The notes under the pieces: model-generated | Database searches by the model: none | Seen by the model: the letters and a program-made list of their open reading frames with translations, nothing else | Told to the model about the DNA's origin: nothing | Assembly: GCA_963746775.1 (NCBI GenBank) | Contig: CAVVCK010000002.1 | Span: forward strand, 232,978 to 296,977 | Direction of reading: 5' to 3' | Source: an uncultured bacterium | GTDB lineage: Bacteria; Patescibacteriota; JABMPQ01; CAVVCK01 | DNA length: 64,000 bases | Position numbers and translations under genes: made by a program | In this document: in pieces, positions 1 through 64,000 of the stretch | How positions within the stretch are numbered: the first letter of the stretch is position 1 | Layout of the letters: each line of letters opens with the position of its first letter

Positions 1-143
1 ATTTTATAAGAAGGATTCGATACATCCCCGCCCATAAATCCAACTGCTGTTTCCTCTACTCCTTTCATTCCCATAAATTTGTCTTCCACATGCCAAAAAC
101 AGCCAGCACCAAAGGTAGCTTTCTTTAGATTTTGATTATTCAT
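1..143 (-). CDS. msrA: Peptide methionine sulfoxide reductase MsrA, N-terminal part (3' end cut by window edge)
   Basis: Minus-strand translation from ATG at 143: [47 protein letters not shown], matching the MsrA N-terminal GCFW active-site region. Not in ORF track because it is truncated. Confidence 0.55.
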
Positions 144-217
144 ATTTTTCCTTTCAAATAAATTAATTATTAAATAAATATTTATCTTCCATTTATTTAT
201 GCGTAATACCCTATATT

Positions 218-544
218 TTAATTAATCCTTTTCAAATCTTTCTTCGCCGGTCCTTCTAGAACTTTACCATTAATATCAAATCTAGATTCATGGCAAGGAC
301 AAAGCCAATTTTTATTTTCCTTATCCCATGAAACAATACAGCCCAGATGAGTGCAAACAGCTGATAATTTTATAATCTCCCCGGCTTCATTTTTATAGCA
401 AGCAATTTTCTTATTATTTTCTTTAATAATTTTCCCTTCATCTTTGGCTAGGCTTTCCAAATCGTTATTTGTCTCCATAGTTTTCCCTTTTATTAAATTA
501 GGTAAATAAAATATTCCCTGTTTTATAAATTTTAATATTTTCAT
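218..544 (-). CDS. Rieske [2Fe-2S] domain protein
   Basis: CTHLGC ... CPCHES motifs (CXH-X15-17-CXXH Rieske boxes) in 108-aa ORF. Confidence 0.7.
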
Positions 545-548
545 ATAT

Positions 549-1289
549 TTATCTTAATGTCCAGCCGCCATCTACAATTATAGTCTGGCCGGTTATATAA
601 TTTGATTTTTCAGATGCTAGAAATGAAACTACATTAGCAATATCTTTCGGCTGACCCATGCGAGCCAAAGGAATCATAGCTATGGTTTGTTTTTGCCTCT
701 CTTCATTACTACCCCGGCTTGCCCCCGGAGTATTAATCGCTCCTGGCGCTACAGCGTTAACCGTTATCTTTTGCGGAGCAAGCTCTAGAGCTAGAGCTCG
801 AATCATGCTGTTGATAGCTCCCTTAGAAGCGCAATAATGAACTAGTCCTTCGAAGCCTACAAAAGCGGCTACGGAAGACGTATTAATTATTCTTCCGCCC
901 TCGGACATAATTTTAGCTGCTTCCTGAGAACATAAAAAAACGCTTTTCAAATTAACATTTAGAACCTTATCCCAATCTTCCTCTTTCATATCTTTAAAAG
1001 GAACAAAAGGAAATATACCCGCATTGTTAGCTAAAATATCAAGCTTTTTAAATTTTTCCATCGTTTCTTTAAAAAGATTTTCTACTTCTGATTTTTTAGA
1101 TACATCACACTTAACTGCTAATGATTCTACGCTCATTCCTCTTATCTCTTCCGCAACTTTTTCACCATCTTCTTGATTAATGTCAGAAACAACCATGTTG
1201 CATCCTTCTTGAGCTAGGGCTAAAGCAATACCTCTGCCTATACCTCTGCCTGCTCCGGTAACTATAGCTATTTTGCTTTTTAGATTCAT
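549..1289 (-). CDS. Short-chain dehydrogenase/reductase (FabG-like 3-oxoacyl-ACP reductase family)
   Basis: N-terminal TGAGRGIGRGIA Rossmann motif, YxxxK-type SDR architecture, 246 aa. Confidence 0.8.
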   Translation of the reverse strand: MNLKSKIAIVTGAGRGIGRGIALALAQEGCNMVVSDINQEDGEKVAEEIRGMSVESLAVKCDVSKKSEVENLFKETMEKFKKLDILANNAGIFPFVPFKDMKEEDWDKVLNVNLKSVFLCSQEAAKIMSEGGRIINTSSVAAFVGFEGLVHYCASKGAINSMIRALALELAPQKITVNAVAPGAINTPGASRGSNEERQKQTIAMIPLARMGQPKDIANVVSFLASEKSNYITGQTIIVDGGWTLR

Positions 1290-1295
1290 ATTTTT

Positions 1296-1772
1296 TTATT
1301 TATTTATTATACTACTAATTTTTTGACCCCACTTAAAAGCTCGCTCCAGCTCTAATCTCCTTAATGGTCCCTCTTTATCCATTACTACAAAACCTTCAGG
1401 ATCTACTATTAAATTACCTTCTCTTCTCTGTAAAACTTTAGTAATGCGCCAAGCTGCATAGCCAATCAGATTTATAATAAAGCATATCCAGACAGGCTGT
1501 TCTTTTAGTGAAATCCTGGTATCAAAAGAAGTTACTTTTATATTTTTAAGTGCACCTCTGGGAATACTTTTTAAAAATCTTTGGATATTAGCAGTTGCTC
1601 TGCCAGCATGAGTAGGAGAACCCACTATAAGCAAACCAATATCTTTTAAATCAGAAAATCTTGTTTCTTTGGCTGACAAGATTTCTGCATCTTTAACTAT
1701 AGCACTATTTATAACTTGAGCCACTTTTCTAGTATTTCCATACAAGGAATCAAAAATTATATAAGTTTTCAT
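1296..1772 (-). CDS. Flavodoxin-like fold protein
   Basis: MKTYIIFDSLYGNTRKVA N-terminus typical of flavodoxin/WrbA-like FMN-binding proteins. Confidence 0.45.
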   Translation of the reverse strand: MKTYIIFDSLYGNTRKVAQVINSAIVKDAEILSAKETRFSDLKDIGLLIVGSPTHAGRATANIQRFLKSIPRGALKNIKVTSFDTRISLKEQPVWICFIINLIGYAAWRITKVLQRREGNLIVDPEGFVVMDKEGPLRRLELERAFKWGQKISSIINK

Positions 1773-2176
1773 TCTTTATTTTTACAATTTAAACAAAATC
1801 CTCTATGTACGCAAATAACTCCTCTACATTTTTCACATTTCCATCTCTTATTTTCAGCTTTAATAAACTTTCTAATTCCAAATTCTTTTATAAATTCAAG
1901 ATTTTCCAGCATACTTATATTATACCTTGTCTTATATCTTTTATCTAATTGTTTTAATCTTCGACATGGGTATTTTTCACACTTAAAACAATATTTAGAA
2001 TTTTTTTCTTTTAAATATTTACATTTTCTAATAATACATTTTTTACAATATTCATGATTAGTGTCTTTTCTGCAACTAGGACATTTATTTTTCTTGCGCA
2101 AATATCCTAAACATATGCCGCAATTCATACCACAGGGAGCTATATGATAAGATTTTATATTTGTTTTATTTTTCAT
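1769..2176 (-). CDS. Cysteine-rich hypothetical protein (DUF3795-like, many CxxC pairs)
   Basis: 135-aa ORF with >16 Cys in CxxC/CxC spacing; no confident family assignment. Confidence 0.3.
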   Translation of the reverse strand: MKNKTNIKSYHIAPCGMNCGICLGYLRKKNKCPSCRKDTNHEYCKKCIIRKCKYLKEKNSKYCFKCEKYPCRRLKQLDKRYKTRYNISMLENLEFIKEFGIRKFIKAENKRWKCEKCRGVICVHRGFCLNCKNKE

Positions 2177-3376
2177 TTATTTTAAAATAACAATTTTATT
2201 TTTCTTAAATACAAATGAAATACCAGCTATAGTAGCTAAGCTCGCTCCAAAAATAAAGACGGCAGAAGGTGAAATATATTTCCATAAAAAACCAGCTAGA
2301 ATGGAAGAAAACAAAATACAAATTCCATTAACCATTTGGTAAGCGCCAAAGGCTGTAGCTGATTTCTCTGTCTCTACATCCCGGGCAATATAGGCCCGAC
2401 TAATACCATCGCTTATGGCCATATAAATCCCGTACATGAAAAATAATACCCAAATTAAGACTGGCATTTTGAATAATCCCAAGCCCAAATAAATTAGGGC
2501 AAAAAGAAAGAAACTAACACTTAAAATTTTTTTAGGACCTATTTTATCACTTAAGATTCCTGCCGGGTAAGAAAAAAGCGAATAGCTTAAATTATAAACA
2601 ACATAAACAGCCACAGTCAAAACCAATCCCAATCCCAAATCCTGCGCTCTTAAAATTAAAAAGGCATCCGAGCTATTGCCTATAGCAAAAATAGCACTAA
2701 TGATTAAAAAATATTTAAAATTAGGATTAAATTCACTCCATTTGATTTTTAAATTTACTTTTTGTTTTTTTAGAATTTCTTGTCTATTTAATTCTTTTTT
2801 CTTTTCTTTAACAAAAACAGTTAAAATTAAAATTCCTAATACAGACGGCACAAAAGCCCAGAAAAATATTGGTCGATAACTCTCTTTAAAAATAGTTATC
2901 ATTACCAGAGCAAGCAAGGGTCCAATCATTGCTCCTAAACTATCAAGAGACCGATGCAAACCAAAAGCACGACCCTGGTTTTCTGATTTAACACTTTCTA
3001 AAATCAAAGCATCTCTGGCTGCCGTTCTTGTCCCTTTGCCAAAACGATCAATAAAACGTGCCAAAAATACAAAGGGCCAGCTATAGGCTAGGCCAATTAA
3101 TATTTTAGAAATACCCGATAAAAAATAGCCAAGGGTAACAAAAATTTTTCTTTTTCTCAGACGATCAGATATAAAGCCTGAAACAAGTTTCAATAAACTG
3201 GCTGTTGATTCAGCTATACCTTCAATAAGCCCAATAACAGTAGCCGGCGCGCCTAAAACATTTTTTAAAAACAAAGGGATAATCGGATAAACCATTTCTG
3301 AAGAAATATCATTGAGTAAGCTGACAAATCCCATTGCCCAAATATTTTTAGGTAATTTATTTTTATTTTTAACCAT
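2177..3376 (-). CDS. MFS transporter
   Basis: 399 aa, ~12 predicted TM helices, GxLxDRxGRR-like loop motif (SDRLRKRK). Confidence 0.7.
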   Translation of the reverse strand: MVKNKNKLPKNIWAMGFVSLLNDISSEMVYPIIPLFLKNVLGAPATVIGLIEGIAESTASLLKLVSGFISDRLRKRKIFVTLGYFLSGISKILIGLAYSWPFVFLARFIDRFGKGTRTAARDALILESVKSENQGRAFGLHRSLDSLGAMIGPLLALVMITIFKESYRPIFFWAFVPSVLGILILTVFVKEKKKELNRQEILKKQKVNLKIKWSEFNPNFKYFLIISAIFAIGNSSDAFLILRAQDLGLGLVLTVAVYVVYNLSYSLFSYPAGILSDKIGPKKILSVSFFLFALIYLGLGLFKMPVLIWVLFFMYGIYMAISDGISRAYIARDVETEKSATAFGAYQMVNGICILFSSILAGFLWKYISPSAVFIFGASLATIAGISFVFKKNKIVILK

Positions 3377-3481
3377 ATTTATTTCTAATCATCTTGGAAT
3401 AACACGGCTTTAGCCTATTATCTCAATACCTTAGAAACATGCAAAAGCTTATCATTACTTATTTTGTTCAAATATTTAACT

Positions 3482-4261
3482 TTAAATAACTTTGAATAAG
3501 AAAAGTATTAAAAATATTAATCCTAAAACAATTCTATAATAGCCAAAAAAATTAAAGCCATGTTTTTCTACAAATTTAATAAAAAATTTTACTGCCATAT
3601 ATGCAGCTACAAAAGCAACTAAACCTCCTAGCAATAAAAGAAATATTTCATAGCCACCTATATTGGCTGGAGTTTTTAATAAATCATAAGCTGTAGCCGC
3701 CAACATGGTAGGTACAGCTAATAAAAAAGAAAATTCCATAGCTTGTTTTTTATTAAAACCTCTGAATATGCCGCCAATAATAGTAGCGGCTGCCCTGGAT
3801 ACTCCGGGAACCATAGAAATGCTTTGAAAAAGTCCAATTAAAAAAGCGTTTTTATAACTAATATCTTCTAAGTCTTTATATTTAGAATCATTACTAACTA
3901 CTTTTTTATTAATTAAAATAAGTATTACACCACCTATAACCAGAGTTATAGATACAACTAGAGGACTAAATAAATACGTTTTTATAATTTTATAAAAAAG
4001 AAATCCTAAAATAGCTGTCGGGAAAAAGGCAACAAATAGTTTTTTATAAATAGTAAATGATTTTAAAAATCGACGAACATATAAAATTACTATCGCTAAA
4101 ATAGCTCCTATCTGAATTGCAATTTCAAAAGTTTTTAAAAAATCATCTTCTTTTAATCTTAATAAAGCCGAAGCTAAAATCATATGCCCTGTAGAAGAAA
4201 TAGGTAAGAATTCTGTTAAGCCTTCAACTATACCTAAAATTATGGTGTTGATAATGTTCAT
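3482..4261 (-). CDS. uppP: Undecaprenyl-diphosphatase UppP (BacA)
   Basis: N-terminal LGIVEGLTEFLPISSTGH motif, 259 aa polytopic membrane protein. Confidence 0.85.
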   Translation of the reverse strand: MNIINTIILGIVEGLTEFLPISSTGHMILASALLRLKEDDFLKTFEIAIQIGAILAIVILYVRRFLKSFTIYKKLFVAFFPTAILGFLFYKIIKTYLFSPLVVSITLVIGGVILILINKKVVSNDSKYKDLEDISYKNAFLIGLFQSISMVPGVSRAAATIIGGIFRGFNKKQAMEFSFLLAVPTMLAATAYDLLKTPANIGGYEIFLLLLGGLVAFVAAYMAVKFFIKFVEKHGFNFFGYYRIVLGLIFLILFLFKVI

Positions 4262-4268
4262 TGTTTTA

Positions 4269-4436
4269 TTATTTAATTTTTAAACCTCTTTTTTTTATTT
4301 CTTCTAAAATTTTTCCACCAAGTGGCCGGCATTGACAATTTTTAGCATGAGCCAGATGCCATTTAATCCTTTGATCAAGAGTTGGATTTTTGATCATTTT
4401 GTTAGCTAGGTGCCATTTTTTGTTTATTTTACCCAT
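4269..4436 (-). CDS. Small conserved-looking hypothetical protein (55 aa, below ORF-track cutoff)
   Basis: Minus-strand ORF MGKINKKWHLANKMIKNPTLDQRIKWHLAHAKNCQCRPLGGKILEEIKKRGLKIK; fills the uppP-tRNA gap; WH..HAKNCxCRP motif looks like a small metal-binding protein. Confidence 0.3.
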   Translation of the reverse strand: MGKINKKWHLANKMIKNPTLDQRIKWHLAHAKNCQCRPLGGKILEEIKKRGLKIK

Positions 4437-4588
4437 TTTATTATCTTAAAAATTAAAATTATTTATTTAAAAATATCAGATATAGAATTGCTTTCTGCCA
4501 CTTTGCCTGGATAGTTATGAATATTTAAACCATCCAATAAAGTTCTCAATAAATTTTGATGCTGATAAAAATAACTTAAAATCTTAAA

Positions 4589-4677
<89 letters not shown>

Positions 4678-4724
4678 ATTTACTCAATTTCCCTTATTAT
4701 ACCTTTATAAAACCAATAATTCAA

Positions 4725-4755
4725 CAAAAAAGGCTCTATATCAGAGCCTTTTTAT
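4725..4755. terminator. Bidirectional intrinsic terminator (A-run, GGCTCT/AGAGCC hairpin, T-run)
   Basis: aaaaaaGGCTCTatatcAGAGCCtttttatt downstream of the 947-aa minus-strand gene. Confidence 0.5.
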
Positions 4756-4791
4756 TCTTTATTCAAGATTCAAGATTCTAAATTCTATTCC

Positions 4792-7635
4792 CTAATTCAC
4801 TCCATGCCAATTTTCTATAACTGCTATATCTGCTCCGTTTCTTAAGGTTTCATCGCCAAAAGCAAAGAAATTAGGCCATGTCCTCCATTTTCCAGTGGGC
4901 TCAAAAGCTAGCACTTGCGGCCCATTAGAACCTATAGGGGAAATTAAAAGTTCATCTTTGCCATCAAGGTCAATATCACCTGGAATATTCTTAAAGTTTC
5001 CTCTGACATTCTGTTGGTAAACCCACCAGAAATTCTTTCTAGCACCATTCTTATCAAAAACATTAACTTGAGAAGAGCCATTATTGGGAGTAGTGTAAAT
5101 TCTATCTTCTATGCCGGCAGCAGTTAAACCCTGGTTTATAGGAGCATCATAAGCCCAAAAGTCTTTCTTAAGAGTCCCACCTACGGTATAGATCCAGACC
5201 TTGGGTTCAGCTACACCATGATTAGGGGTAACTAATAATTCTTCTGCCCCGTCATCATACTGGAATGTTCCTAAGTTGCAGCCATTAGCGCCATATGGAG
5301 CATCAAATTGATTAATTAATTCCCAGTTATCTACGCCAGTAGCATCTTTAAATATTTTAACGCGTGGACTGTAATCTCCTGTGAGACAAGCTGCTATGTC
5401 ATCTTGAAAACCATCATTATCAAAATCTCCGGAAACCATAGAAAGACCATCTCTAATAGAGCTGGTATTAGCTTTATCATCGGGTTTTTGGAAAAGGAAC
5501 ATTTGTCCTTTAAGTACTAGAGAACCATCTTCTCTGAGGCCCATAACTCTTGCTTGAGGACCACCATTATTAATCGCAAAGATTACAAACTGATCCTTTA
5601 CTCCATTATTGTTTTGATCAATGGACACTATGCCTGCTCCACCAAGATAAGAAGGTGGGAAAAGACCTTCGTTAATTTTAACATCCGTTGCATTACCATG
5701 TCTATCATAAGCCCAAAGACGAGTTGTCTCTCCTGGACCGGAGGTGGTGAGGATTTTGGGATTTTTTATTAATTCTATATCTCCCTCCTGATCAGACTGT
5801 TCTTCATCAGTACCTTCATCGGTACCTTCATCAGTATCATCTCCGTCTTGTTCTTCAGATTCTATCGTAAATGTCCAGGAAGAAGTAAGGGCATTATTAG
5901 AAACATCTTCCACACTAACATCAACAGTTACCGAAGCATCGTAGCTAAAATCTGAATCAGGATTAATAGTTATATCATATCCATCAAACCCGTCTGCTGT
6001 TATAGTACAAGAATAGCCTGCCTGGCAAGAGCCAGCAGATATAGCGGTATTACTTCCCACTGTAGCTGTCAAAGAGCTAGAATCTACACCAGAACTATCA
6101 TCATCTAATTCAAAATATATATTGGTATCTCTAGAAACGTCAGCAGCTAAATCAGCAGGACTACGACCAGAAATAGTGGGGCTAGTAGAATCACTACTCG
6201 GTCCTGACTCCATGGTAAATGTCCAAGAATCTGTTCCATTCTGACTAAGATAATCGTCAGCACTTACATTGACACTTATTGAGGCATCATAACTAAAATC
6301 TGTATCTGGGTTTATGGTTACATTATAACCAAAACCGTCTTGTGTAATCGTACAAGCATAACCTGCCTGGCAAGCACCAGCAGATATAGCAGAATCGCCT
6401 CCTACTGTAACTGTAAGAGAAGTTGAATCTACACCTAAATCATCATCTAATTCAAAATAAATATCAGAATCTAGAGCTATATCACTAGCAGCGCTAGCAG
6501 GATTTTGTCCGGTAACAGTTGGACCAGCATCATCAGCTAATTCCCATACTTCTGTACCACCCCAGTTATAAGTTCCAAAATATAATTTACCATCGTACCC
6601 GACTGATGAAAAAATACTCTCATTACCACCCCCAAATCCACCAGTATTCACTTGAGTCCAAGAAGAACCATCGTAAGCCCATACCTCCCCTCCATCACCA
6701 CCATAGCGTTGATCTGTACTGGCATATAATCCATTTCCATAAACAAGCAAGCTACTAATACCTACGTTGTCCCCATCACCAAAGCCATTATTAATATCTT
6801 CCTCTGACCAATCTGATCCATCAAAAGACCAAATTTGCCCTCTTTTACCCACGTAAGAACTAAAAGTTCCTACATATAATTTATTATTATAAACTACCGC
6901 AGAAACTGATGCTTCATTACTGCCATCTACCGCACCAAACGCATCAGTGTTTGACTGAGTCCAGGTAGAACCATCATAAACGTACACTTGAGTACCTACA
7001 AATGAATTGCTAGTGCCCGCGTAAAGATTACCATCGTAGGTAACTAAAAAAGGAATATTTACATTATGAGTATCTCCAAAACCATCACCAATAAGATTTG
7101 TTGACCAGCTAGTTCCATCATAAGAGAAAATTTGCGATCCACCAGAATTTGCACTACCAACATACAACACATTATCATATACTGCCATAGCTTTAAATTC
7201 GAGATTACCACTATCTCCAAAGCCATCAGCAGTCTCCTGGTTAAAAGTAGTTGAAACACCGTCGTATGTCCAAACTTCTCCACCGCTAACACTGAAATAT
7301 AATAAACCATCATATACTGCCATAGATTCTATCCAAGGATTATCGGTTGTAGTACTAAAATCGTAAATCATACTCCAAGAACCATCATATTCCCATAATT
7401 GTGCTCCACTACCATTGTATACTCCAGCATATAGTTTACTATTATAAGACGCTAGCGCATAAGTTGAATAACTACTGCTACTACCAAAACCAGCAGTATT
7501 AGACTGCGTCCAAACTAAACTAGCCTGACTGAAACCCAAAGGTAAAAATAGAAAAAATGAAAAAACTACTAACAAAGCAAACTTTTTTTTCATATTTATT
7601 TTTTTTATTTTTAAATTAATAAAATAATGATACAA
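4792..7635 (-). CDS. Large secreted surface protein: N-terminal beta-propeller repeats (LYxGT...W..DGSxW), Ig-like domains, acidic linker, C-terminal FG-GAP/VCBS-like repeats
   Basis: Signal peptide plus TM-like N-terminus; >10 repeats of YDGSxW/LYAGT; two ~100-aa Ig-like modules with CQAGY(A/S)CTIT; DEGTDEGTDEE linker; FDNDGFQDD repeats; paralogous to N-terminal part of ORF 20327..24433. Confidence 0.6.
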   Translation of the reverse strand: MYHYFINLKIKKINMKKKFALLVVFSFFLFLPLGFSQASLVWTQSNTAGFGSSSSYSTYALASYNSKLYAGVYNGSGAQLWEYDGSWSMIYDFSTTTDNPWIESMAVYDGLLYFSVSGGEVWTYDGVSTTFNQETADGFGDSGNLEFKAMAVYDNVLYVGSANSGGSQIFSYDGTSWSTNLIGDGFGDTHNVNIPFLVTYDGNLYAGTSNSFVGTQVYVYDGSTWTQSNTDAFGAVDGSNEASVSAVVYNNKLYVGTFSSYVGKRGQIWSFDGSDWSEEDINNGFGDGDNVGISSLLVYGNGLYASTDQRYGGDGGEVWAYDGSSWTQVNTGGFGGGNESIFSSVGYDGKLYFGTYNWGGTEVWELADDAGPTVTGQNPASAASDIALDSDIYFELDDDLGVDSTSLTVTVGGDSAISAGACQAGYACTITQDGFGYNVTINPDTDFSYDASISVNVSADDYLSQNGTDSWTFTMESGPSSDSTSPTISGRSPADLAADVSRDTNIYFELDDDSSGVDSSSLTATVGSNTAISAGSCQAGYSCTITADGFDGYDITINPDSDFSYDASVTVDVSVEDVSNNALTSSWTFTIESEEQDGDDTDEGTDEGTDEEQSDQEGDIELIKNPKILTTSGPGETTRLWAYDRHGNATDVKINEGLFPPSYLGGAGIVSIDQNNNGVKDQFVIFAINNGGPQARVMGLREDGSLVLKGQMFLFQKPDDKANTSSIRDGLSMVSGDFDNDGFQDDIAACLTGDYSPRVKIFKDATGVDNWELINQFDAPYGANGCNLGTFQYDDGAEELLVTPNHGVAEPKVWIYTVGGTLKKDFWAYDAPINQGLTAAGIEDRIYTTPNNGSSQVNVFDKNGARKNFWWVYQQNVRGNFKNIPGDIDLDGKDELLISPIGSNGPQVLAFEPTGKWRTWPNFFAFGDETLRNGADIAVIENWHGVN

Positions 7636-7737
7636 AAAATAACATTACTACTAATACATTCGTTTATTGTTTAAGTATAGCAAATATTTTTGTTTTTTTC
7701 AACAGCAGATGTTAATAAGTTTTTCTACTTATTAGTT

Positions 7738-10179
7738 CTAATGTTTTAATTTCTCTTCAGTTTCCGCAATTTTTATAGTAGTCTTAATCACTGAATCAGG
7801 ATTAAGCGCTATAGAATCTATGCCTTGCTCTACTAAAAATTGGGCAAATTCTGGAAAATCAGATGGTCCCTGTCCACAGATACCAATCTTCCTGCCTTTT
7901 TCATGTGCTACTTTAATAGCTTGAGCTATCATTTTCTTTACAGCTTCATTTCTTTCATCGGCAATACTGGAAATAAGTCCACCACCATCACGATCAAGTC
8001 CCATGGTAAGCTGAGTTAAATCATTTGACCCTATAGAGAATCCATCAAATATTTCAGCAAACTCTTCGGCCAACATGACATTAGAAGGAATTTCACACAT
8101 TACATATATTTCAAAGCCATCTTCACCTTGCTTCAACCCATTTTCAGCCATAATTTTTATAACCTTCCTGCCTTCTTCGGGAGTTCTGCAAAACGGAATC
8201 ATTGCCTTCATATTTTTTAATCCCATCTCTTCACGAACACGTTTCAAAGCTTTACATTCTAAAATAAAAGCTTCTTTGTAATTATCAGAATAATATCTAG
8301 ATGCTCCTCTCCAGCCTAACATGGGATTTTCTTCATGCGGTTCAAATTGCCTGCCACCTAATAGATTCACGTATTCATTAGATTTAAAATCAGACATTCT
8401 TACAATTACGTCATTAGGGTAAAAAGCTGACACAATCTTGCCTACTCCAGAAGCTAATTTATCAACAAAATAATCTATTTTATTTTCATAGCCTGCTGTC
8501 ATTTCTTCTATTTGTGCCCTAGCTTCCTGATCTTTTAATTCATCGAAATGAATTAAAGCCAGCGGATGTATTTTAATATGATTTAAAATAATAAGTTCCT
8601 CACGAGCCAAGCCTACACCTTTATTAGGAATTTGAGCAAAATCAAAAACACGTGAAGTATCTGCCACAATCATCATTATCTTTGTTTTTGGTTCCCTCAT
8701 ATCAGATAAATCAGTTTCATCTATTCTAAATTTTAATTTACCTTTATAAACAAACCCTCTCTCACCTTCAGCGCAACTAACAGTAACATCCTCCCCTGAT
8801 TTAATAACTGTGGTTGCATCGCCAGTTCCAACGATAGCTGGAATTCCTAATTCCCTAGAAACAATAGCTGCATGTGAAGTTCTTCCGCCAGAATTAGTAA
8901 CAATACCTGATGCAATCTTCATAATTGGTTCCCAATCAGGATCAGTAATTTCTGTAACTAATACTTCTCCTTTTTTAAATTTACTAATATCAGCCACTTG
9001 TTTAATAACATTAGCTTTGCCTGCACCAATCATTCCGCCTACAGATACTCCTTCAGTTAATAATTCTCCTTTTTCTTCTAAAACATACTCTTTTAACACT
9101 TTTTTATCGTTTTGCGATTGGACTGTCTCTGGTCTAGCTTGAACTATAAATAATTCACCCGTTTTACCATCTTTAGCCCATTCGATATCCATCGGTTTTT
9201 TATAATGATCTTCAATTAAAGTTACCCAGTAAGCCATTTTTAATATCTCATCATCATTCAAAATAAAGTTTTTTCTTCTATCCTTTGAAACAACTGTTTC
9301 CTTAGTTGATCCTTCTGGAGATACTGCACCATCACTAGTATAGACCATTTTTATTTTCTTTGATCCCAATTTCTTCTCAACAATTGGTCTATATTTAAAT
9401 TTTGGATTACCATTCTCCCCACTAATCCCTTCTTTTAAGGTTGGTTTGAATACTATAAATTCATCAGGATCAACTTTCCCTTGTACTACCATCTCACCCA
9501 ATCCCCAAGCGCCAGTGATAACAGCTGCATTTTGGAATCCTGATTCTGTATCTATTGAAAATGCTACACCGGCAGATTCTAAATCTGAACGCACCATTTT
9601 CTGCACACCCACAGAAAGTGAAACATTAAAATGATCAAAATCTTTGTCTACTCTGTATGAAATAGCTCTATTGGTAAACAATGATGCAAAGCATTTTCTA
9701 GTTGCTTCCAGCACAATAGACACACCTCGAACATTTAAATACGTTTCTTGCTGCCCGGCAAAAGAAGCGTCAGGTAAATCTTCTGCAGTAGCCGATGATC
9801 TTACTGCTGTATCAACATTGTCCTCACCATATTGTCTACTTAATTTTTTATAAGCTTCCACTATTTCATCTTCTAAATCTTTAGGAAAATCTGCCATTAA
9901 AATTGTTTCTCTGGTTTGATAACCTCTGGTTCTTAAATCTTCAATATTTGATGTATCTACACCATTTAAAATACTCCTAATTTTATCACCAATTCCTGCT
10001 TCTTTAATAAAATAATCATAAGCAGCAGAAGTTATAGCAAAACCATTAGGAACTTTGATACCTTTTTTAGACATTTTCTGATACATTTCACCTAATGATG
10101 CATTTTTACCACCCGCTAAGGCAACATCATTCATATCTAACTCATCAAACCATAAAATAAATTTTTCTTTTTTTGTCAT
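7738..10179 (-). CDS. ppsA: Phosphoenolpyruvate synthase (pyruvate, water dikinase)
   Basis: 813 aa; N-terminal ATP-grasp, central phosphohistidine domain (GGRTSHAAIVSRELGIPA), C-terminal PEP-utilising TIM barrel. Confidence 0.9.
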   Translation of the reverse strand: MTKKEKFILWFDELDMNDVALAGGKNASLGEMYQKMSKKGIKVPNGFAITSAAYDYFIKEAGIGDKIRSILNGVDTSNIEDLRTRGYQTRETILMADFPKDLEDEIVEAYKKLSRQYGEDNVDTAVRSSATAEDLPDASFAGQQETYLNVRGVSIVLEATRKCFASLFTNRAISYRVDKDFDHFNVSLSVGVQKMVRSDLESAGVAFSIDTESGFQNAAVITGAWGLGEMVVQGKVDPDEFIVFKPTLKEGISGENGNPKFKYRPIVEKKLGSKKIKMVYTSDGAVSPEGSTKETVVSKDRRKNFILNDDEILKMAYWVTLIEDHYKKPMDIEWAKDGKTGELFIVQARPETVQSQNDKKVLKEYVLEEKGELLTEGVSVGGMIGAGKANVIKQVADISKFKKGEVLVTEITDPDWEPIMKIASGIVTNSGGRTSHAAIVSRELGIPAIVGTGDATTVIKSGEDVTVSCAEGERGFVYKGKLKFRIDETDLSDMREPKTKIMMIVADTSRVFDFAQIPNKGVGLAREELIILNHIKIHPLALIHFDELKDQEARAQIEEMTAGYENKIDYFVDKLASGVGKIVSAFYPNDVIVRMSDFKSNEYVNLLGGRQFEPHEENPMLGWRGASRYYSDNYKEAFILECKALKRVREEMGLKNMKAMIPFCRTPEEGRKVIKIMAENGLKQGEDGFEIYVMCEIPSNVMLAEEFAEIFDGFSIGSNDLTQLTMGLDRDGGGLISSIADERNEAVKKMIAQAIKVAHEKGRKIGICGQGPSDFPEFAQFLVEQGIDSIALNPDSVIKTTIKIAETEEKLKH

Positions 10180-10262
10180 AAATTTTATTAATTAAAATTT
10201 AATACTTAAATATTTTTTATATAAAAATTAAATAAACCATAACTTTTTATATTATGGTTTAT

Positions 10263-11687
10263 TTATTTTACTTCATGTATCTTTATAAGGTTAGTATTTC
10301 CTTTTAAACCTACTGGCTGTCCGCCGATAATAATAATCTTATCTCCTTTTTTTACAATTTTTTTAGTTAGAGATAATTTTACTGCTTCTTCTATTAATTC
10401 ATCAACATTACTACATTGTGGTAAAACATAAGGCACTACCCCCCACGATAGAGCTAGTTGTCTTCTAATTTTTTCACTTTCAGCAGTTACAATAATGGGT
10501 AGTTCTGGCCTGTGCCTTGATACCATCCGAGCAGTATTACCCGATATAGTAGCCACTAAAATTGCTTTTGCTCTTACATCCCTGGCTAGCATAGAACCAG
10601 CCATGGAAACCGCAGCATTAATAGAAATTATTTTTTTTTCACGTTCGCTAGCAATTACATCATCATAATGAGACTCTTCTGTATTTTTAATAATATCTGA
10701 CATTGTTTGTACTGTTTCTACCGGATATTTTCCTACAGCTGATTCCTGTGATAACATAACTGCATCTGTATGATCTATAACTGCATTAGCCACATCTGAA
10801 ATCTCCGCTCTGGTCGGTTTAGGATTTTCTACCATAGAGAGTAACATTTGCGTAGCTGTAATAGCAGGCTTAGCTTTTTTTAAACACTTATATATTATAT
10901 CTTTTTGGATAATAGGTAATTTTTCCATCGGTGTTTCTATTCCTAGATCACCTCTAGCAATCATAATCCCATCAGATACTTCCAATATTTTATCAATATT
11001 TTTAACCGCTTCATGTTTTTCAATTTTAGCAATTACTTTTACTTTTTCCTTTATTTTATATTTTATTTCTAATTTTTTGATTCTTTCTTTTAAATCTAAT
11101 ATATCGTTTTCATCTTTTACAAAAGATAGGGCTACCCAATCTACATTGTTTTTAACAGCAAATTCTAAATCCTGAATATCTTTTTCGGTCGTTGCTGGAA
11201 TATGCAGTGTAGCTGTAGCTACATTAATGCTTTTATTAGAAAATATTTCTCCCCCTAATATAACTTTACATCTGATATCTCTTTCAATAACTTCTATTAC
11301 CTCTAGTTTTAATAAACCATCATTTAATAATAATATGTCATCTTTACCTACATCTTTATGTAAATTAGAATAGGTGACAGGAATCTTATCACTACTATCA
11401 TTACTAGTGGTTAATATCACTTCACTGCCCTCCTTTAATTCTATACCATCTTTTTTTAAAGCACCTATTCTTACTCTCGGCCCCTGCAGGTCAGCCAGAA
11501 ATGCTACAGGATGATCCATCTCTCTGGCAACTTGCCTAATAAATTTTATCAGCTCGGCATGTTCAGCATAGATTCCATGAGAAAAATTAAGCCTAGCACA
11601 ATCCATACCAGCTTTAATCATTTTCTTTAAAACTTCGGTATTACGAGAGGCAGGACCTATTGTACAAACTATTTTTGTTCTTTTCAC
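10263..11687 (-). CDS. pyk: Pyruvate kinase
   Basis: MKRTKIVCTIGPAS...ARLNFSHG; 474 aa with typical PK barrel and C-terminal domains. Confidence 0.9.
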   Translation of the reverse strand: MKRTKIVCTIGPASRNTEVLKKMIKAGMDCARLNFSHGIYAEHAELIKFIRQVAREMDHPVAFLADLQGPRVRIGALKKDGIELKEGSEVILTTSNDSSDKIPVTYSNLHKDVGKDDILLLNDGLLKLEVIEVIERDIRCKVILGGEIFSNKSINVATATLHIPATTEKDIQDLEFAVKNNVDWVALSFVKDENDILDLKERIKKLEIKYKIKEKVKVIAKIEKHEAVKNIDKILEVSDGIMIARGDLGIETPMEKLPIIQKDIIYKCLKKAKPAITATQMLLSMVENPKPTRAEISDVANAVIDHTDAVMLSQESAVGKYPVETVQTMSDIIKNTEESHYDDVIASEREKKIISINAAVSMAGSMLARDVRAKAILVATISGNTARMVSRHRPELPIIVTAESEKIRRQLALSWGVVPYVLPQCSNVDELIEEAVKLSLTKKIVKKGDKIIIIGGQPVGLKGNTNLIKIHEVK

Positions 11688-11841
11688 AATATTATTGATT
11701 AATATTTTCTTATACTATCATACAAAAAAAAGACTGTAAAATTACCTTGTGGGTAACTTTTATACATTATAACAAATATTAATAAAAACATAAAAAAGAA
11801 GCACATAATGCCTCTTTTTCACTCCTTATATTGATCAGATA

Positions 11842-12171
11842 TTAGAATTTAAATTTCTCTGATAAATCACCTATTATTGGTAATTTAGCATATTTACCTG
11901 TAGCAGCATTTACAATACCCCAAATACTAAAGACAATCATAACAATATCAAGAATAAATCCAATAAAAACAAAAGATAAAATCCAAGAAATAATCCATCC
12001 AACTAAAAGCACTAAGCCTTGTTTTGCATGGAACATAGCGAACTTACTTTCTTTTTTAGCTAGTAGTGGTACTAATACTAAAACACTTAGATAAGCTAAA
12101 ACAGCGAAAATTTTATTTTCTTCTACATCTTTTTTATCTTCAGGTGATAAATTCATATTTTCTTCTGGCAC
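11842..12171 (-). CDS. Small membrane protein, DUF4870-like
   Basis: FAVLAYLSVLVLVPLLAKKESKFAMFHAKQGLVL motif typical of DUF4870; 109 aa, 2-3 TM. Confidence 0.45.
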   Translation of the reverse strand: MPEENMNLSPEDKKDVEENKIFAVLAYLSVLVLVPLLAKKESKFAMFHAKQGLVLLVGWIISWILSFVFIGFILDIVMIVFSIWGIVNAATGKYAKLPIIGDLSEKFKF

Positions 12172-12365
12172 TTCACCTCACCCCCTTTCAATTTATTTTT
12201 TACGATTTCTTTAATTAGCATATCACTTATTAATGTTTCAATCAATTACTTTAAGTTTAACTTGGGGATAACTTAAAATATTATTTAAATTATTTTTTAT
12301 CCTTATAATTAATAATAATATTAAAAAATATAATTAAATAGCCGTTTTTTATTTTAAAATTTTAT

Positions 12366-13112
12366 TTATTCCTGCACGCAATTAATCTTTTCAATTTCCT
12401 CTTCTGTAATATCACTTATTGATTGTTCACCTTCTTTGGGATTTGTGTCATATTTAACTACCTTTTTCTCACTGCCTGTGAAATTAGAATTAGTATAATA
12501 CAAGAAAAAGAAATTATTGCCATCTATGCAATATCTTATATTGTCGCCTGTTATATCTTTCGGCACTTCATTCAACTCTCCTATTTGCTTTTTAACATCC
12601 TCGTCTTCAGAGTTGATTACTTCAACCATAGTTTTTGGATATTCTCCTGTCTTTTGATAAATAACATCAATACCAGCACCTAATTGAGCAGTTTGAGTTC
12701 CCATTATGTAGGCTATATATAAATTCTTACCAAAAGCATATCCATTCCTGCCTATCTGTATGCCTCCTAATAATAAAAATAAAATCATAATAGCTCCAAC
12801 AATGCCTCCGGCAATATTCCATTTTTTCTGCCTTGATTTAAATGTTTCTAAATTGTCAGTCTCTTTCTTTTTAAGCCAAGATGACAAATTACCCTTGGCA
12901 CCTAGTATAAAAGGTAAAATTAACTGGATAGGAAATATAGGCAAAAACATCAATAAACTCCACCAAACTCTATTTCCTAATCCCCAAATAAAAGTTAGAA
13001 AAAATGCTCCCCAGTTCCATTTTTTTAAAACTTTTAGTAATTCTTCCGTGTTAGGCTCTTTTCCTGGAATTGCTTCTTCCTGTATGCTTTTGTTTTCTTT
13101 TTTGTTTTCCAT
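12366..13112 (-). CDS. Hypothetical membrane protein
   Basis: 248 aa, N-terminal WNWGAFFLTFIWGLGNRVWW TM region and soluble C-terminal domain; no family recognised. Confidence 0.4.
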   Translation of the reverse strand: MENKKENKSIQEEAIPGKEPNTEELLKVLKKWNWGAFFLTFIWGLGNRVWWSLLMFLPIFPIQLILPFILGAKGNLSSWLKKKETDNLETFKSRQKKWNIAGGIVGAIMILFLLLGGIQIGRNGYAFGKNLYIAYIMGTQTAQLGAGIDVIYQKTGEYPKTMVEVINSEDEDVKKQIGELNEVPKDITGDNIRYCIDGNNFFFLYYTNSNFTGSEKKVVKYDTNPKEGEQSISDITEEEIEKINCVQE

Positions 13113-13175
13113 ATTTTTAATTAATTTTCTATTATATATATTATAATATATTTTATCATAAATTCTAAATTATTT

Positions 13176-13535
13176 TTAGTACTTTCTTTCATTGGTTTTA
13201 TATCCTGTATCCTCTGACCAATAAAGAAATAATTTTTTATTAAATCCTCCTTTTTTATTAAAAGCTTTTTTTCTGACAATTTTTATTTCATTTTCTCTAA
13301 TATTAAAAACTTTTTTAATTTCTTCAATAACGTCAACTACATCAGCTAATTCTGTCATAATTTCTTTTTTACTTTTAAGATTAGGTAAGGCGCTCGCCTC
13401 TTCTCCTACCTTTCTTAATAATTCTTTCTTAAAATTTTTATCAGATAGTTCTCTGACTTCATAAGCTCCACCAGATTTTTCAATTACTTGAGGAATTTTA
13501 TCTCTAATTAATTTATTGTAATATATTTTTTTCAT
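13176..13535 (-). CDS. MazG-like/HisE-like nucleoside triphosphate pyrophosphohydrolase (predicted)
   Basis: YNKLIRDKIPQVIEK...EEASAL...ELADVVDVIEEI pattern of all-alpha NTP pyrophosphatases. Confidence 0.45.
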   Translation of the reverse strand: MKKIYYNKLIRDKIPQVIEKSGGAYEVRELSDKNFKKELLRKVGEEASALPNLKSKKEIMTELADVVDVIEEIKKVFNIRENEIKIVRKKAFNKKGGFNKKLFLYWSEDTGYKTNERKY

Positions 13536-14310
13536 CTTTTTTATTAAATATTAAATAAACAAAATACCCTGTAGCAATTAAAATAGGTAAAATACTCAAT
13601 ATTTGTCCCATCGATAATGGAAAACTATCTGGAATAATATGCCTTTCCTTCCAAAATTCTACTATAAACCTGGTTATAAAATATAAAAATATATAGAGAA
13701 ATAAATTAAAATAAGTTGGCAGTTTTTTACTATATTTTTTGTAAATAATAAACAAAATAATAAAAATTATTAAAGACAAGCCCGATTCATATAATTGCGT
13801 TGGATGTCTGGGAAAATCTTCACCTAATTGCTGAAAAACAACTCCCCATTGACCATTAGTAGGTTGGCCAATAATTTCGGAATTAAAAAAATTAGCTAAA
13901 CGAACAAAAGTTGAGACAATGGGAAATCCTAAAATCAAATAATCAATATATTGGCTAAATTTTATTTTATAAACTTTCAACCAAATTAAATAAGCAAATA
14001 AAACTCCTATGGCTGCCCCGTGACTAGCTAGCCCTCCTTTCCAAACTTTTAAAATCTCAATAGGATTAGATAAATAATAGCCTGGCTCATAAAAAAACAC
14101 ATGCCCCAAGCGCGCACCAATAAACATGCCCACAAATAAATATAAAACTACAGTATCGAGGTGATTTAAATTTAATTTTTCCGATTTAAAAATGTGCCAT
14201 AAAAATAAATAAGCCAAAAGCAAGCCTATAGCAAAAAACAGTCCATACCAGCGTATAGTTAGTGGTCCTAATTTTATTAGAATTGGTAAAATGTTTTGGT
14301 AGAAAATCAT
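13513..14310 (-). CDS. lgt: Prolipoprotein diacylglyceryl transferase
   Basis: IRWYGLFFAIGLLLAY N-terminus, conserved Lgt signature region, 265 aa polytopic. Confidence 0.85.
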   Translation of the reverse strand: MIFYQNILPILIKLGPLTIRWYGLFFAIGLLLAYLFLWHIFKSEKLNLNHLDTVVLYLFVGMFIGARLGHVFFYEPGYYLSNPIEILKVWKGGLASHGAAIGVLFAYLIWLKVYKIKFSQYIDYLILGFPIVSTFVRLANFFNSEIIGQPTNGQWGVVFQQLGEDFPRHPTQLYESGLSLIIFIILFIIYKKYSKKLPTYFNLFLYIFLYFITRFIVEFWKERHIIPDSFPLSMGQILSILPILIATGYFVYLIFNKKDEKNILQ

Positions 14311-14321
14311 AATGTTTTTAT

Positions 14322-14462
14322 CCTTCTCCCCTCAGCTGACCACGTATGAAATTCCGTGAAATTTTATAAATTTATTCTTAATCCATAAATTTTATACGTG
14401 GTGAGGAGACAGGGGGGTGCTCCGATGTACATCGGAGCACCCCTCCTAAATTGAAGAGGGGA
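14322..14462. promoter_or_regulatory. Structured divergent intergenic region (lgt <-> udg): nested inverted repeats incl. 14-bp GC hairpin
   Basis: accacgtat...atacgtggt 9-bp arms ~54 nt apart; ggggtgctccgatg-tac-catcggagcacccc perfect hairpin; outer tccttctcccctc / gaggggaagaa arms; CACGTATGAAATT motif related to rpsB-upstream repeats. Confidence 0.4.
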
Positions 14463-14533
14463 AGAACTATTATTGAATTTGCTCAAAAATAACTTTATTT
14501 ATATAATAAACTAAATTAAACAATTTTAAAACT

Positions 14534-15115
14534 ATGAAAATAAAACCCAAGATGAAAAATGTTAGAGATAAGGTAGTAGAATGTAAACTTTGTTCTCTAG
14601 CTAAAACTAGAACTCTCCCTGTCATTGGTCAAGGCAGCCACGAGGCTAAAATAATGTTTGTAGGAGAAGCGCCTGGCGCTAATGAAGATAAAACAGGCCA
14701 ACCTTTTTGCGGAAGAGCTGGCAGTATATTGAGTGAACTATTAGAAAGTATTGGAATGAAAAGGGAAGAAGTTTATATCTGTAATATTCTAAAATGCCGT
14801 CCGCCAAATAATAGAGATCCTCTGAAAAGTGAAATAATTGCCTGCACTCCTTATTTATATGAACAAATAAAAATTATAAAACCTAAAATAATTTGTTGCT
14901 TGGGTAATTTTTCAGTCCGCTTTATTATGGAAAAGTTCGGATTAGAAAAAATGATTCAAGGAATATCTAAAATACACGGCCAAATGTACAATGGAAAAAA
15001 TGAAGAAGTAGGAGAAGTTAAAATAGTTCCTATGTATCACCCCGCTGTAGCTACTTATAATGCTAATATGAAAAGTACTTTAATGGAAGATTTTAAAGTT
15101 TTGAAGGATATATAG
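14534..15115 (+). CDS. udg: Uracil-DNA glycosylase, family 4
   Basis: GEAPGANEDKTGQPFCGRAG motif and C-terminal HPA motif region; 193 aa. Confidence 0.85.
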   Translation: MKIKPKMKNVRDKVVECKLCSLAKTRTLPVIGQGSHEAKIMFVGEAPGANEDKTGQPFCGRAGSILSELLESIGMKREEVYICNILKCRPPNNRDPLKSEIIACTPYLYEQIKIIKPKIICCLGNFSVRFIMEKFGLEKMIQGISKIHGQMYNGKNEEVGEVKIVPMYHPAVATYNANMKSTLMEDFKVLKDI

Positions 15116-15119
15116 TTTA

Positions 15120-15305
15120 TATTCTTCTACCTGGCTTTAGCCAAGGGTCTGGGAAGCTTTAGCTTCCTGTAAATATAGCGGCTAAAGCCTAGTAGTCTTC
15201 ACCTCCGATAACCCTCTGCTAAAGCAGAGTGGAAGAATATTTTTCTACCCACCTTTAGGTGAGGGGTTTGAAAGCTTTAGCTTCTCGAAAAATATATAAT
15301 AATTT
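15120..15305. repeat. Array of small hairpins with TTTA/TAAA tetraloops plus ~60-bp imperfect direct repeat, between convergent genes
   Basis: GGCTTTAGCC, GAAGCTTTAGCTTC, GGCTAAAGCC, CTCTGCTAAAGCAGAG, CACCTTTAGGTG, AAAGCTTTAGCTTC; the 14-mer CCTGGCTTTAGCCA recurs at 55088..55101. Confidence 0.4.
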
Positions 15306-15323
15306 TAAAGATAAAACTTTTTC

Positions 15324-16136
15324 TTATTTTTTATCATAAATTATTACTCTATTAAATAACAATACCCCCATATAAATTAGCGAAGCAATAAAAATTATTA
15401 CTGGCCCAGTAGGCCAATTAATATAATAAGATAAAAACAATCCAGAGGTTGATGATATTAGACTTATTAAAATAGACAAAAACATCATTCCTTTCAAAGT
15501 TTTACTCAATAAATTCGCACTAGCCGCCGGCAGGGTAAGCAGCGCAATCACTAAAATTATACCTACCACTTTTATTAAAATTACCACTGTTAAAGCTACT
15601 AAACTTAATAAAAGTAAATAAAAAGGTAACACTCTAATATTAGTTACTTCGGCAAATTCTTCATCAAATATAATAGCTAAAAATCTTTTAAAAAAAATAA
15701 ATACGCTTGATAAAACTATTACATCCAAAATGATAATTAATACTATATCTTGATTAGTAGTTAATAAAATATTGCCAAATAAATAGCTAAACAAATCACC
15801 TACATAACCTGGGGTTAAATAAACAAAGACCAAACCAATAGACATTCCCAAAGCCCACATTGCTCCTATCAAAGAATCTTCGTGGGTTTTTGATTTCTTG
15901 GAAATAATACCAATACCTAAAGCAGATAGAATACTAAAAATTGCTGCTCCGATAACCGGGTTAAATCCCAAAAAATAAGCTAACCCTAATCCTCCAAAAG
16001 AGGCATGGGCAATCGAGCCAGATATAAAAGAAAGTTTTTTGAGTACTATAAAACTTCCTATAATACCACAAGCAACACTAGCTAGTGTGCTAACAATTAA
16101 AGCGTTTTGGAAAAAATGATAAGTTAATATTTGCAT
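15324..16136 (-). CDS. znuB: Metal (Zn/Mn) ABC transporter permease
   Basis: 270 aa, 8-9 TM, ZnuB/MntB-like; operon with ATPase, SBP and Fur-family regulator. Confidence 0.75.
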   Translation of the reverse strand: MQILTYHFFQNALIVSTLASVACGIIGSFIVLKKLSFISGSIAHASFGGLGLAYFLGFNPVIGAAIFSILSALGIGIISKKSKTHEDSLIGAMWALGMSIGLVFVYLTPGYVGDLFSYLFGNILLTTNQDIVLIIILDVIVLSSVFIFFKRFLAIIFDEEFAEVTNIRVLPFYLLLLSLVALTVVILIKVVGIILVIALLTLPAASANLLSKTLKGMMFLSILISLISSTSGLFLSYYINWPTGPVIIFIASLIYMGVLLFNRVIIYDKK

Positions 16137-16143
16137 ATGTTAT

Positions 16144-16177
16144 TTATATCTGCAGGGAACAGGCATGCCTGTTCCCT
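16144..16177. repeat. Perfect 32-bp palindrome (intercistronic znuC-znuB), core ACAGGCATGCCTGT
   Basis: ctgcagggaacaggcatgcctgttccctgcag; same 14-nt core recurs inside prmC at 55756..55783; GGGAACA arms recur at 32780..32807. Confidence 0.5.
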
Positions 16178-16192
16178 GCAGAACATTATTTA

Positions 16193-16957
16193 TCAATGCT
16201 TGTGTTCAGGAAAAACACGATGAGGCATACCATGCCCGATAAGATCCATATCGCATTTATAACCAGCTTTTATTAATCCTTCATTGATCGTTCCTTCCCG
16301 ATGAAAAAACATAGTTTTATTCAAACAGCCAACTTGTTTAATAAAAGGAGAAATAGCTCCAATATCATGTGAAACAACGATAATAGCTGTCTTGCTACTG
16401 TTTATTTCTTTTAAATATTCAAACAAGTTTTTTTCTGAAGAAATATCAATATTTGAAGTTGGCTCATCTAAAATTAAAAGCTGTGGTTCTCGCACCAAAG
16501 CTCTGGCAATTAAAACTCTTTGTATTTGCCCGCCAGATAATTCCCCTATCTGTTTATTTTTCAAATTTTCTATACCAACTTTCTGCATAGCTGCCAAAGA
16601 TTTTTCTTTATCTATTTTAGAATATCTGCTAAACATTCTCTTTCTGCTCAAAATCCCAGTCAAAATAACATCTATTACTTTAATTGGAAAATCAAGTTCT
16701 ATTTTAGCGTATTGTGGAACATAGCCAATATCATTGCGCGCTTTTTTAGGACTTTTGCCAAATACTCTTACCTCTCCAAAATCAGGCTTTAGGATTCCTA
16801 TTAAAATCTTTAAAAAAGTTGTTTTGCCTCCACCATTGGGACCAATCAATCCGACAAAATCATCTTCCATCATTTCAAAATAAACTTTTTCCAAAACTTT
16901 GATGTTCTTGTTGTAGGAAAAATTTAAATTTTTTACTTCTATTATTTTATTTCTCAT
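16193..16957 (-). CDS. znuC: Metal ABC transporter ATP-binding protein
   Basis: Walker A GPNGGGKTT, LSGGQ signature, Walker B LLILDEPT. Confidence 0.85.
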   Translation of the reverse strand: MRNKIIEVKNLNFSYNKNIKVLEKVYFEMMEDDFVGLIGPNGGGKTTFLKILIGILKPDFGEVRVFGKSPKKARNDIGYVPQYAKIELDFPIKVIDVILTGILSRKRMFSRYSKIDKEKSLAAMQKVGIENLKNKQIGELSGGQIQRVLIARALVREPQLLILDEPTSNIDISSEKNLFEYLKEINSSKTAIIVVSHDIGAISPFIKQVGCLNKTMFFHREGTINEGLIKAGYKCDMDLIGHGMPHRVFPEHKH

Positions 16958-16961
16958 AATT

Positions 16962-17882
16962 CTATTCTAAATTATTGGCTATCGTTTTTCCAATATTTTT
17001 TAAATTATTAGCAAAGTCCTGGGCAAGAGGATCTATCTGTACTGTTATACCTCCTATTTCCGCGGCTATAGCTTCAGCGTTTTTAGTACTAAATTCTTTT
17101 TGAACAAAGATTACTTTAATATTTTCTGCTTTTGCTTCCTTAGTTAACTCTTCAATCTGGCTAGCCGTTGGTTCTTTGCCTTCTATTTCTATAGGAATTT
17201 GCTTTAATCCGTATTCATCTAATAAATATCCAAAAGCAGGGTGATAAACAATTATATTTTTATTTTCTATTTTCAATAAATTTTCTTTTAAATAATTATC
17301 CAATTTATCTAATTCACTTAAATAAGCTTCTTTGTTATTTTTATAATAATTCTCATTTTCTGGATTAAGCTCTACTAAAGCTTTGTAAATATTTTCTACG
17401 TATATCTTGGCATTATTAACCGAAAACCAAGTATGGGGATCTTTGCCTCCTTCAACTGACTCATCTTCTCCTTCTTTATTATTTAAATTATTTTCTAAAT
17501 TTCTTAAAATGATCCCTTCTGACCCATCTATAACTTTCATGCTTTTGTTTTGTTCTATTATTTTACTCATATTAGAATTTTCAAACTCTACATGACCAGC
17601 TTCTACATATAAATTTGCCTCAGAAATTTTAGTAAGCATATTAGCATTAAGTTCGTAAGAATGAGGTTCATACCCCGGAGGTATTACTTCGGAAACATCA
17701 ACCCTATCTCCACCAATTTTCTCTACAAATTCAATCAGAGGTAAAATAGTAACTACCACTTTTGTCTTTTTATTATCTGTTCCATTTTTTACTTCGTTGA
17801 TCTGATTTTTCAACGCACAACCCGTTATAATAAAGGCTGAAATTAGTAGTAGTAATCCTAATTTTAGAATATTATTTTTCAT
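16962..17882 (-). CDS. znuA: Metal ABC transporter substrate-binding lipoprotein (ZnuA/TroA family)
   Basis: Lipobox ITGC, cluster-9 SBP architecture with acidic His/Asp/Glu-rich loop (GEDESVEGGKDPH). Confidence 0.75.
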   Translation of the reverse strand: MKNNILKLGLLLLISAFIITGCALKNQINEVKNGTDNKKTKVVVTILPLIEFVEKIGGDRVDVSEVIPPGYEPHSYELNANMLTKISEANLYVEAGHVEFENSNMSKIIEQNKSMKVIDGSEGIILRNLENNLNNKEGEDESVEGGKDPHTWFSVNNAKIYVENIYKALVELNPENENYYKNNKEAYLSELDKLDNYLKENLLKIENKNIIVYHPAFGYLLDEYGLKQIPIEIEGKEPTASQIEELTKEAKAENIKVIFVQKEFSTKNAEAIAAEIGGITVQIDPLAQDFANNLKNIGKTIANNLE

Positions 17883-17903
17883 TATTTTTAAAATTTTATA
17901 TTT

Positions 17904-18287
17904 TTATTGTCCAGAACATTTTTCACAAAGCCCTTTCAAAGTCAGCCGATGGGATATTTCTGTAAAGCCTTCTACTTTAGGTATTTCCTGCTGGCAAGGA
18001 ATACATTTAATATAGCCACAGCTTCGACACATAATGTGGTGATGAGGGTGATCAGACAAGTAGTAAAAACTTTGTTCTCCAATTCTTTCTTCAAATACTA
18101 TTTTTAAACTTTTAAATAAATTTATAGTTCTATAAACAGAAGCTAAATCCATTCTGTTTTTTAATTTTAAATGTAATCTTTGAACAGTTAACAACTCTTC
18201 GTGTTTTATTAGTGCTCTTAAAATTTCCATCCTTTGATAAGTAATTTTATGACCAAACTTTTTTAATATATTAAGATATTTTTTCAT
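17904..18287 (-). CDS. zur: Fur-family transcriptional regulator (Zur-like)
   Basis: wHTH N-domain, HHHxxCxxCG...CxxC metal-binding C-terminus; first gene of znu operon. Confidence 0.75.
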   Translation of the reverse strand: MKKYLNILKKFGHKITYQRMEILRALIKHEELLTVQRLHLKLKNRMDLASVYRTINLFKSLKIVFEERIGEQSFYYLSDHPHHHIMCRSCGYIKCIPCQQEIPKVEGFTEISHRLTLKGLCEKCSGQ

Positions 18288-18317
18288 AGCGTTTTTATAT
18301 TAAACATACTAACACAG

Positions 18318-18334
18318 TTGCGAATCATTTGCAA
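18318..18334. promoter_or_regulatory. Candidate Zur/Fur box (17-bp near-palindrome) upstream of zur-znuACB
   Basis: TTGCGAATCATTTGCAA, 8/8 mirrored positions bar one, ~30-45 bp upstream of zur start. Confidence 0.4.
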
Positions 18335-18353
18335 TAATATTTATGTCAAAACT

Positions 18354-18386
18354 AAAATCACCTCGTATTTTGAGGTGATTTTACTG
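18354..18386. terminator. Intrinsic terminator hairpin for 537-aa FG-GAP gene
   Basis: aaAATCACCTCgtatttTGAGGTGATTtt with flanking A/T runs. Confidence 0.5.
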
Positions 18387-18405
18387 TCTGCATTTTTACT
18401 AAATC

Positions 18406-20019
18406 TTATTTAACTACTACTCCACTATTATTAAAATATTTCCAATTCTCCAAAAAATCTCTAGTTGTCCAATACTGTTCCCCGTAAATAGGATCATTAA
18501 CAATAATATGAGTTGGATTAAAAATGTGTCCTTGAAAACCTTTCACCACTCTAGTATGCTCACCATGTACAGCATATATAAGTCTGCCAAAGACTGTTCT
18601 CCAATACGTTGGCATATAATTATTAGTTGCAGATCCCCAAATTATTACGGGATTATCATCGCTTACTTCTTCCAGTAACTTTATTAAATTATAATTTTCA
18701 AAAAAATAAACAGGTCTTAATTCAGACGCAACATTATATATAGGTTTCCAATAAACTCCATACCCATTTACCATTTGCCTTCCATTTATATTACCCACAA
18801 AACCATATTGGGGATCGCCCCAGGTATCCCCTATTTTGGGAATTCTGTCAAAACCGATCCTATTAATTAACTCTTCTTCTGAAATATTTATTCCCTTATA
18901 GCTCAAAGCCATTCTAAGACTTGCAGCTTCACAAGATAAATTTTTCTCTTGTTTTATTAGTGGCACATCTAAGTTAACATCCCAACTTTTTAATGGTTTA
19001 GGATTACCGACTCCCGCTACCAGTTCTAATTTTTTGTTATTATTTAAATCACCCAAGGCCAAATTTACTCCATAACGTGAATTTTTATCAAAGGCCATAA
19101 TACCACCGCTATATATATTTATTTTATGATTAGAATATTTAAAATATCTTATTTGAGGTCCTCCTCCTGTCCCTGGACCGGTAATAATATCATCTCTTCC
19201 GTCATTATCTATGTCAGCTAGATAAAATTTTATACCTGATTCAATATTAGCCGGATACAGTCTTTCTTCTGCTAATATCTCCCCATTTGCTTTATAAATT
19301 TTCATCCAAGCTTCACCTTCTCCCGCCTGGCTTACTACAATTTCATTTTTATTATCACCATTTACATCACCTATTCCTACCCAGACACCGCCTCGAAAAT
19401 CAGGATGAAAAGGAAATAATTCTACACCTAAGGGCTTCCCTTGACCATCAAAAACTCGTACGTGTGGTCCTCCTTTTCTGCCTGCTCCAGTAATAATTTC
19501 ATCTTTACCATCACTATTAATGTCGCCCGCCGATATATTTACACCAAACTTGGCTGAAGCACCATAAGCTAAAAAATCAGCTAACACTTCTCCATTTAAT
19601 TTATATACTTTAACTCTAGCTTCACCTAGCGATGCTTGCCCAAAAATTAATTCATCGATACCATCACCATCCATATCTCCTGCAGCCACATTTACTCCCC
19701 CGCGATAATCTGAATGAAAAGGAAAAAAAGTATAGCCGGAATAATTTCCATCCTCTTCAAGCACCCTTACATGCGGTGTGGCACCTGGTCCTGCTCCAGT
19801 TATTATTTCATCTTTTCCATCTCCATCCACATCACCTAAAGCGATATTTACTCCCCCCTTAAAATTTTCGTCATAAGCTAAAAATTGATTTTGTTCTTCA
19901 AAATTTGCAGCATTATAAATTTTGACATAGGGTGGCAAATTATCCGAAGCAGATACTTTAGAAACAAAAAGAGAAAGTAAAACAAAAGTAAACAAAAATA
20001 TCCATTTGATACGTTTCAT
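18406..20019 (-). CDS. Secreted FG-GAP/VCBS-repeat protein with C-terminal C39-like papain-fold peptidase domain
   Basis: Signal peptide; five GD(V/M/I)(D/N)GDGxDE(I/L) integrin-alpha-like repeats; C-terminus QEKNLSCEAASLRMALSYKG ... HGEH...VNDP resembles Peptidase_C39-like (Cys/His) domain. Confidence 0.55.
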   Translation of the reverse strand: MKRIKWIFLFTFVLLSLFVSKVSASDNLPPYVKIYNAANFEEQNQFLAYDENFKGGVNIALGDVDGDGKDEIITGAGPGATPHVRVLEEDGNYSGYTFFPFHSDYRGGVNVAAGDMDGDGIDELIFGQASLGEARVKVYKLNGEVLADFLAYGASAKFGVNISAGDINSDGKDEIITGAGRKGGPHVRVFDGQGKPLGVELFPFHPDFRGGVWVGIGDVNGDNKNEIVVSQAGEGEAWMKIYKANGEILAEERLYPANIESGIKFYLADIDNDGRDDIITGPGTGGGPQIRYFKYSNHKINIYSGGIMAFDKNSRYGVNLALGDLNNNKKLELVAGVGNPKPLKSWDVNLDVPLIKQEKNLSCEAASLRMALSYKGINISEEELINRIGFDRIPKIGDTWGDPQYGFVGNINGRQMVNGYGVYWKPIYNVASELRPVYFFENYNLIKLLEEVSDDNPVIIWGSATNNYMPTYWRTVFGRLIYAVHGEHTRVVKGFQGHIFNPTHIIVNDPIYGEQYWTTRDFLENWKYFNNSGVVVK

Positions 20020-20132
20020 ATTTAAAATATTGTTTTATAAAATTATTTTCACCCAATCTTAAAGAGATCAAGTTACTAGCCTAAGACCCTCAGCTAATAG
20101 CCCTTTAGTTCGCTAGATAACCCTATTTCTTT

Positions 20133-20204
20133 TACCCTCAAGGGGAATCGAACCCCTGTTACCAGGATGAGAACCTGGCGTCCTAGCCGCTAGACGATGA
20201 GGGC
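20133..20204 (-). tRNA. tRNA-Glu(CTC)
   Basis: GCCCTCA...CCAGGTTCTCATCCTGG (anticodon CUC)...GGGGTTCGATTCCCC...TGAGGGTA; 72 nt. Confidence 0.75.
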
Positions 20205-20280
20205 ATAAGAAAAAAGACTACCTACCAAACAAGACCTTGATATATAAAAGTATATAATTTCTTTAATTTATGTCAAAAAT

Positions 20281-20312
20281 AAAATACTCCGCCAGATGCG
20301 AAGTATTTCAGA
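20281..20312. terminator. Terminator-like hairpin downstream of giant minus-strand gene
   Basis: aaaATACTCCGCcagaTGCGAAGTATtt; T-run on minus-strand reading. Confidence 0.4.
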
Positions 20313-20326
20313 TTTTAAAAAATAAC

Positions 20327-23300
20327 TTATTGTTCTTCTTTCATTCCTAAATTTTTCTTTATAATTCCCTGTTTCTCTCCCATTATTTCAATTTTTCCTT
20401 CAGGAAATACGAATCCTTCCTTAGTTGAATTTAACAAATATTTATTATCTCCTGCCAAGAAACCATAACGCCCGTCACTTTTAGAGACCGTCGTTGATAA
20501 AAGCCTGCCATATTTTGAATCAAATAATCTTACCACTGACTTAGATAATGAATTATTGTTATCCTTGTTATAAACTCGACCAAAAGGCTTTTCATCTTTT
20601 TTTCTGGCTAATACTATAAAGAAAAATAACATTGCCAAGTGTAATAAAAATAAAACAGATGTAATCCAAGAAGGAGCAAATATAAAACTTATTAACCCCA
20701 GCAACGGGCCAATGCATGCTAACACTATATGAATCTTAAAATTTCTAATAGCACCAAATATATTTTTATTATCTTTTAGCAACCTTGCATCAGATGCTCC
20801 GTCTAATTCTTTTATATTCCTAATACTAGTCTTGATCGGCTTATGCGGCACTTCGTTGCTATATACTACACCTTCTTTAATATCTAAGGGAACATTATAA
20901 GCAATATATCCTTGCTCCTTTTTCTTTGCATCAATACTATGATCTATTGATATTATTTCTCCGTGATATATATGGTCATAATTTTTATCAGATTGTATTG
21001 AAGCTAATATTCTCGAAGGAAAAGTGTATCCGGGCTTTAGAACTTCCAAATAATATTCTGCTCCACCTTCAATAATAAATATGTACCTGCCTTCAAAATC
21101 AGTTACTTTTGTTTCAATTAATTTCTTAGTTTTCTTGTTATAAAGCCGAACTAATGCCAAATCAATCGGCTTTTTAGTTTGAGAGTCATATACAACACCC
21201 CATCCTTTTCTTTTATCCTCGCCAAAATATAATAATGGTTCTGTAAATACCTGCCAGATATATCTTAAAAATGGAATAATATTCCCCAGTGAAAAAGTGC
21301 TAAATAAGTTTAACAAAGCTAATAAAACTAAGATAGGAGCTAGAGCAAATTTATTAATATTTACTAAATTATCCCATAGAGATGGTTTTGAAACTTCCTC
21401 GATAATACGCTCTGCTGATTGAACATCATTATCTACCTTATTTCCATTTCTATTTGTAAACGAATCGTTATCCGATGTCTCAGCAGTTAAATCATTGTCG
21501 CCATCATCTTCACCTGTACCTTCAGCTATTTCATCAGATGAACCTCCTCTGCTGCCTGAAGTAGTACCACCTTCGTCAATAGTCTCTACCTTTACACTAT
21601 TTGAAACAGTATTACTTTCAACTCTTATCGCTCCCGGATTATATCCGCCAACGGCTCTATTGGAAACTATGGCACCATCACTAGCAATATCAGATACTTT
21701 AACTTTAAAAGTTATGCTACCAGTAGCACCAACGGACAAGTTACCAATTCTATAATAGGTATGTCCCGGCCAAGTAATATTATAATCTGCTTGATCAATA
21801 TCAGCCGCATCAGTTACCACCACATCATTCATTTCCATAGACTCGCTAATATATTCTGTAAATAAAGGAATTGAATCTACAAAATAAAAATCTCTAACAT
21901 CATCACCACTTATATTTTGATAATTAATCTGATAAATTAAAACATCACCTCTCTCAACTTCCGCATCAGCAGCCGATAACATGTGTATGGCAATTATTGA
22001 TTCTGATATAGCAAATATTGATACAAAAATTACAAGACTAAAAAATAATTTTTTATTAAAAACAAAAGCAAGCTTAAAAATTTTTAAATAATTATTATTA
22101 AGGTTTTTATTTTTTATTTTCCTTAATGAAACCACAAATATGACAATACAAGTAGATACACATAGTAATATTAATATAATCTGAGCAATTTTATGATATG
22201 AATTAAAGTCTGGATATTTTATAAAATTAGCTGCCCTATAAATTACAGATTTTAAATTATTAAGCCCACTGCCGATAGTTGGCCTTATTAACCCGGAATA
22301 TTTAAACTCAAAAGGATAGGCAGCAGCTTCAGCACTCTCTATAGACACAGACTTAGTCAGTCTCACCGAAGCATCAATAAAAACATAAACTTCTTCATTT
22401 ATTGCTTCTTGATTACCAAGGCTATCTACTCCAAAAAATTTTAAAGTAGTGTTATTAGAAATTTCTAATGGATCAGAATAAATGTCTGAATCCAAATTAG
22501 GATCAGTACCATCATTTGTATAATAAATCGTTGTCCCCGCTTCGTCAGAACTAAGAGTAACTTCATCTAAAATACCAATATATGTCCCCCCAGGAGGATC
22601 TGCTTCGGTATTTGGTGCGGTTGTATCTAAGGTAATACTGCCTGTAGTTGCTGTACTTTCATTACCCTTATCATCTTTAGAAGTTAAACTAATGCTGTTT
22701 ACACCTTCTAATAAATCCATATCATAAGACCAAGCGGCAGAGGCATTTAGAGAAACTATTTCCGTATCACTTAATAAAACTGAAGTATTTGCATCTTTTC
22801 CGCCAGCAATTGTTTGAGTATCAATATTTGTTGGAGAAGTTACCGGATTTAAAGTCGGAGGATTAGGTGGTACATTATCTAAATCTAAAGTTGTTTCAAT
22901 CCAATCACTAGTTGAAATTCCATCGTTAAATCTTATTCTAATTTGAGCAGTAGCTACATCTGTGCTACTTTCATCTGTCTGTGAATTCCAGACAGTTGTC
23001 ACTGTGTTACTTGCTGCCGGAGTAGTAATATTTCTTATTTGATAGCTAGCACTATTATCGACGCTAGGATCTCCAAAAGTAGCAGTTGTTTCACTATCAT
23101 TTGTAGATATAGTTGGATCTTGCCAACCACTACCGACATTATATTGAATTTGAGCGTAAGTATTATCATTTTCTTCATCACTAATAGCAAAAGATATAGT
23201 TACTTTTCCATCTCCATCATCACTTTGTGCAGCAGTCAAGGCTGATCCTTCTGGAATATAGTTTAATTGCCATAATTCTCCACCATCTGTTGTATTATAA

Positions 23301-24433
23301 GTACCAGCATATAGATGACTATTAAATTCATTTAAAATTTGTATTCTATCATTATTTGCATCACTAAAACCATCAGTATTAGATTGAGTCCAGCTGGTAC
23401 CATTCCCACTTGACCATATCTCTGCTCCATTTAAATTAGTTGTTCCAAAATACAATTGATTATTAAAAGATGCAGCTGCATTCATATTACTATTATTAAC
23501 ATCTCCAAAACCTTTGCCTATAGTTGCTCCTGAACCAACTGCTACTTCCCAGGAACTTCCATCTAAACTACGGCGTATTTCACCACCACTTATTGAATTT
23601 TGAGTACCTGTATATAAATAACTGCCAAAATTTACTAATTTAGTTAAATTTTTAATAAGAGCACTACCAAAACTTGCTCCACCTCCCCTGGCTGGTGGAC
23701 CATCTCCAACCACATAATCCCAATCTCCACCATCGCATGTAGTACAATTCCAAATTTCAGCCCTAGGATCACCAGTAGCAGCATATAATTTTCCATCAAA
23801 ACTTTTTAGAGAATGTGCATATCCAGTAAACACCCCAAAACCATCCGCATTTATTTGCGACCAAACTGTTCCATTGCTTGTCCGCCAAACTTCTCCTCCA
23901 GTTTTAACATTCTGTATACCTATATATAAGTAACTATTATAAACTTCCATAGATAACACATCTTCATTAAAGTTATCTCCAAAACCATTAGTATAAAAGG
24001 CGCCTACCTCTCCAGTAGCTGCGATAGGACTCCAGTCAATTCCATTAACTGATCGCCATATTTCTATTCCCCCACCATGTTTTGTACCTGCATATAAGTA
24101 ACTTCCAAAAACAGAAAGGCTGGTTATCTTGCTATTTATAGCATCTCCAAAGCCATCACCAATTACCTCGCTCCAAGTACTTCCATCACTGCTTCTCCAT
24201 ATTTGTCCACCCGTTACTGTATTCTGTGTCCCAGCATATAAATATCCATTGAAGGTAACCAAACCATTAAGGTCTTCATTATTAATATCATTATCAAAAC
24301 CATTTGTATTAGCTTGATTCCATTCATAATCTTGCGCCTTTATATTATTTAATCCAAAAATAAATAATCCACAGATTATTATGGTAATAAATATTGCTAT
24401 ACTTTTAATTTTATTTTTTATTTTTATATCCAT
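20327..24433 (-). CDS. Giant (1368 aa) multidomain membrane-anchored surface protein: beta-propeller (Asp-box-like SxDGxTW) repeats, Ig-like/DUF11-like modules, multiple TM helices, two CarboxypepD_reg-like beta-sandwich domains
   Basis: Signal peptide; repeats LYAGT...GG(E/Q)IWRS.DGSTWS; internal TM segments; GDVLIYQINYQN...YFVDSIPLFTEY DUF11-like; C-terminal VVYDSQTKKPIDLALVRLY... and VVRLFDSKYGRLLSTTVSKSDGRY carboxypeptidase-regulatory-like. Confidence 0.6.
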   Translation of the reverse strand: MDIKIKNKIKSIAIFITIIICGLFIFGLNNIKAQDYEWNQANTNGFDNDINNEDLNGLVTFNGYLYAGTQNTVTGGQIWRSSDGSTWSEVIGDGFGDAINSKITSLSVFGSYLYAGTKHGGGIEIWRSVNGIDWSPIAATGEVGAFYTNGFGDNFNEDVLSMEVYNSYLYIGIQNVKTGGEVWRTSNGTVWSQINADGFGVFTGYAHSLKSFDGKLYAATGDPRAEIWNCTTCDGGDWDYVVGDGPPARGGGASFGSALIKNLTKLVNFGSYLYTGTQNSISGGEIRRSLDGSSWEVAVGSGATIGKGFGDVNNSNMNAAASFNNQLYFGTTNLNGAEIWSSGNGTSWTQSNTDGFSDANNDRIQILNEFNSHLYAGTYNTTDGGELWQLNYIPEGSALTAAQSDDGDGKVTISFAISDEENDNTYAQIQYNVGSGWQDPTISTNDSETTATFGDPSVDNSASYQIRNITTPAASNTVTTVWNSQTDESSTDVATAQIRIRFNDGISTSDWIETTLDLDNVPPNPPTLNPVTSPTNIDTQTIAGGKDANTSVLLSDTEIVSLNASAAWSYDMDLLEGVNSISLTSKDDKGNESTATTGSITLDTTAPNTEADPPGGTYIGILDEVTLSSDEAGTTIYYTNDGTDPNLDSDIYSDPLEISNNTTLKFFGVDSLGNQEAINEEVYVFIDASVRLTKSVSIESAEAAAYPFEFKYSGLIRPTIGSGLNNLKSVIYRAANFIKYPDFNSYHKIAQIILILLCVSTCIVIFVVSLRKIKNKNLNNNYLKIFKLAFVFNKKLFFSLVIFVSIFAISESIIAIHMLSAADAEVERGDVLIYQINYQNISGDDVRDFYFVDSIPLFTEYISESMEMNDVVVTDAADIDQADYNITWPGHTYYRIGNLSVGATGSITFKVKVSDIASDGAIVSNRAVGGYNPGAIRVESNTVSNSVKVETIDEGGTTSGSRGGSSDEIAEGTGEDDGDNDLTAETSDNDSFTNRNGNKVDNDVQSAERIIEEVSKPSLWDNLVNINKFALAPILVLLALLNLFSTFSLGNIIPFLRYIWQVFTEPLLYFGEDKRKGWGVVYDSQTKKPIDLALVRLYNKKTKKLIETKVTDFEGRYIFIIEGGAEYYLEVLKPGYTFPSRILASIQSDKNYDHIYHGEIISIDHSIDAKKKEQGYIAYNVPLDIKEGVVYSNEVPHKPIKTSIRNIKELDGASDARLLKDNKNIFGAIRNFKIHIVLACIGPLLGLISFIFAPSWITSVLFLLHLAMLFFFIVLARKKDEKPFGRVYNKDNNNSLSKSVVRLFDSKYGRLLSTTVSKSDGRYGFLAGDNKYLLNSTKEGFVFPEGKIEIMGEKQGIIKKNLGMKEEQ

Positions 24434-24451
24434 AATCTTGGATATTTTAAA

Positions 24452-25756
24452 CTAATTATTTCCCCACTCTGTCCCTTGTCTTACTAATAAATTAGGAGCT
24501 TTCATTGGTTCAGCCATTAATTCTTTGACAGCTTTCTCCATTCGCATCGCTTGTGAACCTTTGATTAAAACTAGATCTCCTTCTCTCAATATTTTATTTT
24601 GTACAAATTTTGCTGCTTTTATTGTTTCATTACTATTGTATTGATAGATCATATTTTCTGGCAAACCATTCTTTTTCGCTTCATCTGCTATATACTTTGA
24701 CGATTCACCAACTAAGACTAAGATATCACAAATTTTAGCCGCTTTTTCTCCTACCTTTCTATGTCCTTCCTCATTTTTTTGTCCTAATTCAAGCATATCT
24801 CCTAAAATAGCAATTTTCTTACCCTGAGGTTTTAATTCTGATAAAGTTTCCAGAACTGCAATTGTGGAATCTGGAGAAGCATTATAACTATCATCAATAA
24901 TGTGTGTATATTTAATACCTCTTAAAAGATTCATTCGTCCCTTTGGTGATTTTAAATTATAGATACTTTGTGATATCTCAACTAAATTCATTCCTAGAGC
25001 AATTCCACAAGAAGCTGCTGCTAATGATGCATATATTTGATGTTTACCTAATAAATAAGGCATTCGCACTGGTACGACATTTTGACGCCAACTAAGTTTG
25101 TAATTTAGATTTAGAAGTTTTTCTTGACCATAATTTAAATTATCTTGCGAACGTATAATATTTAAGGCTCTGACTTCTGCTATTTTACCCTGGCCATAAG
25201 TAATCACTTCAGCTTTAGTATTATCCCTGCCTAACCTTGCCAGACGATTGTCATAATTTAGGATTACTTTCTTGTCTTTAGATAAATATTTTACAAGTTT
25301 TAGCTTTTCAGAAACAAGCTCTTCAATACTCTTAAAATTTTTAAGATGAACGGGTATTTCAGAAATAGCTGTAATACAAGCTATATCTGGCTTAATAAAA
25401 CTCAGTAAATAATCCATATCCCCCGGTTTGTCTACCCCTAATTCCAAAACTAATATTTGAGGATATTCCTTATTTTTAAATAAAGCTAAATTTATTCCTT
25501 TTAATAATATTTTACACCATTTTAATATGTTTCTTCCCCCACTATCTTGCCCTAATATTGTTAATGGAACTCCTAATTCATTATTATAGCTCCCCTTACT
25601 AGCTCTCACCCTAAATTTACTTTCTAAAACACAATAAATAGCATCTTTGGTACTGGTTTTACCCATACTACCAGTTACGGTAATTATTTTAGATTTCTGT
25701 TTTTCTAAAATAGCTTTAGAAATAATTTTTAAACACTTTTTTATTATATTTTTCAT
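24452..25756 (-). CDS. murF: UDP-N-acetylmuramoyl-tripeptide--D-alanyl-D-alanine ligase (short N-domain)
   Basis: TVTGSMGKTSTKD P-loop, GSYNNELGVPLTILG, C-terminal KGSQAMRMEK typical of MurF; position after ftsI in dcw cluster. Confidence 0.75.
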   Translation of the reverse strand: MKNIIKKCLKIISKAILEKQKSKIITVTGSMGKTSTKDAIYCVLESKFRVRASKGSYNNELGVPLTILGQDSGGRNILKWCKILLKGINLALFKNKEYPQILVLELGVDKPGDMDYLLSFIKPDIACITAISEIPVHLKNFKSIEELVSEKLKLVKYLSKDKKVILNYDNRLARLGRDNTKAEVITYGQGKIAEVRALNIIRSQDNLNYGQEKLLNLNYKLSWRQNVVPVRMPYLLGKHQIYASLAAASCGIALGMNLVEISQSIYNLKSPKGRMNLLRGIKYTHIIDDSYNASPDSTIAVLETLSELKPQGKKIAILGDMLELGQKNEEGHRKVGEKAAKICDILVLVGESSKYIADEAKKNGLPENMIYQYNSNETIKAAKFVQNKILREGDLVLIKGSQAMRMEKAVKELMAEPMKAPNLLVRQGTEWGNN

Positions 25757-25764
25757 TTGTTGTT

Positions 25765-27522
25765 TTAATCTATTATTTCTGTAGGCGGAATTTGATAATA
25801 TTGAAATAATTCGCGAGCTATGCGTCCAAACATCACCCCAGCTGTACTTGCACCCCAGGCATCTCCACCAGGATTATCCAACTTAACTAACATTAAAAAT
25901 TTGGGATCATCTATAGGACCAAACCCAATAAATGATGTGATCCTTTTATTAGGATCATAACCAACCTTATCTTTACTTGGCACTTGGGCAGTTCCGGATT
26001 TACCAGCAATTTTATAACCAGGAACTCTAGCAGCACCTGCTTGTCCATTTTCTATTACACTTGTCAGCATGGCTGATAAAGTTCCAGCTACACCAGGAGA
26101 CAATACTTCCTTTACCTCTTTGGGTCCTATAATTTCTTCCGTCCCATCTGCCTTAATTATTTTTTTAACAATGTGTGGCTGCATCAATTTTCCATCATTA
26201 GCTATCGCAGTATAGGCTGTCACCAATCTTAGGGGTGTAATAGAAAATCCCTGTCCGAAGGAAGCTGTAGCTAAATCTGCGTTAGTCCATTTATTTGGTG
26301 ATTTAATAGAAGTAGATGCTTCTACATCCAAATCTACTCCAGTCATATCTGTAAAACCAAATTGATTCATATACGAAAATGTTCTATCATCACCTAAAAG
26401 TTGTGCTATTTGTACCATACCTACATTAATAGATTTTTCTAAAATATTGGTAACTGTAACATTGCCATTGGCCCGACTATCAGAATTTTTGATAGTAAAC
26501 TCATCAACCTTAATAGCACCATTATCTTGGAAAATAGTACCTGGGCTTATTAATCCAAGATTCATAGCAGCTGCTACCACAATAGGTTTAAACACTGATC
26601 CAGGTTCATATAAATCATAGATTACTGAATTTTTGAAATAATCAACATTTTCAACCTCTGAATAATTATTAGGATCAAAATCTGGATATGAAGCCATGGC
26701 AATAATTTCACCAGTTTTTGGATCAACAATAGTAATACTTCCGCTCTCTGCTCCAAATTCGGCTACTCCTTCTTCTAAATATTTTTCTATCTTAAATTGG
26801 ATAAGCCGATCAATAGTTAAAACTAAATCCGAACCATCTTCAGCTTCTTCTAAGAATTTATTACCTACAGATACCAAGCGACCCAAGGCATCTTTTTCTG
26901 TCTCTAAATAACCTTCCTTGCCAGCTAATTGTTCATCATAATATCCTTCTACTCCATATAACCCTCTTTTATCATTACCTACAAAACCTACAAAACCAAG
27001 TAGTTGTGAAGCCAGTGAATGATCGGGATAATATCTCAGACTCTCGGGTTGAAAATAAATACCTTTTAACTCCATATTTTCTATTTCCTCAACTTGTTCA
27101 TCTTCTAATTTATGTTTTAGAGGTTCATACAAATCTTCTTTTTTTGACAATTTTGTTACTAAATCTTCTTTCTCTATGTCTAATATCGGAGCCAACTTTT
27201 CAGCAACATTTTCAGGATCTTCTATTTTTTTAGGTACCGCATAAATTAAATTCATTTTCTTATTAATCGCCAAGGGATATAAATCTTTAGAAAATTTATC
27301 CTCAACATATATTTGTCCTCTCTCAGGTACTAAATTCTCAAAAATATTATGTTGACCTGACGCTAAGGCTGTATAATATCCATTTTTTAAAATCTGTAAA
27401 TCAAAAAGTCTGACAATTGTAGCCACAGTAATAAATACAATAATTACTAATAAAGTATTTATTCTAAAATTATTATTTTCTGAATTTTCTTTCTTTCCTC
27501 TATTTTTTTTAATAGCTATCAT
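25765..27522 (-). CDS. ftsI: Penicillin-binding protein 2/FtsI-type transpeptidase
   Basis: N-terminal TM, dimerisation domain, transpeptidase motifs SVFK...SxN...KSGT. Confidence 0.85.
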   Translation of the reverse strand: MIAIKKNRGKKENSENNNFRINTLLVIIVFITVATIVRLFDLQILKNGYYTALASGQHNIFENLVPERGQIYVEDKFSKDLYPLAINKKMNLIYAVPKKIEDPENVAEKLAPILDIEKEDLVTKLSKKEDLYEPLKHKLEDEQVEEIENMELKGIYFQPESLRYYPDHSLASQLLGFVGFVGNDKRGLYGVEGYYDEQLAGKEGYLETEKDALGRLVSVGNKFLEEAEDGSDLVLTIDRLIQFKIEKYLEEGVAEFGAESGSITIVDPKTGEIIAMASYPDFDPNNYSEVENVDYFKNSVIYDLYEPGSVFKPIVVAAAMNLGLISPGTIFQDNGAIKVDEFTIKNSDSRANGNVTVTNILEKSINVGMVQIAQLLGDDRTFSYMNQFGFTDMTGVDLDVEASTSIKSPNKWTNADLATASFGQGFSITPLRLVTAYTAIANDGKLMQPHIVKKIIKADGTEEIIGPKEVKEVLSPGVAGTLSAMLTSVIENGQAGAARVPGYKIAGKSGTAQVPSKDKVGYDPNKRITSFIGFGPIDDPKFLMLVKLDNPGGDAWGASTAGVMFGRIARELFQYYQIPPTEIID

Positions 27523-27612
27523 AATAATAAATGGCTAGATTGTTAAAATGGCTAAATTGTTATTTATTCAACCATTTGACAATATAGCCATTTAGTAATT
27601 AATTCTCTTTTG

Positions 27613-27975
27613 TTATTTAGCTACAGCCACTGATGTCCCGCTTTTTTTGAGATATACAATTTTCTCAGTAGGAACCATATTTAGTGTAGTCGCTTCGTCT
27701 CGTAGATTTTCAAACGATTTCAATTCGGCTGCTTTGATTTCCAATGATTTATTTTGTTCTTTTAATTCTTTAACCTGACTTTGTAAATCGGTTATTTCAT
27801 ATCCCTTAGTAGAAGATTGAAAAACTTGTGCTAAGAAGAAAAGACTTAAAACACAAATTAAAAAGATGACTACCATAACCATTGTTACTGGTCCAGACTT
27901 GAGACGACTAGAAAATCCTTGTCTTCTTTTACCAAAAGATATGTTTCTTGACTTAGTCATTGTTAAACTTCCCAT
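27613..27975 (-). CDS. ftsL: Cell-division protein FtsL/septum-formation-initiator-like
   Basis: 120 aa, single TM followed by coiled coil; located between rsmH and ftsI. Confidence 0.5.
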   Translation of the reverse strand: MGSLTMTKSRNISFGKRRQGFSSRLKSGPVTMVMVVIFLICVLSLFFLAQVFQSSTKGYEITDLQSQVKELKEQNKSLEIKAAELKSFENLRDEATTLNMVPTEKIVYLKKSGTSVAVAK

Positions 27976-27986
27976 TTTTTTTATTT

Positions 27987-28934
27987 TTATATTTTTTCCA
28001 TCACCCTCATTTTAGCGCTCCTACTTCTTACATTTATCTTTATTTCTTCCATTTGAGGCGTAATTGGCTTTTTATTTATTAATTTAATTTTAGCTTGATG
28101 ATTACATCGGCAAACTGGTATTTCATCGGGACAAATACAACCCTTTGCTTCATTTCTGAAAATATTTTTTACAATTCTATCCTCCAGGGAATGATAAGAA
28201 ATACATATTATTCTACCCCCTGAATCTATAGCCTTAATAGCTCCTAATAACCCTTTTTCTATCCCTTTTAATTCATCGTTCGTTTCAATTCTTATTGCTT
28301 GAAATACTTTTGATAAAATTGATTCTTTTTTATAATTTAGGGGTATTGTTTTTAAAACTAATCTTTTTAAATCTCCGGCTGTTTTAATTTCTTCTATTTT
28401 TCTTGTTTCTACTATCCCTTCGGCTAATCTTCTAGCTTGAAAATTATTTAACTCTCCGTATTTTTTAAATATATCTATTAATTCATCTTTTTTCGAAAAA
28501 TTTATTATATTGTAGGTTGATTTGCCTGTTGCTTTTTCTCCAAAGCTCATGTCAAGTTTGCCTCCCTTTTGATATGAAAATCCCCTCTCTTCATCTTCTA
28601 ATTGAAATGAAGAAATACCAAAATCAAATAAAATTCCCTTAACCAAACTAAAATTTCTTTCTTTTATTATTTGCTCTATATTAGAATAATTATCTTCTAC
28701 AAATTCACATCTTTCCCCATACTTTGCTAAATCTTTTTTGCTTTGTTCTAAAGCTTTCTTGTCTAAATCAATAGCTAATAATTTTCCCAAAGGACTTGTT
28801 CTTTTTAAAATTTCTCTAGAATGCCCAGAAAAACCTATTGTGCAATCTATAAAATTTTGATTTTTGCTAGGATTAAAATATTCTATTACTTCATTTAAAA
28901 GGACTGGCACATGAAAAACTTTTTTATTATCCAT
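27987..28934 (-). CDS. rsmH: 16S rRNA (cytosine1402-N4)-methyltransferase RsmH (MraW)
   Basis: HVPVLLNEV...DCTIGFSGHS...GILFDFGISS motifs. Confidence 0.9.
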   Translation of the reverse strand: MDNKKVFHVPVLLNEVIEYFNPSKNQNFIDCTIGFSGHSREILKRTSPLGKLLAIDLDKKALEQSKKDLAKYGERCEFVEDNYSNIEQIIKERNFSLVKGILFDFGISSFQLEDEERGFSYQKGGKLDMSFGEKATGKSTYNIINFSKKDELIDIFKKYGELNNFQARRLAEGIVETRKIEEIKTAGDLKRLVLKTIPLNYKKESILSKVFQAIRIETNDELKGIEKGLLGAIKAIDSGGRIICISYHSLEDRIVKNIFRNEAKGCICPDEIPVCRCNHQAKIKLINKKPITPQMEEIKINVRSRSAKMRVMEKI

Positions 28935-28935
28935 T

Positions 28936-29367
28936 TTATACTCCTATCTCACCTAAGGCTTCGGCAATCTCATTACTAGATTTTTCAGTTCCTTCTTTAT
29001 ACTTATTCCATTTATCAACATCCCAAATTTCTAAACGATTAAATAATCCAGCAATTACTGTCTTTTTGTTCAATAAAGCATATTTCCTTAAATAATCAGG
29101 AACTACTACTCTGCCTTGTTTATCTAGTGATACATCCCAAGCACCAGCCAACATTAACCTGGTAAAAGCTCTATTATTAGCCTGACTAATTGATAATTGA
29201 CTTAATTTTGTAGCTAGTTTCTTCCATTCAGATTTAGGATATAAAAAAAGACAACTGTCTAATCCTCTAGTTATTACTACACCTTCTTTTAATTCTCGGC
29301 GAAACTTAGAAGGAATCGACAATCTTCCTTTACTATCTACTGTATGATTGTATTCTCCGATAAACAT
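28936..29367 (-). CDS. mraZ: Transcriptional regulator MraZ
   Basis: Duplicated SpoVT/AbrB-like halves, MFIGEYNHTVDSKGRLSIPSKFR. Confidence 0.85.
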   Translation of the reverse strand: MFIGEYNHTVDSKGRLSIPSKFRRELKEGVVITRGLDSCLFLYPKSEWKKLATKLSQLSISQANNRAFTRLMLAGAWDVSLDKQGRVVVPDYLRKYALLNKKTVIAGLFNRLEIWDVDKWNKYKEGTEKSSNEIAEALGEIGV

Positions 29368-29385
29368 TGTCTTTGTTCTTAATAT

Positions 29386-29440
29386 TTACCACTTTCCCCC
29401 ACTTTTTTCCATCTATTACCATTGTACTCCACTTTTATAT
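29386..29440. promoter_or_regulatory. Candidate MraZ operator: three GTGG(N) direct repeats upstream of mraZ
   Basis: Minus-strand AAGTGGAG ... AAGTGGGGG-AAGTGGTAA (plus-strand CCAC boxes at ~29389, 29399, 29430); 10-bp spacing of two boxes as in known MraZ sites. Confidence 0.35.
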
Positions 29441-29537
29441 CACGGTCAAGAAAAAATAAGGAACAAAAAAACTATGCCAAACAGCACAGTTTAATTTATT
29501 TTAAGCCTAATTACTAAATATTGATTATAATCTATTG

Positions 29538-30122
29538 TTAGTTATCAACAGAAGCAACTTTATTTATTTTATTTATTAAAATTAAATGCTCATTATCTAA
29601 TATTGATTTTAAGAAACCGTCCCCTAAGTCTTTTCTGTAATCAAATTCTTTTTTGCTCATTATAGTATAATCTATTTCTTTACCTTTTTCTTTCTCTAGC
29701 TTTTTTAAAAAATATGCTAATTTTGTCCTATCCACTTCACCAACTAATAATAAATCAACTCTACTAGAAGAATTTGTGAAAAAACCTGACAAACAAGCAA
29801 ACTTTAAATCACCTATATTTTCTATCCCATCTGTTAATTTCTTTCCAGGAGCACTTGAGATCTTAACAATTAAACTTTTTAATTCATCAAAAGCTAGAAA
29901 TTTTTTATTGACTGAATAATATTTTTTTCTATCTTTTTCTTCACTAACTAACAAACCTATACCTTCTAAATTAGATAACTCTCTTCTGACTGAATTAATA
30001 CGCTCATCTAACTTTCTAGTTAATTCTCTTACAAAAAACTCCTTGTTTGAATTTTGTAAAAACAAGGTTAACATTTTTGTTCGTGTTTTCGAACTTAACA
30101 TACTCTCAAGTGCATTCTTCAT
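29538..30122 (-). CDS. Winged-HTH domain fused to minimal nucleotidyltransferase (MNT)-like domain
   Basis: N-terminal MarR/ArsR-like wHTH (FVRELTRKLDERINSVRRELSNLEGIGLL); C-terminal GFFTNSSSRVDLLLVG NTase-like motif. Confidence 0.45.
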   Translation of the reverse strand: MKNALESMLSSKTRTKMLTLFLQNSNKEFFVRELTRKLDERINSVRRELSNLEGIGLLVSEEKDRKKYYSVNKKFLAFDELKSLIVKISSAPGKKLTDGIENIGDLKFACLSGFFTNSSSRVDLLLVGEVDRTKLAYFLKKLEKEKGKEIDYTIMSKKEFDYRKDLGDGFLKSILDNEHLILINKINKVASVDN

Positions 30123-30180
30123 TTTGGCTTTATATAAGTTAATAGTAAGCTTTTTTGGTTCTATTGCTAAATTAATAACA

Positions 30181-30212
30181 TTATCACAATTATAAATTTA
30201 TATTTGTGATAA
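30181..30212. promoter_or_regulatory. Operator-like palindrome TTATCACAA-N14-TTGTGATAA in 460-bp AT-rich divergent region
   Basis: Perfect 9-bp inverted arms; third TTATCACAG copy ~45 bp downstream; lies between the wHTH-NTase gene and the 723-aa ORF. Confidence 0.35.
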
Positions 30213-30581
30213 TGCTATGACATAATTATTTATTCAAGATAAATTATTTTATCACAGTATTAAAAAAGATCAACTGATAATTATTATTTTACTAAAAAAC
30301 AGAGTATTTTTTTTATTCATTTAAATTATAAAATATAGTGAAATATTTTTAAGTTTAATAATCTAATTATTTTAATATTAGAAAACAAAAGATGTTATTT
30401 CCAAAATATAAATTAGAATCATAAAGACAAAATTATATAAATATATAATATAAGAATTATTTTTAATTATAATAAAAACCTTGATAATTATTACTCTTCA
30501 ACTCAAAATTATATATAATAAAATTTGGCTTTATTAAAAAAATAAAATACTATATAATGTTGAGGAACCATAAAATAACTT

Positions 30582-32753
30582 ATGTTTAAACTTGATTATC
30601 AAAATTTAAATTTTTACAATCCTGTCGGAAATAAAATCTATTGTAAATCTTTTGTCTTAAACGATGATAGATGCTCTGAATTAGGTTCCTTGTTTTTAAC
30701 TATTAGTATTGGTGGAGGAATTCACAAGGGTTCCAAGATTGCTGATATCTTACAAGAAGTATCTAGGCTCGAATATTTCAATATAACTCCAGACAAAAAA
30801 ACAGACCCGGTCAAAAATTTTGAAAAGACAATAAACAAAATAAATCAAACTTTTACAAGCCTAATAGAATCTAACCATATCGAATGGCTAGATAATTTGA
30901 ATTTAGCTATTGCTTCTTTGTTCCAAAATAAAATTCAATTGGTTTGTACTGGAAATATTAAAATATATTTATTCAGAGAAAATTCTCTAATGTCTCTTAA
31001 TAATTATAAAGGGAAATCAAAATCAGCTCCGACAAAAATCTTTAGTGATATTGTGTCAGGTACTATTCAGAAAAAAGATAAATTATTTTTTAGCACCAAA
31101 GAATTATTAGATTATTTCACTGAAGATAATATAAAAAGTATAGTAACTAATAATTCTCCCAGAGAAGCTTCTTTCCAATTGCAAACTGCCTTATCTAAAA
31201 ACCAAAGCAATGTTGATCCTATCGCTTCTATTTTTATTGAAGCTATCTCAGAATCAGAAAAAAGTATAGAAGAAAAATTAAAATTACCAAAGTTAGAAAA
31301 TATGTCTCAGTTAGATGAATTGGAAACACTTGATAAGAAAAAAAATATCATAAAAGATATCAGGGAAAATCCCAAAGTAATTTTAGAAATAATCAAAAAT
31401 TATTCTTTATTTCTTTTTGCTTCAGTAAAAAAAATAGTTAGTAGCTTATCCTCTAAAATAAATATTCATAAAAATACATCATCTAAAGATAAAAATATTC
31501 AAAAAGTTTCAGATAAAAATTATACTACTAGCTACAAAAGTAAATATTCAGCCAAACCAAATGATATTCCTGGTAAATTTTTATATTATTTAAAGAGTAT
31601 TTATAAAAAATATCAAACTCTGCCGATAACTTCTAAAATTTTTTCTATTACCTCTATTGTCTTTGCCATAGCTTTTTTAACAAGTATCGGTTTACAAGCA
31701 GGTAATAAAAATAATCAGGAACAAAGCGGCTTTGTAGCACAACAATTAATAAAAGCTACCGAGGATGAAAAATCAGCAGCCGACGCTTTAATTTACAGTG
31801 ATTTTGAAAAAGCTAAAAAATTACTTTTTGAAGCACAAGAAATTATAAATAGCAGTGATGTTAAAAATTCTGAATCAAGCGAAACTAAAACTGAGACAGA
31901 AGAATTAAGCAAAAAAATAAACAGTCATTTTGATAAAATCGATAAAACTATTAGACTTGATGATCCTTTGTTAGTAGTAGATATACCTGGTAATATCGAA
32001 ACTAATAGAATATTAGGTATTGATGATTCTCTTTATACTTACAGTCCCAAAACAAATGCTATCTATAAAATAGAAGAAAGCACAAAAAAACTTAGTACTC
32101 TCTTTGATAATTCAACCGATTTAGATTTTTTCAATAAATCAAATTCTAACTCGGCTAAAAATTCACTCATCTTTATAACCGATTCAAACCAAGCTGCCGA
32201 ATTTAATATAAGCACAAAAGAAATGGATAAAGTTGATATTGCCCTAAGTAAAACTGACCAAGAGATAACAGATTTAGTATTATATAATGATCGACTTTAC
32301 ATTTTAGATAGTAAAAATAATCAGATCTATAAACATACCAGAACTATTAGTGGATATTCTAAAGGACTTACCTGGGTAAAAGAAGATCAATTTGATTTAA
32401 GTAATGCCATATCTATAGCCATTGATGGAGAAATATATATTTTGAATAAAGATGGTGGCGTTATCAAATTCTTAAATGGCTATTTTAAAGACTTTACTCT
32501 ACAGCAACCGACTAAACCGGCAACCTCTCCTTCAAAATTATTTACCTTAGTTGATTATAAATTTCTATATATTCTAGACCCACAAAATCATAGATTACTT
32601 GTCTTTGATAAGCAGTCAGGAGAATTTATTAATCAATACATATCAGATAAATTTACCGACATGAAAGATATTTATGTTGATGAAGTAAATAAAAAAATAT
32701 TCTTGCTTTGTGGTAATGAAATATATGGAATTGTTTTAGAAGATAATGAATAA
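30582..32753 (+). CDS. Large hypothetical membrane protein: cytoplasmic N-domain (~340 aa), one TM helix, C-terminal beta-propeller-like (NHL/YVTN-like) repeat domain
   Basis: TM LPITSKIFSITSIVFAIAFLTSIGL; C-terminal repeats LYILDSKNNQIYK / IYILNKDGGVIKF / LYILDPQNHRLLVFD; only plus-strand gene in a long minus-strand run. Confidence 0.4.
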   Translation: MFKLDYQNLNFYNPVGNKIYCKSFVLNDDRCSELGSLFLTISIGGGIHKGSKIADILQEVSRLEYFNITPDKKTDPVKNFEKTINKINQTFTSLIESNHIEWLDNLNLAIASLFQNKIQLVCTGNIKIYLFRENSLMSLNNYKGKSKSAPTKIFSDIVSGTIQKKDKLFFSTKELLDYFTEDNIKSIVTNNSPREASFQLQTALSKNQSNVDPIASIFIEAISESEKSIEEKLKLPKLENMSQLDELETLDKKKNIIKDIRENPKVILEIIKNYSLFLFASVKKIVSSLSSKINIHKNTSSKDKNIQKVSDKNYTTSYKSKYSAKPNDIPGKFLYYLKSIYKKYQTLPITSKIFSITSIVFAIAFLTSIGLQAGNKNNQEQSGFVAQQLIKATEDEKSAADALIYSDFEKAKKLLFEAQEIINSSDVKNSESSETKTETEELSKKINSHFDKIDKTIRLDDPLLVVDIPGNIETNRILGIDDSLYTYSPKTNAIYKIEESTKKLSTLFDNSTDLDFFNKSNSNSAKNSLIFITDSNQAAEFNISTKEMDKVDIALSKTDQEITDLVLYNDRLYILDSKNNQIYKHTRTISGYSKGLTWVKEDQFDLSNAISIAIDGEIYILNKDGGVIKFLNGYFKDFTLQQPTKPATSPSKLFTLVDYKFLYILDPQNHRLLVFDKQSGEFINQYISDKFTDMKDIYVDEVNKKIFLLCGNEIYGIVLEDNE

Positions 32754-32775
32754 TAGTATTTTAAAATATAATTAT

Positions 32776-32848
32776 CTTCGTAGGGAACAAATATTTTTGT
32801 TCCCTACATTCAAATAAAAAACAACGAGTTAATCGTTGTTTTTTTTAT
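32776..32848. terminator. Two consecutive hairpins; second is a canonical bidirectional intrinsic terminator
   Basis: GTAGGGAACAaatatttTTGTTCCCTAC then aaaACAACGAgttaaTCGTTGTtttttttt between convergent 723-aa ORF and rplL. Confidence 0.55.
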
Positions 32849-32892
32849 ATCCGCATTAATCCGCGTTATTATCCGCGTATTTCCGCTTATAT

Positions 32893-33237
32893 TTACTTTA
32901 ATTCTACAGTTGCACCAGCATCTTCTAATTTCTTTTTTAATTCTTCTGCTTCAGCCTTAGCTACATTTTCTTTAATTACTGTTGGAGCTTTATCAACTAG
33001 ATCCTTAGCATCTTTTAATCCCTTACCCGTTACCTCTTTAACTACTTTAATAACTGCAATTTTTTGACCACCAGCATCTTTTAATTCAACATTAAAAGCT
33101 GATTTTTCTTCTGCAGCAGCACCAGCTTCACCACCCGCACCGGGAGCAGCCATCATAGCCGCTACTGGAGCAGAAGCAGACACACCAAATTTTTCTTCTA
33201 AAACTTTTACTAACTCGGCCAAATCTAGTACGCTCAT
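32893..33237 (-). CDS. rplL: 50S ribosomal protein L7/L12 (annotated ORF is N-terminally short; conserved N-domain continues upstream in frame without a start codon)
   Basis: [19 protein letters not shown]... hinge [15 protein letters not shown] ... C-terminal domain; in-frame upstream codons encode ...[13 protein letters not shown] (L12 N-helix) but no ATG/GTG/TTG; out-of-frame ATG at 33380 next to an A7 run. Confidence 0.8.
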
Positions 33238-33479
33238 TTTTTCAATTTCTTCTACTAAGCTTTTAAATTTAGCAGGAACTTCAACATCCTTGTCCGCCGT
33301 AGATTTATCAGAAGCGGGCTTTTTTTCTTCTTTTTCAGAAGTTTTTTCTTCCTTCTTTTCTTCTTTTTTTCTTCGGTCATAATTTTATAATTATTTAGTT
33401 ATTTAATAATATTTCCACATCAATCCGCGCTTGCCCGCCGATGAGGCAGGTTGCTATCCGCGAATATCCGCTTGTATTT

Positions 33480-34004
33480 TTAACTTTTTGCTTCTTTTAT
33501 ATTATTCAAAACAGAAACCAAGCCTCGCAAATTTCCAGCTAATACATTAACAAAGCCAGATACAGGAGCATTAATACTACCAACTACTTTGGCTAATAAT
33601 TCTTCCTTAGACGGTAATTTTGCTAAAGCAGTAACTTCATTTTCATCTAAATATTTTCCTTCTAGAATTCCCCCAGACATTTTTGGCACTTCTTTGCCTT
33701 TAGCAAATGTATAAATCTCTTTAGCAGCTACTACCTCATCAGCAAAACCAAAGCCTAGAGCAAGGGGTCCTTTCATTTCCCCTATTTCAATTCCTTTCAG
33801 TTCTGATTGATCTAGCGCTTTTTGGAATAAGCTGTTTTTAATAACTTTATAATCCCCTTCTTTCTCTTGGATCTTATTTCTTAGCTCCTGAATATCACCA
33901 ACAGTTAAGCCTTGATAATTAGTAAAAACTAAAGATTTAGATTTATTTAAATCTTCTACTAAATCTTGCACTATTTTTTCTTTCTCTTTTCTTGTTTTTG
34001 GCAT
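33480..34004 (-). CDS. rplJ: 50S ribosomal protein L10
   Basis: MPKTRKEKEKIVQDLVEDL...VFTNYQGLTVGDIQELR typical L10 N-terminus. Confidence 0.9.
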   Translation of the reverse strand: MPKTRKEKEKIVQDLVEDLNKSKSLVFTNYQGLTVGDIQELRNKIQEKEGDYKVIKNSLFQKALDQSELKGIEIGEMKGPLALGFGFADEVVAAKEIYTFAKGKEVPKMSGGILEGKYLDENEVTALAKLPSKEELLAKVVGSINAPVSGFVNVLAGNLRGLVSVLNNIKEAKS

Positions 34005-34019
34005 AATTTTCGATGCTAA

Positions 34020-34330
34020 TATACGAATTGATACTAATTATACTAATAATATTCGTATCATTCATATTAATTAGTATATTTGTATCGATTTAATAAAAAA
34101 ATCCCTGTTACCACAGAGACACATATCACGCTATTTGCGCTTTTCTACCTCAGTGAGATTTTAATTCCTTTTTATGTGGAAACTCACTATCTGTGGTAAT
34201 GTAATTAGTATATATTATTGAATTTTGATGTCAAGAATATTTGCTAAAAATATTAAAAAACAGGATGCAATCCTGCTCTGCAGCTCTAGACTAAAACTAT
34301 ACATCTTAAACATCTCCAACATTTTCAACA
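34020..34330 (-). promoter_or_regulatory. Structured rplJ leader region (candidate L10 autoregulatory leader)
   Basis: Inverted repeats gttaccacag/ctgtggtaa, ctcagtgag/ctcact, caggatgcaatcctg within 300 nt upstream of rplJ. Confidence 0.35.
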
Positions 34331-34340
34331 ACTAGAACAT

Positions 34341-35435
34341 TTATTTAAGATACTTCTCCTTATTCGCCTCATGTTCATACCCATGCACACTAAATATTGC
34401 CTCCCCCGTATCTAGCCTTGTTAAGAAATAATAATAGTCATGTTCTGCTGGAAATATTGTGGCTCGAATAGCCATTAGCCCAGGATTTGAAACCGGCCCG
34501 GGCGGCAAACCTTCGTGCTGATAAGTATTGTATAAAGATTCTGCATCCGTATCTGCATAGGAAGGCGTCGGATCATTTTTACCAGTTACATAATTTACTG
34601 TTACATCAGATTCCAGGTTCCTGCCAATAGTTAAGCGGTTATAATAGACACCAGCCACTCCTTTCATATCCTCTTCTGTTTTTACCTCCTTCTGCACTAT
34701 CGAAGCTAGGGTTATAATATCAAATAAAGTCTCTTTACTATCTTCTATCCCCTTTTTTAATTCAGTATCATCTAATTTATTATTAAAATTATCCAACATT
34801 TTTACTATTAAATCTTGTGGAGTAGCGTCCTGATATAATTCATAAGTATCCGGAAATAAAAATCCTTCTAAAGTTGCTCCTTTAGGAATATTTTTTAAAA
34901 ATTCATAATCATTATAATCCGAAGCCTTGCTAGCTGCTTGAGCAAATTCATTTTTTAATTCTTCTGTAGACTTTTCTGATTTACCAAAGTCCTTCATAAA
35001 ACTAGCATATTTATCACCTATTTGATTAATATTCCAACCTTCGATAATTGTAATTTCATTATCTTCGGTACCCTCTTCAGATAATAATACGTTAGCAATC
35101 TCTTTAACTGACAATGATGGTGATAGTTTATATAAATCTGCTTTGATAGTATCCCCCGAATTTTTAAACCGCATATAAAGACTAAAATATAATTTTTTAT
35201 TAATTAAACCTTGATTCTCTAAATTCTGAGCAATCTTTCCTAAGTTATCACCATTTTTAACAGCAAAATATACATCTGATTTATCTTCCAAATTTTTTAT
35301 TTCGCTAAATTTACCATTAACAAAAGATACTAATCCAAAGCACAACAAAACAATAATCACTAATAAAAAAATTGTCGCAGGTCCAGATAAACTGCTTCTT
35401 CTCTTATGTGGGCTATAAATATCTCTGTTCATCAT
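34341..35435 (-). CDS. mltG: Endolytic murein transglycosylase MltG (YceG-like)
   Basis: N-terminal TM, LysM-like segment, YNTYQHEGLPPGPVSNPG catalytic motif. Confidence 0.8.
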   Translation of the reverse strand: MMNRDIYSPHKRRSSLSGPATIFLLVIIVLLCFGLVSFVNGKFSEIKNLEDKSDVYFAVKNGDNLGKIAQNLENQGLINKKLYFSLYMRFKNSGDTIKADLYKLSPSLSVKEIANVLLSEEGTEDNEITIIEGWNINQIGDKYASFMKDFGKSEKSTEELKNEFAQAASKASDYNDYEFLKNIPKGATLEGFLFPDTYELYQDATPQDLIVKMLDNFNNKLDDTELKKGIEDSKETLFDIITLASIVQKEVKTEEDMKGVAGVYYNRLTIGRNLESDVTVNYVTGKNDPTPSYADTDAESLYNTYQHEGLPPGPVSNPGLMAIRATIFPAEHDYYYFLTRLDTGEAIFSVHGYEHEANKEKYLK

Positions 35436-36489
35436 TTTTTTCTAATTTATCAACTATTTTTTTAACTTCCTGCGCTTTGTTTTTATCACAAACTAAAAGC
35501 GCATTCTTAGTATCAACTATAATTAAATTCTCTATACCAATAGTGGCTATTATTTTTTCCTTATAACCATAAACTAAGGTATTCTCTGTATTAATCCCTA
35601 TGTGTTTAGCATTAATTAAATTATTTTCTCCTTTTACTAATTCATCTTTCAAGGTGGACCAATCACCAATATCACTCCAGCCCGCTTCCAGAGAAACGGC
35701 AGCTACTTTTTTAGCTTTTTCCATTATGGCATAATCTATGGGTATTTTTTCTAATTTTGTATATTTTTCAGCTAATACCCTACTTTCATTTTTTGTCCCA
35801 ATAGATTTTTCTATTAGCAATAAATCTTTATACATCTTAGGCAATAACTTCTTATAATATTCTAATATTGTTTCAGCTTTCCACATAAACATATTGCCAT
35901 TCCATAAATAGTTGCCAGCCATAATATATTCCCTAGCCTTAGTTGCATTAGGCTTTTCTATAAATTTATCCACTCTATATAATTCTTTATGATTTTCTTC
36001 ATCAATAATTCCATCTAATTTTATATAACCATAGCCAGTATCAGGATAAGTTGGATAAACAGCAATGCAAGTTAGACATTCAGGATGCCTATTAACTAAT
36101 TTATAAGTATTTTTTAGAGTTTCTTGAAAATTTTTCTTTGATCTGATTAAATGGTCTGAACCTAGACTCGCAATTATAGCTTTAGGATATTTTTTTTTAA
36201 TATAAATTGTCTCTAGACCAATAGCTGCTGCCGTATCCCTTTTAGCTGGCTCTACAATAATGTTTCTTAAAGGCACCTTGGGCACCTGTCTTCTTACTTC
36301 CTTAACTAAATTTTTATTAGTAGAGATATATATATCATCATATTTTGCTACACCTAAAACACGACTGACAGTTTCTTGTAACATAGTTTTACTGCCAATT
36401 AATTTAGAAAGCTGTTTGGGATTGCTTTTTCTTGATAATGGCCAAAGACGCGTACCAGTGCCACCAGCACGAATTACTATTTTTAACAT
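35413..36489 (-). CDS. Mannose-1-phosphate guanylyltransferase-type sugar-phosphate nucleotidyltransferase
   Basis: IRAGGTGTRLWPLSR N-terminal motif; 358 aa with left-handed beta-helix-free C-terminus. Confidence 0.7.
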   Translation of the reverse strand: MLKIVIRAGGTGTRLWPLSRKSNPKQLSKLIGSKTMLQETVSRVLGVAKYDDIYISTNKNLVKEVRRQVPKVPLRNIIVEPAKRDTAAAIGLETIYIKKKYPKAIIASLGSDHLIRSKKNFQETLKNTYKLVNRHPECLTCIAVYPTYPDTGYGYIKLDGIIDEENHKELYRVDKFIEKPNATKAREYIMAGNYLWNGNMFMWKAETILEYYKKLLPKMYKDLLLIEKSIGTKNESRVLAEKYTKLEKIPIDYAIMEKAKKVAAVSLEAGWSDIGDWSTLKDELVKGENNLINAKHIGINTENTLVYGYKEKIIATIGIENLIIVDTKNALLVCDKNKAQEVKKIVDKLEKNDEQRYL

Positions 36490-36694
36490 TACTGTATATT
36501 ATTTATACATTAATTTTTCTAAAATTTACCTTTTCAATAATTTAAGGCCTATAATTATTAAAATATTAAAAATTCCTAACATCCAATTCCTAATTACTAA
36601 TAAAATGTCTAATTTATAATTTTTTAAAAAATAATTATATTATTAAACATTTTAATTTTTATTGAAAATTAGAAATTAGTAATTGGAAATTTTC

Positions 36695-37396
36695 TTATTG
36701 TCCTCCAAATCTTCTCTGCCTACCATTATATTCGGCAATCGCATTATCTAATTCCACCTCATCAAATTCCGGCCAAAAAACTTGAGGGAAATAAAATTCT
36801 GAATAAGCTGCTTGCCAAATTAAAAAATTACTAATCCTTTTTTCATTACCTGTTCTAATAATCATGTCAGGATCTGGCATGTTTTTAGTATCTAAATATT
36901 TACCCACTATTTCTTCACTCACTTCCTCTATGTCTATTCCTTCCTTTAACATTTTCTTCATTGCTCTAATAATTTCTCCCCTTCCACCATAATTAATAGC
37001 AATATTAAAAACAAACTTCTTATTTTTGCTTAACATATTAACAGTTTCCTTAATAACTTTTTTTAGGCTTTCTGGAAAAACTGAGGTGTCACCTAAAATA
37101 TTTATGCTTATACCTTCAGCATCCATTTTTTTTCTCTCTTTAATCATAAATTCTCTCAATAATCTCATTAAGCCATTAAGCTCGCTCTTAGACCTACGCA
37201 ACCAATTCTCAGTAGATAGAGCATAGACTGTTAAAATTTTAATGCCTTTTCTAGTGCAAAGCTTTAAAATTTTTTTTACATTTTCAGAACCTGAACGATG
37301 ACCCCTGAAGGTCGAAAAACCATTTTCCTCCGCCCACCTTCTATTACCATCCATTATTATTCCTAAATGATTCAATGTTTTTTCTATATTAGACAT
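36695..37396 (-). CDS. uppS: Undecaprenyl diphosphate synthase (cis-prenyltransferase)
   Basis: HLGIIMDGNRRWA ... ALSTENW ... RTGNEKRISNFLIWQ motifs. Confidence 0.9.
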   Translation of the reverse strand: MSNIEKTLNHLGIIMDGNRRWAEENGFSTFRGHRSGSENVKKILKLCTRKGIKILTVYALSTENWLRRSKSELNGLMRLLREFMIKERKKMDAEGISINILGDTSVFPESLKKVIKETVNMLSKNKKFVFNIAINYGGRGEIIRAMKKMLKEGIDIEEVSEEIVGKYLDTKNMPDPDMIIRTGNEKRISNFLIWQAAYSEFYFPQVFWPEFDEVELDNAIAEYNGRQRRFGGQ

Positions 37397-37562
37397 AAAT
37401 TATAACTTAAAATAAATTTTATATTAAAGACAAAAAATGAATAATTACTACTTTCCAATTACTAATGATGATTTGTCATTAAACATTTCATTAGAAATTA
37501 GATATTAGTTATTGGATATTTTAACTACCATACAAGAATTCTATGGTTTATTACTGTTCTTG

Positions 37563-38079
37563 TCAATTATCCTCGACCTCTGTAATTACCCTATTTAAGC
37601 ATATTTTAAGCCAATGTGTATAATTTTTTGGGTTTAGGGCTATATCTTGTTTTAAATCATCTAATTTTACCCATTTCCAATCAGATGCTTCTCTTGAATT
37701 AATCCCAGGATTTTCATTGTAATAACCAATAAATACATGGTCAAATTCATTTTCTGTCAAATTATTGCTAAATTTAACCTCATACATAAAACTAAAAATC
37801 TCCTTCAAATCACATCTAAAACCCATTTCTTCTTCCAATCTTTTTTCCGCTCCATTTAAGATTTCTTCTCCAGGCTTTGGATGACTGCAACACGTATTAG
37901 AACCATAAGCTAGGGCTATGATATTTACTTGCTGCCCGTTTCTGCAACATTAATTCATTTTTGTCATTAAAAATAAATACAGAAAAAGCACGATGTAGTT
38001 GACCTGCCTTATGCACTGCCATTTTCTCACCCTCTCCAATTTCATTATCATCTTTATCTACTAAAATAATTTTGTCCAT
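37563..38079 (-). pseudogene. idi: Isopentenyl-diphosphate delta-isomerase (type 1, Nudix) split by a +1 frameshift
   Basis: ORF 37897..38079 ends ...LHRAFSVFIFN...LQKRAASKYHSPSLWF*; shifting one base at tggttctaat gives W-S-N-T-C-C-S-H-P-K-P-G-E (conserved IDI TNxCCSHP Cys motif) continuing into ORF 37563..37838. Confidence 0.7.
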
Positions 38080-38134
38080 TTTTATTGTTTGAATTTTGGA
38101 ATTTGTTTGGTATTTGGATCTCGCTATTTGAAAT

Positions 38135-38926
38135 TTATTTGGTTATTTTAGTTCCTATAAACTTCTTACCTTTTATAGCATTTAAAAGATTGCCACTTTC
38201 CCTTCCATTAATTATATAGCTTTCAATATTTTTGCTAGCTAGTTTTAGAGATTGTTTCACCTTATGCAACATCCCACCCGTAACATCTATATTAGTTGAA
38301 CCTTTTATATCTTTTTTAAATTTTTTAAAGTTTTCTAAATTAATTTCTTCAATAATATTCTTTTTAGAATCAAGCACTCCGTCAACATCAGTGCAATAAA
38401 TTATTTTATCTATTTTATATTTTCTCTGTAATTTCAAAGCTATATTATTTAAAACTTGTTCAGCTGAAAAAATTGTGCAGCCTATTTTTTTATCTACAAT
38501 TTGGTCTCCATAGAGCACAGGAACCAAATTATTTTTTAATAGTTGTTCTATACTATCTGTGAATATATTTTCTAAATTATGATTATTAGATATTATTATG
38601 CTTGATGGATTTATAGAAAATGCATTCACCCCTCTCTGTAATAAATTATCAGTTACAATACGATTTAATTGAGATGCCTTGCTTGCTACCTCACAAATTC
38701 CTTGATAACTTTCTTTATTAATAATACCTTTATTAGTTTGATATTTTTGAGCTGGAATATGAGCAAAAGATCCCTGACCATGAGCAATAATTAATTTATA
38801 GCCTAAATCTTGAGCTTTTTTTATCTGTTCTCCTAAAATTTTTAGGTTCTTTTTGTTTATACTATCTCTTTTAGATTTATTCGTAATTATTGACCCACCT
38901 AATTTTATTAGTATTAAAGATTTCAT
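38135..38926 (-). CDS. Isopentenyl phosphate kinase (amino-acid-kinase fold)
   Basis: LIKLGGSIITNK ... AHGQGSFAH motifs; adjacent to idi and MVD-family gene. Confidence 0.65.
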   Translation of the reverse strand: MKSLILIKLGGSIITNKSKRDSINKKNLKILGEQIKKAQDLGYKLIIAHGQGSFAHIPAQKYQTNKGIINKESYQGICEVASKASQLNRIVTDNLLQRGVNAFSINPSSIIISNNHNLENIFTDSIEQLLKNNLVPVLYGDQIVDKKIGCTIFSAEQVLNNIALKLQRKYKIDKIIYCTDVDGVLDSKKNIIEEINLENFKKFKKDIKGSTNIDVTGGMLHKVKQSLKLASKNIESYIINGRESGNLLNAIKGKKFIGTKITK

Positions 38927-38929
38927 ATT

Positions 38930-39928
38930 TTAAAATAAATGCTCTTTAATGATTTCAGCACCCCTGCCTACTTTATTTTCGATAATAAATTTTAAACCAG
39001 AAAATTTATTAAACTCTTCTTTTAATTTATCTTTAAATTTCTTTTCACAAATTAAATGAACATTGGGACCGGCATCAATAGTAAAGTACCCTACTATACC
39101 TTTTTTTCTGAGATCTAAAATTTTAAAAATAGCAGCCCATGTTTTATCATTTAAATAAAAAATAGGAGGTTTACTATTCATAGCCACCGTATGCAAACTT
39201 ACTGCATCAGCTTCAATTACCTCTCCTAATTTTTCAATATCTCTGTCAATTATAGATTGCTCTATCTGTTTTATCCTTTGATCAATATTTTCTAGCCTGG
39301 CTTGTAAAAATTCATTATGAGCTCTTTTGTGACCCTCAAAAGAACCAACTGTTTTTTCTTTCGTATCAATAATTAATATTAGATCATAAAGCTCCCAATA
39401 ACTACTATCTGCTATAGAATATGCATAAGAACTATTGCTTTGACCATTGCCCTTAAGCCATTTAGTAAAACCTTCTGGAATAGATCTAGTGGCTGAACCA
39501 CTGCCAGCTAGTCTTGTTTCGATAGTTAAATTTTTTTCAGAAATATTTATTTCTAAAGCTTCATAAAGTGCTTTTACTAAAGCAGAAAATGCACTTGCAC
39601 TAGAAGCTATGCCACAACTATCTGGAAAATTATTTTCAGAGTATATTTTTACAGATTTATTTATTTTATATATTTTTCTAATCCTATTTATTTGATCTAG
39701 GATTCTTTTTAACTTTCTATCTTCAAGCTTTTTATAATCAGATTCAAAAAATTTAACTTTTATTTCATCATGTTCTACTTTCCCAAATTCAACTGTAGTC
39801 TTAGTAAAACAATTATTCAAATTCATGGATATAGAATCATTTAAGGGTAATATTAAATTATCATCAATCCTTCCCCAATATTTTACAAAAGCAATATTAG
39901 CTGGTGATTTTACAGTTGCCTTTTTCAT
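38930..39928 (-). CDS. GHMP-kinase-family mevalonate (di)phosphate decarboxylase
   Basis: SPANIAFVKYWGR...LPLNDSISMNL...DSCGIASSASAF motifs of diphosphomevalonate decarboxylase family. Confidence 0.65.
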   Translation of the reverse strand: MKKATVKSPANIAFVKYWGRIDDNLILPLNDSISMNLNNCFTKTTVEFGKVEHDEIKVKFFESDYKKLEDRKLKRILDQINRIRKIYKINKSVKIYSENNFPDSCGIASSASAFSALVKALYEALEINISEKNLTIETRLAGSGSATRSIPEGFTKWLKGNGQSNSSYAYSIADSSYWELYDLILIIDTKEKTVGSFEGHKRAHNEFLQARLENIDQRIKQIEQSIIDRDIEKLGEVIEADAVSLHTVAMNSKPPIFYLNDKTWAAIFKILDLRKKGIVGYFTIDAGPNVHLICEKKFKDKLKEEFNKFSGLKFIIENKVGRGAEIIKEHLF

Positions 39929-39932
39929 GAAC

Positions 39933-40871
39933 TTATCTATTATTTTTTTTAAGCCATTGGAAAGCAGCTGTAGCTGTCACTGCTCCTGAAGCAGCAGCTG
40001 TTATAACTTGTTTCATATTACCAAAGCCATTAGTAACATCACCTGCAGCATAAATCCCTTCCACGTTAGTCTCTCCTCTACCACCAACTTTTATCAAATC
40101 ATTTTTATCCACTTCTACTCCTAGGTTAGATGCTAATCCCATAGCAGGATAAGATCCTATTTCAATAAATATACCATCAACATTTAATTCTTTTTTATCT
40201 TGGAAAGGTTTGTCTAGTTCAATCGATTTTACTATATTTTCTCCTTTTATTTTTAAAACATTAGTACTTAAAATTTCCGTAATTTTTTTATTATTTTGCA
40301 TTCTCTCTATCCAAACAGGTTCTGCTTTATCATAATTATCTTTTCTATAAATTAAATATACTTGCTTTCCTTGCTCTGCTAAAAGTAGAGCGGCTGTCAC
40401 AGCAGAATTACTTCCTCCAACTACTGCCACTGTCTTATCTCGGAAAAAAGCAGCATCACAAGTAGCACAATAACTCACTCCTTTGCCTAAAAATTCCTTT
40501 TCCCCTTCTATGTTTAATTTTCTCCTTTGCGTGCCTGAAGATAATATTACGCTTTTTGCTCTATATTCACCCTTCTCTGTTACTAAAACAAATATATCAC
40601 CTTCTCTTTTTGCGCCTTGTACTTCTTCTTGTCTAAATTCAACCTGTTCTTTATATTCTTCCAAATGCTCTTTGAACTTCATCATCAAATCAAAGCCATT
40701 AATAGATTTATAACCTGGATAATTTTCTACTAGATGAGCTGTAATACAAGTACCACCAATGTCTTTTGATAAAATCAGAGCCTTCATACGATAACGACCG
40801 GCATAAATACCAGCCGACATCCCAGCTGGGCCAGCTCCTATTATTACTAAATCATATGTTTCTTTTTCCAT
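39933..40871 (-). CDS. trxB: Thioredoxin-disulfide reductase
   Basis: YDLVIIGAGPAGMSAG FAD motif, CATCDA redox-active disulfide, second GG NAD(P) motif. Confidence 0.85.
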   Translation of the reverse strand: MEKETYDLVIIGAGPAGMSAGIYAGRYRMKALILSKDIGGTCITAHLVENYPGYKSINGFDLMMKFKEHLEEYKEQVEFRQEEVQGAKREGDIFVLVTEKGEYRAKSVILSSGTQRRKLNIEGEKEFLGKGVSYCATCDAAFFRDKTVAVVGGSNSAVTAALLLAEQGKQVYLIYRKDNYDKAEPVWIERMQNNKKITEILSTNVLKIKGENIVKSIELDKPFQDKKELNVDGIFIEIGSYPAMGLASNLGVEVDKNDLIKVGGRGETNVEGIYAAGDVTNGFGNMKQVITAAASGAVTATAAFQWLKKNNR

Positions 40872-41187
40872 TTTTTTAGAAATTAATTAAAAACAACCCT
40901 ATATTAGAGGATCGTTAAATTTTTACTTATAAATAATAACAAATTATAGAAAATACATCAATACACTTATTTTCTCTAAAAAATAATCAAAAAGCCGCAA
41001 GTTAGATTCACCACAGAAGACTTATTCGAATAGCAATATAGAATTGAGGAGAGAGATTTTTTCCTTTTTACAGGAAAAATTCTGTATATACTATTTGATC
41101 TACTGTAATAGAATTTTCTACTAACTTGCGACTTTCTGAAAAGAATTTTTCTTTCTATTTAAATTATACAATAATATTGATTTTATG

Positions 41188-42384
41188 TCAAAATACAGGG
41201 GTAGGTTTCATAGTTTCTGTAGCTCTTTCTTTGCTATTGCTACTAGAATGCCTGGGGAAAATTATTAAAAGATCAGCTTCTTCTAAAGTATACATAAAAT
41301 CATTATTACCTACCCAACTTATTGTACGACCTTCTATATTGTCTTCCTGATCATATTCGTATTTGACAACTGCCGCATCTCCGTATTTATTTCTATAATC
41401 AATCAAACTTGCCTCCATATTACCTTCATTTCCCCTGTATATCGGCCAAATATATGCTACCCCATCTTTTTTTAATAATCTATCAATTTCATCCCAATAA
41501 ACATCAAATTCTCTTTTTTCCATAACTGGAAACATATGAGTGGAAATAGACCAAGAAGCAATTAATCTATCAAATTGCTTATCTTCAAAAGGCATATCTG
41601 GAAAAGCAGCTTTTACCATTTCCGCTTGCTTATATTTTTTAATAAATCTGTATTCTTGTACTAAATTCTTTATTATTCTTTCTTTTTGCTCTTCAGTAAT
41701 TCCTCTATTTTTAATCATTTCTTCTTCAATCGCTGGCTCAATTACTTTTTTTACTAGATATATATCAGCAAAACCTCTTTGTAATTTATTCACATCATAC
41801 CATAAATTTTTTAAATCATTTTCAGAATCACCCATATCACTGCTATGTTCTTTTTTCTCTTTATTAATTAGTTCTACTATATAACCAGAAAGTTCAGAAA
41901 GCTTTGGATAATTTTCAATTTCTAAATTTGTCATTAACTCTTTCAGTTGTTCTTGCGCCAAATTTATTGCAGTAACTAAACCTTTTCTATTATTAATAAG
42001 TCTATTGCAGAATACTTCAATATTTTTAATATAATCTTCTGCTTTTTTTAAAAATTCCTCTTCATTATACTGAAATTCAGCTTCTTCTCCTAATTCATAA
42101 TCTACATTCGTAACACCCTCTAAATCAAGTGTTTGCCAGGGATCACCAATATTTAATATTTTTCCATCTTCTGGAAATAATTCTTCACGAGCTACTCCTG
42201 ATTCTAAGACATAATCTTCTACCTTTCTACCAGTTAATGCTTTTTGTTCCTTATCTACAATTTCTATTGATCTTATTATTCTTTTTTTTATTCTATCCAA
42301 AATATCTTTATCAGCCTCTTCTATCTGATTGTTAATATCTCTTCTAACATCTTTTTCTGGAACTTTTCTTCCAAATCCTTCCAT
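41188..42384 (-). CDS. Hypothetical protein (398 aa, acidic, no family recognised)
   Basis: Long ORF with consistent local codon usage; coiled-coil-rich N-half, globular C-half. Confidence 0.4.
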   Translation of the reverse strand: MEGFGRKVPEKDVRRDINNQIEEADKDILDRIKKRIIRSIEIVDKEQKALTGRKVEDYVLESGVAREELFPEDGKILNIGDPWQTLDLEGVTNVDYELGEEAEFQYNEEEFLKKAEDYIKNIEVFCNRLINNRKGLVTAINLAQEQLKELMTNLEIENYPKLSELSGYIVELINKEKKEHSSDMGDSENDLKNLWYDVNKLQRGFADIYLVKKVIEPAIEEEMIKNRGITEEQKERIIKNLVQEYRFIKKYKQAEMVKAAFPDMPFEDKQFDRLIASWSISTHMFPVMEKREFDVYWDEIDRLLKKDGVAYIWPIYRGNEGNMEASLIDYRNKYGDAAVVKYEYDQEDNIEGRTISWVGNNDFMYTLEEADLLIIFPRHSSSNSKERATETMKPTPVF

Positions 42385-42465
42385 TTATTTTATTAAATTA
42401 ATAAATATTAAAAAATAATTTCTATGGAATTATTATATTAAAAAATACAATTTGATATTAACATA

Positions 42466-42507
42466 CAGGGGCGGTAGGAATCGAACCTACGTCGCTGGTT
42501 TTGGAGA
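42466..42507 (-). tRNA. 3' portion (nt 31-73) of a split tRNA-Trp(CCA)
   Basis: Minus strand TCTC-CAAA-ACCAG-CGAC-GTAGG-TTCGATT-CCTAC-CGCCCCT-G; anticodon-stem 3' strand ACCAG and acceptor 3' strand CGCCCCT complement the 5' portion at 42978..43010. Confidence 0.6.
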
Positions 42508-42562
42508 CATCTGCCTAGAGCACTAGGCAGATGAGCCATCTGCCTAGAGCACTAGGCAGATG
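42508..42562. repeat. Two tandem copies of a 26-bp perfect palindrome CATCTGCCTAGAGCACTAGGCAGATG
   Basis: 11-bp arms plus 4-nt centre; copies at 42508..42533 and 42537..42562 separated by AGC; directly abut anticodon nt TCTC of the tRNA fragment. Confidence 0.8.
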
Positions 42563-42584
42563 AGACCAGCATCACATTATTAAA

Positions 42585-42854
42585 CTATTTTTTATCTTTT
42601 AATTCCAACCTCTTCATTAAACCGTAATATGCAGAACCGCTATTCTTTAATGATTTCTCTCGTTTTAAAGCTAAGTATTTATCATTAAATGATTCATAAT
42701 AAATAAGCTTAATTGGCAAATATTTTTTAGTACTTTTTACCATCCCTTTCTGATGGCTATCAATTCTTTTCTTTAAGTCACTAGAATATCCGATATAGTA
42801 TTTTCTATTTGGCCTTTTTATTTTAAGAATATATACATAAAACATAATCTTCAT
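42585..42854 (-). CDS. GIY-YIG nuclease-domain protein (UPF0213/YhbQ-like, 89 aa)
   Basis: FYVYILKIKRPNRKYYIGYSSDLKKRIDSHQKG...IKLIYYESFNDKYLALKREKSLK; start codon 1 nt after the 3' end of tRNA-Trp. Confidence 0.75.
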   Translation of the reverse strand: MKIMFYVYILKIKRPNRKYYIGYSSDLKKRIDSHQKGMVKSTKKYLPIKLIYYESFNDKYLALKREKSLKNSGSAYYGLMKRLELKDKK

Positions 42855-42855
42855 A

Positions 42856-42926
42856 CAGGAGCGGTAGGAATCGAACCTACACCTCCGGTTTTGGAGACCG
42901 GAATTCTACCACTAAACTACGCTCCC
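42856..42926 (-). tRNA. tRNA-Trp(CCA), intact
   Basis: GGGAGCG-TA-GTTT-AGTGGTA-GAAT-T-CCGGT-CTCCAAA-ACCGG-AGGT-GTAGG-TTCGATT-CCTAC-CGCTCCT-G. Confidence 0.8.
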
Positions 42927-42952
42927 CTTTTAATAATTTTTAGTTTTGGAGC

Positions 42953-42978
42953 CATCTGCCTAGGGCACTAGGCAGATG
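42953..42978. repeat. Third copy of the 26-bp palindrome (CATCTGCCTAGGGCACTAGGCAGATG)
   Basis: One centre substitution relative to the tandem pair; again inserted after anticodon nt 34 of a tRNA-Trp 5' portion. Confidence 0.8.
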
Positions 42979-43010
42979 AGACCAGCATTCTACCACTAGA
43001 CCACGCCCCC
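42978..43010 (-). tRNA. 5' portion (nt 1-34) of the split tRNA-Trp(CCA)
   Basis: Minus strand GGGGGCG-TG-GTCT-AGTGGTA-GAAT-G-CTGGT-CTC; complements the 3' portion at 42466..42507 in acceptor and anticodon stems. Confidence 0.6.
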
Positions 43011-43192
43011 ATGCACTAAATACCAAAATACAAAAAACAAACTACAAAAATATATTATTGATTTTTATAATTTCTAATTTAGAATTTGTAATTTGTTTGG
43101 AAATTGATTATTGAAAATTGGAAATTTTTAACCAATTTCCTTATATGTACATTTAAAATAAATTGAAGCTTGGCTAGTGCGTCTATTTCGTT

Positions 43193-43348
43193 TCCTTATG
43201 TACCGTATGTTTCTTACAAAACTTGCAATATTTCTTTAATTCCAGCCTTTCTTTCAAAATCTTTTTATTTTTATGAGAATGATAGTTGATATTATGACAT
43301 TCCGTACATTCAAATTTTATCAGATTGTCTTGTGACATATTTTTTTAA
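43193..43348 (-). CDS. rpmG: 50S ribosomal protein L33
   Basis: Minus-strand [54 protein letters not shown] (51 aa; CxxC...CxxC zinc ribbon); below the ORF-track size cutoff. Confidence 0.75.
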
Positions 43349-43530
43349 CTTATTAAATAATTTTATTAATACTATAACTAAAATCCCTATTTAGCAACCT
43401 TATTTCAGAACATATGAAAAATTTTACTTTAGAATATTTATAGAAAAATTTTTCGAACGTTCCAAGACTCAGATATTAAACAAAATCACCTGATTTAAAC
43501 ACTTTTAAATAGAAATCCTAATATAACAAG

Positions 43531-44427
43531 TCATTTCACAAACTTCAAATATTGTATTATCCATATCCCGCCTTCTCCTTCTTTAACTGGCTGTCTTAAA
43601 TAAACCTTATATTCAGAATTCAGATGATTAACTTTCATATAAACTTCGCTATTATTTTTAGATACTATTACACTTTTTATATCTTCCAGATCATATCTAA
43701 ACATATTAGCAATATCATGATTCGTCGTCTCTATGGGATCAAGCCGCCATAAATCATTTCCATTATCAATTGATTGCTGCATACCCTGCATTGTATCCTT
43801 GCTTACTGGAAAATAAAATATTTCAGTGGATTTAAAAGTTTTCTGCCATTCACCATCTTTATTCTTCTCATAGTATTGCAAGGGTCTATCTATAAATGGA
43901 TCATTGCCTTCATTCAATTCCCATATAAAATTATTGGGAGTAAAATCAGCAATTCTTGAACAATTAACAGTTTCGCTTGATTTGACACAATAAACTAAAA
44001 TACGACCCAAGGCATGATCATCGTTATATTCAACATAGAAATTACTATTATTTACAAAAGAAAATTTATTAATGGTCCACTCTGGATCATTGTTAGATAA
44101 AAATGGAGTTAATTGATTTATGTTGTTTTCTGTATAATCAATAAATTCTTTTCTTAAATTATCATCTACGGTTTCAACTTCTCCCTCTCGGTTATAAATA
44201 TCAGAATTTAAAACATTTTCTTTGTTTAAATCTAAATATTTTTGATTAGTATTAATAATATTTTTAGATTTTTCTTGATAAATTTTTAATGAAAAATAAA
44301 ATAAAATACCTAAAATTATGAGGCACAAAATAACTATTAATATTTTACCTGCTTTTTTCATCTTGATCTTATTTATAAATACGAACCACAAAATTAAACA
44401 ACTATCTACAGTGACCACTAAATCCAC
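43531..44427 (-). CDS. Hypothetical membrane-anchored/secreted protein
   Basis: Probable true start at MKKAGKILIVILCLIILGILF signal-anchor; no family recognised. Confidence 0.4.
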   Translation of the reverse strand: MDLVVTVDSCLILWFVFINKIKMKKAGKILIVILCLIILGILFYFSLKIYQEKSKNIINTNQKYLDLNKENVLNSDIYNREGEVETVDDNLRKEFIDYTENNINQLTPFLSNNDPEWTINKFSFVNNSNFYVEYNDDHALGRILVYCVKSSETVNCSRIADFTPNNFIWELNEGNDPFIDRPLQYYEKNKDGEWQKTFKSTEIFYFPVSKDTMQGMQQSIDNGNDLWRLDPIETTNHDIANMFRYDLEDIKSVIVSKNNSEVYMKVNHLNSEYKVYLRQPVKEGEGGIWIIQYLKFVK

Positions 44428-44482
44428 TCCATCCGTAACATTAAAAATAGCGGATAAGGCGGATTGTTGCGGATAGGCGGAA
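44421..44482. repeat. Array of GCGGAT hexamers (8-10-bp spacing) preceded by inverted ATCCAC/ATCCGT
   Basis: aatccactccatccgtaac ... aGCGGATaagGCGGATtgttGCGGATagGCGGAaaaa; same motif (as ATCCGC) clustered at 32849..32886 and 33411..33471. Confidence 0.6.
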
Positions 44483-44571
44483 AAAATATAAAGAATCTTG
44501 TAATCAGCATTTACAATGAAATTCTATCATAATAAAAAAATGTAAACAATCATTTTGTTTACATTTTTTTA

Positions 44572-44643
44572 AGCCACCCGTCGGATTCGGACCGACGACC
44601 TACTGTTTACAAAACAGTTGCTCTACCACTGAGCTAGGGTGGC
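44572..44643 (-). tRNA. tRNA-Thr(TGT)
   Basis: GCCACCC...ACTGTTTTGTAAACAGT (anticodon UGU)...GGTCCGAATCC...GGGTGGCT. Confidence 0.8.
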
Positions 44644-44729
44644 GAATTGCTAAAAATATAAAATATTAAAAAAATAAAAATTTATTTCTTTTCATTTTTT
44701 ATATTATTTTATTTTTATATTTTTACTAT

Positions 44730-44812
44730 TGGGCCGGGCAGGATTTGCACCTGCGTAGACCGAAGCCAGCAGATTTACAGTCTGCCCCATTTGACTACTT
44801 TGGTACCGACCC
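44730..44812 (-). tRNA. tRNA-Tyr(GTA) with long variable arm
   Basis: GGGTCGG...GCAGACTGTAAATCTGC (anticodon GUA)...long variable arm...GCAGGTGCAAATCCTGC-CCGGCCC-A. Confidence 0.7.
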
Positions 44813-44824
44813 ATATTTTTAAAA

Positions 44825-44897
44825 AGCCCACCATCGGATTTGAACCGACGACCTACTCCTTACCATGGAGTTGCTCTACCAACTGAGCTAAGTGGGC
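44825..44897 (-). tRNA. tRNA-Thr(GGT)
   Basis: GCCCACT...ACTCCATGGTAAGGAGT (anticodon GGU)...GGTTCAAATCC...GGTGGGCT. Confidence 0.8.
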
Positions 44898-44919
44898 CTA
44901 GACAACAGCAGTAGCTATA

Positions 44920-45564
44920 CTACCCTTTTAAGAAATTTAACTTATCTAATTCTTCAATAGCTTCACTATCATTAGGATCTATTTTTAAAACCTGTTCATA
45001 AGAAGCTATGGCATCTTTTTTATTGTATTGTTTGGCATATAATCTACCCAATCCTTTGTAAGCTCTTATATTTTTAGAGTCCACTTTTACTACCTCTATA
45101 TAATTACTTTCTGCTTCTTTGTAATTACCGCTGCCTAATTTCTCAGCCGCCTCTTCTAATAAATCAATGACCTTCTTTTCTTCTTCACTTTCTTTTTTAA
45201 TTTCATCGCTAGGCTCATTTTCAGTTTTTTCTTTAACTGTTTTACCCTGATTCAAATCAAGCTTATCTTTAACCAATCCTGACAATAAATCATTTTCATC
45301 TTTTTTATTAATTTTAGTCTTTTCTTTTCTGGCTTTTTTAATACCTGAAAAAATACCTTTAACTATAGACACACTAAATATTCTCAAACGTTTTCCAATA
45401 TATTTTAAAACAGATAATATTCTAGCACCTATAGTCTCTTCTTTATTTCCTTTATCTAGTTCTTTTTGGCTATATTTCGAAGCTTCAGGAAATTTCTTAA
45501 TAATTATGACAATAATAATAACAATAGCAACTAAAATTATAATCTGTGGAATAAAACTAAACAT
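44920..45564 (-). CDS. TPR-repeat protein with N-terminal TM anchor
   Basis: N-terminal hydrophobic segment; C-terminal YIEVVKVDSKNIRAYKGLGRLYAKQYNKKDAIASYEQVLKIDPNDSEA TPR units. Confidence 0.5.
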   Translation of the reverse strand: MFSFIPQIIILVAIVIIIVIIIKKFPEASKYSQKELDKGNKEETIGARILSVLKYIGKRLRIFSVSIVKGIFSGIKKARKEKTKINKKDENDLLSGLVKDKLDLNQGKTVKEKTENEPSDEIKKESEEEKKVIDLLEEAAEKLGSGNYKEAESNYIEVVKVDSKNIRAYKGLGRLYAKQYNKKDAIASYEQVLKIDPNDSEAIEELDKLNFLKG

Positions 45565-45578
45565 ATATTACTTATTAT

Positions 45579-46391
45579 TTAAGCTTTTTTCTTATTTTTC
45601 CAATTAATTTCATCTATTTTAAAATTTTCTCTTTTATCTTCTTTATCTAATCTCACTTGTACTTCTTGTTTCAAAATATTTCGAGATATTACTCGTCCTC
45701 GTCCACTCTTAGTAATAACATCCTCTCCCATCTCTGGCATCCCCACAGCTAGTGCCTTATAGGTTTTTGCTTCATAGGAGAGACAGCACATTAAACGGCC
45801 GCAACAACCTGACAATCTATCACTACCCCGATGTTCCATTTGCTGAACTCTGGCAGTATCTAGTGTAATACTTTCAAATTCTTTTAAAAATTTAGCACAG
45901 CATAATTTCCGACCGCAAATGCCATAATCACCTATTTTAGCGGCTGCATCACGAGAACCAATTTGTTGTAATCTGACTGACTTTTGAAAATTTCTGGTTA
46001 AATCTTTAACTAGTTCCCGAAAATCAATTCTAGCATCAGCTGTGAAATAGAAAGTAACTCTCGATCCATCAAAGGCAAAATGTGCATCAACTAATTTCAT
46101 TACCAACCCTAATCGGCTGACTGACTGACGACAATAATTTACCGCTTCTTCAACTTTTTTATCATATTTTTCAATCTTTTCCAGATCAGTTGTGGTAGCT
46201 ACCCGTAAAACTGGTTTTATTTTTTCACTACTTTCTTCTTCATCCTTTTTCTCAATAGAGGCAACAACACCCGACTCTGTACCCATTTCAGTATCTACTA
46301 TTACAATATCCCCCAATTTTAAATCTAGGCCTGCCGCATCAAAATCATAATTCTTGTCTTGATTATGGAAACGAACACCAGCAACTATCAT
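45579..46391 (-). CDS. ricT: PSP1 C-terminal-domain protein (RicT/YaaT family)
   Basis: VAGVRFHNQDKNYDFDAAGLDLKLGDIVIVDTEMGTESGVV N-terminal motif and Cys-rich GICGRKLCCAKF...SGCCGRLMCCLSYE. Confidence 0.7.
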   Translation of the reverse strand: MIVAGVRFHNQDKNYDFDAAGLDLKLGDIVIVDTEMGTESGVVASIEKKDEEESSEKIKPVLRVATTTDLEKIEKYDKKVEEAVNYCRQSVSRLGLVMKLVDAHFAFDGSRVTFYFTADARIDFRELVKDLTRNFQKSVRLQQIGSRDAAAKIGDYGICGRKLCCAKFLKEFESITLDTARVQQMEHRGSDRLSGCCGRLMCCLSYEAKTYKALAVGMPEMGEDVITKSGRGRVISRNILKQEVQVRLDKEDKRENFKIDEINWKNKKKA

Positions 46392-46410
46392 ATATTAAAT
46401 TTGCTAATAA

Positions 46411-47115
46411 TTAAATTTGAACTTTAGTTCCTATTGTTTCATCTTTAGTAGCTTGCACTATACTTCCTTCTTTTGTCACATTAAATACTATAATTGGTAA
46501 ACTATTTTCTTCAGCCAAGGAAAAAGCTGTCATATCCATTACCCCTAATTTTTTCGATATTGCTTCCTTAAAAGTTAGCTTATCGTATTTTTTAGCGTCC
46601 TTGTTTTTACTTGGATCATCATTATACACCCCGTCTACATTAGTTCCTTTTAAAACTATTTCACACTCGTTTTGCAAGGCGTGCAGGACTGCTCCGGTAT
46701 CAGTTGTAAAATATTGATTACCTGTACCACCACCAATTATTATGATATTATCTTTTATACATTCAGCTACTTTTCTAGGACTGTAATAATCAAGCATAGC
46801 TGGAATTTTAACTGGACTGAATGCTCTAGCCATCCCCTTATTATTATTAATTGCTTCTTCTAGATTTATCGCATTCATTACTGAGCCAAGCATCCCCATT
46901 GAATCAGCTACGTTTCTATTAATTCCAGGCTGCGCAGATTTCCAGCGATAAATATTGCCGCCGCCAATTTCTACAATAATTTCCACACCAAAATTTTTAA
47001 CTTCAACCAATTCTTGAGCTATTCTTTTTAAAACCCTTGAATCAACACCAAAATCATATTGACCCATCAGTATTTCTCCAGAGAGTTTTAGAAGAATACG
47101 CTTGTATGTAGACAT
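46411..47115 (-). CDS. pyrH: UMP kinase
   Basis: YKRILLKLSGE...GGGNIYRW...amino-acid-kinase fold; 234 aa. Confidence 0.9.
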   Translation of the reverse strand: MSTYKRILLKLSGEILMGQYDFGVDSRVLKRIAQELVEVKNFGVEIIVEIGGGNIYRWKSAQPGINRNVADSMGMLGSVMNAINLEEAINNNKGMARAFSPVKIPAMLDYYSPRKVAECIKDNIIIIGGGTGNQYFTTDTGAVLHALQNECEIVLKGTNVDGVYNDDPSKNKDAKKYDKLTFKEAISKKLGVMDMTAFSLAEENSLPIIVFNVTKEGSIVQATKDETIGTKVQI

Positions 47116-47417
47116 TTTTTAATATAATAATTTATATAAAAGCTTGAGAACAATTAATAGTTGGGTATTAGAAGGTAGAATATCGTATGGAACCAAAGAC
47201 CTTTACTTTTTAATAAAATTGAAATTAGCTGTTTAGAAATAGGAAAATGGTAATGGAAATTGGAATTTAGAAATTAGTTTATTGTCTTAATTAAACTATA
47301 TTATAACGATTTTCAATTTTCTAATTTCTATTACTAATTTCTATTCTCAATACAACCAATTTCTCTGATTATCTAAACAAAACTCCTTAGTTTTATTTGA
47401 TAAATAATCGTTAATCT

Positions 47418-48005
47418 TTATATTTCATATCTCACAAATCTGCGTATTTCCATTTTTTCTCCAAATTTTGCCGATTCCTCGGTTATTAAATCTTCAATAG
47501 TTCTATCTGGATCTTTTACTAAAGATTGTTTCATTAAACTTATCTCTTCACCATGTTTCTTTAGTTTTCCTTCAATTATTTTAGCTAATATTTCTTTAGG
47601 CTTTTTTTCATCTTTTATACTCTCAGCTATTTCTTCTTTTTCTTTCTCTATCTCTTCTTCAGGAATATTATCAGGTGATACAAATTTAGGATCAGAAGCG
47701 GCTACTTGCATAGCTATTTCATGAGCTAATTTTTTAAAATCATCATTTTTTGCCACAAAATCTGTCTCACATCCCAATTCTAGTAAAACTCCAATTTTAC
47801 TATTAGTATGTATGTAAGCTTCAATAATTCCTTCCCGAGCTTCACGTCCTGCTCTCTTAGAAGCTTTAGCTACACCTTTTTTCCTTAATACTTCCATAGC
47901 TTTATCAAAATCTCCATTCGCTTCATTTAAAGCTTCTTTACAATCCATAATACCAGCACCTGTTTTTTCTCTTAACTCTTTTATGTCTAATGGTTTTATA
48001 GTCAT
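47418..48005 (-). CDS. tsf: Elongation factor Ts
   Basis: LREKTGAGIMDCKEAL UBA-like N-terminus; follows rpsB. Confidence 0.9.
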   Translation of the reverse strand: MTIKPLDIKELREKTGAGIMDCKEALNEANGDFDKAMEVLRKKGVAKASKRAGREAREGIIEAYIHTNSKIGVLLELGCETDFVAKNDDFKKLAHEIAMQVAASDPKFVSPDNIPEEEIEKEKEEIAESIKDEKKPKEILAKIIEGKLKKHGEEISLMKQSLVKDPDRTIEDLITEESAKFGEKMEIRRFVRYEI

Positions 48006-48025
48006 TTTTTATTATTAATTTGATT

Positions 48026-48757
48026 TTATTTTTTTGTCGGATGAATATTTCTATTATCAACAGACTTTATTACTCTTTCTCTATAATTATTCTTAATTGT
48101 ATCTGATAATAAATTACACATTAGTTCTATTGATTTGATAGCATCATCGTTAGAAGGAATAGGATAATCTATTATTTCAGGATTAGCATTGGTATCAACC
48201 AAAGATATAACTGGAATACCCATTTTCCTAGCTTCATTTAAAGGAATAAAATCGTGCACACAATTTACAATGAAAATAGCACTTGGCAGCTCATCCATAG
48301 TAACTAGTCCGCCAAAGAGCCTTTCTAGTCTTTCTATCTCGTCTTTTAATAAAATCTGCTCTTTCTTGGTATACTTTTCAAATTCCCCAGCATCATTTTT
48401 AGTTTTTAAATTTATTAATTTCTGTATTTGCTTTTTTATAGTCTTAAAATTAGTAAAAGCTCCACCCGACCATCTTTCAACGATGTAAGGCATTTTGCAT
48501 TCAATAGCTGCTTTTTTCACTAAATCCTTGGCTTGTTTCTTGGTGCCAATAAATAAAATTTTCTTACCTTCTGAAGCTAGGCTGGCAGCATAATTTAGAG
48601 CTTCTTCTAACTTTACTTGAGTTTTCTGCAAATCAATAATGTGAATTCCTTCTTTTTTCGTAAAAATAAAAGGAGACATCTTGGGATTCCATTTAGATGT
48701 TCGGTGGCCAAAGTGAACTCCGGCCTTTAATAAGTCATTAAGGTCAATTTTTTGCAT
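48026..48757 (-). CDS. rpsB: 30S ribosomal protein S2
   Basis: LLKAGVHFGHRTSKWNPKM N-terminus; 243 aa. Confidence 0.9.
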   Translation of the reverse strand: MQKIDLNDLLKAGVHFGHRTSKWNPKMSPFIFTKKEGIHIIDLQKTQVKLEEALNYAASLASEGKKILFIGTKKQAKDLVKKAAIECKMPYIVERWSGGAFTNFKTIKKQIQKLINLKTKNDAGEFEKYTKKEQILLKDEIERLERLFGGLVTMDELPSAIFIVNCVHDFIPLNEARKMGIPVISLVDTNANPEIIDYPIPSNDDAIKSIELMCNLLSDTIKNNYRERVIKSVDNRNIHPTKK

Positions 48758-48769
48758 GTTTTTTCCTTT

Positions 48770-48952
48770 TTATCACGTACGAAATTTTGATGCTTACATC
48801 ACGTACGAAATTTCAACGCATATATTATAGTTGTAAATAAAGCGCCAAAATTTCGTACGTGATACAATAAAACTTTTTTCTATTGAATAAAATTGTTCAA
48901 AAAGAAAATAATAATATTATACACTCGAAATTTCGTACGTGGTTTAATCCTC
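48770..48952. promoter_or_regulatory. Four copies (two direct, two inverted) of 14-16-bp motif ATCACGTACGAAATTT upstream of rpsB-tsf-pyrH
   Basis: Copies at ~48772, ~48798 (plus orientation) and ~48848, ~48935 (reverse complement); palindromic CGTACG core. Confidence 0.5.
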
Positions 48953-49072
48953 CGCCTTTATCATTTTATCTTTTTACCCATTTTAGGGCAAGGAAAAGAT
49001 AATCAAAAAGCGTGTGTTTTTTAATAAATAATTCACTTAGAAATATAACATAACTGAAAAATATATCAAGGT

Positions 49073-49831
49073 TTATTGTCTATTTTTCGCAACAGTACAA
49101 ATATTATATCCCTCATTTACATCACTCCTCTTCCCTTTCTTAACATAATATATATCTGCAATTTTGAATCCTGCTTTTTTCAATAAATTCTCAATTTCTT
49201 TCTTGGTAAAAGCATGATAATATCTTTCTATTTTTTTATTATTTATTTTTTCTTTCCCATGATGAGTATTTCCAAATTCTTTCCAAGAAATTAAAGTATC
49301 ATTTTCACTCAACTCAAATTTTCCCTCTAAACGTAGCCTGTTATATTTATTTACATATTCTATTTTGTCTTTCTGAAATAAATTCCAGTTCAACATTATT
49401 AGATAGCCGCCTGGCTTTAGTGCTTTTTTAATTTTTTTCAAAACCCTAAGTCTTAATTCCTCTGATGGAATATGTTGTAAAACAGCAATTATAAAAATTA
49501 AATCAAATTCTTTGTCAAAACTCATTTCTAGTAAATCTTCTACTGCAAATTTACCCTTATCAAAATTCTTGTATTTTTCTTTGGCAATATCAATCAGCTC
49601 CTGGCAATTATCTATACCTAAATAATTGATGTTTTTATCTTTTAAAATCGAAAATAGTCTTCCGTTGCCACAACCAATATCTAAAATTTTTTGATCATCT
49701 TTTGCATATTTTTCTACTAAAATGTTTAGCTCATTCCATATTCTTTCCCTGGTAATAGAAAATTCGCAAGCAATAACGCTATAATCTTTTTTTACCTTCT
49801 TTAATATTTTTTGGATAGTCTTCGAGTCCAT
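49073..49831 (-). CDS. Class I SAM-dependent methyltransferase
   Basis: ILDIGCGNGRL motif I, acidic motif II, 252 aa. Confidence 0.6.
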   Translation of the reverse strand: MDSKTIQKILKKVKKDYSVIACEFSITRERIWNELNILVEKYAKDDQKILDIGCGNGRLFSILKDKNINYLGIDNCQELIDIAKEKYKNFDKGKFAVEDLLEMSFDKEFDLIFIIAVLQHIPSEELRLRVLKKIKKALKPGGYLIMLNWNLFQKDKIEYVNKYNRLRLEGKFELSENDTLISWKEFGNTHHGKEKINNKKIERYYHAFTKKEIENLLKKAGFKIADIYYVKKGKRSDVNEGYNICTVAKNRQ

Positions 49832-49835
49832 ATCA

Positions 49836-50411
49836 TTACTTATCTTTTTTTAAACCCTTGTACCATTCATTCCTATCCATGCTCTCAATTTCTTCCAATA
49901 ATTCTTTGGCCGAATCGGTCATTAAGGCTTTTTTAATATTTATAATCCAGTCCATACAACCTTTATAACCAATATCAACATATTCTTTGGCAGCAATAGC
50001 CTGTTCTAAATAATCTGCATCTTTAGCACACTGGGCTTCAATAGTTTTTCTCTCTTCAAATTCTTCATATATTTCCCTAAAATCTTTTTCTATATCATCT
50101 GGCAATCGTTTAAATTGATCCAAAGCCGCCTCCCTTTCTCCTTTGTCCGTATCAATATAGCGGGTAACAATACGATGGGCATCATTAATCCTTGCTTCCC
50201 CATTATCATGGATTAAGACCATAAATGAAGTTTTAAAGGGATCCGCTTTCTCCATCTTAGCTAATATAAAAGCTATTTGGGCTGCTCGATGAGAATGCTC
50301 AGCAATACTCTCTGGATTAGAAACTCCAGCAACCGTCCAGCCACAATGTTTTACCCGCCACATCTGCCCTAATTCAAATAAAAGTTTAGTTAATTCTTTT
50401 TTGTCTGACAT
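49836..50411 (-). CDS. HD-domain phosphohydrolase (YfbR/5'-deoxynucleotidase-like)
   Basis: ESIAEHSHRAAQIAFILA ... LIHDNGEARINDAHR HD motif. Confidence 0.6.
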   Translation of the reverse strand: MSDKKELTKLLFELGQMWRVKHCGWTVAGVSNPESIAEHSHRAAQIAFILAKMEKADPFKTSFMVLIHDNGEARINDAHRIVTRYIDTDKGEREAALDQFKRLPDDIEKDFREIYEEFEERKTIEAQCAKDADYLEQAIAAKEYVDIGYKGCMDWIINIKKALMTDSAKELLEEIESMDRNEWYKGLKKDK

Positions 50412-50512
50412 ATTTTTTTCTTGTAGAAAGCCTTGATTTAGGCTTTATTTTTAATTAATTAAAATATATAATTATAATTCATAAAAAGCTTTAAAATTTA
50501 TAAGCTTTACTC

Positions 50513-50575
50513 GCATAGCAGCTGGACTCCAGTTCAGCCTGGAACGCAGGGCAGACTGGGGTCTAGCCGCTACAC
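50513..50575 (+). repeat. GC-rich ~63-nt structured element, copy 1 (16 nt upstream of elp3 start)
   Basis: GCATAGCAGCTGGACTCCAGTTCAGCCTGGAACGCAGGGCAGACTGGGGTCTAGCCGCTACAC; aligns with reverse complement of 52674..52739 with compensatory stem changes. Confidence 0.6.
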
Positions 50576-50595
50576 AATATAATATACAACTGTAA

Positions 50596-52236
50596 ATGCA
50601 ACAAACCATCATAAAAAATTTAATCCTTGATCTGCTTAAATTAAATAATCCAAATCTACCCAAACTTGAAAAGATAAAGAAATTATACGCTAAAAAATAC
50701 AAAATTAGCGTTATTCCTAATACCTCAATAATAGAGACTTATCAAGGTTTAGTCAAAAATAATAAAATTAAAAGTAACAAAAAATTTGAAGAATTTTTGA
50801 AAACTAAAAAAACCAGATCGCTATCTGGAATTGTCTCGGTTGCCATTTTCACCAAACCAACTCCCTGCCCTGGTAGATGTATTTACTGCCCAGATCAAAA
50901 AGATATGCCCAAAAGTTATTTAGATAATGAACCAGCCGTTATGCGCGCCATACTTTGCAATTATGATCCCGCAAAACAGATCCAAGCTAGAATTAAAGCT
51001 TTAGAAATTAACGGACATCCTACCGATAAAATTGAATTAATTGTTATGGGAGGTACGTGGAGCGTACATCCTAAAAGATACCAAAATAATTTTATTAAAA
51101 AATGTTTTCAGACTTGTAATGCTAAGGAGTCCCAGCGAAAGCTGGAGAAGATCAACACTCCAAGCGTTAAAATCTCTGACTATCGTCAGGACTCCGAATT
51201 AAAATCTGAACAAAAGAAAAATGAAAAAGCCAAGCACAGAATTATTGGCCTAACTCTAGAAACCCGTCCTGATTATATTAATCAAAAAGAAATATTGCAC
51301 ATGAGAGAATTAGGCGCAACTCGCGTCGAATTAGGGGTACAAAGCATCTATGATGATATTTTAAAATTTTGTAATAGAGGGCACTTAGTAGATCAAACTA
51401 TCAAGGCAACAAAACTTTTAAAAGATGCTGGCTTTAAAATTAATTACCACATGATGCCTAATCTGCCCGGAAGCTCTAGAGAAAAAGATTTAAAGATGTT
51501 TGAAGATTTATTCTCCAGAGAAGAATTCCAACCAGATATGTTAAAAATTTATCCTTGCGTCTTAACCAAATATTCTGAACTTTATAATTTATGGAAGAAT
51601 GGAAAATATAAACCTTACACTGATCAGGAAATTATAAACTTGTTAATTAAAATAAAACAAAAAATCCCTAAATATGTTCGCATAATGAGATTAGGCCGTG
51701 ATATCCCGGCTAATAATATTATCGCTGGTAATAAAATTTCCAATATTAGGCAAGAGATAAAAAGAATATTTGAAAAAGAAGATTTAAAATGTAAATGTAT
51801 TAGATGTCGAGAAGTTAGAGATATAGAATTTAAAATGAATAATGTAGAATTAAAGAGATATGATTACAAAGCATCCGGAGGAAAAGAGATATTTCTATCT
51901 TTCGAAGATAAGAAAAATGATAAATTGTTGGCCTTTTTGCGCCTACGTATCCCCTCTCAATATTTCACTAAAGAATCTCATTTTATAAAAAGCTTAAATA
52001 ATTCTTCTATAATTCGCGAACTGCATACTTATGGTGAATTAATTCCCATTAGCAGCAAAGGTAAAATACAACATTTTGGTTTTGGTAAAAAATTAATCAA
52101 AGAGGCTGAAAAAATTACTAAAAAAGAATTCAAATTAAATAAAATTACTGTTATTTCTGGAGTGGGAGTTAGGGGGTATTATAGAAAGCAAGGATATAAA
52201 CTAAAAGATAGTTACATGATTAAAAACTTAAAATAG
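50596..52236 (+). CDS. elp3: Elp3-family radical-SAM/GNAT tRNA carboxymethyluridine synthase homolog
   Basis: Radical-SAM CPGRCIYCP cluster motif, central Elp3 domain, C-terminal GNAT motif IRELHTYGELIPISS...QHFGFGKKLIKEAE...ISGVGVRGYYRKQGY. Confidence 0.8.
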   Translation: MQQTIIKNLILDLLKLNNPNLPKLEKIKKLYAKKYKISVIPNTSIIETYQGLVKNNKIKSNKKFEEFLKTKKTRSLSGIVSVAIFTKPTPCPGRCIYCPDQKDMPKSYLDNEPAVMRAILCNYDPAKQIQARIKALEINGHPTDKIELIVMGGTWSVHPKRYQNNFIKKCFQTCNAKESQRKLEKINTPSVKISDYRQDSELKSEQKKNEKAKHRIIGLTLETRPDYINQKEILHMRELGATRVELGVQSIYDDILKFCNRGHLVDQTIKATKLLKDAGFKINYHMMPNLPGSSREKDLKMFEDLFSREEFQPDMLKIYPCVLTKYSELYNLWKNGKYKPYTDQEIINLLIKIKQKIPKYVRIMRLGRDIPANNIIAGNKISNIRQEIKRIFEKEDLKCKCIRCREVRDIEFKMNNVELKRYDYKASGGKEIFLSFEDKKNDKLLAFLRLRIPSQYFTKESHFIKSLNNSSIIRELHTYGELIPISSKGKIQHFGFGKKLIKEAEKITKKEFKLNKITVISGVGVRGYYRKQGYKLKDSYMIKNLK

Positions 52237-52296
52237 TATTGATATATTAAAGAAATTCAGTATACTATCTATTATATACAAATTATAATTATTATT

Positions 52297-52575
52297 ATGA
52301 AAGACAAAATTCATCCAAAATACGTCAATTGCACAATCACTTGCGGTTGTGGAAACACTATTAAAACTAAATCCATAAAGCCAGAAATGAGAATAGAAAT
52401 CTGCTCTGCCTGTCATCCTTTCTATACTGGCCAAGAAAGATTAGTTGACACAGCTGGCCGTGTTGATAAATTCAAAGAAAGACTAGCCAAAGCTAAAAAA
52501 ATACAAGCTAAACCAAAAAAGACTAAAGACCAAAAGAAAGCAACCAAAGCCAAAAAAGCTAAATCTAAAAGATAG
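52297..52575 (+). CDS. rpmE: 50S ribosomal protein L31 with lysine-rich C-terminal tail
   Basis: [20 protein letters not shown]...[11 protein letters not shown] zinc-ribbon L31; KAKKxQAKPKK tail. Confidence 0.85.
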
Positions 52576-52597
52576 CTAAAATAATTTTTAAATACTA

Positions 52598-52626
52598 TAA
52601 TCAGAGGATAATCCTCTGATTTTATG
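52598..52626 (+). terminator. Intrinsic terminator after rpmE
   Basis: aatCAGAGGAtaaTCCTCTGatttt. Confidence 0.55.
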
Positions 52627-52673
52627 TTATAATAATATTAAATTTATTCTTTTATAATTTACACATTTATATC

Positions 52674-52739
52674 GCGTAGTCGGCGGACCCTTGTCCGCCC
52701 TGTATTTTAAACTGGACTGGGATCCAGCTACTACGCAAA
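52674..52739 (-). repeat. GC-rich ~66-nt structured element, copy 2 (inverted; 12 nt upstream of prfA start)
   Basis: Reverse complement GCGTAGTAGCTGGATCCCAGTCCAGTTTAAAATACAGGGCGGACAAGGGTCCGCCGACTACGC; P1 GCGTAGT/ACTACGC, hairpins CTGG-ATC-CCAG and GGCGGAC-AAGG-GTCCGCC. Confidence 0.6.
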
Positions 52740-52751
52740 ACCTCTAAACTT

Positions 52752-53822
52752 ATGATCTTAAATAAAACAAAAAAAATAGAAGATGAGTATAAACAAATTG
52801 CAGATGATCTAGCTAACCCTGCTGTTACTTCCGATCATCAAAAATTACAAAAATTATCTAAAAGACAAGCGGAATTAGAAGATATTATTCAAAAAATAAA
52901 CAAGCTTAAGAAAATAAAAGAAGATATAAAACAATCTCAAGATATGGTTGAAAATGAGCAGGATCAGGAATTAATAGCTCTAGCCGAAGAAGATATAAAT
53001 AATTTAAAATCAGAAGAGAGTAAATTAAACCAGGAACTAGAAATAGAATTATTGCCCCGAGATCCTAATGATGCCAATAACGCTATTATAGAAATTAGAG
53101 CTGGCGTTGGCGGCGATGAAGCTGAGCTTTTTGCAGCCAATTTATATCGTATGTATAATCGCTACGCAGCCAGCAAGGGTTTTAGTGTTGAAGTCCTAAA
53201 TTCCAACCGATCAGAGTTAGGAGGATTCAAAGAAATAGTTTTTCAGATTAAAGGTACTAACGCTTATGGTATTTTTAAATACGAGAGTGGAGTTCATCGT
53301 GTGCAGAGAGTTCCAGAAACAGAAAAAGCTGGACGTATCCATACCTCAACTGCCACCGTCGCTGTACTGCCGGAAATAAAAGAAATTGATATAGATATCA
53401 AGCCAGAAGATATTAGAGTAGATGTTTTCCATGCTTCTGGTCATGGAGGACAGGGAGTAAATACTACTGATTCAGCTGTCCGAATTACCCACCTTCCTTC
53501 TGGCATAGTTGTTACCTGCCAGGACGAGAGATCACAAATCAAAAACCGCGCCAAGGCTATGAAGGTTTTACAATCAAAATTATTTATGAATAAAGAAGAA
53601 GAAGAAGCCAACAGAAGAGATAAAGCCAGACGCATTCAAATAGGTTCGGGTATGCGCAGTGAAAAAATAAGAACCTACAATTATCCTCAGGATAGAATTA
53701 CGGATCATAGGATAAAATTAAGCTTAAATAATATTGAAGAAGTCCTAAACGGCAATATAGATAAATTAATATCAAAATTAAAAGAAGAAGATCAGAAATT
53801 AAAAATGGAGAATTTAAAATAA
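52752..53822 (+). CDS. prfA: Peptide chain release factor 1
   Basis: GGQ motif ([28 protein letters not shown]), PxT-type decoding region; 356 aa. Confidence 0.9.
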
Positions 53823-53843
53823 CATTTATAGGGGTTCAAAATT

Positions 53844-55043
53844 TTGAACCCCTACAAAAAACTTATGAAAAACAAAAACACTAACAAAACAAAAACATCC
53901 ATTAAAGAAATATTTTCTATTCTAGGCCTATTTTTAATTTGGCGAATTATTTTGCAATTTATCGCTTTCCTAAGTAAAAACAGATTTTCACTAAATCCTG
54001 ATACTGGCTATGGCAATATTGAATCTTGGGAAGCACCTATTGCCAATTTTTTTAAATATTGGATCAGATGGGATTCTGGATTTTATTTGCAAATTGCGGA
54101 ACACGGCTACTATTTTGACCAAGCAAACAACTTATCTAATACACCCTTTTTTCCCCTATATCCCCTCTTGATTAATACCTTAGGAATTGTATTCGGAAAT
54201 TTATATGCTGGACTAGCCATCTCCTTCATATCAACTTTCTTGGCTTGTTTCTATTTGTACAAATTAGCCAAAACCCATCTTAAAGAAAGAGCGGCTATAA
54301 GATCAGTTTTTTATTTTCTAATTTTTCCTACAGCTATATTCTTATCTGCTATATATACTGAATCCTTATTTATGGCTTTATCTATCGCCTCTTTTTATTA
54401 TGCTAGACGCAACCAGTGGCTATATTCAGGTATATTTGGCTTTCTGGCAGCACTAACAAGGCCTCAAGGTATTTTATTATTTCCCGTACTGCTATTCGAA
54501 TACTTGGAACAAAAGAAATTTAATATTAAAAAGATAAGACTAAATACTCTCTGGACATTATTAGTACCTGCTGGACTTTTTGTTTATATGTATTATTTAA
54601 AAATAAAGTTTGGAAGTTTTTTCTTATTCATTTCCGCCCAAAATAGCTGGGGCAGAAGTACAAATTTTTCTGCTAAGTCCGTTTATGATACCTTTTCTAA
54701 TTATTTTCATGACCTTTTCTTTCCTGGAGTTGAAAGCTTCACTTATTATTTAGTAAAAGACTTAGATTTATTTTTCTTTTTATCATTTTTGGTGCTTTCA
54801 ATAATTGTATTTGTAAAATTTAGAATGTCCTACGGTTTCTATATGGTTCTAAGCTTAATGATACCTCTGATGACTTCTTCTTTAATGAGTATTAATAGAT
54901 TCGTTTTGCTTCTATTCCCCACTTATATTTATTTAGCCAAGATCAGCAAAAATCAAATTATCCAATACAGCATAATATTGCTTTTCTCTTCTCTTTTTGT
55001 AATATATACTATTCTATTCACCAATTGGTATTGGGCAGGGTAA
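53844..55043 (+). CDS. Polytopic membrane protein, GT-C/PIG-V-like mannosyltransferase family (putative)
   Basis: ~11 TM helices; WDSGFYLQIAEHGYY motif resembling PIG-V/DUF2029-type glycosyltransferases. Confidence 0.4.
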   Translation: MNPYKKLMKNKNTNKTKTSIKEIFSILGLFLIWRIILQFIAFLSKNRFSLNPDTGYGNIESWEAPIANFFKYWIRWDSGFYLQIAEHGYYFDQANNLSNTPFFPLYPLLINTLGIVFGNLYAGLAISFISTFLACFYLYKLAKTHLKERAAIRSVFYFLIFPTAIFLSAIYTESLFMALSIASFYYARRNQWLYSGIFGFLAALTRPQGILLFPVLLFEYLEQKKFNIKKIRLNTLWTLLVPAGLFVYMYYLKIKFGSFFLFISAQNSWGRSTNFSAKSVYDTFSNYFHDLFFPGVESFTYYLVKDLDLFFFLSFLVLSIIVFVKFRMSYGFYMVLSLMIPLMTSSLMSINRFVLLLFPTYIYLAKISKNQIIQYSIILLFSSLFVIYTILFTNWYWAG

Positions 55044-55116
55044 AATAATAAATAATACAAAAAATAAAAATAGAAAAAATAATTTTCCTGGCTTTAGCCA
55101 GCTAATTAATAATTCC

Positions 55117-56019
55117 ATGAAATTTAATAAATCGATGTTTATAAAAGAAGTACTAAAATTATCCTTCCAAAAACTTAAAAATATATCTACTACTCCTGAT
55201 CTAGATTCAGAAATATTATTATCACACGTCTTAAAAAATGATCGCGCTTTTCTATTAGCCAATTTAGATAAAAAAATAACTTCCAGCCATTATAAAACTT
55301 TTCAGAAATTAATAACTCGACGCGCTAAACATGAACCTATTGCCTATATTACAAATAATAAGGAATTTTATGGACTTAATTTTTATGTAAATCACGATGT
55401 ATTAATTCCCCGCCCCGAAACTGAATTAATCGTTGAAAATGTTATAAACGTTGTAAACAATCGATCTCAACGCGCAAAGCAATCGAACGTTTTAAACATT
55501 TGCGACGTTGGCACCGGTTCCGGCTGCATCGCTATTGCTCTTGCTAAAAATATCCCTCAAGCCAAAATTTACGCTGCCGATATTTCCAAGAAAGCGCTAG
55601 ATGTAGCTAAATTTAACGCTAAAAGACATAAAGTTTTAAGTAAAATAAAATTCTATAATGGAAATTTATTAGAACCAATTCCTAAAAAAATAAAGTTTAA
55701 TATCATAATTGCTAATCTTCCCTATCTCTCAGAAAAACAATATATAAATATTGTAGAGGACAGGCATGCCTGTCCTCTACAATACGAACCCAAATCAGCC
55801 CTCATAGCAAAAAATCATGGTATGGAATTTTATATAAAATTATTAAAACAAGTTCCAAAATATATTAAAAAAGAAGGCTATATATTATTGGAAATAGATC
55901 CTTCTTTTGAGAATAAAATTATTTTTGAGACCATAAATATTTTAAAAATTAAAAGAAATCAAATAAATATAAAACCCGATCTGCAAGGATTGAGTCGGGT
56001 TTTAACAATTAATATTTAA
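55117..56019 (+). CDS. prmC: Release-factor glutamine N5-methyltransferase PrmC (HemK)
   Basis: CDVGTGSGCIAIALA motif I and IIANLPYL (NPPY-type) motif; follows prfA; contains an in-frame 28-bp perfect palindrome at 55756..55783. Confidence 0.8.
   Translation: MKFNKSMFIKEVLKLSFQKLKNISTTPDLDSEILLSHVLKNDRAFLLANLDKKITSSHYKTFQKLITRRAKHEPIAYITNNKEFYGLNFYVNHDVLIPRPETELIVENVINVVNNRSQRAKQSNVLNICDVGTGSGCIAIALAKNIPQAKIYAADISKKALDVAKFNAKRHKVLSKIKFYNGNLLEPIPKKIKFNIIIANLPYLSEKQYINIVEDRHACPLQYEPKSALIAKNHGMEFYIKLLKQVPKYIKKEGYILLEIDPSFENKIIFETINILKIKRNQINIKPDLQGLSRVLTINI
55756..55783. repeat. 28-bp perfect palindrome GTAGAGGACAGGCATGCCTGTCCTCTAC inside prmC coding sequence
   Basis: Encodes VEDRHACPLQ segment; shares 14-nt core ACAGGCATGCCTGT with the znuC-znuB intercistronic palindrome. 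Confidence 0.6.
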
Positions 56020-56050
56020 ATTAATTTTATATTCTAGGCTTTATTATTCA

Positions 56051-56455
56051 CTAATCACCTTCATAGCCTTCATATCTATATCGTTCTTCTGGATGTTTTT
56101 TTCTTCTTCTTTCTTCTGCGCTTTCTACTCTTATTAGCTCATCTCCCATAGCAGAACGTGACTCTAAAGACTCTTCACTTCCTTCACGCATACGCTGAAT
56201 CCCAAATCTAGGTTTAGATCCATATTCATATTGTTTTCTAACTACAAATTTCCCTTCTTCTCCTTTTACCAAACAAATATCGCCTGTATGTAAAGGTTCT
56301 AATTTATCCTTCTCCTCCCCAGAAGGCTTTTTTTCTAATTCTTCCTGTTCTTCTTCTATCCCTGCTCGCCTTCCAACTTCTGCTGCGTTAGAAATTCCAG
56401 CATCATATTTACCCATATTCTTGTTTTTATTTATTAAAATTTTATATAATTCCAT
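56051..56455 (-). CDS. Hypothetical charged protein (134 aa)
   Basis: ORF only; Glu/Lys/Arg-rich with central GDICLVKGEEGKFVVRKQYEYGSKPRFG segment. Confidence 0.3.
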   Translation of the reverse strand: MELYKILINKNKNMGKYDAGISNAAEVGRRAGIEEEQEELEKKPSGEEKDKLEPLHTGDICLVKGEEGKFVVRKQYEYGSKPRFGIQRMREGSEESLESRSAMGDELIRVESAEERRRKKHPEERYRYEGYEGD

Positions 56456-56480
56456 AAAAATTAAACACTAAGTTTAATTT

Positions 56481-56759
56481 TTATGTTTTTTCTACTTTTT
56501 TAGTACCTTCTCCTTCTACGTATTGGGGTTCATTCGGGTCTGTAGGTTTTTGATCTCTGTTTTTTGCTTCCTTAAATTGTTTTTCTAATTTTTTAATACC
56601 TTCTCCTTCTACATATTGGGGTTCATTCGGGTCTGTAGGTTTTTGATCTCTGTTTTTTGCTTCCTTAAATTGTTTTTCTAATTTTTTAATACCTTCTCCT
56701 TCTACATATTGGGGTTCATTTGGAGAAACCGGGGAAAAACCTTCGGGATTTTTATTCAT
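56481..56759 (-). CDS. Tandem-repeat protein (three 31-aa repeats PNEPQYVEGEGIKKLEKQFKEAKNRDQKPTD)
   Basis: Underlying 93-bp DNA tandem repeat x ~2.8 at 56500..56760, nearly identical copies. Confidence 0.4.
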   Translation of the reverse strand: MNKNPEGFSPVSPNEPQYVEGEGIKKLEKQFKEAKNRDQKPTDPNEPQYVEGEGIKKLEKQFKEAKNRDQKPTDPNEPQYVEGEGTKKVEKT

Positions 56760-57081
56760 GTGTTTTTGTTATTTATTAAAATTTTACACTTATGTTATTT
56801 CATAAAAATTAATTAAAAATTTAATTCTTATGAATGCTAACATTTAAGCCTCTATTTCTTCTTTTTCCTTATTTTTAGACATTTTTTCTTCTGCAAGTCT
56901 TTCTTTTTTGGCTATTTCTTGCAGATATAGTTTCATTTCAAAATCTACTTCGATATTCATTTTTTTGTTTTTATTTTTTATTTTTTTTAACCCCGTAGGA
57001 TTATTTTATCTTCATCTATATTATAGCATAAAATTAAAAAAGAGTCTATAGTAGACTCTTTTTTACACCTTATTATTTAAT

Positions 57082-58170
57082 TTAATTATATTCATATCCC
57101 TTATCCTCAGGTATAACATCTACCCAAGTCTGACCTCTATTAAATTCATATTCTTTACCATTCTCATCATAAAATAAAGTTCTATCAGTCCTTGAAGTTT
57201 TCTTCCAAGTACCTTTAGTAGCTTGTCCATTTGAAAACATAGTAGCTTCTCCCTCACCAATTACATCTAACTCTAATCTACCATGATCATCTATTACTCT
57301 GGTAGGCAATTTATAAACAACGACATTTTTAGGTGCAAGTTGTTCCCCTGTATTTCTATCAGTATGCGCCGCCCCTGCATTAAATCTTAAATAAGTATTT
57401 GATTCCCTATTATATTTATATTCAACGCTATAGGCTGAACCAGAGAAATCGATTGAAATGGTTTTTACATCAGTTGGTCTATCTTCTAGAGCTGCTTCAT
57501 CCTTAAATTTCCAAGCTCTGAATTTAGCTGTTCCCTCTAATCCTTTATCTCTAACAGCATAACCTAACTTTTCTGAACTAGTAAACATATTATGTGGCGC
57601 TTCAGTAGAATTATCTCTCCAATAATATTTTGAACCCTCATACATAGCATTTATATTTTTAATATCTAGTCCTGAAACTTCAGCTAATACTGGGGGGTAA
57701 GCACCAGAAAAAGCATAAAGCGCATCATACTCTGATACCCACTCAATATAGTATGACCTGGCTGATCTAACTGGACCAATATTTTTAGCAACGTTTTTAT
57801 CTCCAGGAAAAACTAACATAAAACGAGTAATTCCCCCTTCAGCTAAGGCCTCATATACTATGCTAGCGCTAGATATACCTGATTGTGGTCTAACTGTACT
57901 CATATTCTCTACCATAACAGCCACTGGATATGGATTTGTTTCCTCTTCAGTGTTTACTATTACCCCATCAAGTTTTCTGGCTAAAACTGTTTCTACTGGC
58001 ACTTCTTTATCTGGCTTATTAATTTCTGAAATACTAAAATCCCCTCCTGTGACTAAATAATATCCCCAAACACTGCCAGCAGCTAAAATTGCTACAACTA
58101 CGATAACAGCAATTTGATATTTTTTATTTTCCTTTAGCAATGTAACCATTTTAGAAAAAAATTCTTTCAT
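57082..58170 (-). CDS. DUF3048-domain (YerB-like) membrane-anchored protein
   Basis: N-terminal TM; RPQSGISSASIVYEALAEGGITRFMLVF motif characteristic of DUF3048. Confidence 0.55.
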   Translation of the reverse strand: MKEFFSKMVTLLKENKKYQIAVIVVVAILAAGSVWGYYLVTGGDFSISEINKPDKEVPVETVLARKLDGVIVNTEEETNPYPVAVMVENMSTVRPQSGISSASIVYEALAEGGITRFMLVFPGDKNVAKNIGPVRSARSYYIEWVSEYDALYAFSGAYPPVLAEVSGLDIKNINAMYEGSKYYWRDNSTEAPHNMFTSSEKLGYAVRDKGLEGTAKFRAWKFKDEAALEDRPTDVKTISIDFSGSAYSVEYKYNRESNTYLRFNAGAAHTDRNTGEQLAPKNVVVYKLPTRVIDDHGRLELDVIGEGEATMFSNGQATKGTWKKTSRTDRTLFYDENGKEYEFNRGQTWVDVIPEDKGYEYN

Positions 58171-58288
58171 ATTTTTTGTTAATTAATACTGCTCCAATTA
58201 TTTTAATTGGAATCTTTTTTAAATTTTTAACTCTTGTATTATAACACTATTATCTTTTATTATTAGAACTCCCTTGTGGATAAATATT

Positions 58289-58729
58289 TTATACTTTTTC
58301 AAATACAATCCTTTGCTGAATTAAGTCTGCATAGACTAAAACAATTTCTTTTTCTGGATATTTATTATTTAAAATTTCTTTGCTCTCTATAAGATTTTTT
58401 ACATGGGCATCTTTCTCTTCTTCTACGCTGTTAAATGCTGCTCTTCCACCATAAGCTCCACAATCAGCATGATCAATGATGATTATTTTATCTATTTTAT
58501 GAAGATTTGCCGAGAGATCTATTTGATTCATAACCACCTCATAATCTGCCTTGTTCTTTGGATTAGCAATATTAAGTGATGCTCCAGCTAAAGATATTAC
58601 ATCTAAATCATTCATTCCTAATTTATTTTTTAAATATTCCAATGTCTCTTCTTTAAATCTAAAATCCATACAAAACAAAGCACAAGCCTGGGCTTTATGC
58701 TGATTGCTATATTTAAAAAGATATTTCAT
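58289..58729 (-). CDS. Beta-carbonic-anhydrase-like protein (short form)
   Basis: CMDFR (CxDxR) and HADCGAYGG (HxxCG) zinc-ligand motifs in a 146-aa ORF. Confidence 0.4.
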   Translation of the reverse strand: MKYLFKYSNQHKAQACALFCMDFRFKEETLEYLKNKLGMNDLDVISLAGASLNIANPKNKADYEVVMNQIDLSANLHKIDKIIIIDHADCGAYGGRAAFNSVEEEKDAHVKNLIESKEILNNKYPEKEIVLVYADLIQQRIVFEKV

Positions 58730-58754
58730 AACAAAATATTTTATTTTTATAATC

Positions 58755-59189
58755 TTATTCTGTCCTCGTCATGCCTCTTTTTCTCGTCCTTTTTCCAGCT
58801 ACTTTTATACGTAATAATGATCTACGCAAGGCAGCAGCTGCTTCTTCATATTGTGGTTCTGCTAATCCTTTTTTCTTCATTGTTTCTTCTGCTTTTTTCT
58901 TAGCTTCTTCTGCTCGCCTAATATCAATTTCCTCAGCGTGTTCAGCTGCATCAGTTAAAATTATAACTTTATTAGGATTTATTTGAGCAAAACCGCCTGT
59001 GCAAGCTATATATATAGTTTCTTTATTTTTTTCAATTTTAATTTCACCCTCTGCTAAATTAGTAACAAGGGGTACATGATGAGGCAAAATGCCAATTTCC
59101 CCCATTTGTGTAGGCAAATAAACTGCTTCTACTTCTTCATCAAAAATTTTCTTCTCTATGGTAACAATTTGTAATTCTAATTCCTTCAT
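58755..59189 (-). CDS. atpC: F0F1 ATP synthase subunit epsilon
   Basis: MKELELQIVT...beta-sandwich plus C-terminal helical hairpin; follows atpD. Confidence 0.85.
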   Translation of the reverse strand: MKELELQIVTIEKKIFDEEVEAVYLPTQMGEIGILPHHVPLVTNLAEGEIKIEKNKETIYIACTGGFAQINPNKVIILTDAAEHAEEIDIRRAEEAKKKAEETMKKKGLAEPQYEEAAAALRRSLLRIKVAGKRTRKRGMTRTE

Positions 59190-59195
59190 AGTTTA

Positions 59196-60565
<1,370 letters not shown>

Positions 60566-60696
60566 TTATATATTGTTTAAATTTTAATTTATTAATTTTT
60601 ATAATTTTGGCTTATTTTAGCCTAATATATATTATTAGTCAATAAAATATTGACTTATTTATCATTTTATGATTTAATATATGCAGGAGGCTCGAC

Positions 60697-61047
60697 ATAA
60701 AGTTTGCATCTTGTTTTTTTTCCGCTATTTTTTTTACCTTTTTTGCTGGCTGTGACCAGCAGCAGGAGGGACAACAACGGTCTCCTCAAGAAGATATTGT
60801 CGAAAATGTTGCTCCGACACCGGCTCCCCGGTGTGAAAATATTTCTTCGGCCGAAGTACCTGAATGTCCCGAGCTGACTTATGAAGCTACGCGTGGTAGC
60901 TGTCAAATCGGCAGCTGCTATTTTGCAGCCTTAAAAGCAGGTCGGAGACAGGACCGAGTCGAAGCCCTGTGTATTTCTATGAAGTTAGCAAGACTTCAAA
61001 GCAAAATTATGTATATTGATGAATTTGCCTGCCTTCAAAACCCATGA
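60697..61047 (+). CDS. Candidate small Cys-rich lipoprotein ORF in GC-rich island (no in-frame ATG)
   Basis: Frame-1 ORF ...(I)KFASCFFSAIFFTFFAGC|DQQQEGQQRSPQEDIVENVAPTPAPRCENISSAEVPECPELTYEATRGSCQIGSCYFAALKAGRRQDRVEALC...; AGGAGG RBS at 60685-60690 six nt before ATA at 60697; ATG at 60681 is out of frame across a T8 run; GC and codon usage unlike the rest of the window. Confidence 0.3.
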   Translation: MKFASCFFSAIFFTFFAGCDQQQEGQQRSPQEDIVENVAPTPAPRCENISSAEVPECPELTYEATRGSCQIGSCYFAALKAGRRQDRVEALCISMKLARLQSKIMYIDEFACLQNP

Positions 61048-61097
61048 GAACATAGCCAGTATCCTCTCTGGCTTTCAAATTTCATCGCTCATTTCTT

Positions 61098-61258
61098 TAA
61101 GGGGATTCAACCAAAAAACATTATTATAAAAAGTGTTTTGTGGTTAAATTATTTCTGGAGTCCCAGCAATAGTCGAAGATTTGAACATATTAAGTGTTTT
61201 TTGTCTTCAGCTTTTGTTGGAACTCCTTTTTTTTATTTGGAAATGTTCAATCCCCTTA
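61098..61258. repeat. 14-bp inverted repeat pair (TAAGGGGATTCAAC / GTTCAATCCCCTTA) bracketing ~130 bp just downstream of atpG
   Basis: 13/14 complementary; interior has direct repeat AAGTGTTTT x2; possible MITE-like element or long terminator hairpin. Confidence 0.4.
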
Positions 61259-61264
61259 TTAATT

Positions 61265-62230
61265 CTATCCTTCCAATGCTGCCTTCCCCGCACTAATTTC
61301 CGTAATTTCTTTTGTAATAACTGCCTGTCTAGCTTTATTAAATGTTAGAGTCAAATCATCAATCATATCACTCGCTGCATCATTAGCACTCTTCATAGCA
61401 ACCATGCGAGCCGAATGTTCAGAGGCATTAGACTCTAGGGCTCCTTGATATATTTGCATTTCAATTAATCTGGGTAACATAGTTTTCAATACTTCACCTG
61501 GTGATGGCTCAAAAATGTATTCTGTTCCTTCAGTCTTTTCTGTATTGTCAGTTCCTTCTGTGCTCTCTGTGGTTGCATTCTTCTCGTCTTCATCCCTCCC
61601 CACTGTCGCCAAATCAATAATATTTTCTTTAGTTATTGGAAGTAGTGTATTAATAACCGGTAGCTGTGTCATAGTATTTACAAAATTACTATAAATTAAA
61701 ACCACTTTATTGTATTTTTTTTCAACCCAATCATCCAAAGGAATTTGAGCAATTGGTGTAATATCATTGATACCAAATTTATCACCAATATTTAAAAATT
61801 CAGCCGATATATTAAATCCATTACGCTTTAGAAAATCTCTGCCCTTCTTACCAACAGCAATAAAATCAACTTTAGATTTATCTTCATGATCTTTCATAAA
61901 ATCTAGGGTCTTCTTTAAAACATTAGCATTTAGCGCTCCGCATAAACCCTTATTAGTAGTCATCAATACAACCAATATTCTATCAGATTTAACATCAAAT
62001 AATAAAGGATGCATTTTCCTATCAACCCTTCCAGATAACTCTGACAGCAATTTTAAAGAAGCTATGGCATATTCTTTGGTTTGCATAGCTGCATCTTGAG
62101 CTCGCTTCATCTTAACAGAGGCTACCATTTCCATAGCCTTAGTTATTTGCTTGGTATTTTTAATTGAGGTGATACGACGTCTAATGTCGCGTGTACTGGG
62201 CATAATTATTTTATAATAAACTCTAAACAC
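61265..62230 (-). CDS. atpG: F0F1 ATP synthase subunit gamma (with acidic Thr/Glu-rich insertion)
   Basis: N- and C-terminal coiled-coil helices (…ITKEITEISAGKAALEG C-terminus), central Rossmann-like domain; insertion EDEKNATTESTEGTDNTEKTEGTE. Confidence 0.85.
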   Translation of the reverse strand: MFRVYYKIIMPSTRDIRRRITSIKNTKQITKAMEMVASVKMKRAQDAAMQTKEYAIASLKLLSELSGRVDRKMHPLLFDVKSDRILVVLMTTNKGLCGALNANVLKKTLDFMKDHEDKSKVDFIAVGKKGRDFLKRNGFNISAEFLNIGDKFGINDITPIAQIPLDDWVEKKYNKVVLIYSNFVNTMTQLPVINTLLPITKENIIDLATVGRDEDEKNATTESTEGTDNTEKTEGTEYIFEPSPGEVLKTMLPRLIEMQIYQGALESNASEHSARMVAMKSANDAASDMIDDLTLTFNKARQAVITKEITEISAGKAALEG

Positions 62231-62347
62231 TAAATACTAAACTCTAAACAAATTCTAATAACCAAAATTATAAATTCAAAATTGTTTTAATAATTTGGTC
62301 ATTTGTATTTTAAATTTGTTTAGGATTTCGATATTCGGATTTAGGAT

Positions 62348-63871
62348 TTAACTTTTCACAAACCATTCCTTATCCACTGTCCCTTTAAATTCCTCTACCG
62401 CTTCCTTCAACCCACCCTCAATCTCTTCATCCAATTCTTTCTTTTCAGCAATCTTGCTCATTAACTTACCTTGCGAATCTTTTAAGTATTTATGGAATTT
62501 CTCTTCAAATTCTTTTATTTTATCTTCTTTAATATCATCCAATAAACCATTAATAGCCGCATAAATAATGGCTACCTGGTTCTCAACTGCCATAGGTTTG
62601 TATTGGTCCTGTTTTAGAATTTCTGTTACTCTTTTACCTCTCTCAAGCTTTTGTTTGGTTTCCTTATCTAAATCAGATCCGAACTGAGCAAAAGCGGCTA
62701 ACTCTCGGAATTGAGCTAAGTCTAATCTTAACTGTCCAGCAACGGCCTTCATAGCCTTAGTCTGAGCTGCTGACCCTACACGAGAAACTGATAAACCAAC
62801 ATTCAAAGCAGGCTTTATACCAGCGTAAAATAAATCTGATTCTAGATATATTTGACCGTCAGTAATAGAAATAACATTAGTAGGAATATAGGCAGAAACG
62901 TCGCCAGCCTGAGTTTCAATAATAGGTAGAGCGGTAATGCTTCCTCCGCCATAGTCTTCTGATACCTTGCAGGCTCTCTCTAATAATTTGGAATGCAAAT
63001 AGAAAATATCACCAGGATAAGCTTCACGGCCTGGAGGTCTTTTTAATAACAATGACATTTCACGATAAGCCCAAGCATGTTTAGATAAATCATCATACAC
63101 TATTAATGCTTCTTTGCCTTGTTTCATAAAATACTCGGCCATAGCACAACCAGCATAGGGAGCAATATAGGCTTGAGAAGCTGGATCAGAAGCACCAGCC
63201 ATTACTACTATAGTATGTTCCATAGCTCCATGTGCTTCTAAGTCTGCTACTATTCTAGCTATTTTTGATTCTTTCTGACCAATAGCTACATATATACAAA
63301 TTAAATCTTTTCCTTTTTGATTAATTATAGTATCAAGAGCTATAGCAGTTTTACCGGTCTGCCTGTCGCCAATGATTAGTTCTCTCTGTCCACGACCAAT
63401 AGGAATAGTAGCATCAATAGCTTTTACACCAGTTTGTACCGGAGTATCAACTCCTTTTCTCTCAATAACACCTGGAGCAATTTTCTCAATAGGCATGAAC
63501 TCTTCACTCTCTAAATCTCCTTTGCCATCAATAGTTTCACCTAAAGCATTTACCACTCTGCCTATCAAACTATTTGACACCGGTACACTTAAAATTTTAC
63601 CAGTAGATTTAACCGTATCACCTTCTTTAATTTTTAAATAATCACCCAAAATAATAGCACCCACCGTATACTCTTCTAAATTTAGGGCTACACCAAATAC
63701 ACCTCCTGGAAATTCCAACATTTCCGAAGACATACAATCGGTAAGGCCATGAATTTGAGCAATACCATCACCTACTTTCGTAACTGTACCCACTTTCTCT
63801 AAAGATGATTTTGCTTCAAAACCCTTTATTTTATTTTTTAGTTCTTCAACAATTTGGTTATTATCTGACAT
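62348..63871 (-). CDS. atpA: F0F1 ATP synthase subunit alpha
   Basis: Walker [10 protein letters not shown], 507 aa, typical alpha N-terminal beta-barrel and C-terminal helical domain. Confidence 0.9.
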
Positions 63872-64000
63872 GTTTTTTAAATATTATTTTGAATTTATTA
63901 TTAATAGATATATTTTAGATTGACGAATCGAGTGAAACAAAACTTGTTATTCCATAAATTTATCCTACTATTTCCTGCCGCAAAGAATCTAGCTTCCCCC

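What the first reader, a model, noticed from the sequence alone, without database searches (positions are those of the whole stretch)
42585..42926. GIY-YIG (UPF0213-like) ORF translationally abutting a tRNA-Trp 3' end
The tRNA discriminator base is at 42856 and the GIY-YIG ATG starts at 42854. CCA is not encoded. This implies co-transcription, with tRNA processing by RNase P/Z generating the mRNA 5' end.

Free-standing GIY-YIG homing endonucleases next to tRNA genes are known in phage tRNA clusters. A stand-alone 89-aa YhbQ-type protein in this context is unusual, and it may drive the local rearrangement.
Basis: partly seen in the sequence, partly recalled or inferred. Interest (0 to 1): 0.5.

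Follow-up and report, generated by a model that had tools for sequence, protein, structure and literature searches.

The report
Nuclease cassette inside a tRNA-Trp gene
A tiny nuclease gene and a working tryptophan-tRNA gene sit together inside an older, broken copy of the same tRNA gene; the same layout recurs in many ultra-small (CPR) bacteria and looks like an undescribed selfish DNA element that breaks a tRNA gene and supplies its own replacement.

Summary
An intact tRNA-Trp(CCA) lies at 42856-42926 (-), no CCA is encoded, and a GIY-YIG ORF follows at 42585-42854 (-). Homologues start at the second ATG (42845), so the real gap is probably 10 nt, not 1.

The abutment is a detail of a larger structure. 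The tRNA and nuclease lie inside a second tRNA-Trp gene broken in its anticodon loop after U33. Its halves survive at 43010-42979 and 42507-42466. Each is capped at the break by a perfect 26-nt palindrome (three copies, found nowhere else in the window).

The same modules recur in dozens of CPR contigs: tRNA-Trp remnant, palindrome, about 83-aa GIY-YIG gene, intact tRNA-Trp. Palindrome arms covary, and palindrome type tracks nuclease clade. A close relative (L121) has the resident tRNA still intact, one palindrome instead of two, and a frameshifted nuclease, so the locus changed recently.

The protein is UPF0213/Slx1-like, domain-only and under purifying selection. It has no close phage relatives.

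Best reading: a homing-endonuclease-like selfish cassette specialised on tRNA-Trp that keeps a functional tRNA copy. The cleavage mechanism and the palindrome's role are inferred. I found no description of it in the searched literature. It is a new variant of a known kind.

The parts
42979..43010 (-). 5' remnant of the resident tRNA-Trp gene (tRNA'), positions 1-33, ending ...GCTGGTCT at U33
   Evidence: Read directly. 85% direct repeat with the 5' part of the intact tRNA (D3). Only 3 mismatches to the 5' half of the intact tRNA-Trp of close relative L121. Its acceptor strand GGGGGCG is complementary to CGCCCCT of the 3' remnant.
42953..42978 (.). Palindrome hp1 (CATCTGCCTAG-TGCC-CTAGGCAGATG), inserted exactly after U33
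   Evidence: 3 matches in the window, 0 expected by chance.. RNA MFE -17.4 kcal/mol.
42943..42952 (-). GCTCCAAAAC: anticodon-loop remainder retained after the palindrome in the 5' remnant
   Evidence: The same (T/G)CTCCAAAAC follows the palindrome in 25 of 31 related junctions.
42927..42942 (-). 16-nt spacer TAAAAATTATTAAAAG. It resembles the 5' leader of nuclease cassettes in L024 and L115 and is the probable footprint of a cassette whose nuclease gene was deleted.
   Evidence: This is inference by comparison. L029 shows the same nuclease-less footprint.
42856..42926 (-). Intact tRNA-Trp(CCA), allele B. It is the only functional tRNA-Trp in the window. Discriminator G, no CCA.
   Evidence: It has 8 mismatches in the 5' half and 10 in the 3' half relative to L121's intact tRNA, so it is a different allele from the resident gene.
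42585..42854 (-). GIY-YIG nuclease ORF: 89 aa from the first ATG, 86 aa from the conserved start at 42845. Stop codon TAG at 42587-42585.
   Evidence: Pfam. Catalytic Y6/Y8, Y20, G22, R30, H34 and E66 are invariant or nearly invariant in 36 homologues. AF2 pLDDT 93.4. Foldseek hits UPF0213, Slx1 and HIGLE. dN 0.15-0.39 with synonymous sites saturated.
42573..42584 (-). 12-nt spacer TTTAATAATGTG between the nuclease stop codon and the 3' remnant
   Evidence: Conserved in L121 as TTTAATGATGTG.
42563..42572 (-). ATGCTGGTCT: tRNA' positions 24-33 (5' strand of the anticodon stem plus C32 U33) at the start of the 3' remnant
   Evidence: Part of the 40-nt direct repeat 42533-42572 / 42949-42988 (98% identical, 416-nt spacing).
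42508..42562 (.). Palindromes hp2 (42537-42562) and hp3 (42508-42533), separated by GCT. This is a tandem 29-nt unit.
   Evidence: L121 has a single copy here. L004 has 2 and L115 has 4.
42466..42507 (-). 3' remnant of tRNA': TCT repeat, then C34 to discriminator G (CCAAAACCAGCGACGTAGGTTCGATTCCTACCGCCCCTG), followed by TATG (42465-42462)
   Evidence: 88% match to tRNA-B positions 29-71. A weak tmRNA/tRNA-clan hit covers it.

Best explanation
The ORF is an intact member of a CPR-specific clade of minimal, catalytic-domain-only GIY-YIG nucleases (about 83-86 aa, UPF0213/Slx1-like). I read these as free-standing, homing-endonuclease-like selfish genes specialised on the tRNA-Trp(CCA) gene downstream of rpmG.

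**Shown**
- In the window the cassette occupies the anticodon loop of a resident tRNA-Trp gene, between U33 and C34.
- The two halves of that gene remain as dead remnants.
- Each remnant is capped at the break by a 26-bp palindrome that travels with the nuclease.
- A complete tRNA-Trp of a different allele lies inside the cassette, so a functional gene is retained.
- The same module recurs across CPR bacteria. Palindrome type tracks nuclease clade, and the locus differs between close relatives.

**Inferred**
- The nuclease makes a double-strand break at or near the anticodon-loop DNA, or at the palindrome.
- Repair from a cassette-bearing copy then copies palindrome, nuclease and tRNA sequence into the broken gene. 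The recipient's 5' or 3' half is left behind as a remnant, and the adjacent tRNA allele is co-converted.
- The window looks like two successive events. The older one is shared with L121 and has the order tRNA, nuclease, palindrome-capped 3' remnant. The younger one left the 5' remnant with its palindrome, a short leader, and tRNA allele B. The nuclease gene of the younger event has been lost.
- Expression is by read-through of the rpmG/tRNA transcript. RNase Z and RNase P cuts at the tRNA would define the mRNA ends.
- The palindrome is most likely a DNA-level cis site. It could be the nuclease's recognition or cleavage site, or an insertion that destroys the target in the remnants.
For: - **Anatomy:** the two halves, three palindromes and the 40-nt direct repeat are read directly.
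- **Recurrence in genomes:** a palindrome-only scan of 185,579 species genomes gave 13 true hits, all CPR-type loci. All 12 that could be evaluated carry a GIY-YIG gene within about 60 nt of the palindrome.
- **Recurrence in metagenomes:** at least 552 relatives. In the window's 33-member clade, 26 have an intact tRNA-Trp starting no more than 28 nt after the stop codon. 27-28 have the type-A palindrome nearby.
- **Compact spacing:** the palindrome-to-ATG distance is typically 11-21 nt and the stop-to-tRNA distance 1-9 nt.
- **Fixed insertion site:** the palindrome is always at GGTCT|...|(T/G)CTCCAAAA, usually flanked by a TCT direct repeat.
- **Covariation:** palindrome arms are 97.6% paired. 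8 of 11 pairs show compensatory changes, and 0 of 500 shuffles reach this.
- **Dyad symmetry:** 16 of 30 palindrome centres are themselves self-complementary, which indicates DNA dyad symmetry.
- **Palindrome tracks nuclease clade:** CATC-type, CACC-type and a separate GC hairpin each go with a different nuclease clade.
- **Protein:** catalytic residues are conserved. dN is far below the saturated dS. The fold is closest to UPF0213 and to the structure-specific nucleases Slx1 and HIGLE.
- **Homing-cycle states are all seen:**
  - intact nuclease (window);
  - frameshifted nuclease (L121);
  - nuclease deleted, leaving remnant plus palindrome (L029 and the window's left side);
  - double invasion (L004).
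- **Recent change:** L121 is 88.8% identical over the ORF, yet it has the resident tRNA intact where the window has a remnant, a palindrome and a new tRNA allele. It also has one palindrome where the window has two.
- **Foreign pieces:** remnants of different tRNA-Trp alleles lie side by side in L006 and L015.
- **Precedent:** T4 SegB is a GIY-YIG homing endonuclease that cuts inside tRNA genes and drives co-inheritance and amplification of adjacent tRNA genes (PMC2330249; PMC13096335).
Against: - No biochemical evidence exists for any cleavage.
- The protein has no DNA-binding domain, so long-site specificity of the I-TevI/Seg kind is not expected.
- The retained intact tRNA has the same anticodon-arm sequence as the remnants in 9 of 20 loci and in L001. 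If the naive anticodon loop is the target, the element's own tRNA should also be cut. This paradox is unresolved.
- Strong purifying selection and wide distribution within CPR would also fit a host-beneficial function.
- Vertical inheritance with concerted evolution, as opposed to repeated horizontal homing, was not resolved.
- The role of the palindrome is inferred only. Its symmetry could be kept by arm-to-arm correction rather than by selection.
- The order in the window (nuclease downstream of the intact tRNA) is the minority arrangement. It is shared with L121, L059 and L046.
Confidence: 0.6

Rival explanations
1. Nuclease-triggered segmental amplification and decay. tRNA-plus-nuclease units were tandemly amplified by homologous recombination after breaks, as shown for SegB. 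The 'remnants' are then later-truncated extra tRNA copies, not the two halves of one invaded gene. On this view the palindromes are secondary insertions into dead copies.
For: - SegB-dependent ladder amplification of a tRNA-plus-segB segment is experimentally shown (PMC13096335).
- Arrays occur with 2 nuclease genes (L004, L007) or repeated remnants (L059).
- A 40-nt direct repeat bounds a 416-nt unit in the window.
Against: - The window's two remnants are exactly complementary parts of one allele. Their acceptor strands pair, and they overlap only in the anticodon arm plus palindrome.
- The break is at the same nucleotide (U33/C34) in more than 30 independent loci. Random truncation would not produce that.
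Confidence: 0.15
2. A host-beneficial, YhbQ-like housekeeping or repair nuclease is functionally linked to tRNA-Trp or rpmG expression. The tRNA fragments and palindromes would be unrelated debris or regulatory hairpins.
For: - Strong purifying selection.
- Tight, conserved packing with the tRNA operon.
- UPF0213 proteins are widespread cellular proteins of unknown function.
Against: - Copy number is patchy and variable within one locus (0, 1 or 2), and pseudogenes and deletions occur (L121, L029, L059).
- Paralogues sit next to other tRNAs and inside rRNA insertion sequences (PMC11270868).
- The gene is always accompanied by broken tRNA copies.
- Only one copy exists in the 64-kb window, and none lies at the other five tRNAs.
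Confidence: 0.1
3. The palindrome is the autonomous-looking agent. It would be a miniature palindromic element, or a recombination site used by an enzyme encoded elsewhere, that targets the TCT of the tRNA-Trp anticodon loop. The GIY-YIG gene would be a passenger or a mere neighbour.
For: - A TCT direct repeat flanks the 26-nt insert.
- Tandem 29-nt units occur (1, 2 or 4 copies).
- A palindrome is nested inside another palindrome's loop in L022.
Against: - The palindrome is never seen away from a GIY-YIG gene (12 of 12 in the unbiased scan).
- It is never seen at any other site in the loci or in the window.
- Its sequence type tracks the nuclease clade.
Confidence: 0.08
4. tRNA' is a functional split or intron-containing tRNA. 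The identical palindromes after the 5' half and before the 3' half would pair in RNA, as in Nanoarchaeum split tRNAs. The intervening tRNA-plus-ORF would then be removed.
For: - The palindromes are mutually complementary.
- Folding the 3' remnant pairs the two palindrome copies and closes the anticodon stem at -51 kcal/mol.
- The two halves are mutually compatible.
Against: - An intact tRNA-Trp is always present.
- Most loci have only a 5' remnant or only a 3' remnant.
- No contiguous tRNA carrying only the palindrome was found in any hit.
- Remnants carry further disruptive insertions (L004, L006, L052).
- There is no BHB motif, and no group I intron in Rfam.
- The self-complementary palindrome centres point to DNA symmetry rather than RNA symmetry.
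Confidence: 0.03

Closest known systems
Phage T4/T6 SegB (free-standing GIY-YIG homing endonuclease in the tRNA gene cluster)
   Same: - It is a GIY-YIG nuclease gene lying between tRNA genes.
- It cleaves inside tRNA gene DNA, leaving 2-nt 3' overhangs.
- It drives preferential co-inheritance and segmental amplification of neighbouring tRNA genes (PMC2330249, PMC13096335).
   Different: - SegB is a longer, multi-domain protein; per PMC13096335, truncating its C-terminus abolishes its toxicity on overexpression. It recognises the T-psi-C region over 27 bp. It is phage-borne and does not split a tRNA gene or carry palindromes.
- The protein here is 83-89 aa, catalytic domain only, and cellular (CPR).
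- Here the break is in the anticodon loop, a 26-bp palindrome marks each junction, and a tRNA copy is duplicated.
- Sequence similarity to phage enzymes is marginal.
GIY-YIG ORFs in non-intron insertion sequences of CPR rRNA genes (Tsurumaki et al. 2024, PMC11270868)
   Same: - Same bacterial radiation.
- Members of the same protein family turned up inside 23S/16S rRNA sequence in my metagenome hits (L060, L080, L084, L100, L112).
- The insertions are not group I or II introns.
   Different: - That paper does not treat tRNA genes, palindromes or gene-part duplication (0 occurrences of tRNA, palindrome or hairpin). [quoted passage not shown]
- An rRNA can tolerate fragmentation, whereas a tRNA cannot. 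Here an intact copy is retained.
Allomyces macrogynus atp6 mobile insert (endonuclease ORF plus a foreign copy of the atp6 C-terminus)
   Same: An endonuclease-bearing insert brings a replacement copy of part of the target gene, fused so that function is kept (as cited in PMC4019555). That the displaced original part remains downstream is from my own knowledge of Paquin et al. 1994.
   Different: It is mitochondrial, concerns a protein-coding target, and has no terminal palindromes. Its endonuclease family and larger size relative to the protein here are from my own knowledge and were not checked against the text I read.
UPF0213/YhbQ and Slx1/HIGLE URI-domain nucleases
   Same: They are the best sequence and fold matches: 1zg2 at E=3.4e-4 by sequence and the top Foldseek hit, with Slx1 and HIGLE at TM 0.63-0.67. 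All are domain-only or minimal GIY-YIG cores. Slx1 and HIGLE cut branched DNA and junctions. That would suit a palindrome or cruciform substrate.
   Different: No UPF0213 protein has, to my knowledge, a described link to tRNA genes or palindromes. Slx1 needs Slx4 and a RING domain. Similarity is 19-27% identity.
Collaborative homing (free-standing endonuclease plus target-interrupting intron, e.g. cyanophage F-CphI/psbA) and synthetic 'cleave and rescue' drives (own knowledge, not checked here)
   Same: The logic is similar. A nuclease is inherited together with an insertion that sits at the target site, and with a working copy of the essential target gene.
   Different: The interrupting insert here is a 26-bp palindrome that cannot self-splice. 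Rescue is by a duplicated tRNA. Resistance of the rescue copy is not evident from its sequence.

Membership tests
GIY-YIG nuclease superfamily (PF01541) | Profile match above the curated threshold | tested here: met
   53.3 bits against a cut-off of 22.6, E=3.6e-14, residues 4-73
GIY-YIG nuclease superfamily (PF01541) | Catalytic residues: Tyr of GIY, Tyr/Gly of YIG, Arg, His, Glu | tested here: met
   Y8, Y20, G22, R30, H34 and E66 are invariant and Y6 is at least 90% conserved in 36 homologues
GIY-YIG nuclease superfamily (PF01541) | Three-stranded sheet flanked by helices | tested here: met
   AF2 pLDDT 93.4 with elements E5-11, E19-24, H27-35, E49-56, H59-71. Foldseek hits UPF0213, Slx1, HIGLE and UvrC-N.
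UPF0213 / YhbQ-type stand-alone URI proteins | About 90-100 aa, catalytic domain only, significant similarity to family members | tested here: inconclusive
   The size and domain-only architecture are met. Sequence similarity is weak (1zg2 E=3.4e-4; 1ywl E=0.045). No dedicated NCBIfam model matched.
Free-standing homing endonuclease (Seg-like) | Nuclease gene between genes, not inside a self-splicing intron or intein | tested here: met
   No Rfam intron family at E<=1 in 41000-46000. The ORF lies between tRNA sequences.
Free-standing homing endonuclease (Seg-like) | Presence/absence or state polymorphism among close relatives, with co-conversion of flanking markers | tested here: met
   L121 versus the window shows three differences. 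The resident tRNA is intact versus a remnant, palindrome and new tRNA allele. The nuclease is frameshifted versus intact. There is one palindrome versus two.
Free-standing homing endonuclease (Seg-like) | Site-specific double-strand cleavage of the cassette-free allele | not testable with these tools
   Needs purified protein and mapped cuts
Free-standing homing endonuclease (Seg-like) | Separate DNA-binding domain giving a long recognition site (as in I-TevI and Seg proteins) | tested here: not met
   The protein is 86-89 aa and only PF01541 covers it. TIGR01453 scores 20 bits against a cut-off of 56 and aligns only to the N-terminal 79 of 215 positions.
Free-standing homing endonuclease (Seg-like) | Sequence kinship with phage Seg/I-Tev enzymes | tested here: not met
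   IMG/VR gave none. INPHARED best is 37% identity at E=2e-4. PHROGs E is about 0.007.
Group I intron in a tRNA gene (as in Patescibacteria tRNA-Asn/Asp) | Group I ribozyme fold between the two tRNA halves | tested here: not met
   The Rfam e-value scan found only tRNAs. PMC13011429 reports no Trp, GIY-YIG or hairpin cases.
Split tRNA / BHB-intron tRNA (archaeal type) | The halves are the only source of that tRNA, and a BHB motif lies at the junction | tested here: not met
   An intact tRNA-Trp is present in the window and in relatives. The junction is a 5-bp stem, an internal loop and an 11-bp stem, not helix-bulge-helix.
tRNA-targeting integrative element (integrase-mediated) | Tyrosine or serine integrase, and att repeats covering the tRNA 3' end | tested here: not met
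   The whole insert is about 0.5 kb and its only ORF is the GIY-YIG. The break is in the anticodon loop.
Anti-phage defence system component | Match to a known defence protein model | tested here: not met
   PADLOC gave only PDC-S14 at E=0.0025, 15 bits

The most novel reading that the evidence does not exclude
This may be a two-component mobile element of only about 330-550 bp. It would pair a domain-only, Slx1-like GIY-YIG nuclease with its own cognate 26-bp palindrome.

The nuclease would recognise the palindrome, or the cruciform or hairpin it forms in the highly transcribed tRNA gene, as a symmetric dimer. It would cut at the base of that structure. Repair of the staggered break would then duplicate the palindrome and the anticodon arm on both sides. 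It would also copy in the nuclease together with all or part of a tRNA-Trp gene.

That would make it a natural 'cleave-and-rescue' drive on an essential tRNA. It would use structure-guided targeting rather than a long protein-read recognition site.
Probability: 0.3. Interest if true: 0.85.

Novelty: new variant of a known kind. Interest (0 to 1): 0.68.

Why it matters
- It would add a new way for a selfish nuclease gene to live inside an essential, unsplittable RNA gene. There is no intron. The element keeps or rebuilds an intact tRNA copy and marks the break with a co-inherited palindrome.
- It would give the large, function-unknown UPF0213/YhbQ-like family a concrete, testable substrate: the tRNA-Trp anticodon-loop DNA and/or a defined 26-bp palindrome.
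- It would explain the tRNA gene fragments, and possibly some annotation and assembly problems, in reduced CPR genomes.
- It would link these fragments to the GIY-YIG-bearing non-intron insertions already seen in CPR rRNA genes.
- A nuclease of about 85 aa with a defined site would also be of interest as a minimal engineering scaffold.

Tried and rejected
- **Group I or II intron, or another known RNA, around the ORF.** The Rfam e-value scan of 41000-46000 found only the four tRNAs plus noise. Rejected.
- **Phage origin.** IMG/VR gave no relatives and INPHARED gave only marginal hits. Rejected.
- **Defence system.** PADLOC found nothing meaningful.
- **Assembly artefact.** An identical sequence is in a second assembly, and the same architecture is in dozens of unrelated samples. 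Rejected.
- **Synteny through the downstream 398-aa gene.** Its homologues are at most 48% identical and sit in other contexts, so they gave no empty site. only re-found the same Logan contig. The informative relative (L121) came from a 50-aa fragment hit, P0020.
- **Exact look-up of the 89-aa product.** Not on record, because the public gene call uses the 86-aa start.
- **Wide alignment A1.** It was too diverse for the search for related loci. The closer alignment A2 worked.
- **Promoter and terminator scan.** Matches were no more than shuffled expectation in this AT-rich region. It says nothing either way.
- **Literature.** Five searches and five papers gave no description of a GIY-YIG, palindrome and tRNA-Trp module. 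The library lacks most subscription journals, so absence is not proof.
Full report
**1. The observation**

On the minus strand, ARAGORN and the Rfam tRNA model place a canonical 71-nt tRNA-Trp(CCA) at 42926 to 42856. The discriminator G is at 42856. It is followed by T and then ATG (42854-42852), and no CCA is encoded.

The ORF 42585-42854 (89 aa) is a GIY-YIG domain, Pfam PF01541 at E=3.6e-14. Its nearest solved relatives are the UPF0213 proteins BH0048 and EF2693.

One correction concerns the start codon. All 35 homologues aligned with it begin M[YF]YVYIL. The public gene call on an identical contig gives 86 aa. The conserved start is therefore the second ATG (42845), 10 nt after the tRNA. 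The 'TATG' that supplies the first ATG also follows the 3' end of the broken tRNA copy at 42465-42462. It looks like duplicated tRNA flank.

**2. What surrounds it**

Reading the minus strand from 43010 to 42466 gives the following order:

| Element | Coordinates | Sequence or note |
|---|---|---|
| 5' part of a second tRNA-Trp (tRNA'), positions 1-33 | 43010-42979 | GGGGGCG...GCTGGTCT |
| Perfect 26-nt palindrome | 42978-42953 | CATCTGCCTAG-TGCC-CTAGGCAGATG |
| Anticodon-loop remainder | 42952-42943 | GCTCCAAAAC |
| Spacer | 42942-42927 | 16 nt |
| Intact tRNA-Trp (allele B) | 42926-42856 | |
| GIY-YIG ORF | 42854-42585 | |
| Spacer | 42584-42573 | 12 nt |
| tRNA' positions 24-33 | 42572-42563 | ATGCTGGTCT |
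| Palindrome, GCT, palindrome | 42562-42508 | |
| Rest of tRNA' to discriminator G | 42507-42466 | TCT-CCAAAACCAGC...CGCCCCTG |

- The two tRNA' pieces are compatible. Their acceptor strands GGGGGCG and CGCCCCT pair, and so do the anticodon stem strands CTGGT and ACCAG. They are the halves of one gene broken after U33.
- The palindrome occurs three times here and nowhere else in 64 kb, against 0 expected.
- A 40-nt direct repeat, 98% identical and covering the anticodon-arm 5' strand, the palindrome and GCTC, bounds a 416-nt unit.
- The window holds no other GIY-YIG gene and no fragments of its other five tRNAs.
- The whole locus is reproduced base for base in an independent assembly.

**3. 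Relatives**

*First contexts.* The protein has at least 124 relatives by word-seeded search. The first contexts examined showed the same parts downstream of rpmG.

*Genome scan.* I scanned 185,579 species genomes with a DNA pattern for 'palindrome in the tRNA-Trp anticodon loop' only.
- It gave 13 true hits, and their context is CPR-type. Most are labelled CPR (Moran-, Buchanan-, Kuenen-, Saccharibacteria, Parcubacteria). Two are labelled Gammaproteobacteria and Thermodesulfovibrionia, and one or two only 'bacterium'.
- All 12 that could be evaluated have a GIY-YIG gene within about 60 nt of the palindrome.

*Metagenome scan.* A protein-based scan found at least 552 relatives.

*Clustering of 99 distinct proteins.*
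- The window falls in a 33-member clade.
- In 26 of these, an intact tRNA-Trp starts no more than 28 nt after the stop codon.
- 27-28 have the 26-nt palindrome within 200 nt.

*The commonest layout ('class I').* The order is 5' remnant (1-33), palindrome, TCTCCAAAAC(C), 11-21 nt to the ATG, the 83-aa ORF, 1-9 nt, then the intact tRNA-Trp.

*The window's order ('class II').* The order is intact tRNA, ORF, palindrome-capped 3' remnant. It also occurs in L121, L059 and L046.

*No simple intron.* No hit is a contiguous tRNA carrying only the palindrome. The palindrome is therefore not a simple intron.

**4. The palindrome**

- *Position.* It always sits at GGTCT|...|(T/G)CTCCAAAA and is usually flanked by a TCT direct repeat.
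- *Copy number.* It occurs as 1, 2 (window, L004) or 4 (L115) tandem 29-nt units. In L022 one copy is nested in the loop of another.
- *Covariation.* Across 30 distinct copies the 11-bp arms are 97.6% paired. 8 of 11 pairs show compensatory changes, and 0 of 500 shuffles reach this. The copies were selected for at least 9 of 11 pairs, which inflates the pairing percentage but not the compensatory changes.
- *Symmetry.* In 16 of 30 copies the 4-nt centre is itself self-complementary (CGCG or AGCT). The whole 26-mer is then a DNA dyad. An RNA hairpin has no reason to have that property.
- *Link to nuclease clade.*
  - The window's subclade (L004, L024, L115, L121) has CATC(C/T)GCC-type palindromes.
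  - The sister subclade has CACC(C/T)GTC-type palindromes.
  - A separate cluster of 15 carries a different 24-nt GC hairpin that replaces tRNA positions about 38-55. It never carries the 26-mer.

The palindrome and the nuclease are therefore co-inherited, and possibly co-evolving.

**5. The protein**

- The catalytic residues are invariant or nearly so.
- dN is 0.15-0.39 while synonymous sites are saturated, so the protein is under purifying selection.
- The AF2 model is confident, with pLDDT 93.4.
- Its best structural matches are UPF0213 BH0048, then the structure-specific nucleases Slx1 and At-HIGLE. UvrC is weak and I-TevI is absent from the list.
- It has no second domain.
- It has no close relatives in 2.9 million viral contigs. 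Among 50,697 phage genomes there are only marginal hits. There is no defence-system match.

**6. A before-and-after comparison**

L121 is a close relative. It has the same Tyr/Thr tRNA genes, ORF and rpmG upstream, is 88.8% identical over the ORF and 92.2% over the 3' remnant.

Its order is rpmG, intact tRNA-Trp, TATG..., GIY-YIG with a 1-nt deletion (frameshift), TTTAATGATGTG, ATGCTGGTCT, one palindrome, GCTCCAAAACCAGCG... 3' remnant.

The 5' half of its intact tRNA differs by 3 nt from the window's 5' remnant, and by 8 nt from the window's allele B.

Relative to L121, the window shows three changes:
- (i) A palindrome at U33/C34 of the resident tRNA, followed by GCTCCAAAAC and a 16-nt leader. 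That leader resembles the 5' leader of class I cassettes in L024 and L115.
- (ii) A complete tRNA of another allele in place of the resident 3' half.
- (iii) Two palindromes instead of one downstream.

This is the footprint of a second, class-I-type event whose own nuclease gene is gone. L029 shows the same footprint.

Together with L004 (two nuclease genes in series) and L059 (a degenerate second copy), the loci display invasion, degeneration, loss and re-invasion.

**7. Mechanism**

*Shown:* the position of the break, the parts, their co-occurrence, their covariation, and the differences between close relatives.

*Inferred:*
- The nuclease breaks tRNA-Trp gene DNA at or near U33/C34, or at the palindrome.
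- Repair from a cassette-bearing copy uses the tRNA halves themselves as portable homology arms. It copies palindrome, nuclease and tRNA sequence.
- The recipient's half stays behind as a remnant.
- The retained or imported intact tRNA keeps the cell viable.
- Transcription is by read-through of the tRNA operon. RNase Z (window) or RNase P (class I) would define the mRNA end. Most class I genes lack a Shine-Dalgarno sequence, which suggests low expression.

*The precedent* is T4/T6 SegB. It cuts within tRNA genes, leaves 2-nt 3' overhangs, and drives co-inheritance and recombination-dependent amplification of adjacent tRNA genes.

*Unresolved:*
- In 9 of 20 class I loci the remnant's 5' half is identical to that of the intact tRNA. 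In L001 the 3' remnant equals the intact 3' half. The element's own tRNA shows no obvious resistance polymorphism.
- A domain-only enzyme is not expected to read a long asymmetric site.

These two points favour the view that the dyad-symmetric palindrome is the enzyme's real cis site. The Slx1-like fold and the duplication of palindrome plus anticodon arm on both sides of the insert point the same way. This remains a hypothesis.

**8. Comparison with known systems**

- It works like a free-standing homing endonuclease (SegB).
- It also works like the Allomyces atp6 insert, which brings a replacement gene part.
- It fails the Seg/I-TevI membership tests for a DNA-binding domain and for sequence kinship.
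- It belongs to the GIY-YIG superfamily and is nearest to UPF0213/YhbQ and Slx1.
- GIY-YIG ORFs in non-intron insertions of CPR rRNA genes are known (PMC11270868). Family members in my hits lie in 23S/16S sequence.
- The literature I could search describes no tRNA-Trp module, gene-part duplication or palindrome.

**9. Verdict**

- The finding is the visible edge of a widespread, apparently undescribed selfish cassette in CPR bacteria.
- It is a new variant of a known kind.
- Interest is 0.68.

Noticed in passing
L001:1100-1580; L004:217-670; L021:5441-5772; L022:239-667; L024:3227-3505: More distant GIY-YIG paralogues sit immediately upstream of tRNA-Tyr or tRNA-Thr in the same Thr-Tyr-Thr cluster. 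In L001 they come with duplicated tRNA-Tyr 5' fragments that carry other palindromes (TCCCGCGGCCGCGGGA, TCCCGCCTTGGCGGGA). In the window this cluster (44572-44898) is clean.
   Followed up: partly
L053, L058, L059, L062-L065, L070, L076, L046 (upstream of the GIY start): A second junction type occurs. tRNA-Trp (or tRNA-Cys in L058) runs to ...GGTCTCCAA, and then a 24-nt GC palindrome (CCCCGCC..TCGCGA..GGCGGGG) replaces positions about 38-55 before ...CGATTCC. It goes with a different GIY-YIG cluster. Some remnants carry both hairpin types (L006, L052).
   Followed up: partly
L060, L080, L084, L100 (23S-like) and L112 (16S-like), just upstream of the GIY start: Members of the same protein family lie directly after conserved rRNA sequence. 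They are presumably in the non-intron rRNA insertion sequences reported for CPR bacteria.
   Followed up: no
L081, L092, L098, L106, L108, L109: Distant family members lie 57-80 nt downstream of tRNA-Ser, tRNA-Gly or tRNA-Asp. They are separated from it by one or two perfect palindromes, the first of which starts inside the tRNA 3' end (e.g. ...CTCCGCCATGTACCGTACGGTACATGGC).
   Followed up: no
L114:1-130: Four tandem copies of a 27-nt hairpin unit (CCTTGTACCAGACGGTACAGGGTGGAG) lie directly upstream of a distant GIY-YIG gene. This is the same theme as the 4 x 29-nt array in L115:93-208.
   Followed up: no
L003:600-780 and L029:4500-4700: A conserved stretch of about 150-200 nt of unknown nature lies between the intact tRNA-Trp and a short T-arm/acceptor 3' fragment (...GGATTCCTAGCGCCCGTGC). 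It may be another inserted element or RNA.
   Followed up: no
L004:2880-2985 and 3060-3145: The intact tRNA-Trp is bracketed by a 13-nt inverted repeat (TCTATCTTTTCTA / TAGAAAAGATAGA). The downstream 3' remnant has an extra insertion of about 55 nt in its T-loop.
   Followed up: no
L044: Here the palindrome is followed by AGACC, the complement of the preceding GGTCT, instead of TCTCC. This extends the dyad to 17 bp. It is what fold-back (hairpin-primed) synthesis would produce.
   Followed up: no
window 41188-42384 (-): The 398-aa ORF immediately downstream of the composite locus has no Pfam domain on record. Some homologues, all at 48% identity or less, carry a methyltransferase domain (PF08241), and its neighbours differ in relatives. 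The same protein is on a 547,535-nt NCBI/ENA contig, consistent with a small CPR genome. The window is 31.5% G+C.
   Followed up: partly

What the first reader, a model, noticed from the sequence alone, without database searches (positions are those of the whole stretch)
50513..52739. Two inverted copies of a ~65-nt GC-rich structured element immediately upstream of the elp3 and prfA start codons
Copy 1 (50513..50575, plus strand) and copy 2 (52674..52739, reverse complement) align over their full length at ~70% identity. Base changes preserve hairpins: GGCGGAC/GTCCGCC versus GGCAGAC/GTCTaGCC, CTGG-ATC-CCAG versus CTGG-ACT-CCAG, and an outer stem GCGTAGT/ACTACGC.

Both end 12-20 nt before an ATG, but in opposite orientation relative to the gene. 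That argues for a DNA-level or orientation-independent function (protein binding site, REP-like element, recombination site) rather than a classical riboswitch. Two inverted copies flanking a 2.1-kb segment (elp3-rpmE) could also permit inversion. No recombinase is nearby.
Basis: seen in the sequence. Interest (0 to 1): 0.55.

Follow-up and report, generated by a model that had tools for sequence, protein, structure and literature searches.

The report
Low-copy REP-like palindrome in two leaders
Two diverged, inverted copies of a 63-nt GC-rich palindrome sit in the 5' leaders of elp3 and prfA of an AT-rich Patescibacteria genome; they look like a small REP/REPIN-like DNA repeat and not a riboswitch or inversion switch, so the finding is real but fairly ordinary.

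Summary
Copy 1 (50513-50575) and copy 2 (52674-52736) are inverted 63-nt copies, about 72% identical, far beyond chance. Each copy is itself an imperfect palindrome. It has two arms of about 26 nt that start with G-Y-R-T-A-G, and it folds either as one long hairpin or as two small hairpins closed by a GCGTAGT/ACTACGC stem. Both strands fold equally well.

Both copies lie between a conserved -10 box and the start codon of a plus-strand gene (elp3, prfA), in opposite orientations.

Relatives with the same gene order in about nine lineages lack the element at both sites, including the closest one (RF1 88% identical). One non-sister lineage (L082) has a related palindrome with the same ACTACGCAAAA end, 15 nt from the prfA ATG. 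It is probably flipped.

There is no Rfam match. No transposase or recombinase is encoded in the 64 kb. No further copy occurs in 194 kb of window plus relatives.

Best reading: a low-copy, REPIN-like terminal-inverted-repeat DNA element that is tolerated in leaders. It fails the abundance criterion for REPs in this window, and its mobilising enzyme is unknown. The riboswitch and invertible-segment readings are not supported. Whole-genome copy number could not be tested.

The parts
50513..50575 (-). Copy 1 of the 63-nt GC-rich palindromic element. The minus strand corresponds to the plus strand of copy 2. It lies in the elp3 leader, 20 nt before the ATG.
   Evidence: 87.7 bits on the minus strand, 37.5 bits on the plus strand
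50550..50575 (-). Copy 1, arm H3 (GTGTAGCGGCTAGACCCCAGTCTGCC on the minus strand), a GTAG-tagged half-site
50513..50538 (+). Copy 1, arm H4 (GCATAGCAGCTGGACTCCAGTTCAGC on the plus strand). The tag here is degenerate: ATAG.
52674..52736 (+). Copy 2 of the element, in the prfA leader, 15 nt before the ATG
   Evidence: 93.1 bits on the plus strand, 37.9 bits on the minus strand; identical in L001
52674..52699 (+). Copy 2, arm H1: GCGTAG-TC-GGCGGAC-CCTT-GTCCGCC (GTAG tag, 7-bp stem, 4-nt loop)
52711..52736 (-). Copy 2, arm H2 (GCGTAGTAGCTGGATCCCAGTCCAGT on the minus strand)
50443..50472 (+). Conserved promoter block CTTTATTTTTAATTAATTAAAATATATAAT between the HD-domain gene and elp3. The -10 hexamer TATAAT is at 50467-50472. 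Copy 1 lies downstream of it on the plus strand.
   Evidence: conserved in 7 lineages (sequences)
52599..52621 (+). Intrinsic terminator of rpmE (10-bp stem followed by a T run)
   Evidence: conserved in relatives
52625..52633 (+). Extended -10 box TGTTATAAT of prfA. Copy 2 lies between this box and the ATG.
   Evidence: identical in window, L035, L037, L086, L088 and L093, and in L038 and L039
49836..50411 (-). HD-domain phosphohydrolase gene, divergent from elp3
50596..52236 (+). Elp3-like radical SAM gene
52297..52575 (+). rpmE (ribosomal protein L31)
52752..53822 (+). prfA (release factor 1)

Best explanation
The two sequences are members of a small family of non-coding DNA elements with terminal inverted repeats. 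Each is a head-to-head doublet of two REP-like half-sites. A half-site is a G-Y-R-T-A-G tag followed by a short GC-rich hairpin. This is the architecture described for REPINs and for GTAG-REP 'HH dimers'.

Inferred history: the element entered, or was copied into, the untranslated leaders of elp3 and prfA in this lineage after it split from its closest sampled relative. It acts at the DNA level and has no fixed orientation. It can extrude as a hairpin in single-stranded DNA, which is the substrate form used by HUH/Y1 (RAYT, IS200/IS605-type) enzymes. No such enzyme has been found here, and the mobilising activity is unknown.

Once inserted, it is transcribed as part of both leaders. Because it is palindromic, it gives a stable GC-rich hairpin in either orientation. 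It stops 15-20 nt before the start codon and leaves the A/U-rich initiation region free. This organism hardly uses Shine-Dalgarno sequences.

Any effect on expression (a 5' hairpin stabiliser, an RNase III target, or pairing between the two leaders) would be a by-product of the insertion.

Shown: the anatomy, the positions, absence in relatives, and a related copy in L082. Inferred: mobility, the mechanism, and near-neutrality.
For: 1. Architecture. Each copy has two inverted arms, 62-82% identical to one another, and 3 of 4 begin with GTAG. It folds either as one long hairpin or as two hairpins closed by a 7-bp terminal stem. Energies are equal on both strands, as RNA (z -4.4 to -6.2) and as DNA. 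The model scores 38 bits on the reverse strand. This matches published REPIN and HH-dimer descriptions: GTAG on the outside, folding separately or as one large stem-loop, heterodimers, G-T pairs, compensatory changes (PMC3116915, PMC3733652).

2. Insertion-like distribution. The element fills an alignment gap in the L31-prfA spacer of five aligned relatives that keep the terminator and TGTTATAAT box. L038, L039 and L083 also lack it. It has no counterpart in the HD-elp3 spacer of six relatives that keep the promoter block. The closest relative, L035 (RF1 88.5% identical), lacks both copies.

3. A family, not a private duplication. L082 has a GC-rich palindrome ending in ACTACGCAAAA, 15 nt before the prfA ATG. 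Its centre is different. Its proximal arm is 17/20 identical to the reverse complement of the distal arm of copy 2 (P about 0.002 by shuffling). L082 is not sister to the window lineage. So the termini are conserved, the centre varies, and both orientations occur at one locus.

4. Relatives carry other, unrelated palindromic inserts at the same leader positions, so these leaders tolerate such inserts.

5. No known RNA family matches.
Against: - Copy number is low. There are 2 copies in 64 kb, only 2.1 kb apart. There are none in the other 62 kb with filters off and none in about 130 kb from relatives. REP families usually have tens to hundreds of dispersed copies.
- No RAYT, transposase or recombinase is encoded in the window.
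- No target-site duplication is visible.
- A metagenome scan with a half-site pattern and two viral scans found no relatives.
- REPs are typically 3' of genes, not in 5' leaders (PMC3733652).
- The L082 element is cut by the contig end, so its 5' arm and true orientation are inferred.
- Persistence of paired structure at 72% identity could also reflect selection on an RNA or DNA hairpin function.
Confidence: 0.5

Rival explanations
1. Lineage-specific structured leader element. A hairpin that works in either orientation because it is palindromic, acting on the RNA. It could be a 5' stabiliser, an RNase III site, a binding site for a double-strand-binding protein, or a pairing partner between the elp3 and prfA leaders that couples two translation-related genes.
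For: - Both copies lie inside leaders, downstream of conserved -10 boxes and 15-20 nt from the ATG.
- The folds are strongly stable.
- Structure is kept despite 28% divergence, with 2 compensatory pairs and 2 G-U pairs.
- A related element is present at prfA in a second lineage.
- The two leader RNAs are mutually complementary. The predicted heteroduplex is -85.8 kcal/mol against -64.7 for the two separate folds, a gain of -21.1; shuffled controls give -2.7, sd 1.5.
- Only 5 of 55 genes have a Shine-Dalgarno-like motif, so leader structure could matter for initiation.
Against: - The element is absent from the leaders of the closest relatives, which carry unrelated sequence there.
- Neither strand is favoured.
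- Covariation is not significant.
- No Rfam family matches.
- Heteroduplex complementarity is an automatic consequence of any inverted duplication.
Confidence: 0.2
2. One-off local duplication with no mobility machinery. One copy was templated from the other 2.1 kb away, for example by replication template switching between nearby leaders. Both copies have since drifted.
For: - There are only two copies in 64 kb and they are neighbours.
- No transposase is present in the window.
- No relatives were found in the metagenome or viral scans.
Against: - The related element in the non-sister lineage L082 has the same terminus and distance to the ATG but a different centre and probably the opposite orientation.
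- The structured GTAG-doublet architecture and the retention of pairing at 72% identity are not expected from neutral drift of a random duplication.
Confidence: 0.2
3. Recombination sites of an invertible 2.1-kb elp3-rpmE segment.
For: Two inverted copies flank the segment.
Against: - No recombinase is encoded in 64 kb.
- Every syntenic relative has the same gene orientation.
- The longest exact match between the copies is 7 nt.
- The prfA promoter lies inside the segment, so inversion would uncouple prfA from it.
Confidence: 0.03
4. Classical riboswitch or small-RNA gene read from one strand. In that reading, copy 1 would serve the divergent HD-domain gene and copy 2 would serve prfA.
For: - In the shared orientation, copy 1 points towards the HD gene and copy 2 towards prfA.
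- The outer stem of copy 1 uses two G-U pairs on that strand.
- Both copies share a TTATAT motif just 5' of the element.
Against: - Copy 1 lies upstream of the conserved promoter block shared with relatives, about 100 nt from the HD start.
- The opposite strand folds as well or better.
- There is no Rfam match at E up to 10.
- The element is absent in orthologous positions.
- The terminator-like T run follows hairpin 1 only in copy 2.
Confidence: 0.04

Closest known systems
REPINs / GTAG-tagged REP 'HH' dimers (Bertels & Rainey 2011, PMC3116915; Di Nocera et al. 2013, PMC3733652)
   Same: - It is an inverted doublet of short GC-rich imperfect palindromes with GTAG at the outer ends.
- It folds either as two hairpins or as one long hairpin.
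- The two arms differ (a heterodimer).
- It shows G-T pairs and compensatory changes.
- It is extragenic and has no target-site duplication.
   Different: - Copy number is very low in the sampled 64 kb (2 copies, adjacent), against tens to hundreds dispersed.
- No RAYT was seen.
- It lies in 5' leaders, one of them between divergent genes, where REPs usually lie downstream of genes.
- The spacer is short (about 11 nt).
- The host is a small AT-rich Patescibacteria genome, a group in which my searches turned up no report of REPs.
Bacterial MITEs such as Correia/NEMIS, RUP, ERIC (from my own knowledge)
   Same: It is a short non-coding element with terminal inverted repeats. It is present or absent between close relatives, it is inserted in transcribed intergenic DNA, and it forms RNA hairpins that can alter mRNA fate.
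   Different: At 63 nt it is shorter than most MITEs. No flanking direct duplication and no parent insertion sequence with matching ends were found.
Riboswitches / cis-regulatory leader RNAs
   Same: It is a GC-rich structured island in an AT-rich 5' leader close to the start codon.
   Different: It is not conserved in orthologous leaders. It occurs in both orientations, it has no strand asymmetry, and it has no Rfam match.
Invertible DNA switches (fimS, hin type; from my own knowledge)
   Same: Inverted repeats flank a DNA segment.
   Different: No adjacent recombinase is present. The segment carries housekeeping genes and the prfA promoter. No alternative orientation is seen in any relative.

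Membership tests
REP / REPIN (GTAG type) | Short imperfect palindrome with a 6-13 bp stem and a small loop | tested here: met
   Arm H1 has a 7-bp stem and a 4-nt loop. The other arms have 4-7 bp stems with a bulge or a 3-6 nt loop.
REP / REPIN (GTAG type) | Conserved GTAG (or GYAG/GTRG) tag at one end of each unit | tested here: met
   GTAG is present in 3 of 4 window arms and in the L082 arm. The fourth window arm has ATAG.
REP / REPIN (GTAG type) | Inverted doublet that can form one long hairpin (REPIN / HH dimer) | tested here: met
   The minimum-energy fold is a long hairpin for copy 1 and for copy 2 as RNA. Copy 2 as DNA folds as a two-hairpin junction. The reverse strand scores 38 bits.
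REP / REPIN (GTAG type) | High copy number, dispersed through extragenic space | tested here: not met
   Only 2 copies occur in 64 kb, 2.1 kb apart. The rest of the 547-kb contig could not be read.
REP / REPIN (GTAG type) | Cognate RAYT (Y1_Tnp, PF01797) in the genome, usually flanked by REPs | tested here: inconclusive
   None found among the 59 ORFs of 90 aa or more that were scanned, plus one 89-aa ORF, in the window. About 88% of the contig was not available.
REP / REPIN (GTAG type) | Preferential location downstream of genes (between convergent or co-directional ORFs) | tested here: not met
   Both copies lie between a -10 box and a start codon. One is in a divergent spacer.
MITE | Terminal inverted repeats | tested here: met
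   The terminal repeats are GCGTAGT/ACTACGC and GTGTAGC/GCTATGC, extending imperfectly to about 25 nt.
MITE | Target-site duplication flanking the element | tested here: not met
   The flanks are TTTATATC|...|AAAACCTC and ATTATATT|...|AGTAAAGC, with no direct repeat.
MITE | Presence/absence polymorphism between related genomes | tested here: met
   It is absent at both sites in L035, L038, L039, L086 and L088, and at prfA in L037, L083 and L093. A related element is present in L082.
Riboswitch / cis-regulatory RNA | Conservation in orthologous leaders with a fixed orientation to the gene | tested here: not met
   It is absent in sister lineages. The two window copies are in opposite orientations, and L082 is probably flipped.
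Riboswitch / cis-regulatory RNA | Significant covariation supporting one strand's structure | tested here: inconclusive
   There are 2 compensatory pairs in 2 sequences, and 135 of 500 shuffles reach that value. Both strands fold equally well.
Riboswitch / cis-regulatory RNA | Match to a curated RNA family | tested here: not met
   Rfam 15 gives nothing at gathering threshold or at E up to 10, apart from a chance miRNA-hairpin hit.
Invertible DNA switch | Adjacent site-specific recombinase | tested here: not met
   No recombinase domain is found in the 64 kb.
Invertible DNA switch | Both orientations of the segment observed | tested here: not met
   The HD(-), elp3(+), L31(+), prfA(+) order is the same in all relatives that span it. 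Read-level data are not available.

The most novel reading that the evidence does not exclude
A previously undescribed family of REPIN-like mobile palindromes in Patescibacteria. It would insert site-specifically between the -10 box and the start codon of translation-related genes. The same junction 15 nt before the prfA ATG occurs in two non-sister lineages, in opposite orientations. Its inverted copies would make the elp3 and prfA leaders mutually complementary (predicted gain of -21 kcal/mol on pairing). That would couple the two mRNAs through a double-stranded RNA, or would form a long-range processing stem around elp3-rpmE in read-through transcripts.
Probability: 0.1. Interest if true: 0.55.

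Novelty: new member of a known kind. Interest (0 to 1): 0.25.

Why it matters
If the reading is right, even a streamlined Patescibacteria genome of roughly 0.5 Mb carries REP/REPIN-like palindromic DNA. It also shows that the leaders of essential translation genes (RF1, Elp3) are sites where such inserts come and go between close lineages.

This matters for annotation. GC-rich structured islands in AT-rich genomes are a standard way to nominate new riboswitches, and this case would be a false positive for that approach.

It would become more interesting only under three conditions: the whole genome holds many copies, a mobilising enzyme is identified, or the inserts measurably change RF1 or Elp3 expression.

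Tried and rejected
1. Known RNA family. Rfam at gathering threshold on the whole window, and at E up to 10 on 50350-52800, gave only tRNAs and a chance miRNA-hairpin hit. Relatives' spacers also gave nothing.

2. More copies.
- A covariance model built from the two copies found nothing else in the window with filters off. It found nothing in the relative and other fetched loci searched, apart from a marginal hit on L082 (15 bits).
- A GYRTAG..CTAYRC regex on 194 kb found only the two copies.

3. Public collections.
- The metagenome scan with half-site pattern GYRTAGYRGCTRGAYYCCAGT gave 40 loci, all unrelated: a marine coding sequence, Alu, and chance hits.
- Two viral scans gave one unrelated coding hit and nothing else.
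- blastn against plasmids and phages gave nothing meaningful.

4. The 5' half of the L082 element. L31-based look-ups returned the L037 lineage again (L092) and another lineage without overlap (L093). All look-ups are now used.

5. Attenuator idea. A terminator-like T run follows hairpin 1 only in copy 2.

6. RF1-sensing upstream ORF ending at the UAG in GCGUAG. There is no ATG, GTG or TTG in frame in the leader, and the frame is closed by TAA 21 nt upstream (read).

7. A wider GTAG-hairpin family in the window. Only one extra AT-rich hairpin was found (50427-50446), plus tRNA arms.

8. Own promoter for a small RNA. The spacing of the candidate hexamers is poor.

9. Literature on REPs or MITEs in Patescibacteria. 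One search gave nothing relevant.
Full report
**Setting.** The window is AT-rich (about 31% G+C). Its gene content and protein matches place it in Patescibacteria (candidate phyla radiation, CPR): RF1 and Elp3 hits are named Patescibacteria/Parcubacteria. Around the finding the genes are:
- an HD-domain gene (49836-50411, minus strand);
- an Elp3-like radical SAM gene (50596-52236, plus);
- rpmE (52297-52575, plus);
- prfA (52752-53822, plus);
- a glycosyltransferase and prmC further downstream.

- Copy 1 is 50513-50575 and copy 2 is 52674-52736. Both are 63 nt.
- They form the longest inverted repeat of the region by far: 70 nt at 70% complementarity, with the next longest at 31 nt.
- The ungapped alignment has 46 invariant columns.
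- The local alignment score (35) exceeds all 5000 dinucleotide shuffles (mean 13.7, sd 2.2, maximum 28). Copy 1 is the best non-self match to copy 2 in the 64 kb.
- Two sub-patterns occur only at these two places, with 0.02 hits expected.
- Copy 2 is identical in an independent short contig from run ERR11571143 (L001).

**Anatomy.** Each copy is itself an imperfect palindrome.
- Reading inwards from either end gives four arms: GCGTAGTCGGCGGACCC..., GCGTAGTAGCTGGATCCC..., GTGTAGCGGCTAGACCCC... and GCATAGCAGCTGGACTCC.... They are 62-82% identical to one another.
- Three of the four arms match a single 21-nt consensus.
- The covariance model built from the two copies scores 88-93 bits on the 'sense' strands and still 38 bits on the opposite strands.
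- There are two alternative folds. One is a long hairpin (the minimum-energy fold of copy 1, and of copy 2 as RNA). The other is two small hairpins closed by the 7-bp terminal stem GCGTAGT/ACTACGC (copy 2 as DNA, and its reverse strand as RNA).
- Both strands fold about equally well (RNA -28 to -36.5 kcal/mol, z -4.4 to -6.2; DNA -14.5 to -17.3), so no strand is favoured.
- Between the copies, two pairs change on both sides and two become G-U. With two sequences this is not significant (135 of 500 shuffles).

**Position relative to promoters.**
- After the rpmE terminator (52599-52621) comes an extended -10 box, TGTTATAAT (52625-52633). It is identical in eight related lineages. Copy 2 lies between this box and the prfA ATG and ends 15 nt before it.
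- Between the HD gene and elp3 there is a 30-nt block ending in TATATAAT (50443-50472). It is conserved in seven lineages. Copy 1 lies between that block and the elp3 ATG and ends 20 nt before it.
- Both copies are therefore most likely transcribed as parts of the leaders of plus-strand genes, in opposite orientations. This is inferred from promoter conservation; no RNA data exist.
- Only 5 of 55 genes in the window have a Shine-Dalgarno-like motif. The A/U-rich 15-20 nt left free before each ATG may be what initiation needs. That is inference.

**Relatives.** Using RF1, Elp3 and L31 homologues, I fetched syntenic contigs from about ten lineages.
- The gene order HD(-), elp3(+), L31(+), prfA(+) is the same in every contig that spans it.
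- The element is absent from the L31-prfA spacer of L035/L036, L037/L092, L038, L039/L040, L083-85, L086, L088-91 and L093.
- It is also absent from the spacer upstream of elp3 in L035, L038, L039, L086, L087 and L088. In the alignments it occupies a gap. The model finds nothing in these loci.
- Several relatives carry other, unrelated palindromic sequences at the same leader positions. They score at background against the element.

**The exception, L082.** This contig comes from Logan run SRR22388163, and its RF1 is 82% identical to the window's. The contig begins inside a GC-rich palindrome that ends ...GGGGTCCGCTAACTACGCAAAA, followed by 11 nt and the prfA ATG.
- Copy 2 ends ...GGGATCCAGCTACTACGCAAAA, also followed by 11 nt and the ATG.
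- The L082 centre is different: a 44-nt GC hairpin.
- Its gene-proximal arm matches the reverse complement of the distal arm of copy 2 best (17/20; P about 0.002 by shuffling). This suggests the opposite orientation.
- In an RF1 tree, the window pairs with L035 and L082 pairs with L037. Presence in the window and L082 therefore means either two losses or two gains at the same spot.
- L035, L037 and the outgroup L088 share leader motifs (TAGAA..., ATTCATAATTC) that the window and L082 lack. This favours two acquisitions or a recombinational transfer. That is inference.

**What it is not.**
- It matches no Rfam family.
- It is not a conserved, strand-specific leader RNA, for the reasons above.
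- It is not an inversion switch. No recombinase, transposase or Y1 transposase is found among the 59 scanned ORFs of 90 aa or more, plus one 89-aa ORF, in the window. No relative has the segment inverted. The longest exact identity between the copies is 7 nt. The prfA promoter lies inside the segment.
- No relatives appeared in the metagenome, viral, plasmid or phage collections with the patterns I could use.

**What it most resembles.** Published descriptions of GTAG-tagged REPs and REPINs fit the anatomy closely:
- a GTAG tag at one end of a short hairpin;
- 'HH' dimers with the tags outside, folding separately or as one large stem-loop;
- frequent heterodimers, G-T pairs and compensatory changes (PMC3733652, PMC3116915).

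Membership is not established, for three reasons:
- The defining abundance is not met in the 64 kb: two adjacent copies, and none in another 62 kb or in about 130 kb of relatives.
- No RAYT was seen.
- The 5'-leader location is atypical.

I therefore file it as a low-copy, REPIN-like terminal-inverted-repeat element. Mobility is inferred from its presence/absence pattern and its conserved ends, not demonstrated.

**Possible consequence.** Because the copies are inverted, the two leaders are mutually complementary. The predicted heteroduplex is -85.8 kcal/mol against -64.7 for the separate folds; shuffled controls gain only -2.7 (sd 1.5). This follows automatically from any inverted duplication. 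I list it only as the most novel reading that the evidence does not exclude.

**Limits.** The whole-genome copy number and the presence of a mobilising enzyme remain the decisive unknowns.

Noticed in passing
window 42462-43010 (minus strand): A tRNA-Trp(CCA) gene is split in its anticodon loop by an insert of about 370 bp. The 5' part is around 42979-43010 and the 3' part is 42462-42503; joined, ARAGORN calls them tRNA-Trp. The insert carries a second, intact tRNA-Trp (42856-42926) and an 89-aa GIY-YIG nuclease ORF (about 42585-42851; PF01541, E 3.6e-14). Both junctions carry a 26-nt perfect hairpin, CATCTGCCTAGNGCNCTAGGCAGATG (3 copies; 40-nt direct repeats 98% identical). Relative L038 has an uninterrupted tRNA-Trp. 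It looks like a nuclease-associated mobile cassette that brings its own replacement tRNA. There was no group I intron hit at Rfam gathering threshold.
   Followed up: partly
window 59196-60556 (minus strand): The ATP synthase beta subunit gene (atpD) is split into two ORFs (178 aa and 261 aa) by a 1-nt frameshift near 60027. It is intact (453-455 aa) in relatives. This is either an assembly indel or a pseudogene.
   Followed up: partly
window-wide (55 start regions): Only 5 of 55 genes have a Shine-Dalgarno-like motif in the 20 nt before the start codon. The leaders are A/U-rich.
   Followed up: partly
L035 1040-1100 and L088 6540-6600: Two related lineages share a conserved GC-rich segment in the elp3 leader, GCTCACCTGAGGCGTCC(T/C)CGCCGAAG. 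It is unrelated to the window element and has no Rfam hit. It is a candidate structured leader or another insert family.
   Followed up: partly
L039 3802-4090 / L040 1-107: The prfA leader of this lineage holds two other palindromic inserts. One is flanked by GACTACGTACCAAAC/GTTTGGTACGTAGT. The other contains GTCATTGCGAGGAGCGAAGCGACGAAGCAATC.
   Followed up: no
window 15119-15291: A 55-nt unit is repeated twice and is made of hairpins with a TTTA loop (GGAAGCTTTAGCTTCC type). Similar GCTTTAGC/GCTAAAGC hairpins occur in L039 3332-3534 and L083 1-141.
   Followed up: no
window 56481-56765 (minus-strand ORF): There are three tandem 93-nt repeats (97% and 66% identical) inside a 92-aa ORF with no Pfam match.
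   Followed up: no
L086 1758-3762: In this relative, two extra genes (a radical SAM gene and a methyltransferase gene) sit between the HD gene and elp3. The promoter block GGCTTTATTTTTAATTTAT...TATATATAATCAATGGTAATTCTTAAA is duplicated on both sides of the insertion.
   Followed up: no
window 14408-14449: A perfect GC-rich palindrome, GGGGGGTGCTCCGATGTACATCGGAGCACCCC, lies between the divergently oriented lgt and UDG genes (their 5' ends). Its role there is unclear.
   Followed up: no

What the first reader, a model, noticed from the sequence alone, without database searches (positions are those of the whole stretch)
60640..61060. GC-rich (~50% vs ~30% background) island inside the atp operon with a plus-strand Cys-rich lipoprotein-like ORF lacking an in-frame ATG
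About 700 bp separate atpG and atpD, where these genes usually abut. 60700..61000 is far more GC-rich than anything else in the window and uses GC-rich codons (CCG, GCC, CGG, CCC).

One plus-strand frame is open for ~115 codons and encodes a textbook lipoprotein start (KFASCFFSAIFFTFFAGC, lipobox A-G-C), followed by a Gln/Pro-rich linker and a 6-Cys domain. A perfect AGGAGG sits 6 nt before an ATA codon at 60697. The only nearby ATG (60681) is out of frame across a T8 homopolymer at 60714-60721.

This suggests a horizontally acquired small lipoprotein gene with a non-ATG start, a slippage-prone poly-T (phase-variable or misassembled), or a contaminating/chimeric insert. I checked for RNase P, tmRNA and SRP RNA signatures in both orientations and found none.
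Basis: seen in the sequence. Interest (0 to 1): 0.7.

Follow-up and report, generated by a model that had tools for sequence, protein, structure and literature searches.

The report
Orphan lipoprotein gene inside atp operon
The GC-rich patch is most likely a strain-specific small lipoprotein gene with no known relatives and no normal start codon, sitting in a variable slot that a repeated hairpin element has opened between two ATP-synthase genes of a Patescibacteria (candidate phyla radiation, CPR) bacterium; this is moderately interesting, not extraordinary.

Summary
atpG and atpD are 708 nt apart, against a median of 68 nt in 76 other genomes. The window's GC maximum lies here (0.52 per 200 nt), though two other places reach 0.50. 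A 116-codon plus-strand frame (60697-61047) begins with a lipoprotein signal peptide, with AGGAGG 6 nt before an ATA. The only ATG is out of frame across a T8 run.

It is not an assembly chimera. A Logan contig from run ERR11571143, built by a different assembler, is 100% identical over the whole spacer, including ATA and T8. No Rfam family matches. The ORF has no homologue in any database searched.

Close relatives (82-87% atpG identity) show that the site is a polymorphic insertion slot. Some have 41-43 nt spacers. Others carry different small antisense ORFs, each with a Shine-Dalgarno motif and an ATG. All are followed by the same structured, terminator-like module, E1 (61098-61238).

The 70-nt core of E1 is a dispersed palindromic repeat. 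A second copy lies in frame inside the window's Elp3 gene, as Rickettsia palindromic elements do.

Best reading: a foreign-looking orphan lipoprotein gene as slot cargo, either weakly translated from AUA or recently disabled. Phase variation at the T8 run remains possible.

The parts
60557..60591 (.). Ancestral AT-rich spacer directly upstream of atpD, shared with relatives that have no insert
   Evidence: 34-41 nt align at 90-100% with the complete 43-nt and 41-nt atpG-atpD spacers of L082 and L091.
60592..61264 (.). Derived insertion of about 673 nt between atpG and atpD: variable cargo plus the conserved module E1
   Evidence: Absent in L082, L091 and P0009 (spacers 41-43 nt) and in more distant L106 and L107 (77 and 135 nt). 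Present with different cargo in L085, L087-L090 and L099, and without an ORF in L083.
60576..60665 (+). AT-rich region with three sigma-70-like promoter matches on the plus strand; one on the minus strand (60642-60614) faces atpD
   Evidence: TTTAAA-18-TATAAT (10 of 12), TTGGCT-17-TATTAT, TAGTCA-18-TATCAT. These are consensus matches only. Relatives have TTGACA boxes in the equivalent place.
60681..60683 (+). Out-of-frame ATG, one base upstream in phase of the long ORF's frame
   Evidence: Its frame stops after 24 codons. Removing one T from the T8 run would fuse it to the long ORF and give MQEARHKVCILFFSAIFFTFFAGC, which also passes the lipobox rule.
60685..60690 (+). Shine-Dalgarno-like AGGAGG, 6 nt before ATA
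   Evidence: It is the only AGGAGG in the window outside a long gene. Only 1 of 56 host genes has an SD core of 5 nt or more.
60697..61047 (+). 116-codon ORF plus TGA: signal peptide (60697-60750), lipobox Cys codon (60751-60753), Gln/Pro/Glu-rich linker, 6-Cys C-terminal domain
   Evidence: Translation. GC1/2/3 are 0.53/0.46/0.35 with coding-type periodicity, and the synonymous-codon score is at z = -4.1 relative to host genes. Lipobox rule met. No homologue anywhere.
60714..60721 (+). T8 homopolymer inside the signal-peptide codons; a second T8 lies at 60728-60735
   Evidence: Both runs are identical in the separately assembled contig L081.
61054..61073 (+). Short hairpin AGCCAG...CTGGCT just after the stop codon
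   Evidence: The 61040-61095 segment has z = -3.75 on the plus strand.
61098..61238 (+). E1, a conserved structured module: hairpin H1 (61104-61150), 70-nt branched palindrome H2 (61157-61226), T8 run (61227-61234). It looks like an intrinsic terminator for plus-strand transcripts only
   Evidence: Folding z = -8.4 on plus and -7.2 on minus. About 79% identical over 177 nt to L087 and also present in L085, L099 and L083. 86% of cells are paired, against 39-52% for slid controls, and 8 pairs show compensatory change. Covariance-model hits of 101-152 bits in relatives.
61098..61258 (.). Outer inverted repeat TAAGGGGATTCAAC / GTTCAATCCCCTTA enclosing E1
   Evidence: 14 nt, 93% complementary. It is poorly conserved in L087 and its distal arm is missing in L085.
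61265..62203 (-). atpG (F1 gamma subunit), convergent with the ORF
   Evidence: 100% identical to P0002, Pfam PF00231.
59196..60556 (-). atpD (F1 beta subunit), split in this assembly by a 1-nt deletion near 60035
   Evidence: L081 has the extra base and an intact frame.
51127..51196 (-). Second copy of the H2 palindrome, in frame inside the Elp3-like gene (50596-52236, plus strand)
   Evidence: Covariance-model hit of 63.7 bits. It gives a 20-aa insertion relative to PDB 6ia8. It is 83-86% identical to the H2 copies of L087, L085 and L131. Presence or absence varies among Elp3 orthologues.

Best explanation
The GC-rich island is the body of a strain-specific orphan gene for a small secreted lipoprotein. 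It is transcribed convergently to atpG, as a separate unit inserted between atpG and atpD.

The unit has the same layout as inserts at this site in close relatives:
- an AT-rich promoter region next to atpD;
- a strong Shine-Dalgarno motif;
- a small ORF on the strand opposite the atp operon;
- a conserved structured module E1 (hairpin H1, 70-nt palindrome H2, T-run).

E1 would terminate the antisense transcript before it enters atpG. On the operon strand it has no U-tract, so it should let atp transcription through. The ORF cargo differs between lineages, while E1 and the atpD-proximal 35 nt are conserved.

The H2 core is a dispersed palindromic repeat that also sits in frame inside the Elp3 gene. 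The slot was therefore probably created, and is kept variable, by a MITE/RPE-like repeat family (miniature inverted-repeat transposable elements; Rickettsia palindromic elements).

If made, the protein would be exported by Sec, lipidated at Cys19 and anchored on the outer face of the membrane. The mature part is 97 aa, with a Gln/Pro/Glu-rich linker and six cysteines.

The SD-defined start position holds ATA, where the relatives' cargo genes hold ATG. The gene is therefore either translated at a low level from AUA or has recently lost its start codon by a G-to-A change.

Shown: the anatomy, the conservation pattern, the composition, the absence of homologues, and reproducibility in a second assembly. 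Inferred: transcription, termination, translation, lipidation, and the route of acquisition.
For: - ORF statistics: the 124-codon open frame has P = 0.003-0.016 in shuffles, and the lipobox rule fires at only 0.45% of arbitrary positions.
- Coding periodicity: GC1 > GC2 > GC3 (0.53/0.46/0.35), parallel to host genes (0.43/0.32/0.21). G is highest at codon position 1 and T at position 3.
- Foreign-like composition: GC3 exceeds that of every one of 57 host ORFs. The synonymous-codon score is at z = -4.1, and only 0.1% of host 116-codon chunks score as low.
- Translation signal: AGGAGG 6 nt before the first codon is the only intergenic AGGAGG in 64 kb. Only 1 of 56 host genes in the window and 0 of 24 in relatives have an SD core.
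- Parallel layout in relatives: L099 has AGGAGGtgtgagATG before a 60-aa zinc-ribbon ORF. L085 has GAGGAGGatatgATG before a 114-aa ORF with a hydrophobic, membrane-helix-like N-terminal stretch. L087 has AGGAAGctacagaATG before a 70-aa ORF. All are antisense to the operon, and E1 follows each.
- The insert is derived and polymorphic: spacers are 41-43 nt in L082, L091 and P0009, and 77 and 135 nt in L106 and L107.
- E1 structure: z = -8.4, 86% of cells paired, 8 compensatory pairs, T-run conserved in all five sequences, and G-U pairs slightly favour the plus strand.
- H2 is a repeat: there are copies in Elp3 of the window and of L131, and in the atp spacers.
- The host makes lipoproteins: a ZnuA-like protein with lipobox ITGC lies at 16962-17882.
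- Not an assembly artefact: L081 is 100% identical across the spacer.
Against: - There is no canonical start codon in frame. AUA initiates at only about 1-2% of AUG in E. coli (bioRxiv 10.1101/063800).
- No homologue exists, so frame conservation and purifying selection cannot be tested.
- The AlphaFold2 single-sequence model is low-confidence (pLDDT 42.7), which says nothing either way.
- The host clade does not use SD motifs for its own genes, so it is untested whether its ribosomes respond to AGGAGG.
- The GC-rich core contains several short perfect hairpins and folds somewhat better than average (z about -3 to -4, against a background of -1.3 +/- 2.0). A non-coding origin is not excluded.
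- No donor, transposase, integrase, target-site duplication or terminal repeat was found that would explain how cargo is exchanged.
- It is not known whether L081 comes from reads independent of those behind the window.
Confidence: 0.55

Rival explanations
1. The gene starts at ATG 60681, which has an AT-rich, SD-less leader like the host's own genes, and the T8 run is a switch. With T7, or with loss of one U by RNA-polymerase slippage, or with a +1 ribosomal slip on UUU UUU, the ATG frame joins the long ORF. The result would be a phase-variable or slippage-dependent lipoprotein.
For: - The ATG frame plus removal of one T gives MQEARHKVCILFFSAIFFTFFAGC, which passes the lipobox rule and has a better charged n-region.
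- The sequence before this ATG (ttatgatttaatat) resembles host initiation regions, which lack SD motifs.
- Runs of A or T around 9 nt, sometimes 8, support transcriptional slippage in bacteria (PMC1088944).
Against: - Both available assemblies show T8, the OFF state.
- T8 is at the low end for efficient slippage, and A/T runs of 8 or more are common in this 31% GC window: 28 long homopolymers (A/T of 8 or more, or G/C of 6 or more) in 64 kb.
- AGGAGG lies after this ATG but at the ideal 6-nt distance from ATA, the same spacing as AGGAGG-6 nt-ATG in L099.
- No stimulatory element for a +1 shift is evident.
Confidence: 0.15
2. The ORF is a dead or never-functional remnant. Either the cargo gene lost its ATG (ATG to ATA) and is decaying, or the segment is non-coding hairpin-rich filler or an unclassified RNA whose open frame is incidental. 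Palindromic elements that tolerate in-frame insertion tend to lack stop codons.
For: - There is no canonical start and no homologues.
- The slot cargo is dispensable: L083 keeps H2 but has no ORF, and L082 and L091 have no insert.
- The core folds at z about -3 to -4 and contains perfect short palindromes.
- The neighbouring H2 element is demonstrably read through as protein in Elp3.
Against: - The frame is intact for 116 codons, with a textbook signal peptide and lipobox exactly at its 5' end and an SD in front.
- Codon-position periodicity is coding-like.
- The folding z-score lies within the spread of ordinary coding windows, whose minimum is -6.1.
- There is no Rfam hit.
- The GC-rich segment has no sequence similarity to any other spacer or repeat.
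Confidence: 0.2
3. The GC-rich segment is an assembly chimera or contaminant joined into the atp operon.
For: - GC is 0.49-0.52 in a 0.315 background.
- The neighbouring atpD carries a frameshift and a cluster of 17 SNPs relative to L081, so this assembly is locally imperfect.
Against: - The Logan contig L081 (run ERR11571143, a different assembler) runs from atpG through the spacer into atpD. It has 0 differences in 60557-61264.
- The insert's ends are native AT-rich sequence and a module (E1) shared with relatives at the same site.
- The signal-peptide part of the ORF is T-rich like the host.
Confidence: 0.02
4. The ORF plus E1 is an integron-type gene cassette, with E1 acting as an attC recombination site.
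For: - The layout is a small orphan ORF followed by an imperfect inverted repeat of about 160 nt.
- In the window, the outer arms read ATTCAAC ... GTTCAAT. The first matches the RYYYAAC core consensus and the second misses GTTRRRY at one base. These consensus sequences are recalled from general knowledge.
- Different ORFs sit next to a similar structured element in relatives.
Against: - The putative core sites are not conserved. L087 has GATCTAC, and L085 lacks the distal arm altogether.
- The conserved parts are the inner hairpins and the T-run, not the ends.
- At 161 nt, E1 is longer than typical attC sites.
- No integrase was seen in any fetched locus.
- H2 also occurs alone inside a coding gene.
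Confidence: 0.03

Closest known systems
Bacterial lipoproteins (Lgt/LspA substrates; lipobox, PROSITE PS51257-type signal)
   Same: It has a short charged n-region, a hydrophobic stretch of about 14 residues, and F-A-G-C with Cys at position 19. A disordered linker and a small folded domain follow. The same window encodes a ZnuA-like lipoprotein with lipobox ITGC.
   Different: It has no canonical start codon. Phe occupies the -3 position, where Leu is usual. The mature domain matches no family in Pfam, NCBIfam, PHROGs, PADLOC, or 1.84 billion representative proteins. Lipidation is untested.
Rickettsia palindromic elements (RPEs) and other MITEs that insert in frame into genes (review PMC10969869)
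   Same: The 70-nt H2 core of E1 is a palindromic repeat with several copies per genome. One copy lies in frame in a tolerant loop of Elp3 and adds 20 residues. Presence or absence varies among orthologues.
   Different: The host is a different phylum (Patescibacteria). H2 is shorter than the roughly 150 bp quoted for RPEs. Only 2 copies were seen in 64 kb. No terminal repeats or target duplications were identified. The genome-wide copy number is unknown.
[quoted passage not shown]
   Same: It is a repeated hairpin element followed by a T-run, lying at the 3' end of a transcription unit, so it could act as a portable terminator.
   Different: E1 is composite (H1 plus a branched H2) and has no sequence similarity to SPRITE. 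Terminator activity has not been shown, and the simple terminator scan does not call it because of its long interior.
Contingency loci: homopolymer-controlled phase-variable surface proteins
   Same: A T8 run lies in the 5' coding part of a putative surface lipoprotein, and an alternative ATG frame would be restored by a 1-nt change.
   Different: No tract-length variation has been observed, as both assemblies show T8. A T-run of 8 is ordinary in this AT-rich genome. The SD fits the ATA frame, not the ATG.
Small accessory genes lodged in atp operon spacers of other CPR bacteria (23S rRNA-intervening-sequence protein genes, PF05635)
   Same: The atpG-atpD junction also hosts small extra genes in other CPR lineages: L001 (Candidatus Kuenenbacteria), L009 (Candidatus Saccharibacteria) and L047 (Candidatus Berkelbacteria), with spacers up to 645 nt in other genomes.
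   Different: Those genes lie on the operon strand and belong to a known family. Here the cargo is antisense, orphan, SD-bearing and bounded by E1.

Membership tests
Bacterial lipoprotein (lipobox signal peptide) | A positively charged residue in the first 7 residues, then an uncharged hydrophobic stretch | tested here: met
   The N-terminus is M/I-K-FASCFFSAIFFTFF. A PROSITE-style rule written from memory returns true for both the ATA-start and the ATG/T7 versions.
Bacterial lipoprotein (lipobox signal peptide) | Lipobox [LIVMFWSTAG]2-[LIVMFYSTAGCQ]-[AGS]-C with Cys at position 15-35 | tested here: met
   F-F-A-G-C with Cys19 (Cys24 in the ATG/T7 version). The stricter L-[AS]-[GA]-C consensus is not met, because Phe is at -3.
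Bacterial lipoprotein (lipobox signal peptide) | A translatable gene with a recognised start codon | tested here: not met
   There is no in-frame ATG, GTG or TTG; ATA is at 60697. ATA is an allowed but weak initiator.
Bacterial lipoprotein (lipobox signal peptide) | Diacylglyceryl modification and signal peptidase II cleavage | not testable with these tools
   This needs labelling or globomycin experiments. Presence of lgt and lspA in the genome was not examined.
Horizontally acquired or lineage-specific gene | Composition and codon use deviating from the host | tested here: met
   GC3 is 0.345 against 0.213 +/- 0.039 (host maximum 0.295). The synonymous-codon score is at z = -4.1. An SD is present in an SD-less host.
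Horizontally acquired or lineage-specific gene | Patchy phyletic distribution: absent from close relatives at the same site | tested here: met
   Relatives have an empty site or different cargo.
Horizontally acquired or lineage-specific gene | An identifiable donor or homologue elsewhere | tested here: not met
   There is no hit in any protein or DNA search. The single phmmer hit, P0001, is a 15-fold repeat protein matching only the low-complexity linker.
Phase-variable contingency gene | A homopolymer in the 5' coding region whose length change restores a start-to-stop frame | tested here: met
   T8 lies at 60714-60721, and ATG 60681 with T7 gives an intact lipoprotein ORF.
Phase-variable contingency gene | Observed tract-length heterogeneity among reads or strains | tested here: inconclusive
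   Only two assemblies are available, and both show T8.
Rfam structured RNA families | A covariance-model match at or above the gathering score | tested here: not met
   There is none in 60400-61400 at E up to 10 beyond chance-level hits. Only tRNAs match in the whole window.
MITE / RPE-like palindromic repeat (for E1-H2) | Multiple copies at unrelated sites | tested here: met
   Copies lie at window 61157-61226 and 51127-51196. L085 (atp spacer) and L131 (Elp3), from the same metagenome, are 93% identical. H1-like copies occur in the L087 atpH-atpA spacer.
MITE / RPE-like palindromic repeat (for E1-H2) | In-frame insertion into a protein-coding gene, with presence or absence varying among orthologues | tested here: met
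   There is a 20-aa insertion relative to PDB 6ia8. The element is present in P0122, partial in P0123, and absent in P0125, P0127 and P0134.
MITE / RPE-like palindromic repeat (for E1-H2) | Terminal inverted repeats and target-site duplication | tested here: inconclusive
   H2 is itself a palindrome (GGAGTCCC...GGGACTCC). No clear duplication was seen at either site. TTAATT at both ends of the whole insert is weak evidence in AT-rich DNA.
Integron gene cassette (attC) | Conserved R''/R' core sites (RYYYAAC ... GTTRRRY) at the ends of the hairpin | tested here: not met
   They fit approximately only in the window. They are not conserved in L087, and the distal arm is missing in L085.
Integron gene cassette (attC) | An integron integrase nearby, or cassette arrays | not tested
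   None appeared among the called genes of the fetched loci. No systematic search was made.
Intrinsic (Rho-independent) terminator (for E1) | A stable stem followed directly by a U-tract on the transcribed strand | tested here: inconclusive
   The H2 stem GGAGUCCCAGC / GUUGGAACUCC is followed by U8 on the plus strand, and this is conserved in 5 of 5 sequences. The consensus scan does not report it because the loop exceeds its limit. There is no functional test.

The most novel reading that the evidence does not exclude
In this Patescibacteria clade, a family of RPE-like palindromic elements (H1 and H2) may have built terminator-bounded slots inside the ATP-synthase operon. In these slots, small SD-bearing genes of outside origin, such as lipoproteins, zinc-ribbon proteins and membrane proteins, would be swapped in and out on the antisense strand with no recognisable integrase or transposase. 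This would be a cassette-exchange system of a new type. The window's orphan lipoprotein would be one current cargo, expressed from a non-AUG start.
Probability: 0.15. Interest if true: 0.65.

Novelty: new member of a known kind. Interest (0 to 1): 0.4.

Why it matters
On its own, this is one more orphan surface-protein gene in an uncultured, reduced-genome bacterium. The context gives it more value in three ways.

- It shows that the interior of an essential, normally compact operon can be a hot spot of small-gene turnover in CPR bacteria.
- It shows that a palindromic repeat family behaves like Rickettsia palindromic elements, with in-frame insertion into Elp3, in a phylum where such elements have not, to my knowledge, been described. 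No literature search was made on that point.
- It shows that the inserted genes use Shine-Dalgarno signals that the host's own genes lack. That offers a handle on where episymbiont surface proteins come from and how foreign genes are expressed in SD-poor hosts.

It also gives a concrete test case for AUA initiation versus homopolymer slippage.

Tried and rejected
- **Rfam.** The spacer was scanned on both strands at E up to 10, and the whole window at gathering score. Only chance-level hits and six tRNAs were found.
- **Family libraries.** Pfam, NCBIfam, PHROGs and PADLOC gave nothing on the ORF. On the relatives' slot ORFs, nothing exceeded a curated cut-off; only generic zinc-ribbon hints appeared for L099.
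- **Homologue searches for the ORF.**
  - The word-indexed search of 5.8 billion clusters found nothing.
  - The exhaustive phmmer search over 1.84 billion representatives gave only P0001, a spurious 15-repeat protein matching the linker.
  - Back-translated scans of genome, viral and metagenome contigs found nothing.
  - tblastn against phages and plasmids found nothing.
- **Structure prediction.** The AlphaFold2 single-sequence model had pLDDT 42.7, too low to use, so no fold search was run.
- **Repeats within the window.** BLAST found none. The second H2 copy appeared only with the covariance model. With filters off, the only addition was a marginal 20-bit hit at 16111-16194.
- **Metagenome scan with an E1 pattern.** Of 12 matches, only L099 is a true relative.
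- **Viral scans.** The H2 pattern gave no hits. The H1 pattern gave 23 generic hairpins with no link to E1.
- **attC/integron idea.** Rejected because the end motifs are not conserved.
- **Exact look-up of the window's atpA protein.** Not on record. The source genome was reached through atpG instead.
- **GTDB species representatives.** They hold no close relative; the best atpG identity is 48%.
Full report
**What is at the coordinates**

The window is a 31.5% GC stretch of a Patescibacteria (CPR) genome. The best atpG match among GTDB species representatives is a Candidatus Kuenenbacteria MAG at 48% identity.

The atp operon runs on the minus strand: atpA 62348-63871, atpG 61265-62203, and atpD from 60556 downwards. 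Between atpG and atpD lie 708 nt (60557-61264). In 76 other genomes where atpD follows atpG, the median spacer is 68 nt and the largest is 645 nt.

The highest GC of the whole window, 0.52 in 200 nt, lies at 60759-60958. A tRNA cluster and an SDR-family (short-chain dehydrogenase) gene reach 0.50, so 'far more than anything else' is somewhat overstated.

It consists of:
- IKFASCFFSAIFFTFFAGC;
- a Gln/Pro/Glu-rich linker;
- a domain with six more cysteines;
- TGA at 61045-61047.

AGGAGG (60685-60690) lies 6 nt before the ATA. The frame has no ATG, GTG or TTG until near its 3' end. ATG 60681 is in another frame that stops after 24 codons. T8 is at 60714-60721.

**Is it an artefact?**

The atpG protein is 100% identical to a database protein carried on a 547-kb contig and on a 2.7-kb Logan contig of run ERR11571143. 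That Logan contig, L081, comes from a different assembler. It spans atpG, the whole spacer and 1 kb of atpD.

L081 differs from the window at 18 positions, all inside atpD (59651-60089). There are no differences in 60557-61264, so ATA and T8 are reproduced. A chimeric or contaminating insert is therefore very unlikely.

One of the 18 differences is a base missing from the window near 60035, which splits atpD into two ORFs. L081 has an intact atpD, so that frameshift is probably a consensus or strain-mosaic error.

**Coding or RNA?**

Rfam gives nothing for the spacer on either strand, even at E up to 10. It finds only tRNAs in the whole window.

The GC-rich core folds at z about -3 to -4. Ordinary 350-nt windows of this sequence give -1.3 +/- 2.0, with a minimum of -6.1, so this is not exceptional.

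Several lines favour coding:
- A 124-codon stop-free frame arises in 0.3-1.6% of shuffles.
- A lipobox rule is satisfied exactly at the 5' end of the frame, and it fires at only 0.45% of arbitrary positions.
- GC by codon position is 0.53/0.46/0.35, the same descending pattern as the window's other genes (called host genes here; 0.43/0.32/0.21). G is highest at position 1 and T at position 3.
- This AGGAGG is the only one in 64 kb that lies outside a long gene.

The gene also looks foreign. Its GC3 exceeds that of every host ORF in the window. Its synonymous-codon score is 4.1 sd below the host mean, and only 0.1% of host 116-codon chunks score as low. The host does make lipoproteins: a ZnuA-like protein at 16962-17882 has lipobox ITGC.

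**Homologues**

None were found. Pfam, NCBIfam, PHROGs and PADLOC are empty. The 5.8-billion-cluster search found nothing.

The exhaustive phmmer search over 1.84 billion representatives returned one protein, P0001. It is a 2628-aa protein made of 15 tandem repeats that match only the low-complexity linker.

Back-translated scans of genome, viral and metagenome contigs found nothing, and neither did tblastn against phages and plasmids. A single-sequence AlphaFold2 model is uninformative, with pLDDT 42.7. The ORF is a true orphan, so conservation of its frame cannot be tested.

**What relatives show**

Relatives were found through atpG and their contigs were fetched. A DNA-pattern scan added one more locus.

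| Locus | atpG identity to window | atpG-atpD spacer | Content |
|---|---|---|---|
| L082 | 83% | 43 nt | no insert |
| L091 | 86% | 41 nt | no insert |
| P0009 | 75% | 43 nt | no insert |
| L106 | 61% | 77 nt | no insert |
| L107 | 59% | 135 nt | no insert |
| L087-L090 | 87% | 595 nt | 70-aa CxxC...CxxC ORF after AGGAAG-7 nt-ATG |
| L085 | 83% | 747 nt | 114-aa ORF with a hydrophobic N-terminal stretch, after GAGGAGG-ATATG-ATG |
| L083 | 82% | 430 nt | H2 element, no ORF |
| L092 | 87% | at least 197 nt (contig ends) | resembles the atpG-proximal part of L083 |
| L099 | atpG not on contig (atpD N-terminal part 91%) | at least 488 nt (contig ends) | 60-aa zinc-ribbon ORF after AGGAGG-6 nt-ATG |

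The short state is therefore ancestral, and the insert is derived and polymorphic.

The window shares 34-41 nt next to atpD with the empty sites, and then diverges. The long spacers share with the window only one block, at window 61084-61256 (79% identity over 177 nt to L087). The rest, including the GC-rich ORF, is unique to the window.

In the same position and orientation, antisense to the operon and between atpD and the shared block, the relatives carry other small ORFs. They are not similar to each other or to the window ORF.

The host clade does not otherwise use Shine-Dalgarno motifs. An SD core is present before 1 of 56 genes in the window and 0 of 24 in relatives. The slot ORFs of L085 and L087 also have GC3 above their neighbouring atp genes.

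The window's AGGAGG-6 nt-ATA therefore occupies the place where an ATG would be expected. This favours ATA 60697 as the start or former start over ATG 60681. In E. coli, AUA initiates at about 1-2% of the AUG level (bioRxiv 10.1101/063800).

**The shared block, E1**

On the plus strand, E1 (61098-61238) folds into three parts:
- a hairpin H1 (61104-61150);
- a branched 70-nt palindrome H2 (61157-61226);
- a T8 run (61227-34) directly after H2.

The folding z-score is -8.4 on the plus strand and -7.2 on the minus strand. Across five sequences, 86% of pair cells are standard pairs, against 39-52% when partners are slid. Eight pairs carry compensatory changes, a value reached by 34 of 500 shuffles, which is modest with only five sequences.

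The T-run after H2 is kept in all five sequences. G-U pairs slightly favour the plus strand in three of the five.

On the operon strand the element reads A-run, hairpin, AGAAAUAAUU, with no U-tract. The simplest reading is a one-way intrinsic terminator. It would stop the antisense small-gene transcript before atpG while letting atp transcription through. This is an inference: the consensus scan does not call it because of its long interior.

**E1 is built from a repeat**

A covariance model of E1 finds a second H2 copy in the window at 51127-51196, scoring 63.7 bits. This copy lies inside the Elp3-like radical-SAM/GNAT gene (50596-52236). There it is read in frame and adds 20 residues relative to Elp3 of PDB entry 6ia8.

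Among Elp3 orthologues, the segment is present in P0122, shortened in P0123, and absent in P0125, P0127 and P0134. The P0122 gene (L131) contains an H2 scoring 79 bits. It is 93% identical to the atp-spacer H2 of L085, which comes from the same metagenome.

An H1-like hairpin also follows a further antisense AGGAGG-ATG small ORF between atpH and atpA in L087.

H2 thus behaves like Rickettsia palindromic elements, which insert in frame into genes. E1 as a whole resembles terminator-like repeat elements such as SPRITE (PMC10969869).

An integron attC reading was considered because the outer arms in the window resemble RYYYAAC/GTTRRRY. Those arms are not conserved in L087 or L085, so it was rejected.

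**Most likely explanation and rivals**

Best explanation (confidence about 0.55): the island is an orphan, foreign-looking lipoprotein gene carried as the variable cargo of a repeat-bounded antisense slot in the atp operon. It is either weakly translated from AUA or has just lost its ATG.

Rivals:
- ATG 60681 combined with T8 slippage or phase variation (0.15). The sequence allows it and the literature on A/T runs supports it (PMC1088944). But the SD position fits ATA, and both assemblies show T8.
- A dead or non-coding remnant (0.2).
- An integron cassette (0.03).
- An assembly chimera (0.02).

**Verdict**

The feature is a new member of known kinds: an orphan lipoprotein gene and a MITE/RPE-like repeat. 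The context makes it moderately interesting (0.4). The most novel reading still open is an integrase-less small-gene exchange slot built from palindromic terminators. I put its probability at about 0.15.

Noticed in passing
window 59651-60089 (atpD), deletion near 60035: atpD is split into 178-aa and 261-aa ORFs by one missing base: TCGTA here against TCAGTA in the near-identical contig L081. All 17 SNPs between the two assemblies cluster in the same 440 nt. This looks like a strain-mosaic or consensus error in a conserved gene rather than a real pseudogene.
   Followed up: partly
window 51127-51196, inside the Elp3-like gene 50596-52236: A 70-nt palindromic element (H2, the core of the atp-spacer module) is inserted in frame. 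It adds about 20 residues (RKLEKINTPSVKISDYRQDSE) relative to solved Elp3 structures. It is present, partial or absent in orthologues, which is RPE-like behaviour in a CPR bacterium.
   Followed up: yes
whole window; L082, L083, L106: Host genes essentially lack Shine-Dalgarno motifs (1 of 56 here, 0 of 24 in relatives). Starts are preceded by A/T-rich sequence instead. The small antisense ORFs in the atp spacers are the exception.
   Followed up: partly
L087 419-796 (atpH-atpA spacer): A second insert lies in the atp operon of a relative. It has an antisense ORF of about 63 aa after AGGAGG-8 nt-ATG, followed by an H1-like hairpin (ACCACAAAAC...GTTTTGTGGT). This is the same architecture as the atpG-atpD slot.
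   Followed up: partly
L091 146-556; L092 787-1224: A PDDEXK_3 (nuclease-fold) gene is inserted between atpA and atpG in two close relatives but not in the window. This is further evidence that the operon's junctions are insertion hot spots in this clade.
   Followed up: no
L001 7431-7760; L009 and L047 atpG-atpD spacers: In other CPR lineages, the atpG-atpD junction carries a 23S rRNA-intervening-sequence protein gene (PF05635) on the operon strand. In the Kuenenbacteria loci L001 and L003, atpD does not follow atpG at all.
   Followed up: partly
window 16962-17882 (minus strand): A ZnuA-family solute-binding protein has a clear lipoprotein signal (MKNNILKLGLLLLISAFIITGC). This shows that the organism uses the lipoprotein pathway.
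   Followed up: partly
window 16111-16194: There is a marginal covariance-model hit (20 bits, E about 0.016, filters off) in the 56-nt gap between two minus-strand genes. It is probably just a hairpin and was not examined further.
   Followed up: no
Elp3 orthologues P0126 and P0128, same loop as the H2 insertion: Other relatives carry different insertions of similar length at the same Elp3 loop (for example KIKIQIPNKYQITNYKLQK). These are possibly other repeat families using the same tolerant site.
   Followed up: no
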